DNA of 64,000 nucleotides from an uncultured actinomycete (lineage in GTDB: Bacteria > Actinomycetota > Acidimicrobiia > Spongiisociales > UBA5794). The position numbers were made by a program, and so were the translations under genes. This document shows, one piece after another, positions 1 through 64,000 of this stretch. The stretch spans positions 32,072 to 96,071 of the forward strand of contig CALOAN010000044.1 in assembly GCA_942491345.1 (NCBI GenBank). Direction: 5' to 3'. The number at the start of each line of letters is the position of its first letter. Position 1 is the stretch's first letter. The notes beneath the pieces are model-generated. The model was not told where the DNA came from and did no database searches. It saw only the letters and a list, made by a program, of their open reading frames with translations.

Positions 1-771
1 ATGGCCGATCGCCTCGTTGTCATGAGCCGGACGGCGGCAGAACGGCTCATCCTGCGCTACGGCATCGACGCGGAACGCATCGATGTGATCCCTCACGGAG
101 TCGACACGCGCTTTGCCGGCCCTTCCCTGGTCAATGGTGACCGACCCCTCGTCCTCACGTGGGGATTGATCGGCCCGGGCAAAGGTTTGGAGTCCGTGGT
201 CGAAGCGTTCGCCGGTTTGCTGGATCTGGATCCGCGTCCGCGCTATCTGATTGCGGGGGCCACTCATCCAAATGTGCGTGCGGACTCGGGCGAGGCCTAT
301 CGAGAGAGCCTCATCTCTTTGGTCGACCGCTTCGGAGTCGAAGGCCTGGTCGAATTCGACGACCGCTACCTCGATCGAGCATCCCTTGCCCGCTTGGTAC
401 GCAGCGCCGACCTCGTGGTCCTTCCCTACTCATCGGTCGAACAGGTGACCTCGGGCGTTCTGGTGGAAGCAATCGCAGCCTCCAAGCCGGTGATCGCCAC
501 CCAGTTTCCCCATGCCGTGGAGCTGCTCTCCGGAGGAGCCGGCATCACCGTTCCTCACGGCGACTCCGGGGCGTTGAGCGCTGCGCTCCGACGCCTCTTG
601 ACGGATCAACGTCTGACATCCCGAATGGGCCGGGAAGCTCGCCGGATTGCCGACGGATGGTATTGGCCCGCGATTGGCCGACGATTCGGGTCGATGATGT
701 CGGGCCTCGAACAAACCGACCACGTCGGCCACCAGCAAGCGTCGTTGGAGGTGGCCCGTGTCGCCGGATGA
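1..771 (+). CDS. Glycosyltransferase family 4 (GT-B), C-terminal part; 5' end lies outside the window
   Basis: ORF is open to the window edge. It carries GT-B C-terminal half motifs (PLVLTWGLIGPGKGLESVVEAF; ADLVVLPYSSVEQVTSGVLVEAIAASKPVIAT) and strong GC3 bias. Confidence 0.8.
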   Translation: MADRLVVMSRTAAERLILRYGIDAERIDVIPHGVDTRFAGPSLVNGDRPLVLTWGLIGPGKGLESVVEAFAGLLDLDPRPRYLIAGATHPNVRADSGEAYRESLISLVDRFGVEGLVEFDDRYLDRASLARLVRSADLVVLPYSSVEQVTSGVLVEAIAASKPVIATQFPHAVELLSGGAGITVPHGDSGALSAALRRLLTDQRLTSRMGREARRIADGWYWPAIGRRFGSMMSGLEQTDHVGHQQASLEVARVAG

Positions 772-1852
772 ACGTGGCGAGGCCGCCGCTCATCCGTCTG
801 GCTCCACGTACCGGTCCGCACGGTCGGAGCTGCCGCGCCCGGAATACACTCATCTGCGCCGGCTCACCAACACGACCGGGCTCTGGGAACACGCACATAT
901 CCTGACCCCCCGCGTTGAGCATGGGTTCTGCACCGACGACAATGCGCGTGGCCTTCTCGTCGTGTCGCGAGTGGCGCCACCGTCGACCGAACAGTCGGAC
1001 CTCGCCGCGATATACCTCAGTTTTGTGCTCGATGCCCGCACCGACACAGGCCAGTTTCACAATCGTCGCGACGCCGACGGAAGCTGGATCGACGAAGTCG
1101 GCAGCGACGACAGCCAAGGTCGAGCGTGGTGGGGCCTCGGGACCGTCGCACGATCGGGTCCGGTGCCATGGATGCGGGAGGCGGCCTCCGACGCCTTCGC
1201 CTCCTGCAGCTCCTTTGAGTCCCCGCACTTGCGTGCCAACGCATACGCTGCCCTCGGTGCCGCCGAGATGCTCGCCGCCGATCCCGGCAGCGCCGTCGCA
1301 GGCGAGCTCCTCGAGCGAACCGCTGGGAAGATCGCCGCCGCCGCCAGCGACAGAATCCCCTGGCCGGAAGCTCGCCTCACCTACGACAACGCTCGTCTAC
1401 CCGAAGCCCTGTTGGTGGCGGGCGCCGCTCGCGGTGACCGCCACCTGATCTCGGTCGGCATCCGTCTCCTGGAATGGCTCGTTCGAGCCGAAACCAACCA
1501 CGACCACTTCAGCTTCACCCCGGTCGGCGGATGGGCGCCGGGCGGCCCGCGCCCTGCGTTCGACCAGCAGCCCATCGACGCTGCGGCGATGGCCGAGGCT
1601 TGCTACCGGGCGTGGACCATTACCCACAAGACCGTATGGCGGGAACGAGCCCTGGACGCCGCACGATGGTTCGTGGGACAAAACGACACCGGCATGGTGC
1701 TCTACGACTCCGAAACCGGCGGCACCTGTGACGGCCTGATGCAACACTCGGTCAACGAGAACCGGGGAGCCGAGTCAACGCTCGCGGGAATCGCCGCACT
1801 CCAAGTTGCTGCGCTGTGCTCCATCGGTGACCTCGGGACAGCAGCCTATTGA
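758..1852 (+). CDS. Conserved hypothetical protein embedded in the GT4/GH130 glycan cluster
   Basis: GTG start at 758 overlaps the upstream gene by 14 nt. Its TGA (1850-1852) overlaps the next ATG (TGATG). Codon bias is coherent. I cannot name any motif. Confidence 0.65.
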   Translation: MSPDERGEAAAHPSGSTYRSARSELPRPEYTHLRRLTNTTGLWEHAHILTPRVEHGFCTDDNARGLLVVSRVAPPSTEQSDLAAIYLSFVLDARTDTGQFHNRRDADGSWIDEVGSDDSQGRAWWGLGTVARSGPVPWMREAASDAFASCSSFESPHLRANAYAALGAAEMLAADPGSAVAGELLERTAGKIAAAASDRIPWPEARLTYDNARLPEALLVAGAARGDRHLISVGIRLLEWLVRAETNHDHFSFTPVGGWAPGGPRPAFDQQPIDAAAMAEACYRAWTITHKTVWRERALDAARWFVGQNDTGMVLYDSETGGTCDGLMQHSVNENRGAESTLAGIAALQVAALCSIGDLGTAAY

Positions 1853-3315
1853 TGTCCTCCGTGCCGGTAACCCGCCAGCCTGTAGAACTCGCACCGGACC
1901 CCCGGCGGATCATTGCCAAGCCCTTCCTTGCGGTTGATGATCTCCCTGCCGAAGGAGAGACTCGTATTGCTCACCTGATCGGTCGGATCCTCGATCTCTC
2001 CCACGACGAGGTCACCGCCACCCTGAAGGAGGTTCGGCAGAACTTCCGGCAGCGGCATTCGGACATCGACGCAGTCTTCGAACGTGGATTCTTGGCCGTG
2101 GCGCACCGGGTTCCCGACGCAGCCAACCTCCCCGACGATATGCGTCGGCTCATCGGTGCATACTTCATGCACGAATACTCACTCGAGGGCGCAGCGCTCA
2201 CCAACCCTTCAATCGTGGCTCATCCCGACCAAACCGGCGTGCCCAGCGGCTCACTTCGGGTCATCGTCAGCCTTCGGTCGATCGGAGAGGGCCACATCTC
2301 GTCAATCGAGTTTCGGGCGGGGTTGATTGGGCAGAGCGGAGACATCACCATCGAGCCGCCGGGTGTCCCGATGTCGGGATATCGTCAGTCCCCCATCTTC
2401 GACAAGCCGATGTTCACCGCCAAGCTGGCCGAGATGGGTGCGACCGATGGTCTTGCCCTCCAAACACTGGCCGCCCTCGAGAATCGATTCACCGTGGCGG
2501 ACCTCGACCAGGCACTCGCCGACGTCGCCGCACATGAAGCCTCGCCGAATGCTATTCACCACGTCACGCAGCTCATGCAGTGGCTCGCCTCGTCCAACTA
2601 CGAGGTGGCATTCCCTCGCGAATCCGAACTGTCTCAGCGGGTGCTCTTCCCCAACGGACCGACGGAAAGCCGCGGGATGGAAGACGCCAGGCTCGTTCGA
2701 TTCGTTGCGACGGACGGATCGGTTGTCTACTACGCACCGTACACGGCATACGACGGCTTCAACATCCTCCCGCAACTCATCGAGACGACGGACTTCACGT
2801 CCTTTCGGATCGCCACGCTCAACGGACCGGCCGCCACCAACAAGGGCATCGCCATCTTCCCCCGGCCCATCAACGGACGTTATGCCGCCCTTGGCAGGAG
2901 CGACGGTGAGAACAACTACCTGATGCTGTCCGACCACGTCCGCTTCTGGCACGAGGCCGAACAGATCCAGGTACCGACCCGGCCGTGGGAGCTGATGCAG
3001 ATCGGCAATGCGGGACCGCCCCTCGAAACCGATGCGGGATGGCTCGTGCTCACCCATGGAGTGGGCCCGATGCGGCAGTACGCACTCGGCGCCATCTTGT
3101 TGGATATCGATGATCCGTGCCTCGTACTCGGGCACCTCCGCGAGCCGTTCCTGGTTCCGGACCGGCACGAGCGTGATGGGTATGTACCCAACGTTGTCTA
3201 CTCGTGTGGATCGATCATTCACAACAACCATCTGGTGATTGCCTACGGAGCCTCGGACACATCGTCCCGCTTCGCAACCGTCCCGGTCGATACGCTGCTC
3301 GCTGAGATGACGTAG
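1852..3315 (+). CDS. GH130-like (PH1107-related) glycosidase / glycoside phosphorylase
   Basis: ATG 1852 is coupled to the upstream stop. Segments GWLVLTHGVGPMRQYALGAILLDIDDP and GYVPNVVYSCGSIIHNNHLVIAYGASD resemble GH130 beta-propeller enzymes. The family call is from memory. Confidence 0.72.
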   Translation: MSSVPVTRQPVELAPDPRRIIAKPFLAVDDLPAEGETRIAHLIGRILDLSHDEVTATLKEVRQNFRQRHSDIDAVFERGFLAVAHRVPDAANLPDDMRRLIGAYFMHEYSLEGAALTNPSIVAHPDQTGVPSGSLRVIVSLRSIGEGHISSIEFRAGLIGQSGDITIEPPGVPMSGYRQSPIFDKPMFTAKLAEMGATDGLALQTLAALENRFTVADLDQALADVAAHEASPNAIHHVTQLMQWLASSNYEVAFPRESELSQRVLFPNGPTESRGMEDARLVRFVATDGSVVYYAPYTAYDGFNILPQLIETTDFTSFRIATLNGPAATNKGIAIFPRPINGRYAALGRSDGENNYLMLSDHVRFWHEAEQIQVPTRPWELMQIGNAGPPLETDAGWLVLTHGVGPMRQYALGAILLDIDDPCLVLGHLREPFLVPDRHERDGYVPNVVYSCGSIIHNNHLVIAYGASDTSSRFATVPVDTLLAEMT

Positions 3316-3330
3316 GTCCGACCCGACCGC

Positions 3331-4374
3331 TCACCCCGCGGAGAGGATCTGGTGGTAGAGCGCCAGGTAGTCGTCCACCATCCGTGCCGCGTCGAATCGT
3401 CGCTCGATTGAGCCGCGAACGCCACGGCGGTCGAGCTGGCCGGCATCGGCTGCAGCATCGACCGCTTCGTCGATGCTGGACACCAGGTATCCGTTGATTC
3501 CCGGCCGGATGATCTCGGGCATCGAGCCTCGCGGGTGTGCGATCACGGGCGTCCCACACGCCATTGATTCCACCACGCTGAACCCGAACGGCTCATCGAA
3601 GTCGATCAGGTGCAGCAGCGCTCTGGCGTTGCCCAGGACTTCTTGGCGGCGGCGCGGCCCGACTGGCCCCAGGTAGGTGACGCGGTTCCCGTCGACATGC
3701 GGCTCGACTGCGGTTTCGAAATACTCGTGGTCCTGGATGATCCCGGCGATCACCAACGGGATCCCCGCCTGTTTCGCCACCTCGATAGCGGTAGCGGTCC
3801 CCTTGTCGGGATGGATCCGCCCGAAGAAGACCAAGGAGTCTCCGCCAGGGCCGACCTCGAACGATCCGACATCAATGCCGTGGTGAATCGTGGCCGCGTA
3901 TGGAAGCGCCGGATGGCGGTCCGCGTCGCTGATCGCCACGTACTGGACGCGATCTGCGTATTCGAGATACGCGGGCAAGGTGGCGTCGGAGGCGAATCCG
4001 TGGATGGTGGTGACCACCGGCGTATCGACGAGCCGCGTGTAGGTGAGCGGGAGGAAATCGAAGCTGTTGTGGATCAGATCGAAATCGGCGGCGCGTTCGA
4101 ACACCGCGGCGATGTGCAGCGCCTCCCACGTCTTGGCGTCGAGTGTCGGGTCTTCGGAGTACCCGGTGGGTGCAACGCCCACCAGCCGGGCCGAGGTGAC
4201 CGAATCGGCGGTCGCGAACAGCGTCACGTCAACACCCCGGTCGACCAACCCTTCGGTCAGGAGCGAGGCAAACTGCTCCCACGGCCCGTAGTGCCGGGGA
4301 GGTACCCGCCACGAGATGGGGGCGAGTACCGCGACCCGTAGCCGATCTGAGCTGGGACCCAGTTGGTCAGGCAA
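3331..4374 (-). CDS. Glycosyltransferase family 4
   Basis: GT4-type N-terminus (LRVAVLAPISWRVPPRHYGPWEQ) and E-x7-E region (EPFGFSVVESMACGTPVIA). The 417-aa track ORF reaches 4584 but its first ~70 aa look non-coding. TTG at 4374 is proposed as the start and is uncertain. Confidence 0.8.
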   Translation of the reverse strand: MPDQLGPSSDRLRVAVLAPISWRVPPRHYGPWEQFASLLTEGLVDRGVDVTLFATADSVTSARLVGVAPTGYSEDPTLDAKTWEALHIAAVFERAADFDLIHNSFDFLPLTYTRLVDTPVVTTIHGFASDATLPAYLEYADRVQYVAISDADRHPALPYAATIHHGIDVGSFEVGPGGDSLVFFGRIHPDKGTATAIEVAKQAGIPLVIAGIIQDHEYFETAVEPHVDGNRVTYLGPVGPRRRQEVLGNARALLHLIDFDEPFGFSVVESMACGTPVIAHPRGSMPEIIRPGINGYLVSSIDEAVDAAADAGQLDRRGVRGSIERRFDAARMVDDYLALYHQILSAG

Positions 4375-4388
4375 GTGGTCCGCTGCGC

Positions 4389-4532
4389 TCAGTGTCCGAA
4401 AGTCCGGTCTTCCGCCTGATTCGCCATGCTCTCGGCGGCGAGCTTCTTCGTCCTTATCGCGAGGCGTTCTTCGGTGCGGTTCTTGGCGGCCGCCTTCCCG
4501 CCGTTCGTGCTGCGTTTGTCCTTGGTAGCCAT
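4389..4532 (-). CDS. Small basic protein, 47 aa (MATKDKRSTNGGKAAAKNRTEERLAIRTKKLAAESMANQAEDRTFGH), below the ORF-track size cut-off
   Basis: ATG at 4532-4530 is preceded by AGGAGG 5 nt upstream (ccAGGAGGcactgATG). Codons are mostly GC3. TGA at 4391-4389 lies 15 nt before the proposed GT4 start. Confidence 0.4.
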   Translation of the reverse strand: MATKDKRSTNGGKAAAKNRTEERLAIRTKKLAAESMANQAEDRTFGH

Positions 4533-4776
4533 CAGTGCCTCCTGGCCGGCAACCGGAATCGATTGCCACAGGCCATTGTCTCACACTCGGAACCTCTTTC
4601 TCTGCCGCAATTCGTCGAGGTCACCGTCGAAGAACAACGGCAAACCGGCACGCCCGAGCGCTCGTGATTGAGTGAGGTGTTCCGAACGAAGGTCGGTGGA
4701 CACGTCGAGCGACCGAAACCTATGGTCGACGCGACTCGATGCACGGAGCGTCGTCCAACCCGGGGAGGTGGCGCAG

Positions 4777-5139
4777 ATGGCCACGAATGCCGCCGTCGCA
4801 AGGATCTGGCATGGCTGGACCACGGTCGACAACGCCGACGCCTATCAGTCGATCGTAGAGGGCGAGGTGTTCCCTGCGATCTTCGAGCGTCGTATTTCCG
4901 GTCTGCAGAGCGCCCAGCTGATGCGAGCCGACGATGTCGTCGACGGGGAGGTTGAGTTCACCACGATCATCTGGTTCGAGAGCCTCGACAGCGTCAAGAA
5001 CTTCATGGGTGAGGACTATCGCCGAGCCCACATGCCCGAGAACGCCCGAGCTGTCTTGAAGCGGTTCGATGCCGAAGCGAAACACTTCCACATCTTCGGC
5101 TCCTTCGCCCAGCCATCAAGAGTAAGCGGTGGCAAATGA
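4777..5139 (+). CDS. ABM/Dabb-like (antibiotic biosynthesis monooxygenase fold) small protein
   Basis: ATG 4777 is preceded by GGGGAGG. The protein is 120 aa with an ARIWHGWTTV...EFTTIIWFESLDSVKNFMG pattern typical of ABM-fold proteins. Its stop overlaps the next start. Confidence 0.65.
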   Translation: MATNAAVARIWHGWTTVDNADAYQSIVEGEVFPAIFERRISGLQSAQLMRADDVVDGEVEFTTIIWFESLDSVKNFMGEDYRRAHMPENARAVLKRFDAEAKHFHIFGSFAQPSRVSGGK

Positions 5140-5804
5140 AGACGATGGTGTTCGATGTCAACGAGACGCTGCTCGACCTGCGAGCGATGGCGCCGCGATT
5201 CGATGCGGCGTTCGGGTCCACTGATCTGCTTGCTCCCTGGTTCGGTCAGCTGCTCCGCCATTCGCTCGTAGCCACAGTGACCGGCACATACGCACCATTC
5301 GATGTGCTCGGTGTCGACGCGTTGCAGCTTGTGGCCGCAAAGGCCGGCATCGGCCTATCCGAACCGGGCGCGGTGCATGTCGTGGATGGGGTGCGGCACC
5401 TGCCGCCACATCCGGACGTACGACCGGCGATCACCCGACTGCGCGACCACGGCTTCCGCGTCGCCACGTTGACGAACTCGCCGCCGCATCTGCTCTCCGC
5501 TCAGCTCACCAACGCCGAGATCGCCGATCTGTTCGACGTGACGCTGACGGTAGAGCCGGTTCGCAAGTTCAAACCACACCCGCACACGTATCGGTCGGGT
5601 GCCGAACGTCTCGGCATCGACATCGGCGAGATGCGCCTTGTCGCCGCCCACGATTGGGATGTGACCGGAGCGATTCGAGCCGGAGCGGCCGCTGCATTCG
5701 TTGCCCGGCCCGGCATGGTCCTGTCACGAGCCAGCGAAACTCCCGATATCGTCGGACCGGACCTCGAAACCGTCGCCGCCGCCATCATCGACATCGACGG
5801 CTGA
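5136..5804 (+). CDS. HAD-superfamily hydrolase, haloacid dehalogenase type II-like
   Basis: HAD motif I (VFDVNETLLDL), TNSP, K-x-KP, and a C-terminal AAHDWDVTGA motif. Confidence 0.8.
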   Translation: MKTMVFDVNETLLDLRAMAPRFDAAFGSTDLLAPWFGQLLRHSLVATVTGTYAPFDVLGVDALQLVAAKAGIGLSEPGAVHVVDGVRHLPPHPDVRPAITRLRDHGFRVATLTNSPPHLLSAQLTNAEIADLFDVTLTVEPVRKFKPHPHTYRSGAERLGIDIGEMRLVAAHDWDVTGAIRAGAAAAFVARPGMVLSRASETPDIVGPDLETVAAAIIDIDG

Positions 5805-5977
5805 CCCGCCAGTCAACTGCCGGAGCCGCACGAATGCGTTTGATGGTCCTCTGCTGCGACCTGGCTCGCCCGGGGTGCCCGGATCGGCGAACGGCCGGTG
5901 GTCGCTCAACTAAAATCCTTCTGGCTCAGGGGCGGGTGGCTTCCGAGCCCGCGCTGGACCGGCCGGGATTCGGGGGG

Positions 5978-7363
5978 TCAGACGGTCTTGGGAGCTGAGG
6001 TCGATTCGTTTGCCAGGACGTAGAGGCCTACCGGACCTGCGACGTTCTTGAGGGTCCGCTCGCCGACGAACGAGGCATCGAAGCCTTCCTTGTTCTTCAG
6101 GTTGTCGTAGACCGCCTTCGTGAATCCGATTTCGCCCGCGTTCACCTCAGATTGGATGCGGGAGGCGATATTGACTCCGTCGCCGTGGACATCGCCGTCC
6201 GTGAGCACAACCTCGCCGAGGTGAATGCCGATCCGGACTTCGAACCGACCGTCGCGGCCGACGGCGGATTGGATTTCCTGTGCGCAGGCGACTGCGCTCG
6301 ACACAGACTCGAAGCTGGCCAGGATGCCGTCACCAAGCTTCTTGAGCAGCGTTCCGTTGTTGCGGGAGATCGCAGCGGTATGGATCTCGTCGTTGGCTCG
6401 AACGATTCTGAGCGTCGCCTCCTCGTCGGCTCCCATGAGCGCGGTGTAGCCGACGATGTCCGAGAACAAGATGGCGGCGAGCCTGCGAGCCGGACCCTTC
6501 TGGCTCGGAGTCCGGATCGCTTCGTCGAGGTAGTGACGCTTGCCCCGTTGGGCGTTGTGATACTCGTCGGGCGACAAGATGTTCTCGTCGAGCTCGAAAT
6601 CTGTTCGCAGCAGGTTGTCGATGAACGCGTCGAGGCGAGCTCCACCTTCTGCGGCGACCTCGCGGATGAAACGGGTATCGACATTGATACAGACGGCGCC
6701 GACAAGTCCATACTCGGCACGGAAGATCGGGACGGTGGTGCACTTGAATTGGCGCGACCCGATGTTCAGTTCGTAGTTGACCTTGTCGGTGCCCTGTTGG
6801 CGCCGAGTCTTCAGGTCGAGAACGAGGTTCGTCGCACCACTGCCGACACTGCGTCCTGTGACTTCGCCGTTCTCGATGGCCACCAGCGACCGTGACGGGT
6901 TGACGAGATTGTGGAGGAGAATCTCGATTCCGGTATTCGGAACCGACCGACCGAGCTGACGCACGATGCGCGCGTAGTTCTCGAGGAATACCGTGTTGTC
7001 GTTCACCACGTCGTCGCCCCGGTACTTCGCGTACAGGTCTTTGTAGTTCTGGAGCGACTCGGTGGGGAAGGTGTCTCTGACCAGGTTCTGCTCGCCAATG
7101 ACGATCAGCTCTTTTGCAGCACGCTCGTTCTGTTCGCGGAGCAACTGCGAAACGGCTGCGTTGAACCTGTCGGCGTCGAACTCGACGTGTCCCCGATCAT
7201 TGACGACAAACGGGTAGAAGTCGTACTCCTCGAGGCGGAGTTGGCTCACGTCCGGGGCCTGTGCCGGCGGTGTTCGGGTCCTTCGACCCAGGATGTACGC
7301 GCCAACGCCGACCACCACGACGACGACAACAACGACGATGAATAGGAACAATGTCAGAGCCAT
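5978..7363 (-). CDS. Membrane-anchored class III adenylate/guanylate cyclase with a YheO-like PAS sensor domain
   Basis: N-terminal TM helix with a poly-Val run. Central part has IEILLHNLVNPSRSLVAIENGEVTGRSVG (YheO-like PAS). C-terminus has LAAILFSDIVGYTALMG...KKLGDGILASF...RIGIHLGEVV...GDGVNIASRI (cyclase homology domain). Confidence 0.85.
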   Translation of the reverse strand: MALTLFLFIVVVVVVVVVGVGAYILGRRTRTPPAQAPDVSQLRLEEYDFYPFVVNDRGHVEFDADRFNAAVSQLLREQNERAAKELIVIGEQNLVRDTFPTESLQNYKDLYAKYRGDDVVNDNTVFLENYARIVRQLGRSVPNTGIEILLHNLVNPSRSLVAIENGEVTGRSVGSGATNLVLDLKTRRQQGTDKVNYELNIGSRQFKCTTVPIFRAEYGLVGAVCINVDTRFIREVAAEGGARLDAFIDNLLRTDFELDENILSPDEYHNAQRGKRHYLDEAIRTPSQKGPARRLAAILFSDIVGYTALMGADEEATLRIVRANDEIHTAAISRNNGTLLKKLGDGILASFESVSSAVACAQEIQSAVGRDGRFEVRIGIHLGEVVLTDGDVHGDGVNIASRIQSEVNAGEIGFTKAVYDNLKNKEGFDASFVGERTLKNVAGPVGLYVLANESTSAPKTV

Positions 7364-7449
7364 GGAGCGCCACCCCGGTCGCCAATCTCACCACGCAACC
7401 TACACCGAACCTCACCCATCCGGGCTGCGAACGGTTGTAGGGTCCGTAT

Positions 7450-7866
7450 ATGCAGCGCGTCTCCATCACCGCAGGAGAGTTCACCTTCGGGGGCGTCTTC
7501 GAATCCGACGACGCTCCCGAGACCTGCACCTGGTTTGGCGAGAATCTCCCTTTTGTGAGCAAGGTCATCCATGCGCGCTGGAGCGGCGAAGCGGTGTGGG
7601 TACCTCTCGGTGACCTCGCTTCTGGACTCGCACAGGAGAACCACACCGCGCACCCGTCGCGAGGTGACATCCTCTTCTATCCCGGCGGGATTTCCGAGAC
7701 CGAGATCCTGATCGTCTACGGAAGTGCATCGTTTGCCTCGAAGATGGGCGGCCTTGCCGGCAATCACTTCATCACGATCACCGATGGCCGCGAACACCTG
7801 CCCGGGTTCGGCGAGTACGTGCTCTGGCACGGCGCACAGGACATCACGTTCTCCTCGATCCCCTGA
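7450..7866 (+). CDS. DUF3830-like (cyclophilin-like fold) protein
   Basis: ITAGEFTFGGVFESDDAPETCTWF...HARWSGEAVWVPL matches my recollection of the DUF3830 family pattern. Confidence 0.65.
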   Translation: MQRVSITAGEFTFGGVFESDDAPETCTWFGENLPFVSKVIHARWSGEAVWVPLGDLASGLAQENHTAHPSRGDILFYPGGISETEILIVYGSASFASKMGGLAGNHFITITDGREHLPGFGEYVLWHGAQDITFSSIP

Positions 7867-7971
7867 GGCCAGATCCGCTCATTGCCCGACGGCACACCGC
7901 TCAGCCATCACCATCGAGGAAGCCTGGCACCTCGACCGCCAGACCCGCAGACGTCGACGATGACTCCGGGC

Positions 7972-8412
7972 CTATGCCGCGGCCGCGACGGACGGTGTGA
8001 TCAGGACCGGGACGTGGGAACGGCCGACGAACGACCGCCACCCGCGCCGATTCGCCAACCGCTGGGGCATGACGATGGTCGTTGGGTTTGCCCGTGCGGC
8101 GACATCGAACAGGTATCGGCCCGAGTAGACACTCTCGGTGACGACGGCCGACGCGCCCTCGTTGCCGAGGCGTGATGCATACGTTGAAGCAAGCCGATCG
8201 AAGTAGATGGCGGTCGCGTCGGGGACGGTGAGATTCTCGGATTCCGCGAAGGCCCGCACGTCGGTCATCGTCTGGCGACTGACCAGCACGACAACGGTGG
8301 CGCGCCCTCCCTCTTTAACAGTCTCTTGAGCGATCTTGAGCGCCGATTCCCCGTCGAGCGTAGGCTCAACGAACGCAACGACATGTTCTTGTGTTTTCAT
8401 GGTTGTCCTCAT
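7972..8412 (-). CDS. Universal-stress-protein-like alpha/beta protein
   Basis: About 140 aa with USP-like layout (VVAFVEPT...ATVVVLV...PVLITP). ATG 8412 overlaps the TetR stop (ATGA). An alternative ATG at 8400 has a GAGGA site. Confidence 0.5.
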   Translation of the reverse strand: MRTTMKTQEHVVAFVEPTLDGESALKIAQETVKEGGRATVVVLVSRQTMTDVRAFAESENLTVPDATAIYFDRLASTYASRLGNEGASAVVTESVYSGRYLFDVAARANPTTIVMPQRLANRRGWRSFVGRSHVPVLITPSVAAAA

Positions 8413-9026
8413 TTTGTGGTTTCTTCGTGGTTGTCTTGGTCACCGGCAGGCCACGGGATTTCGACGATGAGGTCCCACAGGTACTCATCGTCGATCGGGC
8501 CTCCGGAGAGAAGTAGGCGGTAGTAGATGGGGCCGAGAACGTGATCCAAGATCAGGCTGATCTCTCGATCTGATGGGTCCGGGCCGACGATCCGGCGCAC
8601 GAGGCCGGCGGCGATGCTGCGACGTTCAGCCCAGAACTGACGGAACGCTGAAGCCAACTCCGGGTTGCGTGCGGACTCCCCAACGATGCCGGCCAGGATC
8701 GCGCCGAAGTCGGAGCGCGTGTTGAGGCGCACGATGTCTTGGAGGAAGACGAACAGGGCGTACCGGGGGTCGTCATCCGCCCGAACCGGAACGTTCTCGA
8801 CGGCAAGGACTCTGAGGACTTGCTGAACGAGCAACTCCTTCGACTTCCAGCGCCGATACAGCGTGTCTTTGCCGACACCGGCCGTCCGGGCGATCTCATC
8901 CATCGACGTCCCGGTGAAACCCTTGCGCGCCAAGACCGCCCGGGCCGATTCCAGGATGGCTCGGTCGGCAGCAGGGTCACGCGGGCGTCCTCGCCGCGGT
9001 CGCACAGAGGTTGGATTGGTCAACAC
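8409..9026 (-). CDS. TetR family transcriptional regulator
   Basis: N-terminal HTH (ILESARAVLARKGFTGTSMDEIARTAGVGKDTLYRRWKSKEELL-like) followed by a helical ligand domain. Confidence 0.85.
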   Translation of the reverse strand: MLTNPTSVRPRRGRPRDPAADRAILESARAVLARKGFTGTSMDEIARTAGVGKDTLYRRWKSKELLVQQVLRVLAVENVPVRADDDPRYALFVFLQDIVRLNTRSDFGAILAGIVGESARNPELASAFRQFWAERRSIAAGLVRRIVGPDPSDREISLILDHVLGPIYYRLLLSGGPIDDEYLWDLIVEIPWPAGDQDNHEETTK

Positions 9027-9150
9027 CCTCTATACATTACCATACAGTCCTGTTTGATAACTACCTTTCTCGGATTCTTCTCACAGTGCAGATCGCGGGT
9101 GACGCCGGATCGAGGCCCACGATCAATGGTTCGGGACCGGTCTCATCGTC

Positions 9151-9218
9151 GCCCCCTCCCGCCCTCGCTCCGCTCGGGCACCCTCCCCCAGCTTCGGTGG
9201 TGGAGGGGAAGACGAAGG
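9151..9218 (-). repeat. Copy of the GC-rich hairpin repeat family (type B module), reverse orientation
   Basis: The reverse complement reads ccttcgtcttcCCCTCCACCACcgaagcTGGGGGAGGgtgcccgagcggagcgagggcgggagggggc. This is nearly identical to 24854-24911. It abuts the stop codon (9220-9222) of the minus-strand gene. Confidence 0.8.
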
Positions 9219-9219
9219 C

Positions 9220-9936
9220 TCAGCAGCTGAGCGCTCGGAGCGAGATATCGACGTGCAGCTTGGCATGACCTGCATACTCGTGCGCATCATCCAACGAGTC
9301 TGAGTCCAGCGTGAAGGTCGCCCAGCCGACGACCCGCATGGGATGGCTCGCGAGTGTCGGCATCGTGTTGTCGTCCGGCCGCCACTCGTCGATGGCCGTC
9401 AGCATCGCTCCCCACTCTGCGCCGGGATCAGCCCACGTTCCGCCAAGCACATCGCGCCCGACACATCGGTTCGCAGACAGCGGGATGGCAATGCCGGCGG
9501 GGGTACCGTCCATGCCGGGGAGCAGACCCACGGCCGACTGGCCGCCGACAACACCATCACCGCTGCGGTCTCCGTAGCCGGGACCGTTGGGTCCGACAAT
9601 GAGGTTCGCGGCCGCCTCTGCTGCCTCACGGGCAGCCTCGACGGTTGACGCGTCTCGCCAGGCGGCGACCGCCTCTTCGACGGCAGCCATCCGCTCGGAG
9701 AACAATGCAACATCCGCATCAACCACGGTCACCGTGGTGCCAGTTCCACCTTCAGGCGAAGGCGGTAGTTCCGCGCCATCGACCGCGCTCGTGGTCGATG
9801 CGCCACCGCATGCCGAAAGGCCGATTGCCAACGCTGCAATCCACACACGAGTGAACACCGCTCTCACAATCGTCCGCTGCCGACGCATGGGGCGATGTCG
9901 CACGCTCGTCGGGTCGATGATGGCCCTTGACGGCAA
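9220..9936 (-). CDS. Putative lipoprotein of unknown function
   Basis: Signal peptide with lipobox (ALAIGLSAC). The start may instead be the internal Met at 9888. No catalytic motif recognised. Confidence 0.6.
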   Translation of the reverse strand: MPSRAIIDPTSVRHRPMRRQRTIVRAVFTRVWIAALAIGLSACGGASTTSAVDGAELPPSPEGGTGTTVTVVDADVALFSERMAAVEEAVAAWRDASTVEAAREAAEAAANLIVGPNGPGYGDRSGDGVVGGQSAVGLLPGMDGTPAGIAIPLSANRCVGRDVLGGTWADPGAEWGAMLTAIDEWRPDDNTMPTLASHPMRVVGWATFTLDSDSLDDAHEYAGHAKLHVDISLRALSC

Positions 9937-10003
9937 GCTCGATGCAGGACAATCACCTCACTCCACCCGCCGGGGCAACCTGCGACCGACGCCAGGCTGG
10001 CCA

Positions 10004-10702
10004 TCAAACGCTGGAGAACGCGTCTGCGGACAGCTCACGACTCCCGTTCGCGATGCCGTCGACAATGACCCGGGCGACGATCGAGGGATCGAGGCCGGCC
10101 GGCATCGCCGGGGCGGTTCCTGAGATCGAACGTCCGGCGAGACCGGTTTCGGTATGCGGTGGACGGGCATCGAGGACCTGAATCCCCTGGCGCCGAAGCT
10201 CGCGTCCGAGCGCTTGTGTTGCGGCGCTGAGGCCTGCTTTCACTGCGGAATACGCGGCGAGGCCCGCCATCGGCTGGTCGGCGACCACGCCCGTGATGTT
10301 GACGACAAAACCTCCTTCGAGATGCGGCACCGCCGTGCGGATCACACGCAGCGGACCGACCAAATCGGTTGCCACGAGCTCATCGAGCGCAGCATCGTCG
10401 AGGTCCTCGAGGGGTCCGAAGGCCACCACTCCGGCGGCGTTGACGACGCCATCGAGTCCACCGAGTGTGTCGATCGTCGTATTGACCACATGGTCGGCAT
10501 GGTGAGGCTGGCGGAGATCGAACTGCACGGAGGGGACGTCCGCACCCACCTCTGCGGCTCGTTGCTGCAGACGATTTCGATCCCGACCGGCGAGCATCAC
10601 CAGCCCTCCGCGGTTTCTCAGCTCGCCGGCGATGTGGCTGCCCAGTACTCCGGAACCACCAAGCACCAAGGTTCGGCTTCCGGAGAGGTCTCGTTCCTTC
10701 AT
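10004..10702 (-). CDS. Short-chain dehydrogenase/reductase (SDR)
   Basis: Gly-rich NAD(P) motif (VLGGSGVLGSHIA), NAAG, and catalytic YSAVK. Confidence 0.85.
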   Translation of the reverse strand: MKERDLSGSRTLVLGGSGVLGSHIAGELRNRGGLVMLAGRDRNRLQQRAAEVGADVPSVQFDLRQPHHADHVVNTTIDTLGGLDGVVNAAGVVAFGPLEDLDDAALDELVATDLVGPLRVIRTAVPHLEGGFVVNITGVVADQPMAGLAAYSAVKAGLSAATQALGRELRRQGIQVLDARPPHTETGLAGRSISGTAPAMPAGLDPSIVARVIVDGIANGSRELSADAFSSV

Positions 10703-10781
10703 GCGCCTTTGATAGCCCTGAGCGTCTTCCTACCGGACCACTTCCTCGGTGTACTTTGCCGGGAATCAGAGATCCGCCGCC

Positions 10782-11693
10782 ATGGTTCACTCACGTGTGA
10801 CCGAACGAATCGCCTTTGTGCTTGGTGCCGGCGGAGCCTATGGCTGGGTATTCCACGCCGGCGTTCTCCACGGGGTCGAACGCGCCCTGAAGGCCCCGCC
10901 GAATGATGCGGACCTGATCATCGGGACGTCGGCCGGTTCCGCGATCGGTGCCGCGATACGAGCCGGAATCGGAACGCGCGACCTCGCCGAGGTGGTCTCA
11001 CGCCCGCCGAGCGAAGAAGACCGGAAGCGGATGAGGAACGAGCTCCGTGACGCCCGCAAGACATTGATCCCGTTTGCACCGCGCCTCGTGCAGCATGCCC
11101 TCAGCCAAGACCGAACCGGCATGCTGGGTGTTGCCGGCCTTCTTCCACCGGGTATCTTCCCAACCGCGTGGCTCGCTCGCTTCCCCGGCATGGAGCACCA
11201 TGCCCAGTGGCCTGAGGGGCTGTGGATACCAGCGGTCTCGGCCACTACCGGCGACGTCGTTGTGTTCGGCCGCGACCGACGCGATATTGATGTGCATCGT
11301 GCGGCACAGGCCTCGTCAGCGGTCCCCGGCATGTTCCAGCCACACGTAATCGATGGGACGGCCTACTTCGATGGAGGCGTGGTGTCCCCAACACACGCCG
11401 ATCTTGCTGCCGAGATCGATCCCGATCTCGTGATCATCTCTTCCCCGATGACCCGCCCTGGACGGCGGCTCACCTCCGGTCATGCACGAAAGCGCCTAGC
11501 CGAGGAAGTCGCCGCTCTCGAGACGGGAAACGCTCGCGTCGTCACCATCGAGCCGGATGCCGAGACCGGTCGGCTCGCCGATGGCTTCCCACGGTCGAGC
11601 GGTTCGAATGCGTCACGCATCTTCGAATCGGCGGCGTCCCTCGCCGAGCAATCGGTTGGTGCATCTCGAGAACCTCAACCCGTCGGCTCCTAG
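10782..11693 (+). CDS. Patatin-like phospholipase
   Basis: Oxyanion loop (GAGGAYGWVFHAGVL), nucleophile elbow (GTSAGS), and catalytic DGG (YFDGGV). Confidence 0.8.
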   Translation: MVHSRVTERIAFVLGAGGAYGWVFHAGVLHGVERALKAPPNDADLIIGTSAGSAIGAAIRAGIGTRDLAEVVSRPPSEEDRKRMRNELRDARKTLIPFAPRLVQHALSQDRTGMLGVAGLLPPGIFPTAWLARFPGMEHHAQWPEGLWIPAVSATTGDVVVFGRDRRDIDVHRAAQASSAVPGMFQPHVIDGTAYFDGGVVSPTHADLAAEIDPDLVIISSPMTRPGRRLTSGHARKRLAEEVAALETGNARVVTIEPDAETGRLADGFPRSSGSNASRIFESAASLAEQSVGASREPQPVGS

Positions 11694-11832
11694 TCCGCTG
11701 CGCCGGCAACGGCGAGTTGGATCCGGCATGAGGTGCCCAGACATTGCCGGACCACTATTTGGGCGGCATCGGCTATTCCGTTGGTGCGATCACAAGACAA
11801 CCGGTCTTCTGTCCCGGCCGGTCGAGCGGGAA

Positions 11833-12690
11833 CTACGCCGGTGTCAGCCGACCGAACCCTCCATGTCGGGGACGGTCGCCGACGAGGGCCCCGAACACAC
11901 CCCCGGCGACAAATCCGACGAACACACCGGCAAACGCAACCTGCGTGAAGATTGCGTAACCGGTGTTCTCGCCGACATCGATCACTCCGGACGCTGCGAG
12001 AACATGGAGGATCGCGGCGGGGAGGAAGCCGACGGCGCCACCGATGAGGAAGATCGCGAGCCGCTTCGGTGCCGGCGACCAGGCCATGCTCAGTCCCGCG
12101 ATGACTGCGATGATCCCGACGGTGACAATCAGGTTCGGAATCGCGACGTCCTGTGCGGGCACCGTGTTGGCATCGACCCACGTTTCGGCCTCGTCGCGCG
12201 ATCCCTCGAACACCACGACCATGAGCCGGTCCCGCTCCCAGGTGGCTACCGCCTCAGGAGTCCCGCGGAAGACTTCGACCTGCAGACCGTGCAATTCGTC
12301 CATGCGATACGCCACGGCGATGGATTCGTCGACCCGCTCGATCATGAACTGGAAGTCGGCGTCTCCGGATCCATACTCCTCTTCGACACTGGCGGGACTA
12401 CCGCGAAACACCTCTTGGTTCAGCCCGAGGGTGTCATCCACGAGATAGACCGCCGACGTGGAGGCATCGATGGGCACGATTTCGTACCGAGTCGCCGCCG
12501 CACCCACTGCGTCGGCGTAGCCGTAGATGAGCACAGTGCCGTTGGCTTGCTCCTGCCAGCCCTCCACGCGCTCTTCGTAGGGGACTTCCACGTCCATGGC
12601 GTAGCCGCGGTCGACGAAGCCAATCACGATGAGAACGGCACCCACGCCAATACCTACGGTGAGAACGGTGCGAGAGATCGAGGAACTCAT
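11833..12690 (-). CDS. Membrane protein of unknown function: N-terminal TM, about 170-aa extracytoplasmic domain, C-terminal TM bundle
   Basis: Hydrophobic segments lie at both ends and codon bias is coherent. It is the last gene of a three-gene minus-strand operon. Confidence 0.62.
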   Translation of the reverse strand: MSSSISRTVLTVGIGVGAVLIVIGFVDRGYAMDVEVPYEERVEGWQEQANGTVLIYGYADAVGAAATRYEIVPIDASTSAVYLVDDTLGLNQEVFRGSPASVEEEYGSGDADFQFMIERVDESIAVAYRMDELHGLQVEVFRGTPEAVATWERDRLMVVVFEGSRDEAETWVDANTVPAQDVAIPNLIVTVGIIAVIAGLSMAWSPAPKRLAIFLIGGAVGFLPAAILHVLAASGVIDVGENTGYAIFTQVAFAGVFVGFVAGGVFGALVGDRPRHGGFGRLTPA

Positions 12691-12828
12691 GAATCACTCC
12701 TCTTGCCCCATTGTCGTCCACCACGCTCGATCGCGGAAGGGCCAAACCTGGATCGATCTCGGTACGCAGGCACCGCTCGCAATCTCCGGCAGCGGCTCCC
12801 CGTCGGAACATCATCAGCGGGGTGCAAC

Positions 12829-14532
12829 TCACTCCAGAGGTATCACCTCAAAGCCACGCCCCTCAGCCCGATCCACGATCACGACGTGCTGGTGGCCTTC
12901 GGTGCCCAGGGCGGCGAGGACATCGCCGATCGAATCCACATCAATCGGCGGAGCAGCAGCGTGGAATCTACGAACACGGATGTCCGCGGCCTCGAGAGCG
13001 CTCACCATCTCCTGACCGGCGGCGGTGACGAGGATCACCTCACGAACCGTCGGCCTGACCACCTTTGGCGTCTCGGACCGGTCGTGACGCACGACGGTGA
13101 AGTGGTACCACGCCACGGCGCCGGCGGTTGCGAGCAGTGAGATTGGGACCGCCACAGCGTCGAGCACTTCTGCCACGCCGGTGCCGTCGAGGATCGCTTG
13201 GACGATGAGGTAGACGAGCACAATCAGATTCACGAGAGCGACCAGCCCGCTCACGCCGAGCACGATGAAGAGGTAGGTTCGGCGGGTCGTTGATTGCGCC
13301 TCGTCGACTCCCTGGCGCACGCGCTCGCGCTGCGCCCGCGACCAGTAAATCCCCCACAGCGGCCCTCCGACAGCGAGGAGTGTCAGAGCAACGGCGATCA
13401 CGCTGCGATCGGATCCGGTTATCTCCGTGCCGGCGATAGCCCATAGGGCATAGGTCAGGAGCGTCGCCAGTCCGCCTGCGGCGACCACGAGGCCGGCACC
13501 GGAAAGGAGATAGTCGTAGACCCGATCGACTTCGGTCCGATCACGCTCAGTGCCGCCATCGAGGACATGACGGTGATACGCCCACGCGGCCACGCCGGCA
13601 GCCACGACGCCGAGCGCAGCCGGGACGACCTCGAAGTGCTCCGTCGCCGTGCCGGATGGGTCGGCGAGCAGCCACTCCAGTACGCGAAATACAGCGGTTC
13701 CGACCCCGGCCACGACCAAGAGAACGCCACTCAGCACACCCGCCAGCAGGACGTAGGCATTCCACAGTCCCGAGCGCTCATCGTGCACCGTGGTGCGCAG
13801 CCAGTACCACCCCCACACCACCGCGCCCACCGCGCACGCGGCGAGGGGACGTACGATCTGCTCGGCCGTCGGACCGATAGGCGCGATGTCGACAACCGTG
13901 TCGTACAACTCGACGAGGACGTTGGCGGCAGCGACGGTGCCGGCCGAAAGCAGCACTACAAGGCCTACAAACGACCCCATCAGGTGCTCAATGCGCAGGT
14001 TGGGCTCGTAGCCCTCGCGCTCGGCAACCCACCAATGCACAGCCCACACGGTTCCCCAGATCACCACGTTCACAAGAGCCGTGCGGTCGAGCCCATCGCC
14101 GACCAGCAGATCACCGACAAGCGTGATGAGCAAGGTGACCGTCGTTACCAGAGAGCCGAATAGAACCAGGGTGAGGTAGAGAGCCCATCCGGGAGAACGC
14201 ACTTCCGCCGGATCGTCGCGCAGACGTCGCCGGGTGAACATCGCGAGCACGATGAAGGCGGGCGCCGCAACAACCACAAACGCGATCGACAGAGCGACCG
14301 CTGCGGTGTCCGTGGTGATCTGCTGGGCTGAAGTTGCTGCCGCGTCAACCAGTCCCGCCAGCCCGACACACGAGAGCACCAGCGTCAACAGCATCATGAG
14401 ATACCGGAACATGCGGCGGGCGGCAATACCTTCGCCGTCAGCTGTCGTACGGTCACGGCCGTCGATCGCCCGCACGATGAGCACGACGATTCCCAGCAGG
14501 ACCAACAAAGGCAGCAGTGCAAAGAACGCCAT
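12829..14532 (-). CDS. Polytopic membrane protein (about 14 TM) with a small soluble C-terminal domain, unknown function
   Basis: Repeated hydrophobic helices. The C-terminus is about 75 aa and soluble (VILVTAAGQEMVSALEAADIRV...VVIVDRAEGRGFEVIPLE). ATG 14532 overlaps the upstream stop (TGATG). An alternative ATG lies at 14559. Confidence 0.68.
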   Translation of the reverse strand: MAFFALLPLLVLLGIVVLIVRAIDGRDRTTADGEGIAARRMFRYLMMLLTLVLSCVGLAGLVDAAATSAQQITTDTAAVALSIAFVVVAAPAFIVLAMFTRRRLRDDPAEVRSPGWALYLTLVLFGSLVTTVTLLITLVGDLLVGDGLDRTALVNVVIWGTVWAVHWWVAEREGYEPNLRIEHLMGSFVGLVVLLSAGTVAAANVLVELYDTVVDIAPIGPTAEQIVRPLAACAVGAVVWGWYWLRTTVHDERSGLWNAYVLLAGVLSGVLLVVAGVGTAVFRVLEWLLADPSGTATEHFEVVPAALGVVAAGVAAWAYHRHVLDGGTERDRTEVDRVYDYLLSGAGLVVAAGGLATLLTYALWAIAGTEITGSDRSVIAVALTLLAVGGPLWGIYWSRAQRERVRQGVDEAQSTTRRTYLFIVLGVSGLVALVNLIVLVYLIVQAILDGTGVAEVLDAVAVPISLLATAGAVAWYHFTVVRHDRSETPKVVRPTVREVILVTAAGQEMVSALEAADIRVRRFHAAAPPIDVDSIGDVLAALGTEGHQHVVIVDRAEGRGFEVIPLE

Positions 14533-14981
14533 CACGCCTCCCAGCAGTAGATTGGCCACGGAACCTCAGCGATCAGCCAGACGTCACCGGCCCGCTCGAG
14601 GATCAGCGTATCTCGGAATGAGTACGGCTCCCCCAGGAACACGCTGGAAGCGGATCGCTCAGTGATTTCCACCGTCACCGCGATGCGGCCGGCGTCAGGT
14701 TCGGTATCGAGGATCACAACACGGAGGCTGTCCGCGCCGTCCCGAATCTGGCTCAGGCCCGCATCGCAGCGCTCGACGAGATCCGGCATCAGAAAGCGCT
14801 CCGCGTCGACCCGGCTTCGATCGACGACCGCTTGGAAGTACCCCTGGACTGCCGCCTCGGGTGTTCCTGCGTCGAACTGGTCCGGACCCTGAAGCGCGAG
14901 CACGAGCGCCACCACAACGATCACCCCGATTGCTGCGACGATGATCCCGAGGACGACGCCACTACGCGTGATCCCTTTCAT
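14532..14981 (-). CDS. Single-pass membrane-anchored protein with a small (NTF2-like?) ectodomain
   Basis: MKGITRSGVVLGIIVAAIGVIVVVALVLAL is the TM anchor. The ectodomain begins PEAAVQGYFQAVVDR. The track ORF extends to 15149 but that Arg-rich extension looks non-coding. Confidence 0.58.
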   Translation of the reverse strand: MKGITRSGVVLGIIVAAIGVIVVVALVLALQGPDQFDAGTPEAAVQGYFQAVVDRSRVDAERFLMPDLVERCDAGLSQIRDGADSLRVVILDTEPDAGRIAVTVEITERSASSVFLGEPYSFRDTLILERAGDVWLIAEVPWPIYCWEA

Positions 14982-15387
14982 ACCACCAGTGTTGTCCTCG
15001 TCCAGAGGGTCGTCTAGGGCCGGCAGCCACTCCCCGCGAAGCCGAGCCCGGGAACGCAAGCTTGGGCGGAACCAGCAGCTCGTCGGCGCGGAGGCAAACC
15101 GCCGCGCACAACCAGCCCTGAACGGCATCACTCGGCTGCCGGCACGCACGAAGACAAATAGTCACTCGCGTAGTCACATCTGGCGCGTACGGTGAAGCAG
15201 GCTTGGCGACGGAGACGACGAAGGCAGCCTCATCCGAGGGAAAGGGAGGCTGCAAGTAGACCGTTGAAACCGATCACAACGCGCCTCACCCACCGCGCCC
15301 TTCGCTCCCTACCACACGACCGGGTATCCACCTCGGTCACCTGCTGAGCGAAGCACCGCTGGATGAGGAGCCGGGGAGGACACCACC

Positions 15388-16044
15388 ATGCCGACACCAG
15401 GACAAGAACTTGCCAGCATCGACTTTGAATCGATGATCGGCGGGCCGCTGATTGCGGTCATCCACGCCCAGGCCCAGGCCGCTATGTCGACCGTCAACTT
15501 CATCAAGGAGGTCGGCTTCAAGGCCCCGACCACCGAGCAGGAAGCAGGCGGAGATACCGAGACCAACGACCCGATCTACGTCACCTTCACCTATCCAAAG
15601 GAGCTCAGCCCATTCGTACCAGCCGTTGCAGCCGACCCGAGCGCGACCCCGCCCGTCGTGGCGTCGCCGGCCGTTCCAGCGGTCTTCGAGGATCAGAACC
15701 TGAAGGTACCGATCCTCACGATGCTGCCGATCCCATTCATCCGCATCGACGAAACCACAGTCGACTTCAACGCGAAGATCAACTCGGTCGAGTATCGCAA
15801 GACGGTGACCAACCTCAAGATCAACGCATCGACTGAGGCGAAGGCCGGCTGGTTCTTCGGTTCCGCGAAGCTCAAGGTGTCGACGGCATATCAGCGCACT
15901 TCAACGCAGGGCAACTCCGTGAACCGCACGTATTCGCTTGCGGTCCACGTGAAGGCAGTCCAGGACGAGATGCCCGCCGGGATGGAGAAGATCCTCGGAA
16001 TCCTCGAGGATGCCATCACGTCGACACCAGCTGAGGCCGCCTAA
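15388..16044 (+). CDS. Gene A of the unknown four-gene cluster: DUF2589-like protein (218 aa)
   Basis: GGGGAGGA site before the ATG. N-terminal helix is IGGPLIAVIHAQAQAAMSTVNFIKEVGF. A Pro-flanked beta segment reads LKVPILTMLPIPFIRIDETTVDFNAKI. C-terminus is YSLAVHVKAVQDEMPAGMEKILGILEDAI. The family name is from memory. Confidence 0.75.
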   Translation: MPTPGQELASIDFESMIGGPLIAVIHAQAQAAMSTVNFIKEVGFKAPTTEQEAGGDTETNDPIYVTFTYPKELSPFVPAVAADPSATPPVVASPAVPAVFEDQNLKVPILTMLPIPFIRIDETTVDFNAKINSVEYRKTVTNLKINASTEAKAGWFFGSAKLKVSTAYQRTSTQGNSVNRTYSLAVHVKAVQDEMPAGMEKILGILEDAITSTPAEAA

Positions 16045-16075
16045 GAACGCGAGCCGCACGGCGTTGGGAGGGACC

Positions 16076-16756
16076 ATGACAAATCTGGGTGACTACTTGG
16101 GACAGTTGATGTCTGAGGTCGTGATTGCACGCGTGCACGCCGACCTCGAGTCGGTCCGGGTGGCTGAGCTCTACGCCAGCCACCCACTCCTGCGTCATAT
16201 GCCCATACCGCGGGTTCGGCTGCCGGAGATCCAGATGGAGGTACCCGTCGTAATCGACGGATCTGGATCTCCGGGACCGACCGAATCTCCTCGAGGTGGA
16301 GCCAGCATCTCAGACGGTCGCAAGCAGTTCGACAAAGTGCTGGCGACCCACCTGCGCAACAGCAAGGTCAGGTTGCGAGCGAACCAGCGAGAAGCTCTAG
16401 TCAAGGCCCTAGACGCCGAAGCTCAACGACCCGACCTCCCGATCGAAATCTCCGTCGACACGAACCGGTTCGCAGACCGGTTCACGAACGTAGCCATCGA
16501 CGTACTCGGCGAGTCGCTGACCGAAGAGAAGATCAACAGCGTCAAGGCCGGCCTCAGGGACGACGCCCGGCTCGCCTTGCTGGCCGCCCGCACGGCGCCA
16601 CCGCGAGTGACGGCACTGGTGGAGACCAGTGCCGTGCGTGAGGCAGGACCCGAGGACAAGATCACGAGGCTCCGGCTGACGATTCGCGAAGAGTCGATGG
16701 AACTCACGACAATCGAATCCGACGGTGAGACGACCGAACGCCTCGTACCGGAGTAG
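16076..16756 (+). CDS. Gene B: second, divergent DUF2589-like protein (226 aa)
   Basis: GGGAGGGA site before ATG 16076. N-terminal helix is LGQLMSEVVIARVHADLESVRVAELY. It is followed by MPIPRVRLPEIQMEVPVVI, the same layout as gene A. Confidence 0.7.
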   Translation: MTNLGDYLGQLMSEVVIARVHADLESVRVAELYASHPLLRHMPIPRVRLPEIQMEVPVVIDGSGSPGPTESPRGGASISDGRKQFDKVLATHLRNSKVRLRANQREALVKALDAEAQRPDLPIEISVDTNRFADRFTNVAIDVLGESLTEEKINSVKAGLRDDARLALLAARTAPPRVTALVETSAVREAGPEDKITRLRLTIREESMELTTIESDGETTERLVPE

Positions 16757-16762
16757 GACGAC

Positions 16763-17344
16763 ATGCTTCGCATCGTCAACCTCGAGGAGTTCCATCGGCT
16801 CCTGCTCCGCGTGCCGGCGCTTGTCGACGAGCTCGAAGAACGCACGGCCGACGCACCCGGAGCGGTGCGCAGCTGGCTCATCGAAGTCGAGGGTGCCCTC
16901 GAGAACAACCGGATGCCGCTAGCGGGGAACATAGCCGGCCTTCGCGCGCGCCTCGACTCCGCCTCAAGGGGCGCGGTACCCGGCGGCGTCGTTCTCACCG
17001 GCTCGGTCACAAAGCGAAAGGTCCGCTACGCCGTCGCTGCCGAGGTGCTGAAGAATGCCGCTGACACCATCGCTGCGGAGCTCGAGGCTGACGGAGCGCG
17101 TATCGATGAAGCCGACCTCCTCGCCCGCCAGCTTGTCGTCGCTGCGCAGGTGAAGGGCCTGGTGAACGGGCCGCCGTCTCGGGCGGACCATGCCGATACG
17201 ATTCAGGCGCTCTGGACGGCGGTTCTCTCCGAACCCGAGATCGGGCCGGGAGCCGTTCACCTGCTCAGTTTGGTGGGGCCCAACGATGCTGTCATCGTTC
17301 TCGACCGTGCCGTCACCCGGGACGTTTGGTCGGGTCGTTCGTGA
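16763..17344 (+). CDS. Gene C: all-helical 193-aa protein, no recognisable motif
   Basis: ATG lies 6 nt after the gene B stop. The sequence is Leu/Ala/Glu/Arg-rich with helical periodicity and has coherent GC3. Confidence 0.62.
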   Translation: MLRIVNLEEFHRLLLRVPALVDELEERTADAPGAVRSWLIEVEGALENNRMPLAGNIAGLRARLDSASRGAVPGGVVLTGSVTKRKVRYAVAAEVLKNAADTIAAELEADGARIDEADLLARQLVVAAQVKGLVNGPPSRADHADTIQALWTAVLSEPEIGPGAVHLLSLVGPNDAVIVLDRAVTRDVWSGRS

Positions 17345-17475
17345 TCGCCGTGGCGGCCGGCGCGTACTCATTCGGACACCCGTCAGTGAAACACGATCCG
17401 TGCCCGGCGTCGTTCAGTAGTTTTGGAGATGCACTGAATCGCCGCATGCGGAGGATCGAATAGGGAGGGCGAGTC

Positions 17476-20400
17476 GTGACCACGTTCAACGACCCAGACT
17501 TCCAGGCGCAGGACTACGGCGAGACGATGCCCGAGTTCGCCGACGCCGGCATCGTCCGCATTCCCGCAGGCGTCGTCGAGCTTCGGGTGCACGGCGTTGC
17601 CGGCGGCACGCCGGAGCAGAACCTGGGCGACCCGCATCCAATCAAGATCAGCGGCGACAACCAGGCAGGCGTCTACCGACGACGATCGAAGCTGAACTCG
17701 GGGCCGCAGCGTACGGTTGAGGCATACAACTGGTCGTCCATGAATTCCGGGCGCACCGCACGTGCATTCTGGCTCGTGTTGTTTCCGTTCGCGGCCGTGA
17801 ACTTCGCTGGTTGGCTCCTGCCGGCCGACATGAGAGAACCTCGACCAATCGGGAGCACGGACTCCGAGCGGAAGACACCGTGGGAGAAGGTGAAGAGCTC
17901 CCCTGTGAACCCGTGGAACAATCGCATGGTTGCCCAGATGTGTGTGCGCGGGATGGCACTCGCGATCACGGCGATTGTCATGCTCGGAATCGCAACGATC
18001 AGCGTCGACATCGTCGGGCTCCAGTGCGGAGCGGAGAACGCCTGCTCACAGCCGTGGTGGTTCGCGTGGTTTGAACCAATTCGGACCTCGTCGATCCTCG
18101 ACGGACAGCCGACCCGCTTCGCCATTGTCGGTACGCTCGTCCCGGTCGCGGCTCTTGGAGGACTCTGGCTTCTCAGCCGACAATCGTCCACCTACGACCA
18201 ATACGGGGTCAGGTCAAGAAACGAGGCTTCCGGACCTTCGGAACGCTCGAAGGGGCCGGTCGGTAGGCACGTCGATACGATCCGGCTCGACACGGTCGAC
18301 TTCTGGCAGTCGCCCGACGCTGCCTACATCCAAGGATGGCTCCACACATCGGTGGCCTTGGGAACCCTCGCCGTCATGCTGGCAGCTTCGATGCGAGTCC
18401 TTGCACCGAACTCGCCCCACCATGGAACGTTCCTCTTTCTGGCAATCGCAGCGGCTGGTTTGCTCGTGGTGCTCGTGGTGTTCGTGGGCATGGTCAGCTT
18501 CATGTCGCAGATTCCGCGATCCTGGCTTCGTAGATCGGATTCTCCGAGATGGCGTCCACGACAAACCTGGATTCCGTCCCTCGTGGCTGGTTTCCTGCTG
18601 AGCTGGGTTGCCCTGCTCGGCTGGGGCGCCAAGGGGACGCTGGACACTGGATCACCCGTACTCGAACCGATCCGCAACGGCCTCATCGTCGCAACACTGC
18701 TGGGAGGTTCCCTGATATTCGCATTGGCGATGCTCGTCGGCGCATGGCGAGTGATGACGACCATCATCGCTGTGGGGCTCATGTGGTACTTCGTACTCGC
18801 GCCGCAGAATGGAGTCGTAGGCGAACCGCCGTTCGTTGTTGATGTCGGAGGAGCCTGGGCCTGGATCGTCGCTGAGGTGTTGGCCGCCGCTGTGTTCCTT
18901 GCGATCGTCTGGTGGCGGTCCAACGCGCAGAACCCCTTGTGGTGGCGATCGACGCCATCGCGGGTCGACGAAGCACACCGTCACGGCTTGTTGTGGATCG
19001 TCGGATCGGCCGGCGTACTCGCGGGGATCGGGATGGGGGCGGATGCCCGCAATGACGGGAACCCATTGATCGTCTTCGCCGTCGCCACGTCCGTTGTGCT
19101 GGTGTTTCTGCTGGTGTCGTTCTCGATGCGCTTGTCGATCGGACGAGCACAGCGTCGGCTCGACGCTCCCGAACCCGGGACCATGCGGTCAGGCACGACG
19201 TTCGTCATGGCGGCAGTCGCGATGTGTTCCATCCTTGCCATGGTGGCGAGCACGACGGTGTGGATCTCCAAGGCGCTCGGGGATGCCGTTGCTCACTCCG
19301 GTGTGACCCAGGTCGGCGCAGGCCAGATCGAATACCCGGCTGAAGCCGGGTGGTTCGCGCTCGCTGCGTTCGTCGGTTTCGTGGTCCTGTTCGGGATAAT
19401 CGCCATCCGGATCGGCACCCTGCGTTGGTTCCGATGGAGGAACGACGTCGCCAAAGGCATCTGCGAGGAATACGACGTGGTACCGCCGCCCGCTCTCAGC
19501 GACGAGCCGCCGAGGTGTGAGCCGCTTCGCGATCCCGCCACCCAGGACGTGGGCGACCACTACGGCTGGAGGCTGAAGTACGCAAAGCGGATCCGCACGC
19601 GGCGCCTGTGGGCCAACCTCATCGACGAGATCGACTGGATGATCACATCCGCGGTGATGGCGACCCTGGCCGCCCTTGGCGCCAGTGTTGTTGCACGGAT
19701 GCGAGACGAACAACCCGGAGGACACGTCGACGATGCGGTTGCCATCGCCACGTGGGTGCTGACCTTCCTCGCGATCGCTGTGTTCTTCCTGGTCAGGTCC
19801 GCACGCGACGACCGCCAGCTGCGGGGAACCGTGGGCATCCTGTGGGAGGTCATGGGGTTCTTCCCGCGGCGGTTCCACCCGTTGGCTCCGCCGTGCTACT
19901 CGGAGCGAACCGTGATCGAACTGAGGAACCGGGTCATCGAGTACACGAAAGCCGACGACGACGGCGGGAAGATCATCCTCGCCCACAGCCAGGGAACAAT
20001 GCTGACAACCGCAGCCCTGCTCAGCCTCAACGGGCCGCCACCGACGATCCCGGCACCGAAACAGGCGGTGCCGAAAGGATCGGAGCTCGACCATCTGGCG
20101 TTTGTGACCTACGGATGCATGCTTGAGCGGCTGTTCGGGCGCGCATGGCCCGACCAGCTGCAGAAGCAGTATCTGGTCAACCTCAAGGCACGAATCGAGC
20201 ATGGTCCGAACGGCCCGAAAGAGTGGGCGATGTCGGACACGCCACTGGCGTACCCAACGCCGAACGGACCAACAAGGTGGATGAACTTTGGCCGCTACAC
20301 GGACTATCTCGGTGGCCGTGTCTTTGCGCCGCTCCAGCCGAAGCCAACGCCAAACTCGAGATTCGGCGAGTGGGATGTCGACGTGCGGCCCCGGGACGAC

Positions 20401-20592
20401 ATCATGTTCCAGGATCCGACCCGCCGTTGGCGTTTCCTCGGCGAAACGACCGCCGCTCGTGCCTGGCTCCACTCGTTCAACTACGAGTCGGACGCTGAAG
20501 ACTCACGCTTTCGGTCACACGTGTGGGAGTGGGCACGAAGGTTCGCCCAGGAATCGGCAGACTCCGCCGACGAATCCCCTCATTCTGACTGA
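17476..20592 (+). CDS. Gene D: 1038-aa polytopic membrane protein with serine-hydrolase (alpha/beta-hydrolase/lipase-like) motifs
   Basis: GTG start is preceded by GGGAGGG. N-terminus has VELRVHGVAGG (HG at nt 17590-17595). About 15 hydrophobic helices follow. The C-terminal soluble domain has KIILAHSQGTMLTTAALL (Ser codon at 19987-19989). Confidence 0.8.
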   Translation: MTTFNDPDFQAQDYGETMPEFADAGIVRIPAGVVELRVHGVAGGTPEQNLGDPHPIKISGDNQAGVYRRRSKLNSGPQRTVEAYNWSSMNSGRTARAFWLVLFPFAAVNFAGWLLPADMREPRPIGSTDSERKTPWEKVKSSPVNPWNNRMVAQMCVRGMALAITAIVMLGIATISVDIVGLQCGAENACSQPWWFAWFEPIRTSSILDGQPTRFAIVGTLVPVAALGGLWLLSRQSSTYDQYGVRSRNEASGPSERSKGPVGRHVDTIRLDTVDFWQSPDAAYIQGWLHTSVALGTLAVMLAASMRVLAPNSPHHGTFLFLAIAAAGLLVVLVVFVGMVSFMSQIPRSWLRRSDSPRWRPRQTWIPSLVAGFLLSWVALLGWGAKGTLDTGSPVLEPIRNGLIVATLLGGSLIFALAMLVGAWRVMTTIIAVGLMWYFVLAPQNGVVGEPPFVVDVGGAWAWIVAEVLAAAVFLAIVWWRSNAQNPLWWRSTPSRVDEAHRHGLLWIVGSAGVLAGIGMGADARNDGNPLIVFAVATSVVLVFLLVSFSMRLSIGRAQRRLDAPEPGTMRSGTTFVMAAVAMCSILAMVASTTVWISKALGDAVAHSGVTQVGAGQIEYPAEAGWFALAAFVGFVVLFGIIAIRIGTLRWFRWRNDVAKGICEEYDVVPPPALSDEPPRCEPLRDPATQDVGDHYGWRLKYAKRIRTRRLWANLIDEIDWMITSAVMATLAALGASVVARMRDEQPGGHVDDAVAIATWVLTFLAIAVFFLVRSARDDRQLRGTVGILWEVMGFFPRRFHPLAPPCYSERTVIELRNRVIEYTKADDDGGKIILAHSQGTMLTTAALLSLNGPPPTIPAPKQAVPKGSELDHLAFVTYGCMLERLFGRAWPDQLQKQYLVNLKARIEHGPNGPKEWAMSDTPLAYPTPNGPTRWMNFGRYTDYLGGRVFAPLQPKPTPNSRFGEWDVDVRPRDDIMFQDPTRRWRFLGETTAARAWLHSFNYESDAEDSRFRSHVWEWARRFAQESADSADESPHSD

Positions 20593-20841
20593 CCGATTCA
20601 CAACGCGCTCGATCATCGCCGCCCGTCAATCGCTTGGCGTCATATCGGCGCGGCCGAGAACGCCCCTGGTGTGGCTCGACAAGCGGCGGGAACAGAGCCG
20701 GCGAGCTCAGAGTCGTGTGCCGCTCCGGACGAGTTCGCGGTCGGTCGCAGCGGCTGTCCTGACAGGCCGCGGTCCTTTTGCCTTGAGTTGGCGTGACGTA
20801 TCGTCGATGGTTCGAGGGCACGGCAACAGGAAGTGGTGGAA

Positions 20842-21969
20842 ATGCGCAGAATGTTCATGGTGGCAGCCGCCGCTTCCTTGGTCGTCTCGGCGTGCACTTC
20901 CAGTTCTGACGACACAACCGCCGCGGAACCCAGCTCGACGGTGACCATAGCGGCGACCACAACCACGGCGGATGCGTCGACCACCACAACAGCGGCGACC
21001 ACAACCACTGCGGCGACCAGCACAACCACCGTTCCGACAGCCGCGGGAACGATGGACGATCCGGTTCCGGCCGGCACATGGGCGAGCGTCGGTGCGGTTG
21101 ATCTCGTCGTTCTCGCGAACGAGCCCGACGCCACCGAACGGGTGCTCGCCGAGAACGAGTTCAACACGGCGCCCGAACCGGGGAACCGTTTTGTGATGTG
21201 GCGCGTCGCCGTCGCCAATGCCGGCGAGCAGACGACACCGCTCCTCGCCGAAGTGTCCTTCGCCGTCGCCGGCCCTTCGACCGTCGTCTACAACACGTCC
21301 GCCAACTGCGGCGTGATCCCCGAACAGCTCGACGAGTTCCGCGACGTGTTCCCGGGTGGCACGGTCGAAGGAAATCTCTGCTGGGAAGTCTCTGACGAGG
21401 ACGCGGGGGCGTTGGTGCTTCTCGTCGACGAGTTCGCCTTCTCGAGTGAACGGATGGTCTTCGCGTCCGCCGGGACGAACGTCCCGCTGTTTGTCGACTA
21501 CCCGACGCCGGTGCCGCCGGAGATGGACGGTCCGCTCGGGACGAGAGGCAACCCCTATCCGATCGGCGAAACGATCGCCGTCGGCGAATGGGACGTCACG
21601 GTCACCGACGTGGCCGAAGACGCGACAGCCGACGTCCTCGCTGAGAACTCGTTCAACGAGGAGCCGGCAGACGGGCACCAGTTCTTCATGGTCGGCATCG
21701 AAGCCACCTACAACGGCGAGGCGTCGGATTTCCTCTTCGCGTCAACCTCCTTCAGCACCGTCGGTCCGCGTGCAGTGGCGTACACCGGCGAAGACACCTG
21801 CGGCGTGGTCCCCGGCGAGATCGAGGTCTTCTCCGAGGTATTCCCCGGCGGGACCGTGGCGGGCAATCTGTGTTGGTCCGTCAGGAACGACGATGTGGGC
21901 GGCCTCGTCCTCTACGTCCAGGAGGCCGTCACCCTCGATGGAGGACCGATCTTCTTCGGCCTGCGCTGA
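20842..21969 (+). CDS. Lipoprotein with a Thr-rich linker and two tandem DUF4352-like Ig-fold domains
   Basis: Signal/lipobox MRRMFMVAAAASLVVSAC. There is an internal duplication (ENEFNTAPEPGNRFVMWRVAVANAG... and ENSFNEEPADGHQFFMVGIEATYNG...), each ending in FPGGTV.GNLCW. Confidence 0.72.
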   Translation: MRRMFMVAAAASLVVSACTSSSDDTTAAEPSSTVTIAATTTTADASTTTTAATTTTAATSTTTVPTAAGTMDDPVPAGTWASVGAVDLVVLANEPDATERVLAENEFNTAPEPGNRFVMWRVAVANAGEQTTPLLAEVSFAVAGPSTVVYNTSANCGVIPEQLDEFRDVFPGGTVEGNLCWEVSDEDAGALVLLVDEFAFSSERMVFASAGTNVPLFVDYPTPVPPEMDGPLGTRGNPYPIGETIAVGEWDVTVTDVAEDATADVLAENSFNEEPADGHQFFMVGIEATYNGEASDFLFASTSFSTVGPRAVAYTGEDTCGVVPGEIEVFSEVFPGGTVAGNLCWSVRNDDVGGLVLYVQEAVTLDGGPIFFGLR

Positions 21970-22041
21970 CGGCAGCACGGTTCGGGCCCGGATGGGAAGA
22001 AACGACCGGAACGCAATCTGTCGACCCCGTACACTCAGCGC

Positions 22042-23370
22042 GTGCCTGAGACTCGATATGCACGGAGCGGGGACGTCAACATCGCCTATCAGGTGGTCGG
22101 TGATGGCCCGACCGACATCGTCTACGTTCCTGGATGGGTCTCGAATGTCGAGCTGATGTGGGACGACCCCGGTCTCGCAAGCTTCCTCAGGCGGCTCAGC
22201 TCGTTCGCCCGGCTGATCACCTTCGACAAAAGAGGCACCGGAGTGTCGGATCCTGTTCCGGTCGACAACCTGCCCGACTTCGAAACGCGGATGGACGACC
22301 TGCGCGCCGTGATGGACGCGGCCGGCAGCCGCAGCGCCACCATCTTCGGACACTCCGAGGGCGGCACTCTCTCGATCCTCTTCGCTGCGACACACCCCGA
22401 ACGAACGGATGGACTCATCCTCACCGGTTCCTATGCGAAGCGCATCCGATCCGACGACTACCCATGGGCACCAACCGCCGAAGAGCGCGCCCGGGAAGTC
22501 GAAAACGTCGCGGAGACCTGGGGACAGATCGACTGGCTGGAAGAGGTAGCACCCAGCCGGTCACACGATCCGGCGTTCCAGGCATGGTTCAGCCGTTTCC
22601 TGCGAATGTCGGCCAGCCCACGCGCCGCAGCCGCTCTCCTCGAAATGAACTCGGCCGCCGACGTCCGAGGGACTCTTGCAGCCGTCACCGCCCCCACGTT
22701 GCTGCTGTATCGGCAGGACGACCGGGACGTCAACATCGAAGAGGGCCGCTACATCGCGAACGCCATCGAAGGGGCACGCTTCGTCGAACTCCCCGGAGCC
22801 GACCACGTCTTCTGGGCGGGCGACTTCGAACCGCTGCTCCAGGAGATCGAGGAGTTTGTGACCGGCCGGCGCGGATCGTCGGACCCCGAGCGGAGGCTGA
22901 CAACCGTCCTATTCACGGACATCGTCGACTCAACGCGGAATGCCGCCGAACTCGGTGACCTCAAATGGCGCCAAGTCCTCGAGCGCCACAATCGGCTGAT
23001 CCGGAACGAACTCGCCAGGTGGAGCGGTGTCGAAGTCTCAACAACCGGAGACGGATTCCTCGCGACGTTCGACGGCCCGGCGCGGGCGATCAACGGTGCC
23101 CTCTCGATCGCAGCAACGGTCCCCGATCTCGACATGCACGTGCGCTGCGGCGTCCACACCGGGATGGTGGAGGTCGTCGGAAGCGACGTGGCCGGCCTTG
23201 CCGTCCATATCGGAGCGCGGATTGGGTCCCTTGCGCGGCCCGGCGAAGTCCTCGTGTCCAGCACCGTCAAGGACCTCGTCGCAGGATCGGGCTTCAGCTT
23301 CGAGGACCGCGGCACCCACATCCTCAAGGGCGTGCCGGACGAATGGCGGGTCTACGCCGCGCGCCGGTAG
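22042..23370 (+). CDS. Alpha/beta-hydrolase domain fused to a class III adenylate/guanylate cyclase domain
   Basis: N-terminal half has GHSEGG nucleophile elbow and ADH. C-terminal half has RLTTVLFTDIVDSTRNAAELGD...TTGDGFLATF...RCGVHTGMVE...GLAVHIGARI. Confidence 0.85.
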   Translation: MPETRYARSGDVNIAYQVVGDGPTDIVYVPGWVSNVELMWDDPGLASFLRRLSSFARLITFDKRGTGVSDPVPVDNLPDFETRMDDLRAVMDAAGSRSATIFGHSEGGTLSILFAATHPERTDGLILTGSYAKRIRSDDYPWAPTAEERAREVENVAETWGQIDWLEEVAPSRSHDPAFQAWFSRFLRMSASPRAAAALLEMNSAADVRGTLAAVTAPTLLLYRQDDRDVNIEEGRYIANAIEGARFVELPGADHVFWAGDFEPLLQEIEEFVTGRRGSSDPERRLTTVLFTDIVDSTRNAAELGDLKWRQVLERHNRLIRNELARWSGVEVSTTGDGFLATFDGPARAINGALSIAATVPDLDMHVRCGVHTGMVEVVGSDVAGLAVHIGARIGSLARPGEVLVSSTVKDLVAGSGFSFEDRGTHILKGVPDEWRVYAARR

Positions 23371-23458
23371 GCCGATACGTCGACAGCACATCAGCACATT
23401 TCAAGATCCCGTCGGTCAATGCCGATGTCTTTCTTCATAGAGGAAGAAGGAACGATCG

Positions 23459-23674
23459 ATGCAGGCGACCCAATGTCCGTCGTGTGGTCGGACCGACGGC
23501 AAACACTCCCATCCTCCGTTGGTGAGCAGCCCCGAACGTGCGACCGGTTCCATGAAGTGCGTGATCTGCTCGGGGGCACTCGCCGACCACGAGATCGGGG
23601 AACACGCCGCCCGTGTGGTTGAACGTCTCGCCGCCCTGGGGTTCCCCACCCCGGTGAACGTCGGGATGCCGTAG
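23459..23674 (+). CDS. Possible small zinc-ribbon protein (71 aa)
   Basis: CPSCG ... KCVIC gives two CxxC pairs. AAGGA lies 8 nt upstream of the ATG. GC3 is moderately high. It sits in an otherwise unassigned ~450-nt gap. Support is weak. Confidence 0.3.
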   Translation: MQATQCPSCGRTDGKHSHPPLVSSPERATGSMKCVICSGALADHEIGEHAARVVERLAALGFPTPVNVGMP

Positions 23675-23827
23675 GCCGAATCTCCGAGCCCGGATGACGG
23701 CCAACGGCGAGCAGTCGCGCCGCTACCCCACGCCGAGACTGGGACGAAGCGAACACACGGAAGAGATAATCACTCCCCAACGTTGAGCATTCGACAACAC
23801 TGCCGACCCTGCGACCAAAGGAACCGG

Positions 23828-24853
23828 ATGTTCGAGCTAGGACTCACCAGCTTCGCCGAGGCTCCACCCGAGCCCGTCGGTGGGAAGATCATCACGCACG
23901 GCGAACGCCTTCGCAACGTGATTGCAGAGATCGAGAAGGCCGACCAGGTCGGACTCGACGTGTACGGATTGGGTGAACACCACCGCATCGATATGGCGGC
24001 TTCCGCACCGGCCATCACACTTGCTGCCGCCGCAGCACGGACGGAGCGGATCCGGCTCAGCTCAGCCGTCATCGTCCTCAGCTCGGCCGACCCGGTTCGC
24101 ACGTTCCAGGACTTCTCGACGCTTGACCTCATCTCGTCGGGACGAGCCGAGTTGCTGGTCGGTCGGGGCTCCTTCATCGAGTCGTTCCCACTCTTCGGCC
24201 ATGCGCTCGAGGATTACAACGAGCTATTCGCCGAGAAACTCGATCTCCTCGTACAGATTCGAGACCACGAGCGTGTTACGTGGAGCGGCGAGTTCCGAGC
24301 GCCGCTCCACGATCAGGCAATCTATCCGCGTCCGCACCAAGACCCGCTCCCGATCTGGGTAGGAGTCGGGGGAACACCGGCCTCGATCGTCCGGGCGGCA
24401 AAGTTGGGTCTGCCCGTAGCCCTCGCCATCATCGGCGGAGACCCGGTTCGCTTCCGGGCGCTTTCCAGCCTCTACCGCAGGACCCTCACCGAGTCGGGTT
24501 TCGATCCGGAGGCGATACCGCTCGCCGTTCACGGTCTCGGTCACATCGCAGACTCCGACGAGGAAGCGGCCGACCAGGTGTACGCCTCGTTCACCGCCAA
24601 TATGAACCGCATCGGGCGCGAACGTGGCTGGCCGCCGCTGACCCGAGATCAATTCGACTTGATGCGCAGCCCCGAGGGGTCGCTTGTCCTCGGCGACCCG
24701 GAGACGGTTGCCACGAAGATCCTTCGGTGGAAGGAAGTCCTCGGCATCGACCGCTTCATGCTCCATACCGCAGGAACCGTCCCCCACGAGGTAGCGATGC
24801 ACTCCATCGACCTGCTCGGCACCAAAGTCTCCAACATCGTCCGCGGCACATAG
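23828..24853 (+). CDS. LLM-class (luciferase-like) flavin-dependent oxidoreductase
   Basis: MFELGLTSFAE...VGLDVYGLGEHHR...RIRLSSAVIVLS is a typical LLM N-terminus. AAGGAA lies before ATG 23828. Confidence 0.85.
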   Translation: MFELGLTSFAEAPPEPVGGKIITHGERLRNVIAEIEKADQVGLDVYGLGEHHRIDMAASAPAITLAAAAARTERIRLSSAVIVLSSADPVRTFQDFSTLDLISSGRAELLVGRGSFIESFPLFGHALEDYNELFAEKLDLLVQIRDHERVTWSGEFRAPLHDQAIYPRPHQDPLPIWVGVGGTPASIVRAAKLGLPVALAIIGGDPVRFRALSSLYRRTLTESGFDPEAIPLAVHGLGHIADSDEEAADQVYASFTANMNRIGRERGWPPLTRDQFDLMRSPEGSLVLGDPETVATKILRWKEVLGIDRFMLHTAGTVPHEVAMHSIDLLGTKVSNIVRGT

Positions 24854-25175
24854 TTCCCCTCCCACACGAAGTGGGGGAGGGTGCCCGAGCGCAGCGAGGG
24901 CGGGAGGGGGCTCTGGGAGCTTGCATCGCGAAGATGAGGTCAGGCACAGGGTGCCCAAGCCAGCAGCGCGAGGGGGCTCTGGGAGGGCGAAGGAAGGGGG
25001 CAAGGGGCTCTGGGTCTTCGTCTCCACCACCGAAGGTGGGGGAGACGCGGCCGAGCTGATGCTCGGCCGCAGAGGGGGCGGCCTGGGAGCTTGGATCACG
25101 AAGATGAGGCCTGCCGGGGATACCGACCGATGGCGCACCAAGCCCTTCCCCACTTCGTGGTGGAGGCGAAGACCG
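24854..25175 (+). repeat. Array of GC-rich hairpin repeat modules: type B, degenerate, type A, and an inverted hairpin 1
   Basis: Begins 1 nt after the stop codon. Hairpin 1 is at 25022-25044. The perfect 10-bp hairpin 2 is at 25047-25070. An inverted hairpin-1 copy lies at 25145-25172. Near-identical units occur at four other loci. Confidence 0.9.
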
Positions 25176-25211
25176 GCCACAGGTAGGGTGACATAGCCTG
25201 AGGAGGTCTTC

Positions 25212-25643
25212 TTGATCAACACTCCAACGCTGAGCCACAAGGACGCTGTCGTCGTGCTCCATGCCGTCAAAAGCGAACTCGAGCGCCGCAACAAGGGTGC
25301 GGCGGTGGCCATCGTCGACGAACACGGCGAGCTCCTTGCGTTCGTACGGACCGACGGTTGCAGGCTGCCGTCGATCATCATCGCCATGAACAAGGCATAC
25401 ACGGCGGCGCGGGAGCAGGACGAATCATTCGTGGTAGGGGAACGGTCTCGCACCGAGGGTTTCCCGATGACCAACTACGGCGAGCTGCGGTACGTGTCGT
25501 GGGGCGGAGGGTTCCCTCTCGTCGCTGACGGTCGGGTCGTCGGCGCCGTCGGGGTCTCCGGTCTCCCGGAAGCGGAAGACATGGAGCTTGCGCAGCTCGG
25601 TATCGACGCGTTCGAGAAGAACCTCGCCGCCGGTCGCGGCTGA
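25212..25643 (+). CDS. GlcG/HbpS-like (DUF336) heme-binding protein
   Basis: TTG start is preceded by AGGAGG (25201-25206). GAAVAIVDEHGELLAFVRTDG...KAYTAA...GGGFPL...GAVGVSG is the DUF336 pattern. Confidence 0.8.
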   Translation: MINTPTLSHKDAVVVLHAVKSELERRNKGAAVAIVDEHGELLAFVRTDGCRLPSIIIAMNKAYTAAREQDESFVVGERSRTEGFPMTNYGELRYVSWGGGFPLVADGRVVGAVGVSGLPEAEDMELAQLGIDAFEKNLAAGRG

Positions 25644-25753
25644 GGACCCCCTACGTGCGGTGCCGGCGGAACCGCAATCTCCTTCTCGAATCGTCAACAG
25701 CGACCCTATGTTGTTCGGATCCCACTCGGGGGGCCGGCCGGCCGTGAGGAACC

Positions 25754-30357
<4,604 letters not shown>

Positions 30358-30358
<1 letters not shown>

Positions 30359-31797
30359 TGGGCTCACCAACGGGATTCCAGGAAATCGATCGTCGCCAAC
30401 CCGGCACACTTCCGGTCGAGCAACGACGCAGGAACTTCCTCGAGTTCTCGATCCCTCTCTCGAGTGCAGAAGTGTCCGAGCAGGGTGCCCGGTGCATCGA
30501 CTGCGGCATCCCCTACTGCCACTCCGGATGCCCCGTCGACAACCTCATCCCGGATTGGAACGACCTTGTCTACCGCGGCCGGTGGCGTGAGGCGATCGAT
30601 GTCCTGCACTCGACGAACAACTTCCCCGAGTTCACCGGGCGGGTGTGCCCCGCTCCGTGTGAGGAGGCATGCACGCTCAACCTCCACGATGCCCCTGTGT
30701 CGATCAAGGCGATCGAGTACTCAATCATCGAGAAGGCGTGGAGGAAACGCTGGATCGAACCCAAGATTCCGAGCCGACGCACCGACAAGCGCGTTGCCGT
30801 CGTCGGATCAGGACCATCCGGTCTGGCAGCCGCCCAACAGCTCGCCCGCGCCGGACACAGCGTGGAGGTGTTCGAGAAGAACGCCAAGATCGGCGGTCTG
30901 CTCCGCTACGGCATCCCGGACTTCAAACTCGACAAGGACGCCATCGACCGACGGATGGCACAGATGCAGGCAGAAGGTGTCGAGTTCCGGGTCAACCGGC
31001 ACATCGGTGTGAACTGGCCGGCCGAGCGCCTCCTCAACGAATACGAAGCGGTCGTTTTGGCCGCCGGGTGTGAGCAGCCGCGAGACCTCACCGTTCCCGG
31101 TCGAGACCTCGACGGCGTCCACTTCGCAATGCCGTTTCTCACGCAGCAGAACCGCAGAGTCGGCAACGAACCGCTCGGCCATCAGGCGACGATCTCCGCG
31201 GAAGGGAAACACGTCATCGTGATCGGCGGCGGAGACACAGGAGCCGATTGCGTCGGGACGTCGAACCGGCAGGGTGCCGCCTCGGTCACGCAACTCGAAC
31301 TCCTTCCGAAGCCACCTGAACACCCGAACAAGTCGCTTGTGTGGCCGGACTGGCCAAACAAACTGCGCACGTCAACGTCGCATGACGAGGGCTGCGAACG
31401 TTTGTGGTCGGTCTCGACCACATCGTTCGAGGGCTCGGATCGGAAAGTCGAGACCCTCCGTGGGACAGGCGTCGAATGGCAACAAGTCGATGGCCGTTGG
31501 GAGATGACCGAAGTCGCCGGGACTGAGTTCGAGCTCAAGGCCGATCTCGTGCTGCTGGCGATGGGTTTCGTCAGCCCGGTCCACGATGGTCTTCTCGAGC
31601 AAATCGGCGTCGGCTTCGATCAGCGCGGCAACGTGGCAGCGAATGACACCGACTACGGAACCAGCATCCCCGGTGTCTTCGCTGCCGGCGACATGCGCCG
31701 CGGCCAGTCCCTCGTCGTCTGGGCCATCCGAGAAGGCCGCCAATGCGCCCGCGCGGTAGACGAATACCTGATGGGCAGAACCGATTTGCCCGAGTAG
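30358..31797 (+). CDS. gltD: Glutamate synthase small subunit (NADPH-dependent)
   Basis: Start overlaps the gltB stop (TGATG). Fe-S cysteine cluster ([14 protein letters not shown]) and FAD/NAD Rossmann motifs ([27 protein letters not shown]). Confidence 0.95.
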
Positions 31798-31804
31798 GAA
31801 CCGA

Positions 31805-32120
31805 TTCTCCGTCTCTCCCACCGCAAGGTGGGGGAGGGACACGCGGACCGAGCTGATGCTCGGTCGCAGAGGGGGCGTTTGGGAGCAGGCACATAACGAT
31901 GCGGCCTGCCGCGAGCCCTCGGTCCGTCGGACCGCCCCCTCCCAACCTCGCGCGTCTTCGCCTCCACCACGCAGTGGGGGAGGCGCGAGCACCGGCCGAC
32001 AGGCCGGAGCGCAGCGGAGGGGGCTATCGCGAACCCGCGGCGAGCCTCACCGTCGCCTCCACCACGCAGTGGGGGAGGTGCGAGGTCCTTTGGCTCTGGT
32101 CTTGAGCTTGGGGGCGGGGC
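31805..32120 (+). repeat. Array of GC-rich hairpin repeat modules: diverged type A plus two or three hairpin-1/type B modules
   Basis: ctctCCCACCgcaaGGTGGGggag + gcggaccgagctgatgctcggtcgc + agagggggcg. Further cctCCACCACgcaGTGGGGGAGg copies occur at about 31961-31983 and 32056-32078. The array starts 8 nt after the gltD stop. Confidence 0.85.
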
Positions 32121-32201
32121 AACGTTGATCCAGATCTCACGGGGGTCGTCATCCTGCAGGTCGAGTACATCCGCTTTCTTGCAAGTCTCGTCGTCGCAGC
32201 C

Positions 32202-32834
32202 GTGATCGTTGCGTCCTGCACGTCCTCGGAACCGGCCACCTCCACCATTTCCCCTGGCCGGGTCCTGTCGGTGGCGTCCGGAGAGGCCCCGACGATCGAT
32301 GGCGTCATGGAGGCCGGGGAGTGGGACGGGGCGACGTCCACCGTGATGACCGATGGGAGCCCACTCCACTGGATGCACTTCGAAGAAGCGCTCTACGTGG
32401 CCCTCGAAGGTGGCGGCCTCGGAGCCGTCAATCTGGCAATCGCCACCGGTGACGAGATCTGGATCCTCCATTCCTCAGCGGCACTCGGCTCTGCGCTCTA
32501 CACCAGGGATGAGTCGACGTGGAGACTCACGCACGGGTTCAGTTGGTGCTGCCGAAGCACCGCCGACGACACAGGCCGCCAGGCACTGCTCGACGAGGAG
32601 GGGTGGCAGGCCAACATTGGATTTGCCGGTGATATCGGCGTGGTCGAATACGAGGTTGTGCTGCCGTGGGTCGATGGACTCGTCGCCGTCTCGTATCAGA
32701 CCGAGTCGAGCGACCCGGCCTACTGGCCGACGGATCTGTCGGGTGACGCCGAGGCGGACCTCATCGGCCCTTGGGCTGAGCCGAAGGATTTCAACGTGGA
32801 CGAGTGGTACCGACTCGACGAGAACACCGGGTAA
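32202..32834 (+). CDS. Exported protein, possibly CBM9/DOMON-like; the true start is probably upstream and non-canonical
   Basis: [16 protein letters not shown] is a motif typical of CBM9-like modules (from memory). The lipoprotein signal [17 protein letters not shown] is encoded in frame upstream of, and across, the first canonical start (GTG 32202). Confidence 0.58.
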
Positions 32835-32879
32835 CGAAAACCGGCGGTGTAACCGACGGTCAGGGTTTCCGGGTCGGGT

Positions 32880-33152
32880 TCAGGCGTTTCGCTCGCGGGC
32901 TCGCCGTTCGCGTTTTTCGGTGCGCTCCCGGTCCCGCTCGTCGCGTTGCGCCTGCCGCTCGGCGCGTTCACGATCCTTCTCGACCTTGCGTTCGGCCTCG
33001 TAGCGCTCGCTCTCGATCCGGCGCTCCTCTTCATGGAGGTCGTGTGAGGTGGTGCGCTGCTCGTCGTGTACGGCTTGTCGCGCCTCTCGCCGATCGCGTT
33101 GCTCTTGCCGCTCTTCGTGCTCCCGGTCAGCAGTGGACTGTTCGCCATCCAT
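32880..33152 (-). CDS. Highly charged Glu/Arg-rich small protein (90 aa), probably a single long helix
   Basis: GC3 is consistent in this frame. GGAG lies about 10 nt upstream of the ATG. More than 60% of residues are E/R/D/K/Q. Overlapping plus-strand ORFs are Arg/Ser/Cys-rich and look spurious. Confidence 0.45.
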   Translation of the reverse strand: MDGEQSTADREHEERQEQRDRREARQAVHDEQRTTSHDLHEEERRIESERYEAERKVEKDRERAERQAQRDERDRERTEKRERRARERNA

Positions 33153-33351
33153 GAATCCGGCTCCGTCTCAGTCGATATCCGCTCTCTCCAGGGACCAAGG
33201 TAGCGCTACTCCGAGCCTCGCACGCCGATTCCTGGGCATCGTCGGCGCGGGCGGGAGCCGACGAACAGACCCTTCAGTCCTGCTCTGCCCCCGCTTCCGC
33301 GCCCACGTGTAGGGTCGCAGGTAGAACGCGAATCGACGAGGAAGGTTGCCC

Positions 33352-35703
33352 ATGCCCGCGCAATTCAACGGAGTTGTCAACGTCGACATCCGGGATTCAG
33401 TCGAGGATTGGACGCCGTACCTCCAGCCGAAGGCGCCGGAAGGGGCGCCAAACGTCCTCATGATCGTGTGGGACGACGTCGGCTATGGAGCAATGGACGT
33501 GTTCGGTGGACCGATCGAGACCCCCACGATGCGGCGCATTGCCGACTCGGGCCTCCGCTACTCGAACTTCCACACCACCGCGCTGTGCTCCCCTACCCGG
33601 TCGAGCATGCTCACAGGCCGCAACGCCACCAGCAACAACATGGCGTGCATCACCGAGGCCGCAGCCGGTTTCCCCGGCTTTTCCGGCCGCATCCCGTTCG
33701 AAAACGGGTTCATCTCTGAAGTGCTCGGCGAACAGGGCTGGAACACCTATGCCATTGGGAAGTGGCATCTCACGCCCGGGGACGAAGTCGATATGTCTTC
33801 ATGGCGTGCCCGCTGGCCGCTCGGCCGCGGATTCGAGCGCTTCTACGGATTCCTCGGCGGCGAGACCAACCAGTGGTACCCCGACCTCGTCTACGACAAC
33901 CACACCATTGATCCGCCGGCGACGCCGGAGGAGGGCTACCACCTCTCCGCAGATCTGTCGGAGAAGGCCATCAGGTTCGTCCGTGACGCCAAAGCCATCG
34001 CTCCCGAGAAGCCCTGGTTCATGTACTTCTGCCCGGGAGCAGGCCACGCGCCTCACCACGTGTTCAAGGAATGGGCAGACAGGTACAAGGGCGCGTTCGA
34101 TCAGGGCTACGAGGCGATTCGGAGCGACATCCTCTCCCGCCAGAAGGAGATGGGACTGCTTCCTGAGGACACCGAGCTGTCACCGATCAACCCTCACGGT
34201 GAGCCGACCGGCATCACCGGTCCAGAGGGCCAGCCGTGGCCTCAGCTCGATTTCGTGCGGCCGTGGGATTCCCTCGACGACGATGAGAAGACCCTGTTCA
34301 CTCGGATGGCCGAGGTGTTTGCCGGATTCATCAGCTACACCGACCACGAAATCGGCAATTTCATCGACTATCTCGAGGAGTCCGAACAGCTCGACAACAC
34401 GATCATCGTGGTCGTTTCGGACAACGGCTCGAGCGCCGAAGGCGGACCGAACGGTTCGTTCAACGAGAACAAGTTCTTCAACAACATTCCAGACACGGTG
34501 GAGGAGAACCTCAAGCATCTCGACGAACTCGGCGGCACGAAGTCCTACAACCACTACAACACCGGTTGGGCGTGGGCGTTCGACACGCCGTTCCCCTACT
34601 GGAAGCGGTTCGCCGGATACGAGGGCGGAACCGCAGACGCGTGCATCGTCGCGTGGCCGAAGGGCATCGCGGCCAGGGGTGAGGTTCGAGAGCAGTACCT
34701 CCACGCCGTCGATGTTGTACCAACGCTCTACGACCTGCTGGGTGTCACACCGCCGCCGGTCCTCAAGGGCTACACCCAGAGCGAGATCGAAGGTGAGAGC
34801 TTCGCGGCCTCCATCACCGATCCGTCGGCGCCGGAGCGGGAGTCCCAGTTCTACTCGATGCTCGGCCAGCGTGCGCTGTACCACCAAGGCTGGCTGGCGA
34901 ACACGCTCCACCCGCCGCTATCCGGGTGGAGTGGCTTCGACCAGGACGAATGGGAGCTCTACCACCTCGCTGAGGACCGCACGCAGTCGCACAACGTCGC
35001 AGCCGAGCACCCCGACCGTCTCGAACAGATGAAGGGGTTGTGGTTCTACAACGCAGGTGTCTACAGCGGCTTGCCGCTCGACGACCGCTCCGCGATGGAG
35101 ATCCTGACGTCGGATCGACCCCAGCCGTCGCCGCCCCGCAACCGATACATCTACTACCCCGACACGGCAGACATCCCAGAGTCGGTGGCGGTGAACATCA
35201 GGCGCCGCTCGTACACGATTGCCGCCGGCGCCGTTCTCGACTCAGCCGAGGCGGCGGGTGTCCTGTTCGCCCACGGCGGGTTCCCGGGCGGGCACGCCCT
35301 CTATCTCAAGGACGGCAAGCTGCACTACGTGTACAACTGGCTTGGCGAGAACATCCAGACGGTGACGTCCACCCGGAACATCGAGGCCGGGCGGCATCTC
35401 TTCGTCGCAGAGTTCGACAAGACCGGAGATGATCCCAAGACGGCATCCGCGATCGGGACGCTGACGCTGTTCATCGACACCGACCCGGTCGCATCGTCGG
35501 AGATCATGACCCAGCCCGGCAACTTTGCGCTCACCGGCGACGGTCTCTGTGTCGGTCGGGACAGCCTGTCCGCTGTCTCCCCAGACTACGAGTCGCCGTT
35601 CGCCTTCACCGGTGGCACCATCGATCGGGTCATCGTCGACGTGAGCGGTGACGACTACGTCGACCACGAGAAACAGGCCCAAGCCTGGCTCCTGCGCGAC
35701 TGA
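33352..35703 (+). CDS. Arylsulfatase (formylglycine-dependent sulfatase family)
   Basis: Sulfatase signature CSPTRSSMLTGR (C-x-P-x-R), GKWHL, and DNGSS motifs. GAGGAAGG lies before ATG 33352. Confidence 0.9.
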   Translation: MPAQFNGVVNVDIRDSVEDWTPYLQPKAPEGAPNVLMIVWDDVGYGAMDVFGGPIETPTMRRIADSGLRYSNFHTTALCSPTRSSMLTGRNATSNNMACITEAAAGFPGFSGRIPFENGFISEVLGEQGWNTYAIGKWHLTPGDEVDMSSWRARWPLGRGFERFYGFLGGETNQWYPDLVYDNHTIDPPATPEEGYHLSADLSEKAIRFVRDAKAIAPEKPWFMYFCPGAGHAPHHVFKEWADRYKGAFDQGYEAIRSDILSRQKEMGLLPEDTELSPINPHGEPTGITGPEGQPWPQLDFVRPWDSLDDDEKTLFTRMAEVFAGFISYTDHEIGNFIDYLEESEQLDNTIIVVVSDNGSSAEGGPNGSFNENKFFNNIPDTVEENLKHLDELGGTKSYNHYNTGWAWAFDTPFPYWKRFAGYEGGTADACIVAWPKGIAARGEVREQYLHAVDVVPTLYDLLGVTPPPVLKGYTQSEIEGESFAASITDPSAPERESQFYSMLGQRALYHQGWLANTLHPPLSGWSGFDQDEWELYHLAEDRTQSHNVAAEHPDRLEQMKGLWFYNAGVYSGLPLDDRSAMEILTSDRPQPSPPRNRYIYYPDTADIPESVAVNIRRRSYTIAAGAVLDSAEAAGVLFAHGGFPGGHALYLKDGKLHYVYNWLGENIQTVTSTRNIEAGRHLFVAEFDKTGDDPKTASAIGTLTLFIDTDPVASSEIMTQPGNFALTGDGLCVGRDSLSAVSPDYESPFAFTGGTIDRVIVDVSGDDYVDHEKQAQAWLLRD

Positions 35704-35876
35704 CGCATCCGGCGGCTCGGGTACCCGTCGATTCAGTCGGGCGACACCCGGACGAGGATCTCAGTCGTCCCAGGCGTCCATTGGAGGAGGCAATCGGGTG
35801 AATCCGTCCTCCGGGATGGACTTTCCGCGGCCGCACGTGGTGCGGTAGGTTTCACGGTCCACCGGGGAGGAATACC

Positions 35877-37382
35877 ATGTCAAAGATTCAACGACCGGCA
35901 CCTGAACGTGCGCTCGACTGGTCGCCCGACGAAGCGCGAGAGATCGGCGAACAGGCGGTCGACATCTGGACGGAGCTCCTTGGACGACTCCACGACGATC
36001 TCCCGGTGGCGCGCAACCGATCCGCCGGCGAGGTCGCCGAAGCCGTCAATGTCCAGATCCCAGGCGAACCGATGCCGATCGATGACCTCATCGATCATCT
36101 GCGCCAGGTCGTGTTCGAAGAGTCGATGTACCCCGGCCATCCGGGGTTCGTTGCCTACATCAGCGGCGCCGGGACCGTGCCGGGCGCAGCAGCCGACCTG
36201 ATCGCCGCCGGCCTCAACCAGAACTCCGGGGGATGGCGGCTCTCCCCGGCAGCGAGCGAGATCGAGCAGCATCTCATGAGGTGGTTTGCGGAACGCCTCG
36301 GCATGCCGGAAGGGTCATCGGGCTACGTCACGTCCGGCGGCGCCATGGTCAACCTCATCGCGCTGACAGTCGCCCGATCCCGCCACGCCGGATGGGACGT
36401 GCGCGAAGCCGGCGTGCGGGCGGGACCTCAGCTCACCGTCTATGTGTCGTCCGAGGTCCACGACACGGTCGACCGCGCCGTTCAGATGCTCGGCATCGGC
36501 ACGACAGGGATCCGCCACATCAACACCGATGGGAACCTCCGCATGGATGTTGCCGCGCTCCGGTCAGCGATTGATACGGACCTCTTCGACGGGCACCGTC
36601 CGATCGCCGTCGTCGGCTCCGCCGGCACCACCGGAACCGGGGCCATCGACCCTCTCGACGCCATCGCCGACGTTTGTGCCGAGTACAACCTCTGGTTCCA
36701 CGTCGACGGCGCATACGGCGGAGCCGCCGCACTCACCGACTCACTCCGGTCTCTCTTCACTGGAATCGGTCGGGCCGACTCGGTCGGCTTCGATCCACAC
36801 AAGTGGCTCTACACCCCGATCGCCGGCGCCTGCATCCTCGTCCGAGACCCTGCGGTCCTCAAAGAGACGTTCGCCGTTGATGCCTCATACATCGTCGACG
36901 ACGACAGCACTGGCTGGGGCGATGACATCTACGCGCTCAGCCCGCATTTCACGCGCCCGTTTGCTTCGTTGAAGATCTGGGTGTCGCTCCTCGCCCACGG
37001 GTGGGACGCCTACGAGAGGCGTATTTCTCATGATGTCGCCCTCGCCCGCTACCTTCACGAACTCGTCATCGACCATCCGGAACTGGAGCCGTTGGCCGAA
37101 CCTGGGCTCTCCATCACCTGCTTCCGCTACGTCCCGACGGGCCTTACCGGGAGGACCGATGCCGACGACTACCTCGACACGCTCAACGAGCGGTTGATGT
37201 TCGAACTGCAACTCGGTGGAAGGGTCTTTCCTTCGAACGCCGTCGTGGGTGGACGTTTTGCACTCCGGTCCTGCATCGTGAACTACCGGACCGAGGCCGA
37301 CACCATGGACGAGCTTGCTGCGGAGACGATCCGGCTCGGCCGCGACCTCGATGCCGAGCTTCGACCAGAGCATCTGAGCTGA
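35877..37382 (+). CDS. Group II pyridoxal-phosphate-dependent decarboxylase (aromatic amino acid/glutamate decarboxylase-like)
   Basis: SGGAMVNLIAL, HVDGAYGG, and the PLP lysine motif FDPHKWLY. Confidence 0.9.
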   Translation: MSKIQRPAPERALDWSPDEAREIGEQAVDIWTELLGRLHDDLPVARNRSAGEVAEAVNVQIPGEPMPIDDLIDHLRQVVFEESMYPGHPGFVAYISGAGTVPGAAADLIAAGLNQNSGGWRLSPAASEIEQHLMRWFAERLGMPEGSSGYVTSGGAMVNLIALTVARSRHAGWDVREAGVRAGPQLTVYVSSEVHDTVDRAVQMLGIGTTGIRHINTDGNLRMDVAALRSAIDTDLFDGHRPIAVVGSAGTTGTGAIDPLDAIADVCAEYNLWFHVDGAYGGAAALTDSLRSLFTGIGRADSVGFDPHKWLYTPIAGACILVRDPAVLKETFAVDASYIVDDDSTGWGDDIYALSPHFTRPFASLKIWVSLLAHGWDAYERRISHDVALARYLHELVIDHPELEPLAEPGLSITCFRYVPTGLTGRTDADDYLDTLNERLMFELQLGGRVFPSNAVVGGRFALRSCIVNYRTEADTMDELAAETIRLGRDLDAELRPEHLS

Positions 37383-37492
37383 CGCAAGGCACGGACCGAC
37401 TTTCGACCCTTGTTGGTGCTCAGCGAGCCGCGGTACGTTGATTGGCGATGCGGCACGCCGCATCTGTGCAATCGCCTCGGGAGGAAGCCACG

Positions 37493-37972
37493 ATGAGCAC
37501 ACCCCAAAAGGCTGAGCGTCGGCGGCCGTCGAGAGGAACACGGCGGTTCGGGTACGCCGTCTCCATCGTCGTCGAGGTCGCGCTGCTGGTCCTGGTGAAC
37601 AATCTCGTCGAATGGGACATTGCCCCGTTCATCACTGAAGGATTCAACAACCTTGTTCCCTACATCAACGTATCGCTGGTAGCGAGCATGGTGGTGAACA
37701 TCGCGTACTTCGCCTTCGACCCGCGCTGGTTCCGGTCCCTCACGCAGGCAATCCTCAACGTCATCAGCCTGGTCGTGATCGTCCAGACGTACCGGATCTT
37801 CCCGTTCGACTTCTCAGGATCGGACTTCAACTGGACGGCGCTGACTCGAACCGTCCTGGTCGTGTTGATGGTGCTGGTCGGCGTCGGGATCGTAGGAGAG
37901 GTCGCGAAGATGCTCCAGGGGCTGTCGACAGAGGGCGCCGCCCATCGGCAAAATCCCCCAGCGGCCGTCTGA
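37493..37972 (+). CDS. Small integral membrane protein (4 TM), unknown function
   Basis: GGGAGGAAG lies before ATG 37493. A basic N-terminus is followed by four hydrophobic helices. Confidence 0.6.
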   Translation: MSTPQKAERRRPSRGTRRFGYAVSIVVEVALLVLVNNLVEWDIAPFITEGFNNLVPYINVSLVASMVVNIAYFAFDPRWFRSLTQAILNVISLVVIVQTYRIFPFDFSGSDFNWTALTRTVLVVLMVLVGVGIVGEVAKMLQGLSTEGAAHRQNPPAAV

Positions 37973-38004
37973 ACCCGACCCCATGTCGAATCCGACGGAT
38001 TGAT

Positions 38005-38193
38005 CTAGGGCTTCGAAACGACACCCCTGACCCTGGGGTATTTCAGCGGCCGGTGGACGTGGCAGAACTTGGCCGTGTTGTACCGGGAGATCACAACCGA
38101 ACAATCCTCGCTCGCGCAGACGCGGCCAACAGCCGCAGTCTTCGGTCGACGCAGGCGGCCGGACGGCCTCGACGCCTTCATGGATTCGTTCAT
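38005..38193 (-). CDS. Small basic Cys/His (zinc-ribbon-like) protein, 62 aa
   Basis: GGAGG lies 6 nt upstream of the ATG (ggaggtgagcgATG). Motif is C-x4-C-x12-C-x2-H (RVCASEDCSVVISRYNTAKFCHVH). The N-terminus is basic. Confidence 0.6.
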   Translation of the reverse strand: MNESMKASRPSGRLRRPKTAAVGRVCASEDCSVVISRYNTAKFCHVHRPLKYPRVRGVVSKP

Positions 38194-38321
38194 CGCTCAC
38201 CTCCAAAACGGCTCTTTCCTTGGATACGGAGCCGTCGCTGCGTTCGGATGACGACCGATGGCGGCCTCTCCGGGAATGCGCGGGGACCGCAGCGAGTCGC
38301 CCCGAGAGACCGCAGAGGAGA

Positions 38322-38849
38322 ATGCCAATGAGCCGAGGCCGGGTACGGATAGAAGCAGGGCAAAAGAGGATTCGGGTGTACCTGGGCGGCGAAGTCGTCG
38401 CAGATACCACTCACCCGAAGCTCGTTTGGGAGAAGCCCTACTACCCCACCTACTACTTCCCCGAAGGCGACGTACGCGTCGACTCCCTCGTCCCGACCGG
38501 GCACAAGAAACGCTCGCCGAGCCGCGGCAGCGCCGAGGTCTTCGATGTCAAGAGCACCCGCCGCACCGCAGAGCAAGGTGGACGAGCTCGTCTCGTGACT
38601 TCATCTCGGAAGTGCGTTGTGCCAAACGACCCCCTCCCCCCGCTCCGGCCAAGAACTGGGCGCCCTCAGATGCGTCCCCTCACGGGGTGGGGGGACGCGG
38701 ATTCGCTCTGCGAGCCCGCAGGGAGGCTGTTTCGGCGGAAGGGCCTTGACCGGCCGCGTCCGGAATCAGACGCTACTCGTTGTCGGCAAACGCAAGGCCA
38801 TGGGATCGGGCGAGCGCTCGGAGCTGCTCGAGACGCATCTCGTCGATGA
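38322..38849 (+). pseudogene. DUF427-like gene remnant: N-terminal ~85 aa look genuine, the 3' part reads through a repeat element and antisense sequence
   Basis: GRVRIEAGQKRIRVYLGGEVVADTTHPKLVWEKPYYPTYYFPEGDVRVDSL...SPSRGSAEVFDVK fits DUF427. After about nt 38580 the translation becomes Arg/Pro/Gly-rich junk. Confidence 0.4.
38628..38700. repeat. Degenerate fragment of the hairpin repeat family
   Basis: cgaccccctccccccgctccggcc is the reverse complement of a type B core. It is followed by gtCCCCTCACgggGTGGGGGGac, a hairpin-1-like stem. Confidence 0.5.
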
Positions 38850-38952
38850 GTGCGTTCAGCATCCCAACCGAGCGGCGCAGATCAGTGACGCTCTGATCAA
38901 GAGACTCAACCTTCTGCTCGAGTTGAGAGATACGTTGGTTGTCCGTGATCAT
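38773..38952 (-). CDS. Possible 59-aa coiled-coil protein
   Basis: MITDNQRISQLEQKVESLDQSVTDLRRSVGMLNALIDEMRLEQL has heptad-like periodicity. The SD is weak. The longer track ORF N-terminus (to 39081) is Cys/Arg-rich and unlikely. Confidence 0.3.
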   Translation of the reverse strand: MITDNQRISQLEQKVESLDQSVTDLRRSVGMLNALIDEMRLEQLRALARSHGLAFADNE

Positions 38953-39166
38953 CACTTCCAGTTTCTCACGACCATTCTGCCATCGGCATACGCGTCGGAT
39001 TTCTGAAACCGTCTGTCGATTCAGTCCTCCCTGGCACAGCCGCGAAAGCGCGTCTCGGCAAGCGGTACGGTCTGACTGCAAGGAACCGGACTGGAAGCCG
39101 GTAGCTCACCGACGGGCGACTTCCTACTCCGGGTAGGGTTCACGACTACTCCAACAACCACGCTCC

Positions 39167-40147
39167 ATGTCCCAACGCGCCACTCGAAACCGTCATACGT
39201 CGACTCCGCGGGCCACCGTGTGGGTCGAGCTCGGCCTGATGTCGTTGATGTGGGGCAGCGCCTTTCTCCTGATAAAGGTTGCGGTTCCGACCGTTCCTGC
39301 CTTCACCATGTCGGCGGCGCGGGGCCTCCTGGCAGCAGTCCTCTTGTGGATGGCCATTCGTGCAACACGGCGAGCGAAACCGCGATCGAATGATCGGTGG
39401 TTGCCGGCACTGGTGCTCGGAACCGTGAGTGGCTGGCTCCCGAACGTCCTGACGGCGTGGGCGTTGCTGCGTCTCGACAGCTCGGTCGCGGGAATGCTCA
39501 GCGCCGCGTCGCCGATCTTCGTGGTGATCCTGGCTCACTTCTTCCTCACCAATGAACGTATCCACGGCTCTCAGGGCGTCGGCATCATCGTCGGCTTTGT
39601 CGGTGTCGCTCTGATCATCGGTGTCACTCCCGGCTCGTTCGGGGAGGCCGACCTGGCGGGTCAGCTCGCGATGGTCGCAGTCTCGCTCAGCTACGCCGTA
39701 GGTGCGGTGTATGCCCGTCGGATTGGACCTCAAGACGCCCCGCAGCTCGCAATGCGCCAGCAACTCGTCGCTGGTTCATTTGCGCTGCTCGTGGCGATTG
39801 CACTCGAGCAGCCGTGGAACGTCGATCCCGACCCGATCGCCGTGGTTGCCATCATCGGCCTGGCAGTGTGGGCGAGCGCGATCCCAATCTGGATCTACTT
39901 CCGGATGCTGGCGCACACCAAGGCCATCACCGTGTCGCTCGTTGCATATCTCATTCCTGCGGTTGCAGTGATCCTCGGTGCGCTCGTTCTCGGCGAGGCG
40001 CTCAAGCCGACGTCTGCGCTCGGCCTGGCAGTAGTGCTGACCGGTGTTGCCATCGCAACCCGGCCCCGCCGGACACGGGCCGCGCCACCCGTTTCGGCCG
40101 GTGGAATCGAGCCGGACGAAGCCGTCGACGTCGCCCAAGAGGACTAG
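39167..40147 (+). CDS. EamA/DMT-family transporter (10 TM)
   Basis: Two EamA repeats (LMWGSAFLLIK...; ...WASAIPIWIYFRML) and hydrophobic throughout. Confidence 0.85.
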   Translation: MSQRATRNRHTSTPRATVWVELGLMSLMWGSAFLLIKVAVPTVPAFTMSAARGLLAAVLLWMAIRATRRAKPRSNDRWLPALVLGTVSGWLPNVLTAWALLRLDSSVAGMLSAASPIFVVILAHFFLTNERIHGSQGVGIIVGFVGVALIIGVTPGSFGEADLAGQLAMVAVSLSYAVGAVYARRIGPQDAPQLAMRQQLVAGSFALLVAIALEQPWNVDPDPIAVVAIIGLAVWASAIPIWIYFRMLAHTKAITVSLVAYLIPAVAVILGALVLGEALKPTSALGLAVVLTGVAIATRPRRTRAAPPVSAGGIEPDEAVDVAQED

Positions 40148-40165
40148 AGCCGGCAGCGGGTGCGT

Positions 40166-40777
40166 TCAGTCGCCGCTACCGACCGACACCGCGGCTGAGG
40201 GTTCGGTCGCCCGGCCGCGAGGAGCGGAGGTGCGGGTACGAGGCGAATCTGCAGTCGTCCCTCGCTGGAGGACGATCCGCACGATCAGCAGCCCGACAAC
40301 CAGGACGCCTGCCCCGGCGTACAGACCGGTGACAATCGGGTTTGTTGTGTCGGTCCCGGCCAGGATCCCGTGGACCAGCGCCCCCGCAAATGTACCGAAT
40401 GCCAAGAAGTGGATCGTGCGCCACACCTTCTGACCGATGAGGCCCTTCACGTAGAAGCTCAACGTCACGACAGCGAGGCCGTAGAAGGAGGTGACGCCCA
40501 GCGCGACGGCTGTCGGTTCCCACGAGGCGGCACCGGGAACAAGCACATCGACCCACCCGAACTCGATGTACCGGTCCATGGTGAGCGCAACCATGTGGAC
40601 TCCGGTGGCGATGAGGGCACCGAGTCCGAGCGACTCGTGGAACCAGGTGAGCGGCTTGGCCTTGAACGCCCGGCCGAACAGCTTGGTCGACACGATCAGA
40701 CCCCAGATCGTTGAAGCAGCAACGAGGCCGAAGGCGACGAGACCGGACCCGCGTATGACAATCCACTCGATGTTCAT
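40166..40777 (-). CDS. Ferric-reductase-like / MsrQ-like di-heme transmembrane protein
   Basis: Six TM helices with four His in helices (WFHESLG, TGVHMVAL, TIHFLAF, ALVHGILAG). ATG 40777 overlaps the apbE stop (ATGA). Confidence 0.78.
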   Translation of the reverse strand: MNIEWIVIRGSGLVAFGLVAASTIWGLIVSTKLFGRAFKAKPLTWFHESLGLGALIATGVHMVALTMDRYIEFGWVDVLVPGAASWEPTAVALGVTSFYGLAVVTLSFYVKGLIGQKVWRTIHFLAFGTFAGALVHGILAGTDTTNPIVTGLYAGAGVLVVGLLIVRIVLQRGTTADSPRTRTSAPRGRATEPSAAVSVGSGD

Positions 40778-41625
40778 GCCGCCATCTCCAGCCCGGTCGT
40801 GGCATAGACGTTGCCGTCGCGCCACACGGCGAGCGCGCCACGGATCCACGGCTGGCGATCAGCCCACGCCAAACCATCCGCACCTTGAAGCAGGATTGCC
40901 TTGGCTGCGGCTTCCGCCTCGAGCGCGGTGGCAGTGATCGCAGACGCCTGTAGGACCGGTCCGACGCTCGGTTCCATGGTGCGGGGATCGATTAGATGGT
41001 TCGCCTCTCGATCCCCGAAACGCCAACGACGCCTGGAGACTGAACTCGTCGCGAGCGCACCAACCCCTAACAAGGCCGATGCTGTGATGTCTCCCCACGG
41101 ATCGACGATCTCCACCACGGCATCGGGCACAGCAGATCGAACGTCACCGCCGGCTGAGACGATGCACGCGTCCCCCCGCTCGACGGCCAGATCACAGGTC
41201 CATCCTTTTGCCACCCCGCCGAGGTCTATCGTTGTGCCTCGGCTGCGGGTGAGCACTGCTCCCTGCACCGACCACTCTGGTCTTGTCTCAACGACGGGGG
41301 CCGCTCTATCGCTTCGGTCGCGCACACCCTCGAAACTACGGTCGTAGCCCCAGGCGCGTACCGCAGTTCCCAAACCCGCGTCGACGAACCCGTGAGAGAT
41401 CGTCCGGGCCGTGTCCGCGGCGTGCATTACCTGGGCCATCAACGGGGAGAGCGATACTTCAGATGCCGGACAACGGTTGATGTGATTCAACTCGCTCTCG
41501 AGGAGGAAACGGCTGCACGTTCCCTCGACAGCATCAAAAAGGCGACGCGTCTCCACCATCGCGTCGTCGGTCGGGGCCGTGACGTCGACGGTCGTCCCCA
41601 TGGCCTGGAAAAGGTCTCGCTTCAT
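40774..41625 (-). CDS. apbE: ApbE-family FAD:protein FMN transferase
   Basis: MGTTVDV..., IDLGGVAKGWTCDLAVE, and HLIDPRT motifs typical of ApbE. Confidence 0.85.
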   Translation of the reverse strand: MKRDLFQAMGTTVDVTAPTDDAMVETRRLFDAVEGTCSRFLLESELNHINRCPASEVSLSPLMAQVMHAADTARTISHGFVDAGLGTAVRAWGYDRSFEGVRDRSDRAAPVVETRPEWSVQGAVLTRSRGTTIDLGGVAKGWTCDLAVERGDACIVSAGGDVRSAVPDAVVEIVDPWGDITASALLGVGALATSSVSRRRWRFGDREANHLIDPRTMEPSVGPVLQASAITATALEAEAAAKAILLQGADGLAWADRQPWIRGALAVWRDGNVYATTGLEMAA

Positions 41626-42011
41626 GATCCGGAACTCTGCACCGGTGCTGATGGCGCTGGAGCCGGTGCGGCCGGTGCCGCCGACGCCGGTGCTGCGGCC
41701 GAGCCGCCGCCTGAGGATCCGGCCACCACAACGGTGCGGGTCACGACCTGCGGCGGAGGTGGCGGCACCGGCGTGTAGCGAACAACAACGAGTCCACGCT
41801 CAGGCAGCTCTGGCACCGGTGCAAGAGTTGTTGTTGTGGTCGACGTAGTCGTCGGCGGTTCGAACGCCAATGGAAGCGCAGGCTCCTCGGCGGGTCCGGC
41901 GGCGTTTGTACTGCTCGCCACGGCGATTGCCGCGGTCCCCCAGGCCAGCGCCGCGCCGGTCCACGCGGCGATCTTCGCCCAACGCAGCGGGAAGAGCCTC
42001 CTGATCATCAC
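41622..42011 (-). CDS. Exported/TM-anchored Pro/Thr/Ala-rich low-complexity protein (129 aa)
   Basis: N-terminal hydrophobic helix followed by TTTSTTTTT, PPPPP and AP-repeat tracts. Both ends are coupled by ATGA overlaps. Confidence 0.55.
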   Translation of the reverse strand: MMIRRLFPLRWAKIAAWTGAALAWGTAAIAVASSTNAAGPAEEPALPLAFEPPTTTSTTTTTLAPVPELPERGLVVVRYTPVPPPPPQVVTRTVVVAGSSGGGSAAAPASAAPAAPAPAPSAPVQSSGS

Positions 42012-42409
42012 GGTGATACCTCTGCGGATTCGGCACCATCGGCCTGGGTTGCAATGGTCAGGGTGACTTCTCGTTCGATGAGGAGGGCGAGCACCGCAGG
42101 CGGCAGCGCCCCTTCAAGCTCGTCGGGAGCTGTGCTGGTGGCGTATCCATTCCCGTACAGCACCCGCGAGACCGCGTCTCCGACGCCGGCAAGGTCCGGT
42201 GTCGGAGCGGGAACGGTGATGACGACGGGATCTGTCGACGTCGTCGTGGTCACCGTCGCCGTGGTCGTTGAGGTTGGGGCGGGGGCAACGACCACGGGTT
42301 CAGGCGCCAACTCCTCGCCTTGACCGGCACCGAACATCGCGACCAGCGCGAACACACCGATCGCCATGACGGCGAGGCCCGCGGCAGTTGATGTCAACGT
42401 GGCTCTCAT
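42008..42409 (-). CDS. TM-anchored Thr/Pro-rich protein (133 aa)
   Basis: N-terminal TM (AAGLAVMAIGVFALVAMFGA), a Thr-rich linker, and a small C-terminal domain. Start overlaps the upstream stop (TGATG). Confidence 0.55.
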   Translation of the reverse strand: MRATLTSTAAGLAVMAIGVFALVAMFGAGQGEELAPEPVVVAPAPTSTTTATVTTTTSTDPVVITVPAPTPDLAGVGDAVSRVLYGNGYATSTAPDELEGALPPAVLALLIEREVTLTIATQADGAESAEVSP

Positions 42410-43047
42410 CAGTCGTCGTGATCGTCGTGGTCGTCGTGATTGTCGTGGTCGTCGTGGTCGTCGTGGTCGTCGTGGTCGTCGTCGTCGTCGTGGTCGTCGT
42501 CTTCGTCGTGGTCGTCGTCTTCGTCGTGGTCGTCGTGAGATGTCGGCGATTCGTTGTCCGGCGTGGACTGGTCATCCATCGTGGTTGTCGTCGTTGGGTC
42601 CGGCGAAGAATCGGCTACCGCAACGGTCCGAACCACCGGAGGTGGCGCGGGTGGGCCGGGCAACTCGAGTCCTTCCTCGGCACAGATCTGTCGGAGAGAG
42701 TCGAGCGCGGCCTGCTCGAGTTCGTTGATCGTGCCCTCGGCCTCACGCTCGACAAGTTCCCAGCCTTGTTCCCCGCATGCCGCCTCGAGGTCCGCCCTCG
42801 TGAACGTTGGCGGATCGGAGACGAAGACCGTCTCAACCGTGTCCGCTGCCGTCGTCGTCACGACGACCTCCGGCACCTCGGTCACGGCTACCGCCTCTGC
42901 CGTCTCTTCGGTTCCTACATCCCCGCTGTCTGAGATCACCGCAGCGGCTGCAACCGCACTGAGCGGCACAAGCAGCATTCCGAGGATCAAAGAGACCGTG
43001 AACACGCTGGACCGTGGTTTGTTGCCCTGGGACGAGCGATTTGTCAT
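42409..43047 (-). CDS. Secreted protein with a C-terminal ~43-residue His/Asp(-Glu) tail
   Basis: AGGAGG lies 5 nt before the ATG (taggaggtaaccATG). It has a signal/TM segment and a central Cys-pair domain. The tail is SHDDHDEDDDHDEDDDHDDDDDHDDHDDHDDHDNHDDHDDHDD. Confidence 0.65.
   Translation of the reverse strand: MTNRSSQGNKPRSSVFTVSLILGMLLVPLSAVAAAAVISDSGDVGTEETAEAVAVTEVPEVVVTTTAADTVETVFVSDPPTFTRADLEAACGEQGWELVEREAEGTINELEQAALDSLRQICAEEGLELPGPPAPPPVVRTVAVADSSPDPTTTTTMDDQSTPDNESPTSHDDHDEDDDHDEDDDHDDDDDHDDHDDHDDHDNHDDHDDHDD
42412..42540 (-). repeat. Coding trinucleotide microsatellite ((GTC/GTG)n on the plus strand, giving (GAC/CAC)n = Asp/His codons)
   Basis: Directly visible as gtcgtcgtgatcgtcgtggtcgtcgtgattgtcgtggtcgtcgtggtcgtcgtggtc... 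Confidence 0.9.
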
Positions 43048-43294
43048 GGTTACCTCCTAAGTGGACACTCTCAGTGGCCGAATACTGCCGATTCGAGGGA
43101 TAAGGGTGCGCTAAGCGCGCGTAAAGTGGTCGATAGATCTCGAGAGCGGCGCACCCAACACGTGGAGTGGTCGCTGCGTCGCGCGGACGAACCGGACGGA
43201 ACCAGCTTCACAGAATGATCACACTCTCCTCTTCGGTGCAACACACCCAGCCGTCAGAGTTGTCGCTGAAAGTTCCCGATACCAGGAGGACAAG

Positions 43295-43918
43295 ATGAAT
43301 CGACGAACCACGATCCTCGCGGCAGTCATCGCCGCGGTTGTCGCGCTTGCCGCCGTGCCCGCGCTCGCCCAAGAGGCGGGCACGGCAGAACGACCGGACC
43401 GGCCCCAACGCCTCCACCCACCGGCGTGGGTCGGCGAAACGGTTGATGAGTTGCGCGCACGAATCGCCGATCGAGTCGCGGCGGCAGAAGAGCGGATCGC
43501 CGATTCAGTTCGGCTCACCGGTGATCAGAAGGCACAGGCGATCGAGAATCTTGCAGACGCGACCGCCGCTATTGCCGCCGTCGACGAACCGGTCGAGATC
43601 GTTGGCACTGCGACGTCGCGCGCTCAACTCCAGCGGATCGCTTGGAGAGCCGAGAGAAGGGGCGAGACCCCCGACTACGAGGAACACATCGCTCGTGACT
43701 TGGTTCAGGACACTCGCCGCTACGACCATCTCGTCACGATCACCGGATGGGCGGGGGCCGCGGGCGTGGATGTGTCGGAGGTGAACGGCTACCTCGAGAA
43801 TGCGGCGGGACAGCTCTCGGCCGCAGACAGCGACGGCACCGTCGAGCAACGCCACGACGCGGTTCACATCGCGCGAGCGTGGATGACTCAGGCTCACACG
43901 ACCCTCATGGCCGAGTAG
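43295..43918 (+). CDS. Secreted helical protein of unknown function
   Basis: AGGAGGA lies before the ATG. Signal peptide ends AVPALAQEAG. The mature part is Ala/Glu/Arg-rich and helical. Confidence 0.6.
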   Translation: MNRRTTILAAVIAAVVALAAVPALAQEAGTAERPDRPQRLHPPAWVGETVDELRARIADRVAAAEERIADSVRLTGDQKAQAIENLADATAAIAAVDEPVEIVGTATSRAQLQRIAWRAERRGETPDYEEHIARDLVQDTRRYDHLVTITGWAGAAGVDVSEVNGYLENAAGQLSAADSDGTVEQRHDAVHIARAWMTQAHTTLMAE

Positions 43919-43952
43919 GACGGTCCAGCCGTATTCCGTATGCCGATCAATC

Positions 43953-43987
43953 GAGCGTGGTGCGACCACTTGCGGCGCACCACGCTC
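43953..43987 (+). terminator. Stem-loop (12-bp perfect stem, 11-nt loop) followed by cggTTTgggg
   Basis: GAGCGTGGTGCG (43953-43964) pairs with CGCACCACGCTC (43976-43987). It lies 35 nt after the stop at 43918. Confidence 0.5.
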
Positions 43988-44111
43988 CGGTTTGGGGCGA
44001 CCGACCTATTCGCGCCCAACCCCAAGGAACCGTTGAACTTCGCCGCCTCCGCCGCCGATAGACCTTCCCAGGAGAAGACCAACGGCGATTCCACCAGGTA
44101 GGCCACAGTCA

Positions 44112-46175
44112 ATGCGAGCTACGGACCCCGGTTCGGAACCGATCGGCGAGCCGATCCCCGGAAACACTCACGGATCGAGAACAGGCAACCAAAGGCCCGT
44201 TCGCGTTCTTCTTGTTGGCGACGGCGCCGCCATGCCGAAGATCCACCAGCGATTGGCCGATGGCGTCGCCGAGGGCCGCTACGACGTAGACAGCGTTGAG
44301 ACCCTTCCGGACGGATTCGGGGCCATCGTCGCCGCCGAGCATGACGTCTACGTCGTCGATCACTATGTCGGCGTCCGGACGGGGTTCGATCTCCTGGCAC
44401 GCATCAACGAAGAAGGAATCAAGGCACCAATTGTGTTCGTTGCCGGTGCCAGCGATCACGGAACGGGAGTCACCGCCGTGGGAGCAGGCGCCGCCTGCTA
44501 CATCGTAGAAGACGCGATTGATTCTGATCTGCTCGACAAATGCCTGGTCCAGGCGATGGAGCAGCAGACCACCCTCTCTCAATTGAACCAAGCCGGAGTC
44601 ACCATCGAGGGAGTCCCACCGACGAAGGCGCAGATCCTTTCGCACATCGCAGATCGCTTGAGGAATCCCGCCGCCGACATACTGGATGCCGCACGCGACT
44701 CCTTGATGTACGCCCTCCCGGCGCACACGGTCGAATCGCTCGCATCGATTGAGGACCAAGCCAACGGCCTCCTCACCTTGGCGAACGATCTTGTCGATCT
44801 CTCCATGCTCGAGGCCGGCCACCTCGAATTCGCAGCGGCAGAATTCAGCCTGCGCGGCCTGGTTTCGAATGTGAAACGGCTGCTCGACCCGACCACGACG
44901 GCACGGCCCGTCGAGATTGTCGACGACGTCGCCAAAGACGTGCCGGACGTTCTTGTCGGAGATCCCGGTCGGCTGAGGCGCATCATCGCCCGCTTCATCG
45001 AGTCGGTTACGGAGCGCACCTCCGCAGAGCGAGTTGTTCTCAACATCGCAGTGGTGGAACGCAACACCACCACCGTCACGCTGCGGTTCGGGGTCGACGC
45101 CGCAACCAACGAAACCCCCTCCCCCAGCGACGATGACGGGCAACTCCTTGCGGGTGAGGAGCGGGTGGCCCTGGGCTTGCCGGTTGTGCTCGAGACGCTA
45201 TCGCGCATGGGTGGTCGTGTTTCGGTGGACGGCGACGGGGACCAAACAGCAGGAATCCAGTTCACGATTCGACTCCAGATGGCTGCCGATCCGGTCGCGA
45301 CCCCGCAACAAGACGTCGAGGAGACGCACACCGACCGGCCGGTTCTCATCATCTCGGACTCCATCACCGACCGTCGCTCAATGGTGAAGACCCTCAGCGA
45401 AGCAGGGATGGCACACGTTGTCGCAACGAGCGTTGACGAGTGGATCGAGACCAGAACAGCCAGCATCGACAACCCCGAGATGCCCGCCCTCGCACTCATC
45501 GACTCAACCAAGGATTCCTTTGCCGAAGCGGACCGCTTCACTCAGCGCACCCCCTCGTTGATCCCCATCGTGGTCGTCGCCAACTCCGGTCGGCGTGGGG
45601 ACGCGGCCCGGTGCCGCCACCACGGCGTCAGCGGCTACCTCGCGAAACCGATCGAGCCCGGCGACCTCGTTGATGTCGTCACATCAACAATGAAGCTCGC
45701 CAACTCAGGAGATCGGACGACTTTGGTTACCCGATACTGGGTCCGCGACGGACGGCCGAGCCTCAGCGTGCTAGTCGTCGACGACAGTCAGACGAACCGC
45801 TTCCTCATGACGCGCATGCTCGAAGAGCGCGGGCACTCAACCACCATCGCCACGGACGGCCTCGAAGCCGTCGAGATGGTCGAACGCGCTGACTTCGACG
45901 TCGTGCTGATGGACGTCATGATGCCGGGCATGGACGGGCTGGAGGCCACGCGGATCATCTGCGAGCGCCGGGCCGATCCTTCGCGCCGCCCGCTCATTGT
46001 GGGCGTGTCGGCATTCACCGACGAGACAAGCCAGGAACGCGGTCGTGCGGCCGGAATGGCCGCCTTCCTGGCGAAACCCATTCGCCCCGACGACCTCTAC
46101 GCCGCAGTCGAACAGCAAGTGCCGGACGGGACAGAAGCAGGTCCGGAGCCCGAAGCCGAGGTAGCGGCCGGCTGA
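44112..46175 (+). CDS. Soluble hybrid histidine-kinase-like protein: REC-like, HisKA-like, degenerate HATPase, REC, REC
   Basis: H-box-like SHIADRLRNPAADIL. ATPase region lacks a clear N-box Asn and DxGxG. The middle REC has ALIDS...LAKP. The C-terminal REC is canonical (VLVVDDSQTN...VLMDVMMPGMDG...LAKP). No TM segments. Confidence 0.78.
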   Translation: MRATDPGSEPIGEPIPGNTHGSRTGNQRPVRVLLVGDGAAMPKIHQRLADGVAEGRYDVDSVETLPDGFGAIVAAEHDVYVVDHYVGVRTGFDLLARINEEGIKAPIVFVAGASDHGTGVTAVGAGAACYIVEDAIDSDLLDKCLVQAMEQQTTLSQLNQAGVTIEGVPPTKAQILSHIADRLRNPAADILDAARDSLMYALPAHTVESLASIEDQANGLLTLANDLVDLSMLEAGHLEFAAAEFSLRGLVSNVKRLLDPTTTARPVEIVDDVAKDVPDVLVGDPGRLRRIIARFIESVTERTSAERVVLNIAVVERNTTTVTLRFGVDAATNETPSPSDDDGQLLAGEERVALGLPVVLETLSRMGGRVSVDGDGDQTAGIQFTIRLQMAADPVATPQQDVEETHTDRPVLIISDSITDRRSMVKTLSEAGMAHVVATSVDEWIETRTASIDNPEMPALALIDSTKDSFAEADRFTQRTPSLIPIVVVANSGRRGDAARCRHHGVSGYLAKPIEPGDLVDVVTSTMKLANSGDRTTLVTRYWVRDGRPSLSVLVVDDSQTNRFLMTRMLEERGHSTTIATDGLEAVEMVERADFDVVLMDVMMPGMDGLEATRIICERRADPSRRPLIVGVSAFTDETSQERGRAAGMAAFLAKPIRPDDLYAAVEQQVPDGTEAGPEPEAEVAAG

Positions 46176-46195
46176 CCGAACCGACCCTGCGCCAG

Positions 46196-46228
46196 GTCTC
46201 GAATCTCGTGTCTCGAATCTCGTGTCTC
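46196..46228. repeat. Tandem direct repeat, 14-mer x about 2.4 (gtctcgaatctcgt)
   Basis: gtctcgaatctcgt gtctcgaatctcgt gtctc, in the convergent intergenic gap. Confidence 0.85.
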
Positions 46229-46230
46229 CC

Positions 46231-48678
46231 CTACTCCATCACCCGCAGGGTGGACGGCAAGTCCATCTTTCTCAGCTTCCGTGGCGCGGTCAGGAGGGGG
46301 GCGAGCCCAACCGCGACCACACCAACACCTACGGCCCAGAACAAGGTCGCCGGACTCATCTCGACCGGAATGGCGATCTCAGGCATCGTCTGCGCCCACT
46401 GGGTGATGAAGTATCGGAAGAGCGCGAACCCCCCAACAAGACCGACGATCGTGGCCACCACACCGACGATCGTGCTCTCGGCAAGCAGCATCCGCACGAC
46501 CGTTCGAGGCCGCACACCGTAGGCAAACATGGTGGCGTTCTCTCTCCGGCGTTCATCAACCGCGATCGAAGCTGCGTTGAATGCAATCAGGACCGCGAGG
46601 ACCAGAACGACGATCTCGAACACTTGGAACACCCCGACGAACTGTGACATCAGGTCCTCCATGAGCTGGGCCATCGCGTCGGCACGTTGCACTGATGTGA
46701 CCTGGCCGATCGTGAGGAAGTCGGCCTGCAGGTCCCCGATCTCGACACCGTCGGCCGGCACGATGGAAGCGATATTCGCAAGGTTCTCCAGGCCGAGTAC
46801 TCCGGCGTGAGCCGTCGACATGTAGGCGACGGAGCGGAACGGATGCCCGTTGATTCCCGAGACGGTCAGATCCATCGTTTCAAGGGCATAGGAGTACGGA
46901 CCGGTGCGCCGCGGGAGTCGTACGGTCAGCGCTTCACCGACGTCCACGTCGAGGTCGGACGCAGCCTTCGGGGCGATCACGATCCCGGGCTCACCGCCGG
47001 GGACGGATCCCTCGACCACGTTGGGTTGGAACATCCCGTTCTCCCAGTCCACGAACTCGACGACCGCTTCGATGGCATCGCTCCCCGTGCCGAGTTCACC
47101 TCCGACGCGCAAGATCGCCTCACCATCGGAGATCAGAGGCGAGGCCAACACTGCCCCCACCGGACCGTCGTTGGCCGGGTACACAGAATCCATCTCGACG
47201 ATAACTCGGTCGGCGACGCCGCCGGATGCCTCCTCGCCGCCCTTCTCGATGGCGCCGAAGAACGAGTCGATCGCAGCGACGAGCATGACCAGCACGGCAA
47301 TCGTCGCACCGATCCCCAGCGCAGTGAGCAATCCGCGTCGCGGTGCGCGCATCACGTTGCGTACCGGCATCTGGGCGAAGGTGTCGCCCGGGAGCCGGAC
47401 CTTCCTCACCAACGGCGCCAGCCCTCCGCCTCGCGACGCAAGGTGGCCCGTGCGGATGGCGTCAACAGGTGAGACACGGATCGCCCGCCACACGGGGATC
47501 GAAACGGCAATCAGCGGAATCGCCAAACCGACGAGCGCGGCCACGAGGAAGAGGTCCCATTGTGTGGGTGTGAGCCATACGGGCATGGGAAGGAATGATT
47601 CGAGAAAGCCACGGAGTGCGGCGGCGATTGTCCAGCCCATCAGAATCCCGAGCGCGACGCCGAGCAGCGAGATCTGCACCCCCATCAGCATCGGCCGCAA
47701 TGCGATCCATCGACGCTTCACCCCGAGTGCCATCGAGATCCCAATCTCGCGGCGAGTCTGATCGACCATTCGCGCGGTGAGATTCACGGCTGCGGCCGCC
47801 GAGCCCGCAAGAATCAGAATGGCGATGATGTTGAAGAACTGCTGATCTCCCTCGATGTCCTCATACATCACGGTGTACACCGCGTCGTCGTTGGTATCGG
47901 TGACGATCACACCAATGTCCGGCATGGCGGAGTCGAACGCTGCAGCCACCTCTGCAGCAAAGGCGTCGCGATCGGCGCCCGGCTCGAGTGTGATGACGAG
48001 ATCGTTGACCGAACCCGGAAGGCCGGCGATCTCGCCTGCAGTCTCGAGCGACGTGAACACGGCGGCGTAACTCGCCTGCGCGAAGATGCCTCCTCCCTCC
48101 GAGATGACCATGAAGTACTCGGGGGTGTTGGCATGCCCCACATACTCGAGTTGGCGGCCACCGCTGAGGGTGAGTGAACCTTGGGCCGGGAGGTCGTAGT
48201 AGACGGCGAAGTTGCGCTCGATGAGTGCCGTCGGCTGTCCGCGGTCACCCTCGTCGAGCGAGCGACCTGCCTTCGGGTAGATAGCGTTGATCTTCGGCCC
48301 GCCGTCTGCGATCGAGACGCCGATGACCTCGCCTCGAACGACAATATCGCCGTCTTTGGTGGGTGTCGCCACTTGGTTCGGCACGCGCAGGCGCTCTTCC
48401 GCGTCGGCGACGATGCCGTTCCGGTCGGCGTTTGCCACGACCCCAACCATCGAACCTGCGTCAACGGCGGATCCGTCGGCAAGCTCAACCCGCAGGTCGT
48501 ACATATTCAGCACGTCGTATGCGTTGTCTGCCGTGATCTGGCGCCAGCGTGTATTCGAGGACAGGCCCGAGTAGGCGCCGACTCCGAGGGCGATGATGAG
48601 CGCGATGACGACCACCTGCACCCATCGCGAACGCAGGTCACGCCAAGACCACCGCATCCACATTGAGAACGATTTCAT
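46231..48678 (-). CDS. ABC transporter permease, FtsX/MacB-type with two FtsX domains
   Basis: 815 aa. Two 4-TM FtsX-like modules are each preceded by a large extracytoplasmic domain. It lies adjacent to a MacB/LolD-type ATPase. Confidence 0.85.
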   Translation of the reverse strand: MKSFSMWMRWSWRDLRSRWVQVVVIALIIALGVGAYSGLSSNTRWRQITADNAYDVLNMYDLRVELADGSAVDAGSMVGVVANADRNGIVADAEERLRVPNQVATPTKDGDIVVRGEVIGVSIADGGPKINAIYPKAGRSLDEGDRGQPTALIERNFAVYYDLPAQGSLTLSGGRQLEYVGHANTPEYFMVISEGGGIFAQASYAAVFTSLETAGEIAGLPGSVNDLVITLEPGADRDAFAAEVAAAFDSAMPDIGVIVTDTNDDAVYTVMYEDIEGDQQFFNIIAILILAGSAAAAVNLTARMVDQTRREIGISMALGVKRRWIALRPMLMGVQISLLGVALGILMGWTIAAALRGFLESFLPMPVWLTPTQWDLFLVAALVGLAIPLIAVSIPVWRAIRVSPVDAIRTGHLASRGGGLAPLVRKVRLPGDTFAQMPVRNVMRAPRRGLLTALGIGATIAVLVMLVAAIDSFFGAIEKGGEEASGGVADRVIVEMDSVYPANDGPVGAVLASPLISDGEAILRVGGELGTGSDAIEAVVEFVDWENGMFQPNVVEGSVPGGEPGIVIAPKAASDLDVDVGEALTVRLPRRTGPYSYALETMDLTVSGINGHPFRSVAYMSTAHAGVLGLENLANIASIVPADGVEIGDLQADFLTIGQVTSVQRADAMAQLMEDLMSQFVGVFQVFEIVVLVLAVLIAFNAASIAVDERRRENATMFAYGVRPRTVVRMLLAESTIVGVVATIVGLVGGFALFRYFITQWAQTMPEIAIPVEMSPATLFWAVGVGVVAVGLAPLLTAPRKLRKMDLPSTLRVME

Positions 48679-48687
48679 GTCCGCCTC

Positions 48688-49422
48688 CTACCAGTGGAGG
48701 TCGGCGAGTTCCGCACGGCCTCCCGCCGGAGGTCCGTCGGATGCGATCCGACCGCTCGAGAGCTCAACGACCCGGTCGGCCACACGTGAGATCTCGCGAT
48801 TGTGCGTGACGGCAAGCACCGCGGTGCCGGGACCGGCTTGCTCACGCAGCAGTTCGAGGATCTGCACGCCGGTGGCGAAATCCAGCTCACCGGTTGGTTC
48901 GTCGGCAAGGAGGATCGGATTGCCGGTTGCGAGTGCTCGTGCAATCGCAACACGTTGCTGTTCGCCGCCGGAGAGTTCGTGGGGGAAGTGAGCGGCGCGG
49001 TCTCCAAGACCGACGCGTTCGAGAACTTCATCGGCGCTCGGAGCGTCATCACGCCCGGCTGCATCGATGCCGAACTGCACATTCTCGCGCGCTGTCAGGC
49101 CGGGGAAGATGTTGAAACTCTGGAACACGAAGCTCACGGAGCGGCGACGGAAGTCGTACAGCTCCGACCGCTTGGCGTCGGTGATGTCGACGCCGGCCAC
49201 CGAGATCGACCCGCTCGTTGCGGTGTCCAGGGCACCGATCAGGTTGATCAAGGTCGTCTTTCCGCTCCCGGACGGTCCGAGCACGACGACGAATTCGCCG
49301 TCGTGGACTTCCAGCTTCACCGTTTCGAGCGCGGTGACGGTTGTGCCGCCGAGTTCGTATCGCCGTGACACACCATCGAGGTGGATCAGCCGGTTGTTCC
49401 CCGTCATGGTCACTCCGTTCAT
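48688..49422 (-). CDS. ABC transporter ATP-binding protein (MacB/LolD-like)
   Basis: Walker A (GPSGSGKTT), signature (LSGGEQQRVAIARAL), and Walker B (LLADEPTGELD). ATG overlaps the upstream stop (ATGA). Confidence 0.9.
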   Translation of the reverse strand: MNGVTMTGNNRLIHLDGVSRRYELGGTTVTALETVKLEVHDGEFVVVLGPSGSGKTTLINLIGALDTATSGSISVAGVDITDAKRSELYDFRRRSVSFVFQSFNIFPGLTARENVQFGIDAAGRDDAPSADEVLERVGLGDRAAHFPHELSGGEQQRVAIARALATGNPILLADEPTGELDFATGVQILELLREQAGPGTAVLAVTHNREISRVADRVVELSSGRIASDGPPAGGRAELADLHW

Positions 49423-49889
49423 TCTTTCGAGGTCCGCTGTTCTGTCCGCCAGCGTTCGATGAGGATGTCGTACTCCCGGTCGAACCAGGCGTAGAAGTCT
49501 CTGAGGTAGGTCAGGCGGCCGCTGGCCAGCTCCACGTCGGAGAAGGCCTCCATGCCGCGTTCGGCCAGCAGCACCATCTGGGTGAGGGCCTCGGCGCGCC
49601 GCTCCAGCAACACCTCAAGCGCGGCCATGGAAGCTGCGTAGTAGCTCCGTCGGTCGCCCGGCACCCACACACGTTCGATGATGCCGATTCGACTGAGTGA
49701 GGCGATTGCCGTAGAGATCGATCCCGCACTTGCCCCGATCTGCTCCTGAAGATCTGCCGCCGAAAGGTGCGCCTGATCGCTCACGAGGAGTGCTGCCCAC
49801 ACGCGGCCCGCCATCGGTGCCAGGCCCATCGACTCGAATATGAGGCTGACGTCTTCCGTGAATCGCCTGCGGTGTTCTTCTGGTGTCAT
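49419..49889 (-). CDS. GbsR/MarR-family winged-helix transcriptional regulator
   Basis: GLAPMAGRVWAALLVSDQAHLSAADLQEQIGASAGSISTAIASLSRIGIIERV is a GbsR-like wHTH. Confidence 0.75.
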   Translation of the reverse strand: MTPEEHRRRFTEDVSLIFESMGLAPMAGRVWAALLVSDQAHLSAADLQEQIGASAGSISTAIASLSRIGIIERVWVPGDRRSYYAASMAALEVLLERRAEALTQMVLLAERGMEAFSDVELASGRLTYLRDFYAWFDREYDILIERWRTEQRTSKE

Positions 49890-49890
49890 A

Positions 49891-49912
49891 AGTTTCAGTA
49901 AATTCTGAAACT
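49891..49912. promoter_or_regulatory. Perfect 8-6-8 inverted repeat immediately upstream of the GbsR/MarR start; candidate operator
   Basis: AGTTTCAG taaatt CTGAAACT. It begins 2 nt upstream of the ATG (49889-49887) in an AT-richer patch. Confidence 0.45.
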
Positions 49913-50003
49913 ACGTGCGTGACTAGGGGCTTTCGACCCATCCGCCGACGGGGAGCACTCTGTGAGATTCCCTGTTGCGCCACGGGTGTGGAAGGCTGGC
50001 CGC

Positions 50004-50834
50004 ATGAGCATCTCTCTCGAAACCACCGTTCCGCTGCACGCCGGCATCGATATCCCACTCCTCGGATTCGGCGTCTACAGAGTCCCGGACGGAGACGCCG
50101 TCGAGAACGCCGTCGCGAGCGCGCTCGCCCTCGGCTATCGGCATATCGACACGGCCGCGCTCTACCGGAACGAACGGGGCGTCGGTCGAGCCATTGCTGC
50201 CTCGGGCATCGACCGGTCCGACCTCTTCGTCACCACGAAGCTCTGGAACAGCAACCAGGGATACGAATCAACCCTCGCTGCAATCGATAAGAGCCTCGGC
50301 AAACTTGGGCTCGAATATGTCGATCTCTACCTCGTCCACTGGCCGAAACCTGAGCACACCGCAGGAACGTGGCGGGCGATGGAGGAGATCCAGCGGTCCG
50401 GCAGGGCCAGGGCGATCGGCGTATCAAACTTCCTCCCTAGCCACCTCGATCAGCTTGCCGAGACGGCCACGGTGCTGCCATCGATCAACCAGATCGAGTT
50501 CCACCCTCATCTCCAGAGCCCTGAGCTTGTCGCCTACTGCGATGACCACCACATCGTCCTCGAGGCATGGAGCCCACTCAAGGCTGGCCAGATCATCGAC
50601 GACCCGGAGCTGCAGGCAATCGCCGATGTTCACGGTGTGACCGTTCCACAGGTAGTGCTGCGGTGGATGCTCCACCGCGGCATCGTCACGATCCCGAAGA
50701 GTGTCACCCCGTCGCGGATTGCCCAGAACGCCGACCTCTACGGCTTCGAACTCAGCCCCGACGAGATCACAACGATCAACGCCATGGACCGCAACGACCG
50801 AGTAGGCCCCGACCCCGCCAACTTCGACTTCTAA
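50004..50834 (+). CDS. Aldo/keto reductase (2,5-diketo-D-gluconate reductase-like)
   Basis: LGFGVY..., GYRHIDTAALYRNE, LWNS, DLYLVHWP, IPKS motifs. GGAAGG lies before ATG 50004. Confidence 0.9.
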   Translation: MSISLETTVPLHAGIDIPLLGFGVYRVPDGDAVENAVASALALGYRHIDTAALYRNERGVGRAIAASGIDRSDLFVTTKLWNSNQGYESTLAAIDKSLGKLGLEYVDLYLVHWPKPEHTAGTWRAMEEIQRSGRARAIGVSNFLPSHLDQLAETATVLPSINQIEFHPHLQSPELVAYCDDHHIVLEAWSPLKAGQIIDDPELQAIADVHGVTVPQVVLRWMLHRGIVTIPKSVTPSRIAQNADLYGFELSPDEITTINAMDRNDRVGPDPANFDF

Positions 50835-50877
50835 CGGCCGCAGGTCCGAGCAGCCGCCGCAGAGGGTTCGGTCCGAT

Positions 50878-51100
50878 TCCTCCCCCTCAGGGGGAGGTGC
50901 CGAGTCCAGCGAGGCGGAGGGGGTCAGGCGGTTCTGCGACCCACGAAGAGCCGACCCCGACCGAGCGCAGCGAGGGCGGGAGGGGGCAGCCTGGGTCTTC
51001 GTCTCCACCACGCAGTGGGGGAGACGCGGCCGAGCTGATGCTCGGCCGCAGAGGGGGCGGCCTGGGAGCCGGCATCGCGCAGATGAGGTCGGCCGCGAGT
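50878..51100 (+). repeat. Array of GC-rich hairpin repeat modules (type B-like modules followed by a near-perfect type A unit at 50997-51094)
   Basis: cttcgtCTCCACCACgcaGTGGGGGAGacGCGGCCGAGCtgatGCTCGGCCGCagagggggcggcctgggagc is identical over about 75 nt to 25016-25090 except for the hairpin-1 loop. Confidence 0.9.
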
Positions 51101-51174
51101 CCAGACTCGTGGCCCGAATCTGGCGACTCTCCCCCGCCCTCCAGGTTGCATCGCAAGCAACCGATACACCACCG

Positions 51175-52023
51175 ATGGCGACTCACGGACGAATTCTCCT
51201 CCTGGTCTTCGGCCTTCTGCTCGCAGGTTGCGGCCAAGACGACCAGGCCGCTGACACCAGTGCCACACCGAGCACGTCGTCAACAACCAGGGTTGCCCCC
51301 GCCGTGGATCCCACAACCTCGACTGCTCCAGCAACAACCGTGACGGTGGCACCGACGACGACAACCACTCCCACGACGACCTCCACGGGCCCCGAGTCGA
51401 CAACAATCGGCTTCGATCCAGACCAGGTGCTTCCTGGATCATTCGGAACAGTGGGCGATCTGATCTCGCTCTCCGACATGTTCCGTGTCAACCCTCTCGA
51501 CGCGCAGATCCTGAGCTACATCGCTATCGACGGCGATGAGAAAGTGTTGGCGGACCAGGGCATGGAGGCGGGGATTTGGGCGTCGCTGACGATCACATAC
51601 TCCGGTGACATAACGGTGTGGGATTTCGGCGGCGGATACCGCGAGGTGCTGCGCGGCGACGAAAGCTTCTACCTCGACGAAGACGGCACGTGGCACGAGA
51701 ACGACCGATGGGAGTGGCCCGGGATGGGACCCTTCTATGAGTGGACCTTCGTTCAGGGTATTGCCCCCGGCTGCCTCGAATTTCGTGCCGAGATCATCGG
51801 TCTCGAGGACGTCGCCGGAGCGACGACGCTGCACATACGGTGCACCGGGAATGAAGGGGATCCGGAGGGCACCGGCTCCTCGGACGTGTGGATCGGCGAA
51901 CAGGGCCACGTCATGAAGAGCGTCTCGGAGTCGTGGCAGGACCCCTCGTTTGGCTTCATCACGGTGTGGGAAGTCACCGGCCTCGACGTCCAACCCACCG
52001 GCCCCCTCCCGCCAGGCTGGTAG
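51175..52023 (+). CDS. Lipoprotein paralog 1 (Thr/Pro-rich linker plus ~200-aa C-terminal domain)
   Basis: MATHGRILLLVFGLLLAGCGQ lipobox. The C-terminus ends WEVTGLDVQPTGPLPPGW. Confidence 0.7.
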   Translation: MATHGRILLLVFGLLLAGCGQDDQAADTSATPSTSSTTRVAPAVDPTTSTAPATTVTVAPTTTTTPTTTSTGPESTTIGFDPDQVLPGSFGTVGDLISLSDMFRVNPLDAQILSYIAIDGDEKVLADQGMEAGIWASLTITYSGDITVWDFGGGYREVLRGDESFYLDEDGTWHENDRWEWPGMGPFYEWTFVQGIAPGCLEFRAEIIGLEDVAGATTLHIRCTGNEGDPEGTGSSDVWIGEQGHVMKSVSESWQDPSFGFITVWEVTGLDVQPTGPLPPGW

Positions 52024-52096
52024 CTGGATGGCAGCTCCTGAACTGCCGGCCCGCATCCCCCTCCAGGTCCAGCAGCGCACAACCGATACTTCTCCG

Positions 52097-52957
52097 ATGG
52101 CGACTCACGGACGAATCATCCTCCTGGTCTTCGTCGTGCTGCTCGCAGGCTGCGGCCAGGACAACACGGTGGCAGCGACCCGCGCCACCGTGAAGGAAGC
52201 GCCGACAACCACCGGAGCAACTACCACACTCGCTCCAACGACTTCGGCCGCCGCCCCCACAACGACGGTCACCATGGCACCGACAACGACCACAACCGCA
52301 ACCACGACGACCTCCACCGTTCCGGACACAACGACAACGACCATCCCTCATGCCGACCAGATCCTTCCCGGATCATTTGGAACCATGGGCGAGCTGTACT
52401 CGCGAACCAACCCCGACAGGCTCTACCCACTGATTGGGCAGGTAGTGAGCTCAATCGGGTTCGCATCCAATGAGAACGACCAGCCGACCCAGGACCCACC
52501 GGAGTGGGGCTGGGCGGCGATGACCATCACACAATCGGAACGGTTGACTCTCTGGGACTATGGAACCGGATATCGCGAAGTCGTACGGCCTGGCAGTCCG
52601 TACCTGTACCTCGCAGAGGATGGCACCTGGCATGAGATCGATGATGAGGGGTCCATATTCTCACCCATCACGGAGTGGAGAGACGCGCAGGGCCTCGCTG
52701 CTCGCTGCATCGAATTGGGCGCTGAGACGGTCGGTCTCGAGGAGGTCATCGGCGTGACCACGCTGCACATCAGGTGTCCGGTCGATGGAGGAGATCGAGG
52801 CGGAGCCGGTTCGCTGGATGTGTGGATCGACGAGCGAGGTTACGTAATGAAGGGCGCCTATGAGTTCTGGGAGGAACCCGAGTTTGGCGTTGGCCTGCGC
52901 TGGGAGGTCACGGGTCTTGACGTCGAACCCAGCGGCCCGCTGCCGCCCGGCTGGTAG
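52097..52957 (+). CDS. Lipoprotein paralog 2
   Basis: MATHGRIILLVFVVLLAGCGQ lipobox. The C-terminus ends WEVTGLDVEPSGPLPPGW. The upstream leader is conserved with paralogs 1 and 3. Confidence 0.7.
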   Translation: MATHGRIILLVFVVLLAGCGQDNTVAATRATVKEAPTTTGATTTLAPTTSAAAPTTTVTMAPTTTTTATTTTSTVPDTTTTTIPHADQILPGSFGTMGELYSRTNPDRLYPLIGQVVSSIGFASNENDQPTQDPPEWGWAAMTITQSERLTLWDYGTGYREVVRPGSPYLYLAEDGTWHEIDDEGSIFSPITEWRDAQGLAARCIELGAETVGLEEVIGVTTLHIRCPVDGGDRGGAGSLDVWIDERGYVMKGAYEFWEEPEFGVGLRWEVTGLDVEPSGPLPPGW

Positions 52958-53042
52958 CTGGTGGATGACGGCCAGCCGCTCCTGAACTGTCGGCCTCGCC
53001 TTCCCCCTCCAGGTCCAGCGACGCACAACCGATACTTCACCG

Positions 53043-53852
53043 GTGGCGACTCTACGGCGAATCATCCTGCTGGTGCTTGTGCTGCTGCTCGCAGGCTGCG
53101 GCCAAGACGACCAGACCGCTGACACCAGTGCCACACCGAGTACGTCGTCAACAACCACGGTTGCCCCCACTGTCGAATCCACAACAACGACCACGCCGGC
53201 GCCGACCACAACCGCCGCCACGACGACCGTCCCCCATGCCGACCAGGTCCTTCCCGGATCATTTGGAACCATGGGCGAGTTGTACTCGCGCACCAACCCC
53301 GACAGGCACTACCCGCTCAATTCCCAGGTGCAGATCTCCTTCGGGCGCGGGGAACGTGAAGACCCGATGGCGAGCCCGGATTCCGAGCAGTGGAACTGGG
53401 AGTGGATAACGATGACCATCACCTACTTCGAGGACTTGACGATCCTCGAAAGTGACAACGGATACCGCGAAGTCTCAAGACCCCGTGGTCCATACATGGT
53501 CCTCGCCGAGGATGGCACCTGGTACGACATCAGCGAAGAGGAAGGAAGCTATTTCGGACCCCCGCTGGAGTGGGCCGACGTCCAACGCGAGGCAGGCGAG
53601 TGTATCGAAAGCGGAGCAGAGGTGGTCGGTCTCGAAGAGGTCGTCGGCGTAGCGACGCTGCACGTCTCGTGCGAGCTTGAGGACCGAAGCCCGCGCGGCG
53701 ACTTTTCGCAGGATTTGTGGGTCGGCGAGTACGGCCGCGTTATGAAGAGCGTGTCGGTGTTCTGGGATGAACCGCTCTCCGGAGGCGGCTACCGATGGGA
53801 AGTTGTTGGTCTTGGCGTCGAACCCAGCGGCCCACTCCCACCAGGCTGGTAG
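53043..53852 (+). CDS. Lipoprotein paralog 3
   Basis: GTG start. MATLRRIILLVLVLLLAGCGQ lipobox. The C-terminus ends WEVVGLGVEPSGPLPPGW. Confidence 0.7.
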   Translation: MATLRRIILLVLVLLLAGCGQDDQTADTSATPSTSSTTTVAPTVESTTTTTPAPTTTAATTTVPHADQVLPGSFGTMGELYSRTNPDRHYPLNSQVQISFGRGEREDPMASPDSEQWNWEWITMTITYFEDLTILESDNGYREVSRPRGPYMVLAEDGTWYDISEEEGSYFGPPLEWADVQREAGECIESGAEVVGLEEVVGVATLHVSCELEDRSPRGDFSQDLWVGEYGRVMKSVSVFWDEPLSGGGYRWEVVGLGVEPSGPLPPGW

Positions 53853-53909
53853 CAGCGGGATCACCTTCGCCCGAGCTTTCCAAACCGGTGCAAGGGCATA
53901 CTGGCTTCG

Positions 53910-55658
53910 ATGCATCTGATCAGCCTCGAGGCCATCTCCAAGTCGTACCCGGAGACACCGGTGCTCCGCGACGTTTCGCTCGGGATTTCCAGGCGCCAGA
54001 GGATCGGTGTGATTGGGCGGAACGGGTCCGGCAAGTCCACGTTGTTGCGCATCATCGGGGGCATCGAGGAACCCGACGCAGGGCGGATCGTGCGAGCTAC
54101 CGGGCTGCGGATCACCTTCCTCGACCAAGACCCGTCCTTCCCCGACGAGAACAGGGTGGGAGACATCATCGGAGGGGACCGCGATTCCATCGCCATGGCC
54201 GACCGCCTCGGGCTCACTGACTCGTCGGCCCTGGTTGCCGACCTGTCCGGCGGTCAGCGCAAGCGCCTTGCCCTGGCGGTTGCTCTCGCCGCCGAATGTG
54301 ATCTTCTGATACTCGACGAGCCGACCAACCACCTCGATGTCGACACCATCGACTGGCTCGAGGACCACCTCCTGTCGCGCACATCGGTGCTGGTGCTCGT
54401 CACCCACGATCGATACCTGCTCGACCGGGTTGCCAATCGGGTGGTCGAAGTCCACCACGAGTCACTTTCTTCGCACCACGGCACCTACGAACAGTTCCTC
54501 GAGGCCCGGACCGCCCGCGAAGAACACGAAGCCGTCGTCGAACACCGCAGGCGTCAGCGTCTCCGCACCGAGCTGGAGTGGCTCCGCCGCTCGCCAAAGG
54601 CGCGCACCTCGAAGTCGCGCTCACGCGTCAGCGCCGTCAACGACCTCATCGCAGCAAAGCGACCGCCGGTCGACCCGGAGCTCTCCATCGATCTCCCCTC
54701 GCGACGTATCGGGTCCAAGGTCGTAGACATGCACAACTCCGGCAAGAGCTACGACGATCGATGGGTGGTGCGAAACGTCGACCTCAAGCTCCAGCCAAAC
54801 GCACGGGTCGGCGTCGTCGGTGACAACGGATCGGGCAAGACAACCCTGCTTCGCCTCATCGCAGGACGGCTCCAACCAGACGAAGGCACCGTCAAGATGG
54901 GAACAACCATCGTCCCAGGCTGGTACGGCCAGGATCCGCAGCCGATCCCGCCCGACACCCGGGTGAACGCGGCGGTTCGGGAGCGGGCGGAGACCACCCG
55001 CCTCGACTCGGGCATCCGGGTATCGGCGGCGAAGCTCCTCGAACGGTTCCAGTTCGGCGCCGATGCACAACGCTCGACGGTCGGCGATCTCTCCGGCGGA
55101 GAACGGCGTCGCCTCGAACTGCTCATCACGTTGATGGAAGCCCCGAACCTGCTCCTGCTGGACGAACCGACCAACGATCTCGACCTCGACACGCTCGAGG
55201 TTCTCGAGGAGTACCTCGATTCGTGGCCAGGGGCGCTGGTCGTCGCCAGCCACGATCGCTACTTCCTCGACCGGGTCTGCGACGACATCTACTCCATCGA
55301 GCCCGAAGGGTCGGTGCGCCACCACCCAGGAGGCTGGCAGGCGTACTGGGCCGATCGACTCGCTCCCGCGGAAGCGGCGCCGTCCCGGCCACCCGCAAAG
55401 ACCGGCACGGAGACGCCGACCGCTCGCACGAAGCCGACATGGAAGGAGCGTCAGGAACTCGCTCGGCTCACACGGCGGATCCCGGAACTCGAGGCGCAGA
55501 GCGCCGATCTGGCGAAGCAGCTCGATGCGGCGGCCAGCGACTACGAGGCGACAATCGACCTTGCGCAACGACTCGCCAACGTTCTCGAGGACCTCGACGC
55601 CGAAGAAACCGCCTGGCTGAAGCTCACCGAACGGATCGAAGCGTACGACACGAGCTAG
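53910..55658 (+). CDS. ABC-F family ATPase (two ABC domains, no TM; Uup/EttA-like)
   Basis: Two Walker A motifs (GRNGSGKST, GDNGSGKTT), two signatures (LSGGQRKRLALA, LSGGERRRLELL), and a C-terminal coiled-coil. Confidence 0.9.
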   Translation: MHLISLEAISKSYPETPVLRDVSLGISRRQRIGVIGRNGSGKSTLLRIIGGIEEPDAGRIVRATGLRITFLDQDPSFPDENRVGDIIGGDRDSIAMADRLGLTDSSALVADLSGGQRKRLALAVALAAECDLLILDEPTNHLDVDTIDWLEDHLLSRTSVLVLVTHDRYLLDRVANRVVEVHHESLSSHHGTYEQFLEARTAREEHEAVVEHRRRQRLRTELEWLRRSPKARTSKSRSRVSAVNDLIAAKRPPVDPELSIDLPSRRIGSKVVDMHNSGKSYDDRWVVRNVDLKLQPNARVGVVGDNGSGKTTLLRLIAGRLQPDEGTVKMGTTIVPGWYGQDPQPIPPDTRVNAAVRERAETTRLDSGIRVSAAKLLERFQFGADAQRSTVGDLSGGERRRLELLITLMEAPNLLLLDEPTNDLDLDTLEVLEEYLDSWPGALVVASHDRYFLDRVCDDIYSIEPEGSVRHHPGGWQAYWADRLAPAEAAPSRPPAKTGTETPTARTKPTWKERQELARLTRRIPELEAQSADLAKQLDAAASDYEATIDLAQRLANVLEDLDAEETAWLKLTERIEAYDTS

Positions 55659-55681
55659 CTGCAACAGTGATGTACCCCCTC

Positions 55682-55707
55682 CGCGTCCGGGCGATTGCCC
55701 GGACGCG
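55682..55707 (+). terminator. Perfect 11-bp stem / 4-nt loop hairpin 24 nt after the ABC-F stop (no U-tract)
   Basis: CGCGTCCGGGC gatt GCCCGGACGCG. Confidence 0.45.
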
Positions 55708-55708
55708 C

Positions 55709-55839
55709 CTTCCCCCATTCCATGGTGGAGGCGAAGACCTTCTTCGTCTCTCCCACCGTCAAGGTGGGGGAGACGCGGCCGAGCTGATGCTCGGTCGCAG
55801 AGGGGGCGGCCTGGGAGACTGAATCGCGAAGATCAGGCC
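55709..55839 (+). repeat. Hairpin repeat family: inverted hairpin-1 module followed by a type A unit (55742-55839)
   Basis: cttcccccattccatggtggaggcgaagacc, then cttcgtctcTCCCACCgtcaaGGTGGGggagacGCGGCCGAGCtgatGCTCGGTCGCagagggggcggcctgggag. Confidence 0.9.
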
Positions 55840-55848
55840 AGTCGAGAC

Positions 55849-56787
55849 CTACGTCCCGCGCAGGCGTTCGAACAGGGCGGCGTCTGTTTCGAAGGCGAGG
55901 GGTGGAAGGTCGTCGAGGGCGAACCATCCGACGGCGTCTGCGTCGTCGCCGGCCACGAGCTTTCCCCCGGTCACGGTCCCGGAGAACCAGACCCCGACCG
56001 TCAGCTTCGAGGGGTCGTGGAAGTTCGACGCAACGAACATGACGTCGCCGACTTCGGCCACCAGGCCGGTCTCCTCGAAGAGTTCCCGCGCTGCCGCCGT
56101 ACGGATCTCCTCGCCGTAGTCGACAAACCCTGCCGGAATCGACCAGTACCCGGCTCGCGTCGCACCTGGCCCGCGTCGGACCATCAGAACCCTGCCGCCG
56201 TCGTCGAACACCACGACCGCCGCACCAACCCCGGGGTTGCGCCAATGGATAAACCCACACGAGGGGCATCGGCGTCTCAGATGGTCGTAGATCTCGACGG
56301 TTTCGAGCTCCGTTGCGCAGAGCGGGCAGTAGATGTACTCCCCCGGCCATTCGTGGGGATGCTCGGGTGCCGAGGCCTCCCCCGGCCCGTGATCCCGCAG
56401 CGACTCCTTCCACGATCGGAACCGGTCGTGATTGCGCCCGTCGGCCCCGGTGCCAACACCCCGTTTGCCATGGAGCTCGAACGACAACACCTCCGAAGCG
56501 TCCCCGGCGACCGCGAGGTAGCGGGCACGGCCGACGGGCGGCCCGGCACGCCACAGCAGCCACGGGCCGATCCGCCGTATGTACGCGACCGGCTCGTTGA
56601 GGCTGTCTCCCGCCTCGAGCAGCTCCTCCGGCGCATCAATCCACGACGAAGCAGCAATACGGAACGAGCGCGTCGGCGTATCGGGCAGCTCCTCGGCCTT
56701 GTAGGTCCGGTCGACAAACGGCCGTTCATCGACGGGGATCAGTTCGCTCCCGGAGTCTCTCGCCGCCGCGCTGTGTTCGTCGGTCAC
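55849..56787 (-). CDS. NUDIX hydrolase with zinc-ribbon and ~140-aa N-terminal extension (NudC-like layout)
   Basis: CPLC...CPSCG zinc ribbon. Nudix box is GFVDYGEEIRTAAARELFEETGL. Confidence 0.85.
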   Translation of the reverse strand: MTDEHSAAARDSGSELIPVDERPFVDRTYKAEELPDTPTRSFRIAASSWIDAPEELLEAGDSLNEPVAYIRRIGPWLLWRAGPPVGRARYLAVAGDASEVLSFELHGKRGVGTGADGRNHDRFRSWKESLRDHGPGEASAPEHPHEWPGEYIYCPLCATELETVEIYDHLRRRCPSCGFIHWRNPGVGAAVVVFDDGGRVLMVRRGPGATRAGYWSIPAGFVDYGEEIRTAAARELFEETGLVAEVGDVMFVASNFHDPSKLTVGVWFSGTVTGGKLVAGDDADAVGWFALDDLPPLAFETDAALFERLRGT

Positions 56788-56847
56788 GTCGAGCAGTCTG
56801 GCACAGCCACCCTCGTCAGCGGCATCGACTGCCGACGCCCCGAAGCC

Positions 56848-57210
56848 CTACCTGCCGACAGGTCCGAGCGGATCGAGACCGTACTCGTTCGGGCCGACGG
56901 TTCCGGGAAGGAAGCCGGTCTCGACCAGGACCCAGATACCACCGATGAGCGGAATGAGTCCGATGAGGATCCACCAGCCGGACTTGTTCCGGTCATGCCA
57001 CCGCTTGATCGACAAGGCGAGAGAGGGCCAGATGAGGAGAATGCTGAGAAGGCTGATGAGCCACCACAGGAAGCCGGAACCCGATGCGGCCGCGATCAAC
57101 GCCAGCACCCAGACCACCGCCCACAAGATGACGATCCCCAGCCAGAACTTCGCACGGTTGATTCGCCCTTCGAAACTGAAGAACAGCCATGCCCAGTCGA
57201 TGTCGTTCAT
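56848..57210 (-). CDS. DUF805-family small inner-membrane protein
   Basis: FSFEGRINRAKFW...RWHDRNKSGWW is the DUF805 (YhaH/YhaI-like) pattern, with 3-4 TM helices. Confidence 0.75.
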   Translation of the reverse strand: MNDIDWAWLFFSFEGRINRAKFWLGIVILWAVVWVLALIAAASGSGFLWWLISLLSILLIWPSLALSIKRWHDRNKSGWWILIGLIPLIGGIWVLVETGFLPGTVGPNEYGLDPLGPVGR

Positions 57211-57583
57211 CGAGATTCCCCTTCACTAGGTTGACGAGAACATACCAGGGCAACGGTTCAAGACCGCGCTTCATGGGCACGGGGCTGGGAAGCGAGCAGC
57301 CTGTGGTGGGTCGGGGAACGGCTGACCCGGTGCGTCAGTGGCTCAGCCGCCGCCACTTCCACCGGGGGAAGGAGTAGGAGCAACTACTGTCGATGGCGGC
57401 ACGGCCTTCGATGGGAGATTCCGTTCATGCCGGTATCTCTTGAGCGAGGACCTCGTCTACATATACCTGCTGATGATCGAGCCGATCCTGCTCGTTGGGG
57501 TAGACGCATCTTTCCCGACGACGGGGTCGGTCGCACTCTTCACCGAGTAGGGGCCGGAGCAGGAAGCCGTCAACTCGCCGTTC

Positions 57584-57910
57584 TCACCCCAGCGCGTTTC
57601 GCAGGATCGCCACACGGTCCGGGTCAACCCGGAAGTACGCCCACTTGCCGCGTTGCTCTCGCGTCAGCAGGCCCGCGTCGGTGAGGACGGTGAGGTGGTG
57701 GCTGACAGTGGGTTGTGTTCTTCCGGTCGGTTCCACGAGGTCACAGGCGCACATCTCACCGGTGGGAGCGTTCGCGATCAGGCTGAGCAACTGCAGACGA
57801 ACCGGGTCGGCCAGCACCTTGAACCCGGCTGCAAGTTCTGCTGCGTCAGCACCGCCGAGTGGTTCGGCGAGCATCGGTTCACAACATGTTTCAATCGTTG
57901 GAACCTTCAC
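57584..57910 (-). CDS. arsR: ArsR/SmtB-family metalloregulator
   Basis: FKVLADPVRLQLLSLI...GEMCACDLVE...QPTVSHHLTVLTDAGLL. The CxC site matches the ELCVCDL As(III) site. An N-terminal CC pair is present. GTG 57910 follows GGAAAGGA. An alternative ATG lies at 57874. Confidence 0.8.
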   Translation of the reverse strand: MKVPTIETCCEPMLAEPLGGADAAELAAGFKVLADPVRLQLLSLIANAPTGEMCACDLVEPTGRTQPTVSHHLTVLTDAGLLTREQRGKWAYFRVDPDRVAILRNALG

Positions 57911-57934
57911 GACCCGTCCTTTCCCGCTACGTTC

Positions 57935-57954
57935 ATATTGACGACTATCAATAT
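57935..57954. promoter_or_regulatory. 7-6-7 inverted repeat in the AT-rich arsR/arsM divergent intergenic region; candidate ArsR operator
   Basis: ATATTGA cgacta TCAATAT lies between the arsR start (57910) and the arsM start (57999). This is the only AT-rich patch in the neighbourhood. Confidence 0.5.
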
Positions 57955-57998
57955 AACTGATACTGTCACATAGATCAACATCGATATGAGGAGTTGCC

Positions 57999-58733
57999 GT
58001 GCCCAACGAGACCAACGTCCGCGAAGCTGTCCGGGACCGCTACGCCAACGCTGCACGCAGCGCGGGACAGTCCTGCTGCTCGTCAGACACCAGCAGTGAG
58101 GAGGGCGACTTCGGGCGCGACCTCTACCCCGCCGCCGACCTGGTCGATGTACCGTCGGGAGCATCTTCCGCCAGTCTTGGCTGCGGGAATCCCACCGCCG
58201 TGGCCGAACTCTCCGAGGGTGAGACGGTCCTGGATCTCGGCTCCGGAGCAGGGATCGATGTGCTCCTCTCCGCCAAGAGGGTCGGTCCGACCGGCTTCGT
58301 CTACGGCATCGACATGACCGACGAGATGCTCGAACTCGCGCGGCGGCACGCAGCGGAAGCCGAAATGCCCAATGTCGAATTCCGCAAGGGCTACATCGAG
58401 GACATCCCGCTCGACCATGCCTCGGTCGACGTCGTCATCTCGAACTGTGTGATCAACCTCTCCGCAGACAAGCCGCAGGTATTTGCAGAGATGGCCCGCG
58501 TTCTCAGGGCCGGCGGCCGCCTTGGTATCAGCGATGTTGTGGCAGATGACGAACTCAGCCCCGAGGAACGACGCGAGCGCGGAAGTTGGGTTGGTTGCAT
58601 CGCCGGAGCGCTGTCCTTCTCCGAATATGCAGAGGGATTGAGCAACGCCGGATTCGAATCCGTCGAGATCACGCCGACCAATAGCGTCGCGGACGGCATG
58701 CACTCGGCGATTATCAGAGCCGTCAAGCCATAG
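57999..58733 (+). CDS. arsM: Arsenite S-adenosylmethionine methyltransferase
   Basis: GTG start is preceded by GAGGAG. It has an N-terminal Cys pair (QSCCSS), LGCGNP, SAM motif I ([12 protein letters not shown]), and VISNCVINL. Confidence 0.85.
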
Positions 58734-58762
58734 GTGAGGTCGGGCCTACCGATGACGCCCGG

Positions 58763-60391
58763 TCATACCGGTCGTGTCGGAGCTTCGCCGTAGTACTCAT
58801 CGAGGCGTCGTTCGGCCTTGTCTCCAAAGAGGATCTCGGCCGCCTCATGAAGTCCTGCTGCGTTCTTCACTTCGTCCTCGGGGATCACCTGCGTGATCTT
58901 CGAGCGGCGCCGGAGGAAATCCTCGAGCTTCGTCACCATCTCCGTCTCCGCCGCGAGGTAGAGCTCAACCCGCAGGTAGTCCGCGCCCTCGATGATGTCC
59001 TCACCCATAGAGGGGTCTCGTCTGATCTCATCAAGCATCTCGAATGCGCGGCGCCCGTACCGTCGCCACAACCGGTCTGAAAGCGGCTCGACATCCGGCT
59101 TTTGGCGCAGATCGTCGAGGCCCATCAACCGGGCCTGCCGGTAGAACTCTGCACGCGTCGCCTTCGCCGGCTCGCCGTACCAACCATGAGTGTCCTTTTC
59201 GAGCGGGACACCGAGATGCTCGACGGCGTCGGCGACCTCTTCTCCGACGTTGAGACAGTCGGTCAGCTTCCCGCCGAAGATGGTGATGACGTTGCGCTTG
59301 TCGTCGGTCTCGATCTCGTGTTTGCGAGAGAGCTTCGTCCAATCGACGTCCTTGCGATCGCCCCCACCGGAGGCGACGACCAACGGCCGCACGCCGCTGC
59401 GGTCGGCAATGATGTCGTCCACGGTCAGTGGACTCTCTAGATCGAGACGACTGTTGATCTGATCGAGGAGGAAGTCACGATCCTCCTCGGTGACCTCCGT
59501 GAACGGGCTATCGACTCGGGTGTCGGTGGTCCCGATCACCGACCGCCGCCCCATCGGAATCACGTAGAAGAGCCGTTGTGTGTCGTCGTAGAACGCCAGG
59601 ACTCGATGGTTCGGGGTTATCTGAGGAACGATGAGGTGGATGCCCTTCGAGTAGACGATCCGGTGCGAGGTCCGAACGTCGAGGTCGAAGTTCACCGCGT
59701 CGACGAACGGTCCCGCGGCGTTGATCAGTATGCGTGCCGAGCACGTGAAAGGCTCGCCACCGCCGTCAACGTCCTTCAGCGTGACGATCCACCGGCCTTC
59801 GGCGTGCTCGGCAGAAGTAGATTCGACATAGTTGACCGCCGTCGCCCCGACATCGATCGCCGAGCGCACAAACCCGAAGACGAAACGCGAGTCGTTGTCC
59901 GGCAGGTAGGCGTCGTAGTACTGGATGCCTCCGATCGAGTTGTCGGTTCGCACGATCGGCTCGAGTTCCTCGATGTCCTGTGCCGTCAGATGGCGCGGGC
60001 GGTGGGTGCGGAAGCCTCCGATGCCCCAATAGCCGGCCGCCCCGAGCGCTGCCAGCCAGGTGGGATGCGGCGACGTGTCGTCGAGTGTTGCAAGGAAGGC
60101 GATCTGCTTGATGTTGTCCGGGTAGGCCTTGAGGAGGCGGTTGCGGGACACGCTCAGTTTGCGAACGAGGGGGATCTCGTATCCCTCGAGGTACTTGAAG
60201 CCGCCCCACACGAGGTTCGACGACGCCTGGCTGGTGAAGCTGCCGAAGTCGCCACGGTCGACCAGCGCGACGTTGGCCCCGCGACCTGCCAGCACCGCAG
60301 CGGAAACGGCCCCGTTGATCCCTCCCCCGATGATCAACACGTCGAACGATCCGCCCTTGAGTTTCGCAAGTGCCGTGCTTCTGAGGCTCAT
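58763..60391 (-). CDS. glpD: FAD-dependent glycerol-3-phosphate dehydrogenase
   Basis: DVLIIGGGINGAVSAAVLAGRG dinucleotide fold, SSNLVWGGFKYL, and a C-terminal GlpD helical domain. Confidence 0.9.
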   Translation of the reverse strand: MSLRSTALAKLKGGSFDVLIIGGGINGAVSAAVLAGRGANVALVDRGDFGSFTSQASSNLVWGGFKYLEGYEIPLVRKLSVSRNRLLKAYPDNIKQIAFLATLDDTSPHPTWLAALGAAGYWGIGGFRTHRPRHLTAQDIEELEPIVRTDNSIGGIQYYDAYLPDNDSRFVFGFVRSAIDVGATAVNYVESTSAEHAEGRWIVTLKDVDGGGEPFTCSARILINAAGPFVDAVNFDLDVRTSHRIVYSKGIHLIVPQITPNHRVLAFYDDTQRLFYVIPMGRRSVIGTTDTRVDSPFTEVTEEDRDFLLDQINSRLDLESPLTVDDIIADRSGVRPLVVASGGGDRKDVDWTKLSRKHEIETDDKRNVITIFGGKLTDCLNVGEEVADAVEHLGVPLEKDTHGWYGEPAKATRAEFYRQARLMGLDDLRQKPDVEPLSDRLWRRYGRRAFEMLDEIRRDPSMGEDIIEGADYLRVELYLAAETEMVTKLEDFLRRRSKITQVIPEDEVKNAAGLHEAAEILFGDKAERRLDEYYGEAPTRPV

Positions 60392-60438
60392 GGCATCATG
60401 CTACCGACACCGGACCCAAGCGAATCTGATGCGTCCGG

Positions 60439-61287
60439 CTACTTCTGCTGCCCGATCGCGAAACCGCTCATGAATGGCTTCTGCATCAGCAAGAAGACGA
60501 TTGCAGGCGGAATAGAGGCGATGATCGCTGCGAGCATCAACGGCCCGTACGTCAAGGCTCCATCGATATTCGTCAGCGTCTGCAGCGCGACCTGGGAGAC
60601 CTGCTTGGCCTCATCCCGGATGATGAGGCTCGGCCACAGGAACATGTTCCATGTGTAGACGAACTGGATCACGAACAGCGCAGCGATGACATTCCATGAG
60701 AGCGGAATCAGCACCTTCGTGAGGAACTGAACCGGGGAAGCACCATCGATCTGAGAAGCCTCGAGAAGCTCCGACGGCAGGTTCGCGAAATGCTGCCGGA
60801 AGAGGAAGGCGCCGGTTGCCGAGGCCAGGAACGGAACCACGATCGCCGCCATCGTGTCCTGCCATCCGAACCCGGAAACCAATCGGAACATGGCGAGGAT
60901 CATGACCTCCGTCGGCATCATGAGCGTGACCAGCACGAGGAAGAACACGATCCACTTGCCGCGGAATTTGAAGTAGACGAAAGCGAGGCCGGCGAGGAGC
61001 GACAAGACCGTCTTGCCCGTGGTGACCAGGATCGTCTGGACCGTCGAGTTCCACATCGCCCCAGCGAAATCCCGGCCGTACCACACGGCATCGAAGTTCG
61101 ACGCCAGGGCGCTCCCCGGCGTGAACTGGAACGAGAAGATCTCGGTATTGGTCTGCGTCGCGATCAACGCGGCATACAGGAGCGGGAACGCAATCACGAT
61201 CGCCGTTGCGGTCAGCGCCACGTGGTACGGCCATGTCCGTCCTCTGAAGAAGGTGCGACGCTTCACTCCTGGTGTTAGGCCCGCCAT
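60439..61287 (-). CDS. ABC sugar/glycerol-phosphate importer permease (UgpE/MalG-like)
   Basis: Only the last 282 aa of the 633-aa track ORF look coding. EAA loop is LLEASQIDGASPVQFLTKVLIPL. ATG 61287 overlaps the upstream stop (TGATG). Confidence 0.85.
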   Translation of the reverse strand: MAGLTPGVKRRTFFRGRTWPYHVALTATAIVIAFPLLYAALIATQTNTEIFSFQFTPGSALASNFDAVWYGRDFAGAMWNSTVQTILVTTGKTVLSLLAGLAFVYFKFRGKWIVFFLVLVTLMMPTEVMILAMFRLVSGFGWQDTMAAIVVPFLASATGAFLFRQHFANLPSELLEASQIDGASPVQFLTKVLIPLSWNVIAALFVIQFVYTWNMFLWPSLIIRDEAKQVSQVALQTLTNIDGALTYGPLMLAAIIASIPPAIVFLLMQKPFMSGFAIGQQK

Positions 61288-62666
61288 CACGACCCCCCGT
61301 AGCTGACGCGCCTGCCGCTGGTCTGGAATTGCCACACCGTGACGGCAATGACCGCAGCAAACAAGAGGACCGATTGGGCAGCCCCTCGGCCGAGGTCTCC
61401 GTTGTTCACGCCGATCCGAATGATCTCGTAGATCGCAACCGATGTCTTGCCGGCCGGCGCGCCTTTTGTCATGAAGTCGATGGTCGCGTAGACCTCGAAG
61501 AACGCGTAGGTGAGGTTCGTGACGAGCAGGAAGAACGTAATCGGCGAGAGTGCGGGTAGGACGATCTTCACGAATCGCTGCCAGGTCGAAGCGCCGTCGA
61601 TGAGCGCGGCCTCGACTTGGTCGAGCGACACCGTCTGGAGGCCGGCCAGGTAGAACAGGATGTTGTAGCCGAGGATCTTCCATCCGCTCGCGAGGATGAT
61701 CGAGGACTGGGCAAGGAATGCGCTTTCCCGGTAGTTCGGGACATCGATGCCGAACCACGTGTCCATGACATAGGTGAAGATGCCTGCGGTCGGATCGAAG
61801 ATCATGAAGAAGAGGACACCGGCCACGGCGGGCGAGATCGCATACGGCCAGATCAGGAGCGTTCGGTAGACGCTCCCGCCTCCAATGGTGCGGAATGCGA
61901 GGTAGGAGACGGCTAGTCCGCCGATCATGCCGAAGGCGACAATGCCGATCGTGATGATGACGGTGTTCAGGTAGACCGGTCGGTACGCGACTTGGCCGCC
62001 GCCGCCGGGCGAGAACATGGCGTACAGCGCCACGAAGACCGAGAGCATCGCAGCTACCGAAGCAACATCCGCGCCCTTGCGGCTCCAGGTGCCAGGAGCC
62101 GAACGGCGGAGCCAGAACCGTGCCCCGTAGATGGCGGCGATGGCAAGGAGCGGGTACGCGACCAACTTCCATGGATCGGTGATGAGCAACTCCGTGAAAT
62201 TGGAGAAGCAGACATCGACCGACCTGGGTGCGCCGAGTTTCGTCAGCTTGGTTGAGAGGGTGAACGTCTGGATCGCCGGTACGTAGAGGAAGACGATCAG
62301 GATGATGAGCGTGGGTGAGAGCAGCAGCCACGGCACCCACCAGCCGAGGCGGAACCCACCGGTGCGGATCTCGCCGGTCATCCCGGCGCTATCCGACTTC
62401 TTGCCGTCGGCTCGATCAAAGAGCAGCTGGAGGGCGATCAGGGCCAGCCAAGCGCCACCGGCCATGAGGCCGTACGCGAGGAGGTGATCCACGCCGCTCG
62501 TGCCTTCGAGGAAGGCACAGCGGCCCATCGCAAAAGGCGTCACGGCCGCCCCGAGCACTGCAACGGCCGAACCAATACCGTACCGCCGCGCCGAAGCGTC
62601 GTCGTTGTTCCGCCAAACGTAGACCGGACCGAGAATCGCAGCGACAACCAGCCCGAGGATCAGCAT
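61287..62666 (-). CDS. ABC sugar/glycerol-phosphate importer permease (UgpA/MalF-like) with a ~115-aa N-terminal 4-TM extension
   Basis: EAA loop is VEAALIDGASTWQRFVKIVLP. The canonical core begins near WLLLSPTLIILIVFLYVP. Extra hydrophobic helices precede it. Confidence 0.85.
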   Translation of the reverse strand: MLILGLVVAAILGPVYVWRNNDDASARRYGIGSAVAVLGAAVTPFAMGRCAFLEGTSGVDHLLAYGLMAGGAWLALIALQLLFDRADGKKSDSAGMTGEIRTGGFRLGWWVPWLLLSPTLIILIVFLYVPAIQTFTLSTKLTKLGAPRSVDVCFSNFTELLITDPWKLVAYPLLAIAAIYGARFWLRRSAPGTWSRKGADVASVAAMLSVFVALYAMFSPGGGGQVAYRPVYLNTVIITIGIVAFGMIGGLAVSYLAFRTIGGGSVYRTLLIWPYAISPAVAGVLFFMIFDPTAGIFTYVMDTWFGIDVPNYRESAFLAQSSIILASGWKILGYNILFYLAGLQTVSLDQVEAALIDGASTWQRFVKIVLPALSPITFFLLVTNLTYAFFEVYATIDFMTKGAPAGKTSVAIYEIIRIGVNNGDLGRGAAQSVLLFAAVIAVTVWQFQTSGRRVSYGGS

Positions 62667-62755
62667 GGACTACCAGCTCTCAATGTCACTCCAGCCGACA
62701 GCTTCAGTATTGGGGGCGGAGCATACGCCCCGCCCCCAATCCTTGCTCGTGTGGA

Positions 62756-64000
62756 TCAGCTGCCGAACAGCAGCTCGTACTCCTCCAACGATTTGTTGGC
62801 TTCTTCGTTCGCTGCGGCCATGCGCGTCGCGACGTCGACGTCGTTCACGAGGATGTCCTCGATCGCGATCGTGATGATGTCACGGATGCCGACGAAGTTG
62901 CCGAGCAGAGCACCGAGCGATGCCGGGGTGTTCTGCGCTGCCGCGAGCTGGTCCGATGCCACCTTGCTGTTGGGGCTCTCGTCGTACCAGCCCTGGCTCT
63001 CGAGCAGGTCCACGGCGTCCTGGGTAATCGGGATGTACCCGGTCAACTGGTGCCATGCCGCGGCATTCTCAGGATTCGAGAAGAAGTTCAGGAACGCAAG
63101 CGCCCCATCTTCTGTCGTCTGATCCATGCCGTCGAGCATCCAGATCGTTGCTCCGCCGATGAGGTTGCCGACGTACTCAACATCCCCGTTGTACGGCATG
63201 AAGCTGGCCTGGTTCGTGAACTCGGCATTCGTGTCGAAGAACGTCGTGTCCGAGCTCGAGTACACGAGCATCGCCACTTCTCCCGCCAGGTAGGCATTCG
63301 ACGTGCCGTCCCAGTCGCGCTGGAGGCCGGTGTACGTGTAGTAGCCCGCGTCCGACAGACCCTTCCACCAGTTGATGTACGCCAGGTTGCCGTCGGACTC
63401 GAGGAACACCTCGGTCGCACGGCCACTGCGGCCGTTGTCGTTGTTGCCGAGGAGCTCACCCTGCTGTCCGAGGCTCTGCTCGACGAACCACGAGTGGTTC
63501 GGCCAGGTGATACATCCGCTTGGCGCATCGGGGAGGGCCATGATGGCCGCGCACGCTGTCTCGACATCTGCCCAGGTAGCGGGCGGTTCGGTGATACCGG
63601 CCTCGTTGAGGATGTCCATGTTGCTGAACATCACCGTCGATGACGTGTTCCACGGCATCGAGTAGAACGAACCGTCCACCGTGTAGTAGTTGCGTGCCGC
63701 ATCAACGACCGAGTCGAGCACAACCGGCTCACCGAGGATCTCGGTCCGCCCGGCGATTGCATCCGTCACAGACTTGAAGATCGGAGCGCCATCCGCACCC
63801 ACCGCATCGAGTGCCTGCCGGGTGGCAGCCTCGAAGAAGTGGATGAGACCAGGTGGTTCACCGCTGTCCACCGCAAGCACGGCAGCGTCGAACACATCGT
63901 TGTACGAGGCGAACGACGTCACCTGCACGTTGTACTCCGGATGCTTCGCATTGAACTCTGCGGCCTTCTCTTCGGAGAAGCCGAGCCTGGCCTCATCCGA
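62756..64000 (-). CDS. ABC transporter extracellular solute-binding protein (family 1, UgpB-like); 5' end outside the window
   Basis: The reading frame stays open to the window edge (SDEARLGFSEEKAAEFNAKHPEYNVQVTSF...). The length and composition are typical of an SBP. It lies upstream of the two permeases. Confidence 0.85.
   Translation of the reverse strand, partial: SDEARLGFSEEKAAEFNAKHPEYNVQVTSFASYNDVFDAAVLAVDSGEPPGLIHFFEAATRQALDAVGADGAPIFKSVTDAIAGRTEILGEPVVLDSVVDAARNYYTVDGSFYSMPWNTSSTVMFSNMDILNEAGITEPPATWADVETACAAIMALPDAPSGCITWPNHSWFVEQSLGQQGELLGNNDNGRSGRATEVFLESDGNLAYINWWKGLSDAGYYTYTGLQRDWDGTSNAYLAGEVAMLVYSSSDTTFFDTNAEFTNQASFMPYNGDVEYVGNLIGGATIWMLDGMDQTTEDGALAFLNFFSNPENAAAWHQLTGYIPITQDAVDLLESQGWYDESPNSKVASDQLAAAQNTPASLGALLGNFVGIRDIITIAIEDILVNDVDVATRMAAANEEANKSLEEYELLFGS

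Follow-up and report, generated by a model that had tools for sequence, protein, structure and literature searches.

Members of the DUF2589 family (Pfam PF11655) fall into 1891 clusters at 50% identity, among which no member with a characterised function or a solved structure was found. The corresponding genes can occur as tandem clusters, such as AF0414-AF0417 of Archaeoglobus fulgidus, in which adjacent gene sets have unannotated partners, and DUF2589-related genes of Archaeoglobus respond to growth substrate (PMC3949148). Lipase-like α/β-hydrolases, notably lipase class 3, cutinases, PGAP1/DUF676 and the T6SS Tle3-type enzymes, form a second point of comparison for the locus described here, as do anti-phage systems with a membrane or lipase effector. 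A more remote analogy is offered by the gas-vesicle proteins GvpA, GvpJ and GvpM, small clustered paralogues that build self-assembling structures and of which one is hyper-conserved.

Here, we analysed four adjacent genes, A to D, in a 64,000-nucleotide stretch of DNA (hereafter the window) from an uncultured actinomycete. An initial annotation had proposed that these genes form a single four-gene system resembling abortive-infection/defence or envelope-remodelling modules. Our comparisons make it very probable that the actual unit comprises the three genes A-B-C, with D separate.

Results

Gene content and translation signals

The window carries four plus-strand open reading frames separated by intergenic gaps of 31, 6 and 131 nt. 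When re-read from the window sequence, the frames, their coordinates and their spacing agreed with the initial annotation, as did the purine-rich Shine-Dalgarno sequence in front of each gene, namely GGGGAGGA 5' of A, GGGAGGGA 5' of B, GGAGTAGGA 5' of C and GGGAGGG 5' of D.

15388 to 16044, plus strand: gene A, 218 aa, soluble and acidic DUF2589 protein, first gene of the A-B-C cassette
16076 to 16756, plus strand: gene B, 226 aa, soluble, constant partner of A
16763 to 17344, plus strand: gene C, 193 aa, soluble, constant third gene of the cassette, no recognisable domain
17476 to 20592, plus strand: gene D, 1038 aa, GTG start, polytopic membrane protein

Because each of the four has many database homologues, they are real genes rather than chance reading frames; none of these homologues has a characterised function, in keeping with the earlier remark that no characterised relative exists for any of A to D. 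The start of B was placed at 16076 since all B homologues begin at M-[PT]-x-L-G-D-Y, and a longer frame opening at 16010 was rejected on the same grounds. Sequence analysis indicates that A, B and C are soluble acidic proteins without signal peptide or membrane segment.

Protein A

Protein A scores 97.5 bits on the Pfam DUF2589 model (cut-off 23; E = 1.3e-27; model positions 2-152 of 154) and is a bona fide member of the family, as had been surmised. Its homologues form 2120 clusters, and those in Methanocellales and Methanotrichaceae are still ~80% identical. Mean pairwise identity reaches 76% over 378 pairs (79% between bacterium and archaeon), that is, 0.76 versus 0.49 for B and 0.43 for C, and synonymous sites are saturated despite this conservation of the protein. 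The conservation spans almost the whole length of A (pI 4.8, no TM-like segment), including a Pro/Ala-rich loop. Judged from these alignments, the window protein is a member of a distinct DUF2589 subfamily, far more conserved than the family at large and set apart from it by a fixed internal insert and by constant B and C partners. As no family member has a characterised function, the DUF2589 match names A without explaining it.

Residues 140-192 of A alternate between hydrophobic and polar, and include the following element.

15844 to 15864, plus strand: codons of A residues 153-159 (A-G-W-F-F-G-S), an aromatic stretch between glycines

Among 49 sequences, A151, S159 and K161 are invariant and conservation is 90% or more at G154, W155 and G158. 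In the DUF2589 family at large, the stretch is not conserved. Judged solely by the alternation of the sequence, it may lie at the tip of a hairpin. The monomer model of A, built on a shallow, ~80%-identical alignment, reached a pLDDT of 38.7, and β strands are poorly defined in the monomer models of both A and B. Such an alignment can by itself account for the poor quality of the A model.

Protein B and its possible kinship to A

The homologues of B fall into 262 clusters, none with an assigned function. The sequence RLVPE at the C-terminus is invariant, as are numerous charged residues in the alignment (D6, E14, R19, D23, E25, R28, E31, H36, R40, R48, R73, E124, R177, E189, E205, R222 and E226). 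The AlphaFold2 model of B (pLDDT 69) comprises an N-terminal helix, one strand, four helices and weak C-terminal strands, and has no Foldseek match in the PDB or BFVD.

The initial annotation described A and B as paralogs; any such kinship would be remote. B has no match to Pfam DUF2589 even at E<=1, while profile-profile comparison (hhalign) gave E=0.006 and a probability of 6% against the DUF2589 profile, E=3.7e-4 and 36% against a broad DUF2589 profile, and E=1e-4 and 57% over 76 columns against an A profile from which the internal insert had been removed, a post-hoc edit. In these profile alignments, A and B have a collinear N-terminal module in common. B may thus be related to DUF2589, very distantly, and carry a helical insertion.

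Protein C and the B-C junction

No match to C was found in Pfam, NCBIfam, PADLOC or the PDB. Its alignment has a mean column identity of 47%, with E43, R61 and R182 as invariant charged residues. Gene C lies directly 3' of B wherever the contig extends far enough, and the two genes meet at a tight junction.

16745 to 16765, plus strand: B-C junction, with the B end (CCG GAG TAG), GACGAC and the C start (ATG)

In 27 of the 32 complete triads, 6-7 nt separate B from C, the full range being 2-12 nt. As the Pro-Glu codons of B double as the Shine-Dalgarno sequence of C, the junction suggests that the two genes are translationally coupled.

A conserved A-B-C cassette

Essentially every related locus that is long enough contains an ordered triad of A (~217 aa), B (~230 aa) and C (~190 aa). 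These loci span Actinomycetota, Desulfobacterota, Chloroflexota and one Methanocellales archaeon. In 80 metagenomic loci retrieved with B as seed, A immediately precedes and C immediately follows B wherever the contig is long enough, and order and spacing are fixed in the 32 complete triads. Likewise, all five loci retrieved with A as seed have genes of 225-232 aa and then 189-191 aa right after A, their identity as B and C being established by alignment for L102 and L103 and by size and position for the others. One of these five is a genuine Methanocellales contig that also carries MtrA/MtrH and ribosomal protein L37e. Exceptions are L081, where A is inverted relative to B, and L090, where no C is detectable within 346 nt after B.

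B and C show ordinary divergence that keeps step with A, the pairwise values of the three proteins correlating with Spearman coefficients of 0.71, 0.76 and 0.49. Together with the complete triads and the fixed order, this upholds the earlier view that A, B and C belong together, and fixed gene order, spacing and co-inheritance across distant taxa mark them as a three-gene cassette. Its GC3 tracks that of the host, from 0.32 to 0.95, and third-codon identity is down to 14-39% in four of five distant copies (51% in the high-GC L066) while A is still 65-81% identical. Because GC3 follows the host and third-codon positions have diverged with A conserved, the data point to selection rather than recent transfer.

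Genomic neighbourhood of the cassette

At E<=1, no family of PADLOC-DB v2 matches A, B, C or D, and the cassette has no match in PHROG. It is absent from phage and plasmid records and from 2.9 million viral contigs, with the sole exception of one 45% DUF2589 relative. In a qualitative survey, neighbour contexts were mixed and often housekeeping, no neighbour recurring in more than 5 of ~29 loci. Defence or mobile genes accompany some copies (an Eco57I-type methylase and a HATPase at L018, an integrase and PemK at L019, HipA and Cas6 at L109), and core genes accompany others (Tex and RsmJ; Mtr and ribosomal proteins; glutamate synthase and RtcB). Cell-envelope neighbours are occasional (DUF922; PG_binding_1 with a VanY-like domain). 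No consistent location in a defence island or mobile element was found.

Occurrence of D

D adjoins C only in the window and in the contigs L001, L002 and L112, and is absent from ~90 other triad loci. The nearest relatives, L022 and L023, keep the flanking genes of the window and lack D.

17345 to 20764, plus strand: D-bearing segment, present or absent as a block according to sequence comparison, tblastn and tree

In L022 and L023, the place of D is taken by an unrelated spacer of ~55 nt between the C stop and the conserved upstream region of a DUF4352 gene, and both loci nest inside the D-bearing clade in a concatenated A+B+C tree. Conversely, D homologues at or below 58% identity are found apart from A-B-C and next to no conserved gene: the surroundings of the relatives in L004, L005, L007, L008, L010-L014 and L113 contain none of A, B and C and no gene that recurs. 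The survey of A/B and D co-occurrence proposed in the initial annotation thus found triad and D combined in the window, L001, L002 and L112 only, an outcome that the annotation had itself set against its four-gene system. On this comparative evidence, D is an optional neighbour of the cassette, in one small Acidimicrobiia lineage.

In the four contigs in which they adjoin, C and D are 90-131 nt apart and the D proteins are 66-75% identical; L112 differs in its upstream flank. That the adjacency persists despite this divergence and the differing flank may reflect a functional link of D to the cassette that is specific to this clade. The composition of D is native (GC3 0.77). The C-D spacer contains one conserved hexamer.

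17418 to 17423, plus strand: TAGTTT, a TAnnnT hexamer 52 nt upstream of the D start, candidate -10 element of D

In the window, L001 and L002, the hexamer reads TAGTTT, TAGGTT or TAGCTT. Apart from it and the Shine-Dalgarno sequence, the spacer is unconserved, and the hexamer may be D's own -10 element.

Sequence features of D

D begins with a short soluble region containing an invariant H39-G40, followed by ~14-16 hydrophobic segments (residues 97-776) and a lipase/cutinase-like C-terminal domain (residues 780-1038), from which the presumed first strand (residues 34-44) is ~680 residues apart.

19987-19989, 20302-20304 and 20470-20472, plus strand: codons of D residues S838, D943 and H999, putative catalytic triad

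D belongs to a rare family, its homologues forming 71 clusters, all Actinomycetota-type or unnamed and none with a Pfam domain. Across 42 distant relatives, H837, S838, G840, D943 and H999 each show at least 90% conservation, and the Ser, Gly, Asp and His are invariant in the alignment of the C-terminal domain, which displays a nucleophile elbow and the Ser/acid/His order. The window protein itself has no Pfam match, its relatives have sub-threshold Pfam matches only, all to lipase-like α/β-hydrolases (best E=0.0017), and a search against PDB profiles returned 45 weak matches, nearly all to cutinases, lipases or EDS1/PAD4 and aligned on the GHSQG elbow (best E=0.11).

D thus resembles the lipase class 3, cutinase, PGAP1/DUF676 and Tle3-type families in its Small-x-Ser-x-Gly elbow (AHSQG in D, GHSQG in the wider D family), in the canonical order of its invariant Ser, Asp and His, in an N-terminal strand ending in an oxyanion-hole-like HG, and in that its only weak Pfam and PDB matches fall there. 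It differs from them in staying below every curated threshold, in the hydrophobic segments that split the first strand from the catalytic domain, and in the restriction of its family to Actinomycetota-type genomes. Taken together, D is likely to be a lipase-like hydrolase with a predicted Ser838-Asp943-His999 triad; the hydrophobic segments and the invariant residues agree with its earlier description as a membrane-embedded, serine-hydrolase-like protein with Ser838 as likely nucleophile.

Discussion

In the explanation that we favour, A-B-C is a self-contained and probably translationally coupled cassette, maintained as a unit by many bacterial phyla and by methanogenic archaea, whose products would assemble into one stable cytoplasmic hetero-oligomer or a larger self-assembly. 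A would be the main building block, nearly every residue being held by protein-protein contacts, B a distant DUF2589-like partner that has the N-terminal helix and Pro-rich hairpin module of A, and C an accessory subunit, helical and produced at a constant ratio to B. D, an independent gene, came to lie downstream of the cassette when one Acidimicrobiia subclade was at its base, and some members of that subclade have since lost it, leaving A-B-C unharmed. Its N-terminal LRVHGVxGG strand would probably provide the HG of the oxyanion hole, and the enzyme would most likely cleave or transfer an acyl ester of a membrane lipid. As a whole, this combination of architecture, A-B-C complex and D hydrolase appears reasonably likely. 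The identification of A-B-C as a structural hetero-oligomer is more tentative and falls below even odds: the idea of a complex or self-assembly rests on the conservation pattern and on analogy. The gas-vesicle proteins, taken here as a lead, are likewise small, soluble and encoded by adjacent related genes without enzymatic motifs, and A, which in both Bacteria and Archaea is far more conserved than its partners, resembles their hyper-conserved subunit; they differ in that no sequence or fold similarity was found and in that the cassette has three genes only and is known here from its genes alone. The points counted towards an assembly were the much stronger conservation of A than of B and C, the tandem DUF2589 paralogues elsewhere, the module shared by A and B, the ill-defined β strands of the monomer models, and the lack of TM segments.

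The original proposal, in which A and B would serve as sensors or structural subunits, C would act as adaptor and D as membrane lipase effector of an abortive-infection or envelope-remodelling type, draws on the common strand, the short spacing, the native composition of D and the C-D adjacency kept in four contigs with diverged D proteins and a differing L112 flank. We consider it improbable given the ~90 triad loci without D, including nearest relatives with the same flanks, the D relatives without triad, and a C-D spacer that is unconserved bar the possible -10 box and the Shine-Dalgarno sequence, whereas the B-C junction is probably coupled; PADLOC recognises none of the four. Compared with anti-phage systems having a membrane or lipase effector, the locus has a similarly compact, same-strand cluster ending, in the window genome, in a membrane-embedded hydrolase, but this hydrolase is dispensable and clade-specific, and the core genes are hyper-conserved and not consistently placed in defence islands. 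That A-B-C alone would be a horizontally spreading anti-phage, abortive-infection or toxin-antitoxin-like selfish cassette could be read from its patchy distribution across phyla and domains and from the defence or mobile genes near three copies. This is very improbable in view of its absence from PADLOC, PHROG and the viral, phage and plasmid records, the copies among core genes, and a fully ameliorated composition. In addition, purifying selection on A is extreme, contrary to what arms-race genes show. The defence reading of the initial annotation was therefore not retained, and a housekeeping or physiological structure is more likely than a defence system.

A-B-C could also be a soluble, non-structural enzyme or regulator, A being constrained by binding to a universally conserved partner, for instance the ribosome, nucleic acid, a nucleotide or some cofactor. 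The many invariant charged residues of B and C would fit, the sameness of A in archaea and bacteria suits a target common to both domains, and the growth-substrate response of the Archaeoglobus genes is in line with such a role. The proteins nevertheless contain no known catalytic or nucleotide-binding motif, have no explanatory similarity in Pfam, NCBIfam or the PDB and no conserved metabolic neighbour, and the conservation of A is nearly full-length rather than clustered round a pocket, which leaves this alternative somewhat unlikely. Quite improbable is a membrane-active A that would bind peripherally or form pores through amphipathic β strands and a G-W-[LF]-[WF]-G tip, the cassette remodelling or permeabilising membranes: the alternating pattern, the conserved glycine-flanked aromatic stretch, the occasional cell-envelope genes nearby and the membrane lipase next door in the window's clade speak for it, but A has neither signal peptide nor TM segment, its aromatic stretch is unconserved in the wider DUF2589 family, and a sequence common to archaea and bacteria, whose lipids are chemically different, argues against lipid contact as the main constraint.

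In the strongest form of the favoured explanation, which is rather unlikely, A-B-C would be a new intracellular assembly (a filament, sheet or cage) common to Bacteria and Archaea, with A as main subunit. If so, A would be one of the slowest-evolving prokaryotic proteins yet to be characterised, since nearly all of its surface would be engaged in assembly contacts.

Gene content of the region

The region carries four ORFs on the forward strand at the positions given by the initial annotation, and the tight spacing (31 nt between A and B, 6 nt between B and C, 131 nt between C and D) and purine-rich ribosome-binding sites that it reported ahead of the genes were borne out. With their neighbours in the window, they are arranged as follows:

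10749-11693, + strand: patatin-like phospholipase, about 3.7 kb upstream of A
within 12829-15149, - strand: DUF5671 polytopic membrane protein of 576 aa, on the strand opposite to the cassette
within 12829-15149, - strand: 205-aa single-pass protein with a weak DUF7550 match
15388-16044, + strand: A
16076-16756, + strand: B
16763-17344, + strand: C
17476-20592, + strand: D, GTG start
22042-23370, + strand: alpha/beta-hydrolase (Abhydrolase_1/Hydrolase_4)-adenylate/guanylate cyclase fusion, two genes downstream of the cassette

A gene for a DUF4352 protein is a further neighbour of the cassette in the window. The many homologues of each of A, B, C and D in public data indicate that all four are real genes. 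A longer frame exists for B from 16010; since its homologues all open with M-[PT]-x-L-G-D-Y, 16076 is taken as the true start. A 100% identical copy of B occurs in a MAG named Acidimicrobiia at NCBI. Base composition is even over the region, the GC at third codon positions (GC3) of D (0.77) equalling that of its neighbours. An Rfam search and a promoter/terminator scan of this GC-rich region gave nothing informative.

The DUF5671 gene and the gene for the 205-aa protein form a pair upstream of A and divergent from it, and the synteny of this pair with the cassette is confined to the close relatives L001, L022 and L023. The hydrolase-cyclase fusion, at 33-35% identity, also adjoins the cassette in two other loci (L019, 5653-7026; L030, 35-526, - strand), which may reflect either Actinomycetota synteny or a real association. 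L019 additionally encodes a 1245-aa patatin protein (13560-16684), 5 kb from its cassette, and the window itself holds three lipase-type genes (patatin, D and the hydrolase-cyclase fusion) in 13 kb.

A, B and C form a conserved three-gene unit

A metagenome scan seeded with the B profile yielded 80 loci, in which A lies directly upstream and C directly downstream of B wherever the contig extends, with two exceptions. L081 is the sole locus with A opposite to B (169-516, - strand, versus 877-1200, + strand), and this inversion, on a contig of 1.2 kb, could stem either from rearrangement or from chimeric assembly; L090 has no detectable C in the 346 nt downstream of B. The 32 complete triads encode proteins of 215-263 aa (A), 226-233 aa (B) and mostly 186-216 aa (C), the two longer C proteins (256 and 292 aa) both coming from copies with frame errors, and the gap between B and C is 2-12 nt, being 6-7 nt in 27 of the 32. 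Five loci seeded with A likewise show genes matching B and C in size and position after A, and alignment confirmed their identity in two of them, L102 and L103; the former, a genuine Methanocellales contig, also encodes MtrA and MtrH, an LSM protein and ribosomal protein L37e. The three-gene A-B-C unit is thus co-inherited.

The unit is probably also translationally coupled, since at the B-C junction (16745-16765) the invariant C-terminal LVPE of B ends in CCG GAG TAG, whose Pro-Glu codons form the Shine-Dalgarno sequence of C, the same bases encoding the end of one protein and the coupling signal for the next.

A few metagenomic copies contain internal stops (A in L094, B in L045, C in L085 and L087) or a split C (L018, 8706-9476); they are assembly errors or occasional decay, and in a Logan contig whose B protein is identical to that of L018, B is followed by an intact gene of 190 aa. 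No fourth conserved cassette gene emerged, the candidates each recurring in three to five loci. Among these are a ~187-aa protein and two sporadically recurring cell-envelope neighbours, namely a DUF922 protein adjoining the cassette in five loci (L020, 6682-7233; L029, L042, L059 and L073) and a 302-aa protein with PG_binding_1 and VanY-like domains directly after C in three (L072, 3382-4290; L074 and L086).

D is separate from the cassette

Tight same-strand spacing in one genome had suggested a four-gene system, which comparison does not support: the neighbourhood survey that the initial annotation called for recovered A-B-C as a unit without D, which is missing from all 80 B-seeded metagenomic loci and stands alone elsewhere. 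The D family, with 71 clusters of Actinomycetota-type or unnamed origin, is small, and the B family is much wider and well conserved. The D profile recovered 17 genome loci, of which only L001 has A, B and C upstream, while the tail of C lies at the edge of L002; nine others (L004, L005, L007, L008 and L010-L014) have D and none of the cassette genes in the surrounding sequence, over distances of up to 10 kb. No neighbour of any kind recurs beside D. In two further contigs, L112 shows the order A-B-C-D with a D 66% identical to that of the window and a different upstream flank, and L113 has a 55% identical D with no C-like gene upstream; a partial ORF preceding D there proved not to be a C homologue.

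The history of this adjacency can be read in the close relatives L022 and L023, which have A, B and C 96-98%, 90-91% and 90-94% identical to those of the window and the same upstream and downstream genes, with no D. There, the DUF4352 gene starts about 125 nt past the stop of C, and the conserved region upstream of that gene is identical whether preceded by C or D. Because these D-less loci nest, in a neighbour-joining tree of concatenated A+B+C, inside the clade of the D-bearing window, L001 and L112, the tree most likely reflects a single acquisition of D beside the cassette, followed by its deletion in the L022/L023 lineage with A-B-C kept intact. A recent foreign insertion of D was rejected on its native composition and on the tree, which indicates loss in L022/L023, not gain in the window. 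A functional link of D to the cassette within this clade keeps a low probability, because the C-D adjacency persists in four contigs, one of them (L112) with another upstream flank.

D as a putative split alpha/beta-hydrolase

Across 42 relatives of D (down to 21% identity), the residues conserved at 90% or more include H39-G40, H837-S838-x-G840, D943, D980-P981 and H999, and an alignment of the C-terminal domain alone retains invariant Ser, Gly, Asp and His. The earlier proposal of Ser838 as nucleophile is thereby well supported, within a predicted Ser-Asp-His triad (S838, D943, H999). A Pfam scan of every family member gave only sub-threshold matches, recurrently to Lipase_3, DUF3089, Abhydrolase_1, Tle3, DUF900, DUF676, cutinase and PGAP1. 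With the profile of the C-terminal domain, PDB yielded 45 matches, all weak (E 0.1-2) and almost exclusively cutinases, lipases or EDS1/PAD4, which align on the GHSQG elbow. D resembles lipase/cutinase-type hydrolases in its working residues, yet fails every curated membership threshold. Among the best of the weak matches to the catalytic-domain profile is PDB 8boz_A ('Transmembrane protein', 658 aa; E=0.12), which could be a solved membrane-anchored lipase-like protein comparable to D.

Residues 97-776 contain about 14-16 hydrophobic segments. Close to the N-terminus, an invariant LRVHGVxGG resembles the opening strand of the hydrolase domain with its oxyanion-hole HG, in which case a very large membrane insertion would divide the alpha/beta-hydrolase of D in two. 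D is best described as a putative membrane lipase-like enzyme, separate from the cassette, defining an unmodelled actinobacterial membrane protein family whose lipase-like domain appears split by a polytopic insertion.

The A, B and C proteins

All three proteins are acidic and devoid of membrane-like segments. A is a clear DUF2589 protein (PF11655, 97.5 bits); B, C and D have no match in Pfam, NCBIfam, PADLOC or PHROGs. Sequence and profile searches of PDB gave no meaningful match, whether started from A, B, C, the whole of D or a broad DUF2589 profile made from representatives at 50% identity. At that identity level the DUF2589 family numbers 1891 clusters. The literature searched on the family contained two incidental expression mentions only, with no function or structure, and the names of cluster members include no cultured host.

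The initial annotation took A and B for DUF2589-like paralogs, which stands for A and is plausible but unproven for B as a distant relative. The two have P-[IL]-L-x-x-[ML]-P-[IV]-P-x-[IV]-R-[IL] in common, and profile-profile comparison gave E=0.006 between them and E=3.7e-4 (probability 36%) for B against the broad DUF2589 profile. Removal of an insert from A (residues 46-104), an edit made post hoc, brought the comparison to E=1e-4 (probability 57%, 76 columns) and extended the alignment over the N-terminal helix. B would thus share the N-terminal helix and hairpin module of A, with a helical bundle where A is predicted to have beta strands. C is related to neither (E=0.24 and 0.7 in comparisons with DUF2589 and B).

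The AlphaFold2 model of B (pLDDT 69) combines a long helix at the N-terminus with a single strand and four helices, its C-terminal strands being poorly defined; PDB and BFVD offered generic helical bundles as its only matches. The prediction for A reached a pLDDT of 38.7, a poor result attributable to an input alignment limited to near-identical sequences (~80% identity throughout). Between predicted amphipathic beta strands, A contains a conserved aromatic stretch, A-G-W-[LF]-[WF]-G-S (residues 153-159; window 15844-15864), particular to its subfamily, the wider DUF2589 family lacking conservation there.

DUF2589 genes elsewhere also come as tandem sets. Distant members (25-32% identity) form tandem pairs on plasmids of Streptomyces, Fulvitalea and Vibrio (L105-L107), with unannotated genes between them; the intervening gene on the Fulvitalea plasmid was tried as a B homologue and reached only E=0.26. 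Some members (proteins P0321 and P0455) bear weak Ig-like C-terminal extensions (Big_1, Big_11).

Evolution of the cassette

The search with A returned 2120 homologous clusters; the best 120 each share 78-95% identity with the query, and among them are copies named Methanocellales, Methanotrichaceae, Dehalococcoidia and Desulforhopalus. When complete triads are compared in 378 pairs, A averages an identity of 0.76 and never falls below 0.60, the means for B and C being 0.49 and 0.43, and the divergences of the three proteins are correlated. The GC3 of the cassette tracks that of each host over a range of 0.32 to 0.95. Where four-fold-degenerate residues are identical, third-codon identity is 14-39% in four of five distant comparisons and 51% against the high-GC locus L066, while A stays 65-81% identical in the same five. 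Because GC3 follows the host and third-codon positions have diverged while A has been conserved, the distribution of the cassette does not stem from recent transfer. That A should remain 79% identical between a bacterium and an archaeon despite saturated synonymous sites is unusual; such constraint is usually confined to proteins with dense, invariant interactions.

A role in defence or abortive infection, or as a selfish element, is unlikely in view of the extreme purifying selection on A, the varied neighbours and the lack of any PADLOC model matching A, B, C or D, and this part of the initial annotation is not upheld. In a qualitative survey with simple ORF calls and tblastn, neighbours vary by locus. 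Some belong to defence or mobile elements by type (an Eco57I-type methylase; PemK with an integrase; HipA with Cas6), and many are core genes (Tex and RsmJ; RtcB and glutamate synthase; ribosomal and Mtr proteins). PccH is encoded near the cassette in L020, which may come from a Geobacter-like host. Across about 29 loci compared all against all, no neighbour recurs more than 5 times. The A subfamily was not found in phage or plasmid records, which hold only the 25-32% identical DUF2589 relatives, nor B in 2.9 million viral contigs, where the A profile recovered a single 45% relative.

A possible assembly and its significance

We tentatively propose that the three soluble proteins may associate into a single stable complex or a larger assembly, in which A would be the main, contact-saturated subunit. 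This possibility is suggested by the way conservation falls off from A to its two partners, the occurrence of DUF2589 genes as tandem paralogues elsewhere, the N-terminal module common to A and B, and the absence of a catalytic signature. The identical sequence kept in archaea and bacteria, whose lipids differ, favours internal protein-protein constraints over lipid contact. The main rival, a non-structural complex binding a universally conserved partner, seems to us somewhat less likely.

The six libraries and the literature searched gave no link between A-B-C and a described system: B and C are without characterized relatives, and A belongs to a catalogued family to which no function is attached. 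We rate the cassette as outside the known kinds, bearing in mind that uncharacterized is not the same as a new mechanism and that a known fold class might still emerge once A or C has a good structure. The comparative data narrow a vague 'dark-matter operon' to a clean, testable three-gene cassette, carried by thousands of environmental genomes in both prokaryotic domains, and a structure or knockout of A-B-C could reveal a new cellular component.

Follow-up and report, generated by a model that had tools for sequence, protein, structure and literature searches.

A putative α/β hydrolase split in two by an inserted membrane domain, from a large family of actinobacterial proteins

A 1038-residue protein encoded in the 64,000-nucleotide stretch of actinomycete DNA analysed here (the window, to which all nucleotide positions refer) is, we propose with a probability of roughly 0.72, a catalytically competent Ser–Asp–His hydrolase of the lipase/esterase type, in which two pieces that lie far apart in the chain make up one fold and a membrane domain is inserted between them. 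Its family is large, has been neither named nor studied, and is spread across the Actinomycetota. The α/β-hydrolase fold is one of the most thoroughly studied in enzymology, and the insertions that form its lids usually amount to tens of residues; here a whole polytopic membrane domain would stand in the lid position, and ~700 residues of sequence would separate the halves of the catalytic core. We know of no other α/β hydrolase with a polytopic membrane domain in that position, and a search of the literature gave no account of transmembrane helices interrupting a hydrolase fold, nor of this Actinomycetota family. Three results set out below, conservation of the motifs, co-variation between the two pieces and a predicted fold, come from computation only.

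Two pieces of a predicted hydrolase fold

The gene is complete and begins with a GTG start codon (Table 1). Its product has 71 homologues, one of them 100% identical, and the N-terminus (MTT...) is kept among close relatives. A further word-indexed search, started from the family alignment, recovered nearly the same homologues. Translation and a Kyte–Doolittle scan located the open reading frame, the N-terminal HG motif, about 15 hydrophobic helices and the A-H-S-Q-G pentapeptide containing Ser838 exactly where the original prediction had placed them. Residues 33–46 read VVELRVHGVAGGTP (VELRVHGV at the N-terminus), with His39-Gly40 at nt 17590–17595, and the nucleophile motif at residues 832–843 reads KIILAHSQGTML, with Ser838 at nt 19987–19989, so that 799 residues separate the HG motif from the nucleophilic serine. 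Between them the scan finds ~15 hydrophobic segments at residues 97–773, the same helix count as in a full-length AlphaFold2 model. Hydrolase motifs split by transmembrane helices are thus present as claimed, but the membrane region measures ~680 residues and not the 'about 800' originally given.

Table 1. Position of the gene and of the features proposed for its product
Feature	Residues	Nucleotides	Strand	Basis
Complete gene, polytopic membrane protein with putative split α/β-hydrolase domain	1–1038	17476–20592	+	ORF list and translation
N-terminal hydrolase piece	28–92	17557–17751	+	Conservation, chimera model (pLDDT 85–97), coupling to C-domain
Strand 3 with HG oxyanion motif	33–44	17572–17607	+	Within N-terminal piece
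Strand 4, TVEAYNWS	80–87	17713–17736	+	Within N-terminal piece
Hydrophobic segment 1, RAFWLVLFPFAAVNFAGWLLP	96–116	17761–17823	+	Conservation, couplings, K/R-rich downstream loop and C-domain side
Polytopic membrane domain, ~14 transmembrane helices	150–775	17923–19800	+	Hydropathy scan, full-length model, couplings
Junction element, amphipathic helix RQLRGTVGILWEVMGFF then family signature PRRFHPLAPPCY	780–808	19813–19899	+	Conservation, couplings
C-terminal hydrolase piece: helix B, strand 5, nucleophile elbow, strands 6–8	809–1023	19900–20544	+	Chimera model, conservation, weak Pfam/PDB matches
Nucleophile elbow A-H-S-Q-G	836–840	19981–19995	+	After strand 832–837
Proposed catalytic acid, Asp943	943	20302–20304	+	100% conserved (212 relatives); three residues past strand 935–940 in model
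Proposed catalytic base, His999, in loop after strand 8	999	20470–20472	+	99% conserved; past strand 975–978 in model

The N-terminal piece runs from strand 3 with its HG motif through a β-hairpin to strand 4. It co-occurs with the C-terminal piece in every complete homologue examined, always in the order N-terminal piece, membrane domain, C-terminal piece, and one tandem-duplicated protein (P0053) contains two full sets of all three. Among 212 representatives, most of them sharing at most 50% identity, conservation reaches 0.98 for His39, 0.99 for Gly40, Ser838 and His999, and 1.0 for Gly840 and Asp943, while Trp86 is 100% conserved. All six of the catalytic and oxyanion positions are present together in 204 of 216 family sequences, and because of this the conserved motifs are, on sequence grounds, not chance matches. 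Eight of the remaining 12 sequences are truncated or partly unaligned at the catalytic positions, which leaves a substitution in only four complete sequences.

These figures bear on the idea that transport or scaffolding is the protein's main role, its hydrolase-like domain being a non-catalytic pseudoenzyme with a ligand-binding or regulatory role. The large membrane domain does have conserved polar residues of its own (Arg158, Thr165, Asp178 and His290), and the relatives P0055, P0175 and P0213 have lost the nucleophile or the histidine, but the near-universal retention of the six positions, with so few complete sequences substituted, and the conservation of a full triad together with an oxyanion motif are typical of active enzymes, and we regard this as the least probable of the readings considered here.

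The two pieces also co-vary. In a mean-field direct-coupling analysis with a low effective number of sequences (Neff 181), pairs joining the N- and C-terminal pieces make up five of the top ten couplings and equal in strength those within the C-terminal domain; 36 such pairs score above 1.0 and five above 1.5, against 1–2 and 0 in four row-permuted controls, the permutation stripping out shared phylogeny along with co-evolution. The pair E82–R819 is compensatory, being E/R in 203 sequences and swapped jointly to V/Y, I/Y, A/F, Q/Y or Q/H in others, and together with V34–Y823 it agrees with a helix B that passes across strands 3 and 4. Two further pairs tie the oxyanion loop to the His loop (A42–S1000, Ser1000 being the neighbour of His999) and to the nucleophile elbow (G43–H837), which suggests that in the folded protein this loop would lie near both.

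Full-length AlphaFold2 modelling from an 18-sequence alignment placed most membrane helices at pLDDT 70–90 but gave values below 50 and no confident packing for the soluble parts. Because that model is uninformative for the soluble parts, the key structural test rests on an artificial chimera and the support it lends is indirect. Residues 26–96 were joined to 776–1032 and modelled with AlphaFold2 using an alignment of 60 full-length homologues, giving a pLDDT of 84.9 and a pTM of 0.87 (pLDDT 83.3–84.9 across five models), with the N-terminal piece at 85–97. The predicted structure is consistent with the largely parallel β-α-β sheet of an α/β hydrolase in its canonical order, having six core strands that alternate with helices. 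The N-terminal piece supplies strands at chimera residues 9–13 and 55–60, with His39-Gly40 directly past strand 34–38 of the native numbering, and the C-terminal piece supplies strands at native residues 832–837, 874–879, 935–940 and 975–978. A nucleophile elbow of the form Sm-x-Nu-x-Sm directly follows strand 5, and in the model the acid follows strand 7 and the histidine strand 8, giving the order nucleophile–acid–histidine. Conservation of Ser838, assembly of a triad and joining of the N-terminal segment to the C-terminal fold were the points on which the original prediction hung: the serine is conserved in 99% of relatives, Ser838–Asp943–His999 can be placed at canonical positions in the predicted model, and the N-terminal segment is joined to the C-terminal fold in the chimera.

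Two alternatives had been left standing in that prediction, a membrane domain inserted into one hydrolase fold, or a coincidental N-terminal motif with catalysis confined to the C-terminal ~250 residues. Co-occurrence, co-variation and joint folding by AlphaFold2 favour the first. Under the second, VELRVHGV would be fortuitous or part of something unrelated, for example a small separate cytoplasmic domain, in keeping with the failure of sequence-profile comparisons to align it with the oxyanion strand of any known hydrolase and with the lack of confident packing in the full-length model. It is countered by the 98–99% conservation of His39-Gly40 across the family, by strong couplings between the pieces (the compensatory E82–R819 included) that are missing from the permuted controls, and by a chimera that folds as one domain with a confidently modelled N-terminal piece; moreover the C-terminal piece by itself has just four core strands (5–8) and lacks an oxyanion-loop strand. 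Catalysis by the C-terminal piece without the N-terminal one is, in our judgement, highly improbable.

Likeness to known hydrolases

Searches of the whole protein against Pfam, NCBIfam, PADLOC and PDB sequences returned no usable match: there was none in Pfam or NCBIfam even at E ≤ 1, and PADLOC-DB gave nothing at E ≤ 0.1, either for this protein or for six ORFs beside it. That domain databases miss the family would follow from the split in its hydrolase fold. Such weak sequence matches as exist are only to α/β-hydrolase families (Tle3, Abhydrolase_6, Lipase_3, cutinase and DUF676), and those in Pfam and the PDB centre on the nucleophile elbow. The N-terminal HG strand was aligned to no known hydrolase by Pfam, PDB-sequence or hhalign comparisons made with the chimera alignment, the matches being confined to the elbow region; hhalign of that alignment against Bacillus subtilis LipA (in an approximate sequence) gave a probability of 15%, again over the elbow region only. 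The link to PGAP1/DUF676-type hydrolases that had been suggested fails at the family level, where these models match rarely and below threshold: PGAP1 (PF07819) matches two of 51 chimeras (best E 0.075, 13.2 bits against a threshold of 24.3) and DUF676 (PF05057) five (best E 0.0062, below threshold), while the window protein matches neither. The commonest weak Pfam match is Tle3 (PF24322), seen in 19 of the 51; the best, from a relative (E 8e-4, 19.4 bits), does not reach the gathering threshold of 27 bits and takes in ~40 positions out of 321 in the model, and the window protein itself is not matched.

When the chimera model was searched with Foldseek, all 50 PDB matches listed were α/β hydrolases, most of them aligned over 290–375 columns or approximately the full chimera length, with weak scores (best E 3.7e-3, TM-scores 0.2–0.5, rmsd mostly 9–17 Å). 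The best listed were the SulM thioesterase (E 3.7e-3) and RavL (PDB 7x2p), a lid-less protein of Legionella pneumophila that among the matches listed ranks first by probability (0.98) and TM-score (0.52, by target length) and is also the best PDB match in the profile-sequence search. The triad of RavL is Ser125–Asp206–His235 (PMC11696984). With RavL and the class 2 lipases of the B. subtilis LipA type the modelled protein would share a small core without strands 1–2, an HG motif after strand 3, an Sm-H-S-x-G elbow and the triad order Ser–Asp–His. Unlike those contiguous, soluble proteins of 180–250 residues, it has a membrane domain parting strand 4 from helix B, and the sequence likeness is confined to the elbow region (E 0.015). 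Tle3 of type VI secretion systems, for which an AIEC Tle3/Tli3 structure is available (PMC9860674), has an elbow of the S-H-S-Q-G-T type after a similar helix B, and PDB 8boz aligns over the elbow. Tle3, however, is secreted as a soluble toxin, is paired with an immunity protein, and has neither the membrane insertion nor a shared N-terminal piece.

Lipase-like HG...GHSxG motifs are also found in PGAP1/Bst1 and the DUF676 putative serine esterases. PGAP1, whose substrate is a membrane lipid, likewise has many transmembrane helices besides its α/β-hydrolase domain, but that domain is contiguous and the helices come after it, whereas the fold proposed here is interrupted. In acyltransferases and lipases of the LCAT/LPLA2 type, loops on the catalytic face of the α/β-hydrolase sheet carry inserted subdomains that touch the membrane or shield the active site, which is the same use of an insertion as a cap; theirs are small, soluble or peripheral and tens of residues long, while here the insertion is an integral membrane domain of 10–14 helices. 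OatA-type proteins likewise carry a polytopic membrane domain (acyltransferase-3) and an acyl-handling serine esterase/transferase domain in one chain, but placed end to end and with an SGNH fold in place of a nested α/β hydrolase; no sequence likeness to them was detected, and the membrane domain has no Pfam match. If the split fold is correct, enzymes whose folds are broken by very large insertions can escape profile searches, modelling of an insertion-free chimera is a practical route to them, and a widespread, probably lipid-active family of membrane enzymes has gone entirely unannotated.

The membrane domain and its orientation

Strand 4 and helix B are parted by ~690 residues. Within the membrane domain Arg158, Thr165, Asp178, Gln183, Cys184, Cys190, Trp277 and His290 are conserved, and couplings typical of helix hairpins are found (L227–A294, A161–G287, G181–G219, C184–C190). 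A Foldseek search with this domain from the full-length model found no PDB match (best E 0.55), and hhalign detected no internal repeat between its halves (probability 2%). The most conserved parts of the family are the elements on either side, hydrophobic segment 96–116 and the junction at 780–808 that leads the chain back to the hydrolase core. The former has the highest mean of all regions (0.70; Trp99 0.97, Pro104 1.0, Phe105 0.96, Asn109 0.99), and in the latter (mean 0.69) Trp790, Pro797, Arg798, His801, Pro802 and Tyr808 are 100% conserved among the 212 relatives. The two are strongly coupled to each other (A106–M793, F110–V792), and the junction is weakly coupled to the putative cytoplasmic loops of the membrane domain (S279–R799, D241–E791).

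By a crude and noisy hydropathy count the number of hydrophobic segments is odd, 15 here and with a mode of 11 in relatives, and if all of them spanned the membrane the two hydrolase pieces would therefore lie on opposite sides. The proposed model has them on one side because segment 96–116 is assumed not to span. This segment is probably embedded in the membrane without crossing it, for which there is modest support from the K/R bias, the loop downstream of it and the C-domain side both being K/R-rich, and from the weak couplings W113–F276 and W113–P805 (~1.1–1.2, near the permuted maximum). In the window protein and 182 relatives alternate loops are K/R-rich, as is the junction beside the C-domain, and the N-terminus is acidic and without a signal peptide.

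A different topology would have segment 96–116 and helix 784–800 both span, giving 16 crossings and a split fold on the extracytoplasmic face, where it would act on envelope lipids or glycolipids. In its favour, segment 96–116 matches an ordinary transmembrane helix in hydrophobicity, the crossings must be even in number and 16 fits, and many actinobacterial envelope esterases work outside the cell. On the other hand, the K/R-rich loops would then all point outward in this protein and the 182 relatives, contrary to the positive-inside rule; helix 784–796, with only ~12–13 residues between flanking arginines and a conserved D/E791, is too short and polar to span; a 96-residue acidic tail without a signal peptide would need translocation; and the co-varying Cys184/Cys190 pair would be cytoplasmic. 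An extracytoplasmic hydrolase is thus unlikely.

Most likely, we infer, the protein is enzymatically active, faces the cytoplasm and works as a lipid esterase or acyltransferase that has its own membrane domain as a cap. Residues ~28–92 would provide strand 3 with the HG oxyanion loop and strand 4, and residues ~809–1023 helix B, strand 5 with the elbow (Ser838), and strands 6–8 with Asp943 and His999. The inserted domain, with ~14 spanning helices here and ~10 in most relatives, would leave the fold through a loop on the active-site face of the sheet, the usual site of a lid or cap, and so would in effect be a giant cap. Segment 96–116, membrane-embedded but non-crossing, would pack with the amphipathic helix and PRxxHPLAPPxY loop (780–808) that follow the last spanning helix, and the two may form a portal by which a lipid ester passes from the bilayer to the active site, the assembled hydrolase lying on the cytoplasmic side. 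There Ser838 would attack a membrane lipid at an ester (or thioester) bond, and the resulting acyl-enzyme would be resolved by water in a hydrolase or by an acceptor in an acyltransferase.

More speculatively, the membrane domain, with a fold unseen in the PDB, could do more than anchor or cap: it could translocate or select lipids and feed the substrate directly to the nested hydrolase site. Such a coupled transporter-esterase or transporter-acyltransferase is a doubtful proposition, but if true it would represent a previously unrecognised class of lipid-remodelling enzyme that is widespread in Actinomycetota.

Family distribution and gene context

Clustered at 50% identity, the family forms at least 5,396 groups, and its members are present in no fewer than 544 species genomes from both Actinomycetes and Acidimicrobiia, with hosts that include the antibiotic-producing genera Streptomyces, Micromonospora and Nocardiopsis. 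No neighbouring gene is conserved that would point to a pathway: ORF clustering across 80 loci found no neighbour in more than 12 of them, the larger clusters consisting of the gene itself and opposite-strand ORFs that overlap it. Pfam scans of eight longer relatives revealed no informative fused domain. In one relative, P0055, the protein is joined to a trypsin-like peptidase and to a STAND NTPase, and glycine replaces the nucleophilic serine.

As an alternative to a housekeeping role in lipid metabolism, the module might serve conflict or defence, as a phospholipase effector that damages membranes and stays inactive until triggered, in the manner of a Tle3-like toxin. Tle3 is after all the family's commonest weak Pfam match, the strongest sequence and fold matches include PDB 8boz and RavL, a Legionella effector, P0055 bears its peptidase and STAND fusion, and the gene neighbourhood is variable. 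We nevertheless consider it very unlikely: the protein and its neighbours have no PADLOC defence match, every Tle3 match falls below the gathering score and covers the elbow only, the STAND fusion is a single case with the nucleophile replaced, and there is no conserved immunity-like partner gene, a lack that extends over the family's broad presence in Actinomycetota. The three small upstream ORFs (DUF2589 and two unannotated) are syntenic only in a 75%-identical relative.

An unannotated family in Actinomycetota

The target protein contains two motifs that the original prediction had singled out, an HG motif in VVELRVHGVAGGTP (residues 33–46; H39-G40, nt 17590–17595) and an A-H-S-Q-G pentapeptide in KIILAHSQGTML (residues 832–843; S838, nt 19987–19989). 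These are separated by 799 residues between the HG motif and the nucleophile serine, and a Kyte–Doolittle scan finds around 15 hydrophobic segments within residues 97–773, matched by helices in a full-length AlphaFold2 model with pLDDT mostly of 70–90. Translation, hydropathy and model thus bear out the placement of the ORF, both motifs and the helices that had been proposed.

No match to the whole protein was found in Pfam-A, NCBIfam or PADLOC, lenient thresholds included, the single match among PDB sequences is meaningless (E 9.7), and no description of the architecture or the family was found in the literature. A first homologue search returned 71 proteins, all of them unnamed, ‘hypothetical’ or ‘integral membrane protein’, comprising a subfamily of about 1000 aa with 40–86% identity to the target and a larger group of about 750–900 aa with 22–28% identity over the full alignment. 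Among 1.84 billion representative proteins, a profile made from 56 of the 71 matched at least 5,396 at E ≤ 1e-3 and 2,044 at E ≤ 1e-30, the best 150 being nearly all full-length, single-stretch matches of about 700–1000 aa. A relative is encoded in at least 544 species genomes, judged solely by the peptide pattern ELRVHGVxG[TGS]. Actinomycetota account for 79 of the 80 retained loci (the other is from a MAG labelled Gemmatimonadales), with Streptomyces, Micromonospora, Nocardiopsis, Actinoplanes, Nonomuraea and Saccharothrix among the genera, alongside MAGs of Acidimicrobiia and Mycobacteriales. Among genomes, the nearest relative is a MAG from an uncultured member of Actinomycetota (75% protein identity), and the G+C content of the window is 63.8%. 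The target represents a large family in Actinomycetota that lacks annotation, and it shows a known kind of enzyme in a new architecture.

A probable single hydrolase fold in two pieces

The putative catalytic positions are close to invariant (table), and all six are present in 204 of 216 family sequences. At these positions eight of the remaining 12 are truncated or align only in part, and four complete proteins carry single substitutions: Ser to Gly in P0055 and P0175, His39 to Leu in P0182 and His999 to Asn in P0213. The order of N-piece (residues ~28–92), membrane domain and C-piece (~809–1023) is kept in every complete homologue, and P0053, a metagenomic protein of 1632 aa, has two complete tandem copies of this unit, with N-pieces at 5 and 843 and C-pieces at roughly residues 533–694 and 1393–1491. 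Mean conservation in 212 representatives is 0.57 for the N-piece and 0.43 for the C-piece but far lower, 0.32, for the membrane domain. Judged by this conservation, the HG and A-H-S-Q-G motifs are parts of one conserved, putatively catalytic apparatus.

Putative catalytic residues, predicted secondary structure (chimera model) and genes of the region; conservation is scored in 212 representatives of the target family
Feature	Residues	Nucleotides	Strand	Conservation	Remark
H39				0.98	
G40				0.99	
S838				0.99	
G840				1.0	
D943				1.0	
H999				0.99	
Strand 3	34–38				then H39-G40
Beta-hairpin	56–68				
Strand 4	80–85				
Junction helix	780–795				
Helix B	808–826				
Strand 5	832–837				then S838
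Helix C	839–852				
Strand 6	874–879				
Strand 7	935–940				then D943
Strand 8	975–978				then H999
Cys184/Cys190	184–190	18025–18045			
H290		18343–18345			
H801		19876–19878			
Patatin-like phospholipase ORF		10749–11693	+		E 4.9e-18
DUF5671 protein		12829–14559	−		576 aa
DUF2589 ORF		15388–16044	+		small; E 1.3e-27; upstream of target
Small ORF without family		16010–16756	+		upstream of target
Small ORF without family		16763–17344	+		directly upstream of target
Target ORF		17476–20592	+		GTG start; 1038 aa
Hydrolase–cyclase fusion ORF		22042–23370	+		442 aa

Co-variation, as an independent test, also connects the two pieces. Mean-field direct-coupling analysis was applied to residues 28–118 and 776–1015 in 212 sequences (Neff 181), drawn from the 216 family sequences aligned to the family HMM. 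Of the ten strongest couplings, five join the N-terminal to the C-terminal part (A106–M793, E82–R819, F110–V792, S59–E990 and V66–E791). Altogether 36 such pairs score above 1.0 and five above 1.5, against one or two and none, respectively, in four controls in which N-piece rows were shuffled among sequences, a permutation that erases shared ancestry as well as co-evolution, at a low Neff. E82–R819 is clearly compensatory, being E/R in 203 sequences with joint swaps to V/Y (three times), I/Y, A/F, Q/Y and Q/H, and A106–M793 shows size swapping (M/G, T/A, A/M). The couplings of E82 (strand 4) and V34 (strand 3) to R819 and Y823 of helix B fit the canonical fold, since helix B crosses over strands 3 and 4, and the predicted oxyanion loop is coupled both to the His loop (A42–S1000) and to the nucleophile elbow (G43–H837).

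The full-length AlphaFold2 model, based on an 18-sequence alignment, has pLDDT below 50 for residues 1–100 and most of 779–1038 and is uninformative there. We therefore refer to a chimera in which residues 26–96 are joined directly to 776–1032; its alignment to 60 full-length homologues treats the membrane domain as an insertion that the query lacks. The chimera model reaches a mean pLDDT of 84.9 and a pTM of 0.87 (83.3–84.9 across five models), with 85–97 in the N-piece and weaker values, 64–68, only at the artificial junction. Its predicted layout is that of a minimal alpha/beta hydrolase without strands 1–2, while the C-piece by itself would be limited to four core strands and would lack the oxyanion strand. 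Foldseek gave 858 PDB matches at E ≤ 10, and all 50 of those listed are alpha/beta hydrolases (thioesterases, monoacylglycerol lipases, lipases and esterases), most aligned over 290–375 columns, roughly the full length of the chimera. The best listed are the SulM thioesterase (E 3.7e-3) and, with a probability of 0.98 and a TM-score of 0.52 on target length, RavL, a Legionella effector without a lid, and because these scores are weak the target is considered a divergent member of the fold. In the model, fold, elbow and triad order are those of the alpha/beta-hydrolase superfamily.

Among 51 chimeras, Pfam matches were to Tle3 (19), Abhydrolase_6 (11), Lipase_3 (10), DUF676 (5) and PGAP1 (2), covering the elbow region only and always below threshold, so the protein is not assigned to Tle3, PGAP1 or DUF676; the top PDB profile-search matches, RavL (7x2p) and 8boz, were likewise below threshold and confined to the elbow.

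Conservation, co-variation and structure prediction together support the proposal that a membrane domain is inserted into the hydrolase, and make it very unlikely that the N-terminal motif is coincidental, as had been offered as the alternative.

Predicted insertion site and orientation of the membrane domain

In the model the insertion point of the membrane domain falls between strand 4 and helix B, at the C-terminal edge of the sheet; this is the active-site face, where lids and caps lie, and the domain would thus occupy the cap position. No PDB fold match and no detectable internal repeat were found for it. The most conserved stretches of the family flank the insertion, namely residues 97–116 (0.70) and 776–808 (0.69), the latter with W790, P797, R798, H801, P802 and Y808 invariant in the 212 representatives. 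Two histidines outside the catalytic triad, H290 at the cytoplasmic start of a TM helix and H801 within the PRxxHPLAPPxY junction loop, are 100% conserved in 212 relatives.

In the target, loops rich in lysine and arginine (8, 7, 6, 4, 5 and 14 K+R) alternate with poor ones (2, 0, 2, 0, 1, 1 and 2), a strongly positive linker (VRSARDDRQLR) follows the last helix, and the N-terminus is acidic and lacks a signal peptide. Averaged over 182 relatives, the junction loop has 2.8 K+R in 7.9 residues, and the loop after the first hydrophobic segment is also K/R-rich. By the positive-inside rule this charge bias points to a cytoplasmic location for the C-domain and for the loop after segment 96–116. 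The opposite orientation, with the hydrolase outside and 16 crossings, is improbable, as the charge bias speaks against it and so do the shortness and acidity of the junction helix.

The two pieces can meet only with an even number of crossings, and segment 96–116 is accordingly taken to be membrane-embedded but non-spanning. This segment (W99...P104-F105...N109...W113) would pack against the amphipathic junction helix, a placement strongly supported by the couplings A106–M793 and F110–V792 and weakly by W113–F276 and W113–P805. We infer about 14 true spanning helices in the target and about 10 in shorter relatives, the modes of the crude segment count, segment 1 included, being 15 and 11. Helical-hairpin couplings (L227–A294, A161–G287 and G181–G219) agree with this topology, as does the strongly co-varying pair Cys184/Cys190 in the first predicted outside loop, which is 87–89% conserved, has coupling rank 4 and suggests a disulfide or metal site. 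Two weak couplings, S279–R799 and D241–E791, hint that membrane-domain loops on the cytoplasmic side dock at the junction motif.

Proposed function and genomic context

The most likely mechanism is proposed from the anatomy of the protein. The target would be an interfacial serine enzyme, either an esterase or an acyltransferase, with a membrane lipid as its substrate. This lipid would arrive from the cytoplasmic leaflet by way of a portal made up of segment 96–116 and the PRxxHPLAPPxY junction, with the membrane domain as cap and selectivity element. The HSQG elbow, together with the closest matches (lipases, Tle3, RavL and thioesterases), speaks for an acyl ester as substrate. Much less likely is a toxin or defence role, which is suggested by the Tle3-like elbow and one STAND-NTPase fusion, P0055, although that fusion lacks the nucleophile. 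P0055 (Streptomyces sp., 1386 aa) has a trypsin-like peptidase and STAND NTPase (PF13365, PF24883 and PF13191) upstream of the whole module and Gly in place of the nucleophile Ser; it may represent a copy that lost its activity and was taken up into a conflict system.

No gene is conserved next to the target, each neighbour family being present at 12 or fewer of 80 loci, and longer relatives carry no informative extra domains. The three small ORFs directly upstream of the target (15388–17344, + strand) are arranged alike only at the locus of the 75%-identical relative and not in more distant ones, which leaves a functional link to the target as a possibility. Downstream, an alpha/beta hydrolase–cyclase fusion combines an N-terminal Abhydrolase_1/Hydrolase_4 domain (residues 26–256) with a C-terminal class III adenylate/guanylate cyclase domain (residues 288–438). 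Genes for a patatin-like phospholipase and a DUF5671 protein lie a few kb upstream of the target.

Follow-up and report, generated by a model that had tools for sequence, protein, structure and literature searches.

A conserved five-gene ApbE operon of Acidimicrobiia with a small membrane protein as candidate C-terminal flavinylation substrate

One of the main ways in which bacteria move electrons outside the cytosol is flavinylation by ApbE. In the MsrQ-like clusters of Actinobacteria described by Méheust et al. 2021 (eLife, PMC8238504), apbE adjoins a gene for a PF01794-type two-heme transmembrane (TM) protein and, as an earlier note on this DNA had rightly stated, an FMN-binding acceptor is normally included, encoded by an FMN_bind gene and often accompanied by a fused NAD-binding domain or a NuoF-like partner. 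Clusters entered that study only if ApbE or FMN_bind bore a signal peptide; signal-less ApbEs were discarded, and orphan ApbEs with unassigned substrates occurred in about 4% of the genomes surveyed (PMC8238504). All that ApbE requires is a short linear motif, which works best at a protein terminus, tolerates changes of G to A and of A to V, and accepts Ser (PMC12052999). The motifs of the Flavin-tag and of FMN_red proteins are canonical, D-x-x-[ST]-G-A-[ST]; in FMN_red proteins, which keep a folded flavin pocket, unstructured C-terminal extensions are flavinylated (PMC12052999; PMC11334425). The ApbE of Klebsiella pneumoniae has no signal peptide and is a true flavin transferase, its substrate being a cytoplasmic soluble fumarate reductase with an FMN_bind domain (cited in PMC12052999).

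The operon described here (g1 to g5) lies in a window of 64,000 nucleotides, the whole stretch of DNA that was analysed. It shares with the MsrQ-like clusters of PMC8238504 the adjacency of apbE and a two-heme protein gene, the actinobacterial lineage and a presumed transmembrane electron transfer, possibly iron-linked. Unlike them, it lacks FMN_bind, the NAD domain and the ApbE signal peptide, and encodes three unannotated single-pass proteins instead. One of these, g3, has a candidate short C-terminal linear motif outside the FMN_bind fold, as in the Flavin-tag and FMN_red proteins, but it ends in S-x-G-S-COOH without any folded domain. The ApbE, g4, resembles that of K. pneumoniae in having no signal peptide, but it is encoded next to membrane proteins, and its candidate site would, by prediction, come to lie outside the cell. 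The cytochrome, g5, has the same ferric-reductase-like di-heme membrane fold as Escherichia coli MsrPQ (YedYZ), and some sources call its homologues YedZ. In contrast to MsrPQ, it falls below the Pfam cut-off, is coupled to ApbE and has no MsrP partner nearby, since no MsrP-like molybdoenzyme gene was found in the operon or in the 20 neighbouring genes scanned. Literature searches returned no description of this cassette, and no Acidimicrobiia or PF03413 entry was found in a part of the supplementary tables of PMC8238504.

Organization and conservation of the operon

The five ORFs are chained by stop/start overlaps on the minus strand, with an AGGAGG in front (Table 1). Three of the junctions are as the earlier note had read them, TGATG between g1 and g2 (42407-42411) and ATGA both between g3 and g4 (41622-41625) and between g4 and g5 (40774-40777). 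The remaining one, g2/g3, had been given as ATGA; its sequence is GTGATG, which provides either a GTGA overlap (42008-42011) or a TGATG overlap with the ATG at 42008-42006. The translational coupling of five genes, proposed from this single sequence, is conserved: about 65 independent Acidimicrobiia MAG loci carried the identical five genes, gene order and overlaps, and an arrangement repeated so many times independently is not due to chance. Among 80 Acidimicrobiia loci found with g5, essentially every one with sufficient flanks showed the order g1-g2-g3-ApbE-g5. The possibility raised earlier that relatives might not keep the three upstream genes with ApbE and g5 was thus not borne out, since they were strictly retained.

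Table 1. Positions in the window of the operon genes and associated sequence features
Feature	Position	Strand	Description
AGGAGG ribosome-binding site	43053..43058	-	Read from sequence; g1 ATG 5 nt downstream
g1	42409..43047	-	ORF, 212 aa
Tandem array in g1	42412..42537	-	9-nt unit, 14 copies, CAC GAC GAC on coding strand, encoding the His-Asp-Asp tail of g1; Tandem Repeats Finder
g2	42008..42409	-	ORF, 133 aa
g3	41622..42011 (GTG start) or 41622..42008 (ATG start)	-	ORF, 129 or 128 aa
Last four codons of g3	41625..41636	-	Ser-Ser-Gly-Ser; candidate non-canonical flavinylation site; last codon overlaps apbE start (TCATGA)
g4	40774..41625	-	ORF, 283 aa
g5	40166..40777	-	ORF, 203 aa

Searches of g1, g2 and g3 against Pfam and NCBIfam revealed no family. 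The alignment of g1 orthologues showed a conserved TM segment (LLVPLSAVAA) followed by a T/P-rich linker, and this single-pass protein looks membrane-anchored rather than freely secreted; the earlier note had called it secreted. Two invariant cysteines (C91 and C122) lie in its small domain of three helices, a further motif reads PPAPxPVVxTVxV, and the protein ends in a poly-Asp/His tail; in every orthologue the tail is acidic and interspersed with His, Tyr or Arg. The AF2 model of g1 shows a TM helix at residues 15-36, helices at 84-124 with a pLDDT of about 90 and a disordered remainder; a Foldseek comparison of this model with the PDB gave nothing significant (no match below E = 4.6). The second protein, g2, is also single-pass. 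Besides a T/P-rich linker it has a C-terminal domain of about 50 aa that is only weakly conserved, and in the orthologue comparison none of its Ser, Thr, Cys or His positions was invariant. A paralogous relationship of g1, g2 and g3 was considered and rejected: g1 and g3 are linked only by an 18-column PxPxVV..TVxV motif (hhalign probability 15%), and the apparent g1-g2 and g2-g3 matches resulted from contamination of the g2 alignment by read-through ORFs.

The ApbE and the cytochrome

The identification of g4 as a member of the ApbE family of FAD:protein FMN transferases was upheld by its match to Pfam PF02424 (E = 1e-34, 120.7 bits for a cut-off of 25.6, profile positions 1-258 of 266), and the profile of its clade matched ApbEs of the PDB with E = 1e-30 to 1e-18. 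S194 and H210 are invariant, and an invariant E238 occupies the position of the Asp in the Vibrio cholerae triad (Ser241, His257, Asp285), which is a conservative change. With the Ser/His/acid triad retained as S194, H210 and E238, g4 looks active, as far as can be judged from these residues. A departure is seen at K242, invariant in the clade motif AEAxAKA, which stands at the Thr of DxxxT, in the region where TM1553 and the ApbEs of V. cholerae and E. coli have ADxxxT. This position is a Lys in 118 of the 139 nearest g4 representatives, giving [E/D]xxxK as against the periplasmic DxxxT. The conserved Thr of DxxxT is reportedly a metal ligand, according to work on Treponema pallidum Ftp. The AMGT motif of g4 follows after only 8 residues, with no N-terminal lipoprotein or secretion signal, and a hydrophobic N-terminal segment was present in none of the 139 nearest representatives, indicating that they have no signal peptide. 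These results lend no support to the extracytoplasmic flavinylation suggested in the earlier note.

The last gene, g5, encodes a stand-alone MsrQ/ferric-reductase-like cytochrome b with about five TM helices and no NAD/FAD domain. Its match to Ferric_reduct (PF01794) was weak (E = 1.2e-3, 19.3 bits, under the 28-bit cut-off), and many of its homologues at 52-68% identity have a precomputed match to this family. The heme-ligand His pairs, H47/H61 and H123/H136, lie on one helix each, about 13-14 residues apart. All four are invariant in 14 diverse homologues, in agreement with the four helix-embedded His and the di-heme nature attributed to g5 from the start.

The C terminus of g3 as a candidate flavinylation site

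The absence from g1-g3 of an FMN_bind domain and of a [S/T]GA[S/T] motif, already remarked on, was corroborated by profile and motif searches: FMN_bind (PF04205) was not found in these proteins at E <= 1, and neither D-x-x-[S/T]-G-A-[S/T] nor [S/T]GA[S/T] occurs in g1-g5 of the window. In the orthologue sets, [ST]GA[ST] is sporadic (2 of 72 for g1, 1 of 76 for g2, 10 of 84 for g3, 0 of 90 for g4 and 5 of 92 for g5). The genes neighbouring the operon encode no FMN_bind and no conserved [S/T]GA[S/T]. A D..SGAS motif at 57999-58733 was rejected as a canonical acceptor because the protein is a SAM methyltransferase and the match coincidental. Neither g1 and g2 nor the g5 loops showed an invariant Ser/Thr motif.

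The g3 protein has a basic N terminus. Its TM helix is conserved (R..RW.RI..WTGAALAWGT), its linker is disordered and its C terminus invariant, and it carries GLVVxRYxP and PEVxT(R)TVxV as linear motifs. Its charge distribution (+2 to +4 in the N-flank, about 0 to -2 in the C-flank) predicts an N-in topology with the tail outside. The 92 homologues have 78-156 aa, mostly 108-135, and none is fused to another domain; every named match is from Acidimicrobiia or Actinomycetota. In the AF2 model the only helix spans residues 8-34, residues 70-90 have a pLDDT of 81-88, and the tail has no folded flavin-binding pocket. When 32 homologues were individually compared with Pfam (E <= 10), neither a recurrent family nor FMN_bind appeared, and the g3 profile matched only a designed coiled coil among PDB sequences (E = 0.38).

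Of the 75 distinct junction sequences, 73 have [S/T]-x-G-S-COOH closing g3, after a hypervariable tail. In a set of 73 distinct junctions, the amino-acid entropy amounts to 0-0.7 bit over the final four positions versus 2.1-3.0 bits over the eleven before. The Gly is encoded by all four of its codons and the Ser at -3 by both codon families, and this synonymous codon use implies selection on the amino acids. An AGY codon is used for the Ser at -4 in nearly all cases, and part of this conservation could stem from a ribosome-binding signal ahead of apbE, the start of which is overlapped by the g3 stop throughout the junction set (TCATGA or TCGTGA). That the C-terminal Ser of g3 is the FMN acceptor of a transmembrane electron-transfer module is, in our assessment, the best reading, at about even odds. 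Three other ideas on g3 were discarded. Tat export was rejected since the RR of the window is not kept, relatives having KR, SR or QR. A programmed frameshift from g3 to ApbE found no slippery sequence at TCATGA and no shift that would join the frames. Finally, the "long ApbEs" of 381-421 aa (P0299-P0301 and P0303), which might have been Rosetta stone fusions of g3 and ApbE, have Arg/Gly-rich N termini in the wrong frame and are thus gene-calling artefacts.

An outgroup ApbE alignment was used to retrieve distant sister clusters from metagenomes, where a g5-like (MsrQ-like) gene again follows ApbE. A small one-TM ORF with a [ST]xx[ST][RK]?-COOH terminus precedes ApbE in 44 of 70 of these loci, compared with 6% of background ORFs, and ends at the apbE start. 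Some of the tails carry the canonical motif, SGAT (L149 and L166) or SGAS (L147); others are SGGS, TSGS, TRSS(R) and TRTS. Homology of these proteins with g3 is undetectable and only the architecture is common to them, but the SGAT, SGAS and SGGS tails link the g3 tail to the canonical flavinylation motif and support g3 as a candidate. The RTRSSR-type proteins have an N-flank of +2 to +4 and a C-flank of about 0 to -2; in a few other tail types the N-flank reaches up to +7. In SGAT/SGGS proteins (L149, L166, L136, L105 and L161), the stretch following the TM helix is at least as basic as the N-flank, which makes their topology ambiguous or C-in. Partner proteins of the sister clusters, with a PepSY domain or acidic tails, are of extracytoplasmic types. 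The unrecognised flavinylation substrate postulated in the earlier note has thereby gained a specific candidate, S-x-G-S-COOH of g3, backed by the sister tails, while the extracytoplasmic setting given to the reaction is not supported.

Proposed mechanism, alternatives and implications

We propose that the products of the operon make up an ApbE/MsrQ-like module for electron transfer in the membrane, in which g5, as a two-heme b-type cytochrome, would pass electrons across the membrane and the signal-less g4 would transfer FMN from FAD to a Ser/Thr hydroxyl. The acceptor would be the extreme C-terminal Ser of the disordered g3, in place of a folded FMN_bind domain, so that about 90 flexible residues would tether the flavin beside the cytochrome. 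The Cys-stapled g1, with its poly-Asp/His tail, and g2 may supply the partner or acceptor on the extracytoplasmic side, where cations are possibly bound. The lack of a signal peptide on g4 and the predicted outside location of the g3 tail put enzyme and site on opposite sides of the membrane unless modification precedes export. Also weighing against the proposal are the departure of the g3 tail from D-x-x-[ST]-G-A-[ST] and its lack of a folded flavin pocket, the altered DxxxT motif of g4, the AGY bias at -4 and the undetectable homology of g3 with the sister tail proteins. We infer that the tail Ser of g3 is flavinylated, that this takes place in the cytoplasm and is followed by export of the unfolded tail, and likewise the direction of electron flow; metal reduction at the His/Asp tail of g1 is purely conjectural. 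Extended to the whole clade, this reading holds that a large group of signal-less ApbEs flavinylates the C-terminal Ser/Thr of disordered one-pass proteins in the cytoplasm, that the tail is threaded out, and that the tethered FMN takes up electrons at the outer heme of an MsrQ-like cytochrome and delivers them to cations bound by poly-Asp/His; in this full form it is possible but rather doubtful. The cation-holding tails would be those of g1 here and of PepSY-domain proteins elsewhere. If it is true, FAD export would be unnecessary.

The same separation of enzyme and site suits another explanation, which we consider unlikely: the ApbE substrate would be encoded elsewhere, or the site would lie in g5, g1 or g2, and the part of g3 in the cytochrome complex would be no more than structural or anchoring, the g3 C terminus being kept for partner docking, protease recognition or the nucleotides of the coupled apbE start. 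The departure of the g3 tail from the canonical motif fits this explanation, as does the AGY bias at -4, which may belong to a ribosome-binding signal, and the acceptor survey covered 64 kb of genome. Protein-level selection on the tail, indicated by the four Gly codons and the two Ser families at -3, speaks against it, together with the exact SGAT/SGAS tails found on unrelated small proteins encoded ahead of distant ApbEs and the lack of a visible invariant Ser/Thr motif in g1, g2 and the g5 loops.

A flavinylated g3 tail might also stay in the cytoplasm, where the tethered FMN would be the electron-entry cofactor of the cytochrome, standing in for the NAD/FAD domain that other MsrQ-like proteins of actinobacteria carry as a fusion or for the soluble flavin reductase of E. 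coli MsrQ. The NAD/FAD domain is indeed missing from g5, the ApbE signal peptide is absent clade-wide, and the outgroup SGAT/SGGS proteins are ambiguous or C-in by flank charge. We nevertheless hold a cytoplasmic tail to be quite improbable, given the positive N-flanks of g3 and the RTRSSR-type proteins, the extracytoplasmic types of the PepSY/acidic-tail partners, and the Thr/Pro-rich linkers of g1-g3, which resemble the extracytoplasmic tethers of which such linkers are typical. Finally, the invariant replacement in the g4 clade of the DxxxT Thr by Lys and of the Asp by Glu could mean that the signal-less [E/D]xxxK ApbE is no longer a transferase and works in the cytoplasm for the cytochrome complex, as a subunit that binds FAD, a flavin chaperone or a pyrophosphatase. 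FAD binding is a property of ApbE proteins, and some of the family are FAD pyrophosphatases (PMC4767422). This is very unlikely, since neither the triad nor the other ApbE motifs vary, the recurrent [ST]xx[ST] tail just before apbE, SGAT included, points to a transferase with a peptide substrate, and true cytoplasmic ApbE transferases exist, e.g., in Klebsiella (PMC12052999).

The C-terminal Ser of a small disordered membrane protein would be a new kind of ApbE substrate. If the proposed flavinylation of g3 is true, tiny disordered membrane proteins with a flavin on the last residue would constitute a widespread unannotated substrate class, served by a large signal-less ApbE clade with an altered DxxxT motif, and flavinylation would not be bound to a folded FMN-binding domain. 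The attachment of a cofactor in the cytoplasm and its export on an unfolded tail would then become directly testable, and so would the role of the cassette.

The five-gene cassette and its surroundings

The five genes (G+C content of the window, 63.8%) meet at TGATG between g1 and g2, GTGATG between g2 and g3, and ATGA both between g3 and g4 and between g4 and g5. Re-reading the ORFs and junctions upheld the description of this stretch in the earlier note except at g2/g3, where an ATGA overlap had been reported; the sequence allows an overlap of GTGA or of TGATG, and GTG is the clear start of g3 in relatives such as locus L008. The closest named homologues come from Acidimicrobiia MAGs, and context look-ups around homologues of the g5 cytochrome with 75%, 69%, and 56% identity revealed the same gene order. 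Scanning a g5 alignment against one genome per species yielded 80 loci, whose titles are nearly all MAGs of Acidimicrobiia, Acidimicrobiaceae, or Actinomycetota, with a minority under other bin labels (e.g., "Acidobacteriota," "Saprospiraceae," "Kiloniellales," and "Armatimonadetes"). Using HMMs of the cassette genes built from four seed loci, we found g1, g2, g3, ApbE (g4), and g5 in order at essentially all loci with enough upstream DNA. The possibility raised earlier, that the first three genes are not conserved together with ApbE and g5, is contradicted by this shared order.

No FMN_bind domain was found in g1 to g5, nor in a scan of 20 neighbouring genes. One match to the canonical flavinylation motif (D-x-x-[ST]-G-A-[ST]), DVPSGAS, arose by chance in a SAM-dependent methyltransferase (Methyltransf_31, E = 9e-33). 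Directly beyond g5 lies a convergent EamA-family transporter gene, which occupies the same place in the loci checked (L001, L006, L007, L008, and L009) and is one gene further off, beyond a hydrolase gene, in L010. At the other end, a divergent gene separates the operon from the gene for a 687-aa multi-receiver response-regulator protein; the product of this divergent gene begins with a signal-like segment and matches nothing in Pfam. A 207-aa gene also lies near the cassette in L008, but in L006 no such gene is directly adjacent. An OmpR-type response regulator and a HAMP/HisKA sensor kinase are encoded directly upstream in L010, in the orientation of the cassette, and in the window and L006 a large divergent multi-receiver protein takes the place of this pair.

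Coordinates of the cassette genes and associated features (window positions unless a locus is named)
Feature	Coordinates	Strand	Description
g1	42409-43047	minus	ORF, 212 aa
g2	42008-42409	minus	ORF, 133 aa
g3	41622-42011 or 41622-42008	minus	ORF, 129 or 128 aa
g4	40774-41625	minus	ORF, 283 aa
g5	40166-40777	minus	ORF, 203 aa
AGGAGG	43053-43058	minus	5 nt ahead of g1 ATG
Motif in g1	42598-42660		PPAPPPVVRTVAV
Motif in g3	41700-41760		PPPPPQVVTRTVVV
EamA-family gene	39167-40147	plus	convergent transporter gene
Divergent gene	43295-43918	plus	207-aa protein
Methyltransferase gene	57999-58733	plus	chance motif match
Regulator/kinase pair	L010:3699-5725		
g1 running into g2	L008:5807-6496		
g1 with insertion	L058:4639-5409		
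TM + PepSY-domain genes	L102:4243-4689, L104:1160-1867, L121:1-627, L123:3857-4624		
TM + PepSY-domain genes, further	L160:3602-4513, L162:2465-2965, L129:4067-4645		

Properties of the encoded proteins

The g4 protein matches the Pfam ApbE family (PF02424, E = 1e-34) and aligns with solved ApbE structures, namely TM1553 and the enzymes of V. cholerae, E. coli, and P. stutzeri. In this alignment, Ser241, His257, and Asp285 of the V. cholerae enzyme correspond to S194, H210, and E238 of g4, and the Thr four residues beyond that Asp, conserved as ADxxxT in three of these ApbEs (TM1553, V. cholerae, and E. coli), corresponds to an invariant Lys (K242). Orthologues of g4 have at most about eight residues ahead of the AMGT motif, and in every case their start codon shares bases with the stop codon of g3. 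Of 7,751 hits at E ≤ 1e-3 among 1.84 billion representative proteins, the 139 nearest full-length representatives (P0302-P0448) were surveyed. None of these 139 has a hydrophobic N-terminal segment or signal peptide, and 118 carry [E/D]xxxK (E…K in 94, D…K in 24), whereas the solved periplasmic ApbEs have DxxxT. The lack of a signal segment and the changed motif in its nearest relatives place g4 in a large signal-less ApbE clade. Four "long" ApbEs of 381 to 421 aa (P0299, P0300, P0301, and P0303), which might pass for anchored ApbEs or for fusions with g3, are wrong-frame public gene calls that extend upstream across g3 and thereby acquire Arg/Gly-rich junk N-termini.

The g5 protein scores 19.3 bits against Ferric_reduct (PF01794), under the Pfam cut-off of 28 bits. 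Many of its 389 homologues (about 185 to 250 aa) have a precomputed PF01794 match or bear the name YedZ or "predicted ferric reductase" in their source. Its invariant His residues (H47, H61, H123, and H136) form two pairs, one with a spacing of 14 residues and the other of 13, and each pair sits inside a single hydrophobic helix. By our own reading of the sequence, g5 would have five TM helices, and it has no NAD/FAD domain.

The g1, g2, and g3 proteins have no Pfam or NCBIfam match, and each carries one TM segment at the N-terminus with a Thr/Pro/Ala-rich linker behind it. In g1, the TM segment is conserved at G23, L25/26, P28, S30, A31, and A33/34, and two invariant Cys lie within the motif DL..ACG..G..LV..E..G.IT.LEQAALDALR.IC. 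After it come PPAPxPVVxTVxV and a poly-acidic tail in which His, Tyr, or Arg residues are scattered; in the window, a 9-nt unit present in 14 copies encodes this tail. AlphaFold2 models a confident three-helix domain at residues 84 to 124 (pLDDT of ~90), flanked by disorder and with no significant structural neighbour in the PDB. In the long-read Flye MAG of L008, the acidic tail leaves its frame and continues into g2 (…DDDDDARRQTTTRTTPMKR…), probably because of an indel error within the 9-nt repeat; the g2 start is intact in L009, a short-read contig of the same lineage. The g1 orthologue of L058 has an inserted helical stretch of ~57 aa (…AEFEEEYAETVAYINAAIADG…), which separates the conserved domain from the acidic tail. 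The C-terminal domain of g2 (~50 aa) is weakly conserved, and nowhere in this protein is a Ser, Thr, Cys, or His invariant. The g1 and g3 proteins have in common a short proline-rich, β-strand-like motif, which may be a shared docking element; hhalign aligned the two over 18 columns with a probability of just 15%.

The g3 C-terminus and its counterparts in sister clusters

The canonical flavinylation motif is conserved in none of the g1 to g5 proteins. The candidate acceptor g3 has a conserved TM helix (R..RW.RI..WTGAALAWGT), the linear motifs GLVVxRYxP and PEVxT(R)TVxV, and an invariant C-terminus. AlphaFold2 predicted the TM helix alone, with pLDDT of 81 to 88 over residues 70 to 90 in an extended conformation. 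The 92 database homologues (78 to 156 aa, most of 108 to 135), all from Acidimicrobiia or Actinomycetota where named, have no precomputed Pfam domain and no fusion to another domain.

In 73 of the 75 distinct junction sequences, g3 ends in [S/T]-x-G-S-stop. Amino-acid entropy at positions -4 to -1 is 0.25, 0.69, 0, and 0 bits, against 2.1 to 3.0 bits at -15 to -5. Gly is encoded by all four codons and Ser at -3 by both AGY and TCN; the last Ser codon is always TCA or TCG, where the overlap with the ATG or GTG start dictates the third base only. The entropy contrast and the synonymous codon use show selection at the level of the peptide. For Ser at -4, 69 of 73 sequences use AGY, a bias that could come partly from a ribosome-binding signal serving apbE.

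An alignment of outgroup ApbEs (35 to 43% identical to g4) retrieved 80 metagenome loci, most of which have a g5-like gene immediately downstream of ApbE (g5 HMM, E = 1e-13 to 1e-41 for complete genes). Among the 70 with upstream room, 44 encode a one-TM protein of 80 to 240 aa that ends in [ST]xx[ST][RK]?-COOH no more than a few bases from where ApbE starts (49 loci if a somewhat larger gap is allowed); the background frequency of such ends is 6% (117/1,961 ORFs). Some tails are of the canonical type (VSGAT in L149 and L166, TSGAS in L147); others are VSGGS, TTGGS, ITGGS, RTSGS, SRGS, TRAS, TRTS, and TRSS, with (A)RTRSS(R/K) very common. This series puts the canonical [S/T]-G-A-[S/T] at the extreme C-terminus of an architectural equivalent of g3 and grades into the S-S-G-S of g3 itself. 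Sequence homology between these tail proteins and g3 was not detectable, which is not surprising given their disorder.

The gene before the tail protein varies, often encoding a TM segment and a PepSY domain (PF03413, E down to 1e-21) and sometimes a helical protein, leaving the tail protein, the signal-less ApbE, and the MsrQ-like cytochrome as the constant core. The PepSY proteins end in a poly-Asp/Glu/His tail (e.g., HDDDHDDDHDDDDDD) like that of g1, with a different folded domain; an acidic, His-containing tail partner therefore recurs beside the core.

Proposed flavin transfer and its sidedness

A short linear motif suffices for ApbE, with termini the best sites, Ser accepted, and changes at the Gly/Ala positions tolerated (PMC12052999), and unstructured C-terminal extensions are flavinylated by ApbE (PMC11334425). 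From these properties we infer that g4 would attach FMN to the last Ser of g3 and that the tethered flavin would trade electrons with the hemes of g5. The system would work like the actinobacterial MsrQ-like flavinylation clusters, but it lacks their FMN_bind gene and signal peptide. Nor is it an MsrPQ system.

This proposal faces a conflict, since g4 is predicted to be cytoplasmic whereas the charges around the g3 TM helix (about +4 on the N-flank and -2 on the C-flank) predict an N-in topology with the tail outside. If the tail instead stayed in the cytoplasm, its FMN would serve as the entry cofactor of the cytochrome. This is a less likely but live rival: the charge distribution and the PepSY and acidic-tail partners, which are of extracytoplasmic types, speak against it, and its best case is some outgroup tail proteins, which have a strongly basic segment after the TM helix. 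We favour, as a speculation, a g3 tail that would receive its flavin in the cytoplasm and cross the membrane afterwards in an unfolded state, an order that would be helped by a motif placed at the extreme end of a disordered protein. Metal reduction at the His/Asp tail of g1 is a conjecture drawn from the composition of that tail and from the general link between flavinylation clusters and iron (PMC8238504).

Our searches of the accessible literature found no account of the five-gene cassette or of C-terminal tail acceptors beside signal-less ApbEs. The published genomic survey left out any ApbE or FMN_bind protein that lacked a signal peptide (PMC8238504), and this filter may be why the arrangement has so far gone undescribed. 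By its domain g4 belongs to the ApbE family, but its DxxxT motif and its predicted localisation are unlike those of the family, and the signal-less [E/D]xxxK ApbEs point to a large, apparently uncharacterised cytoplasmic clade.
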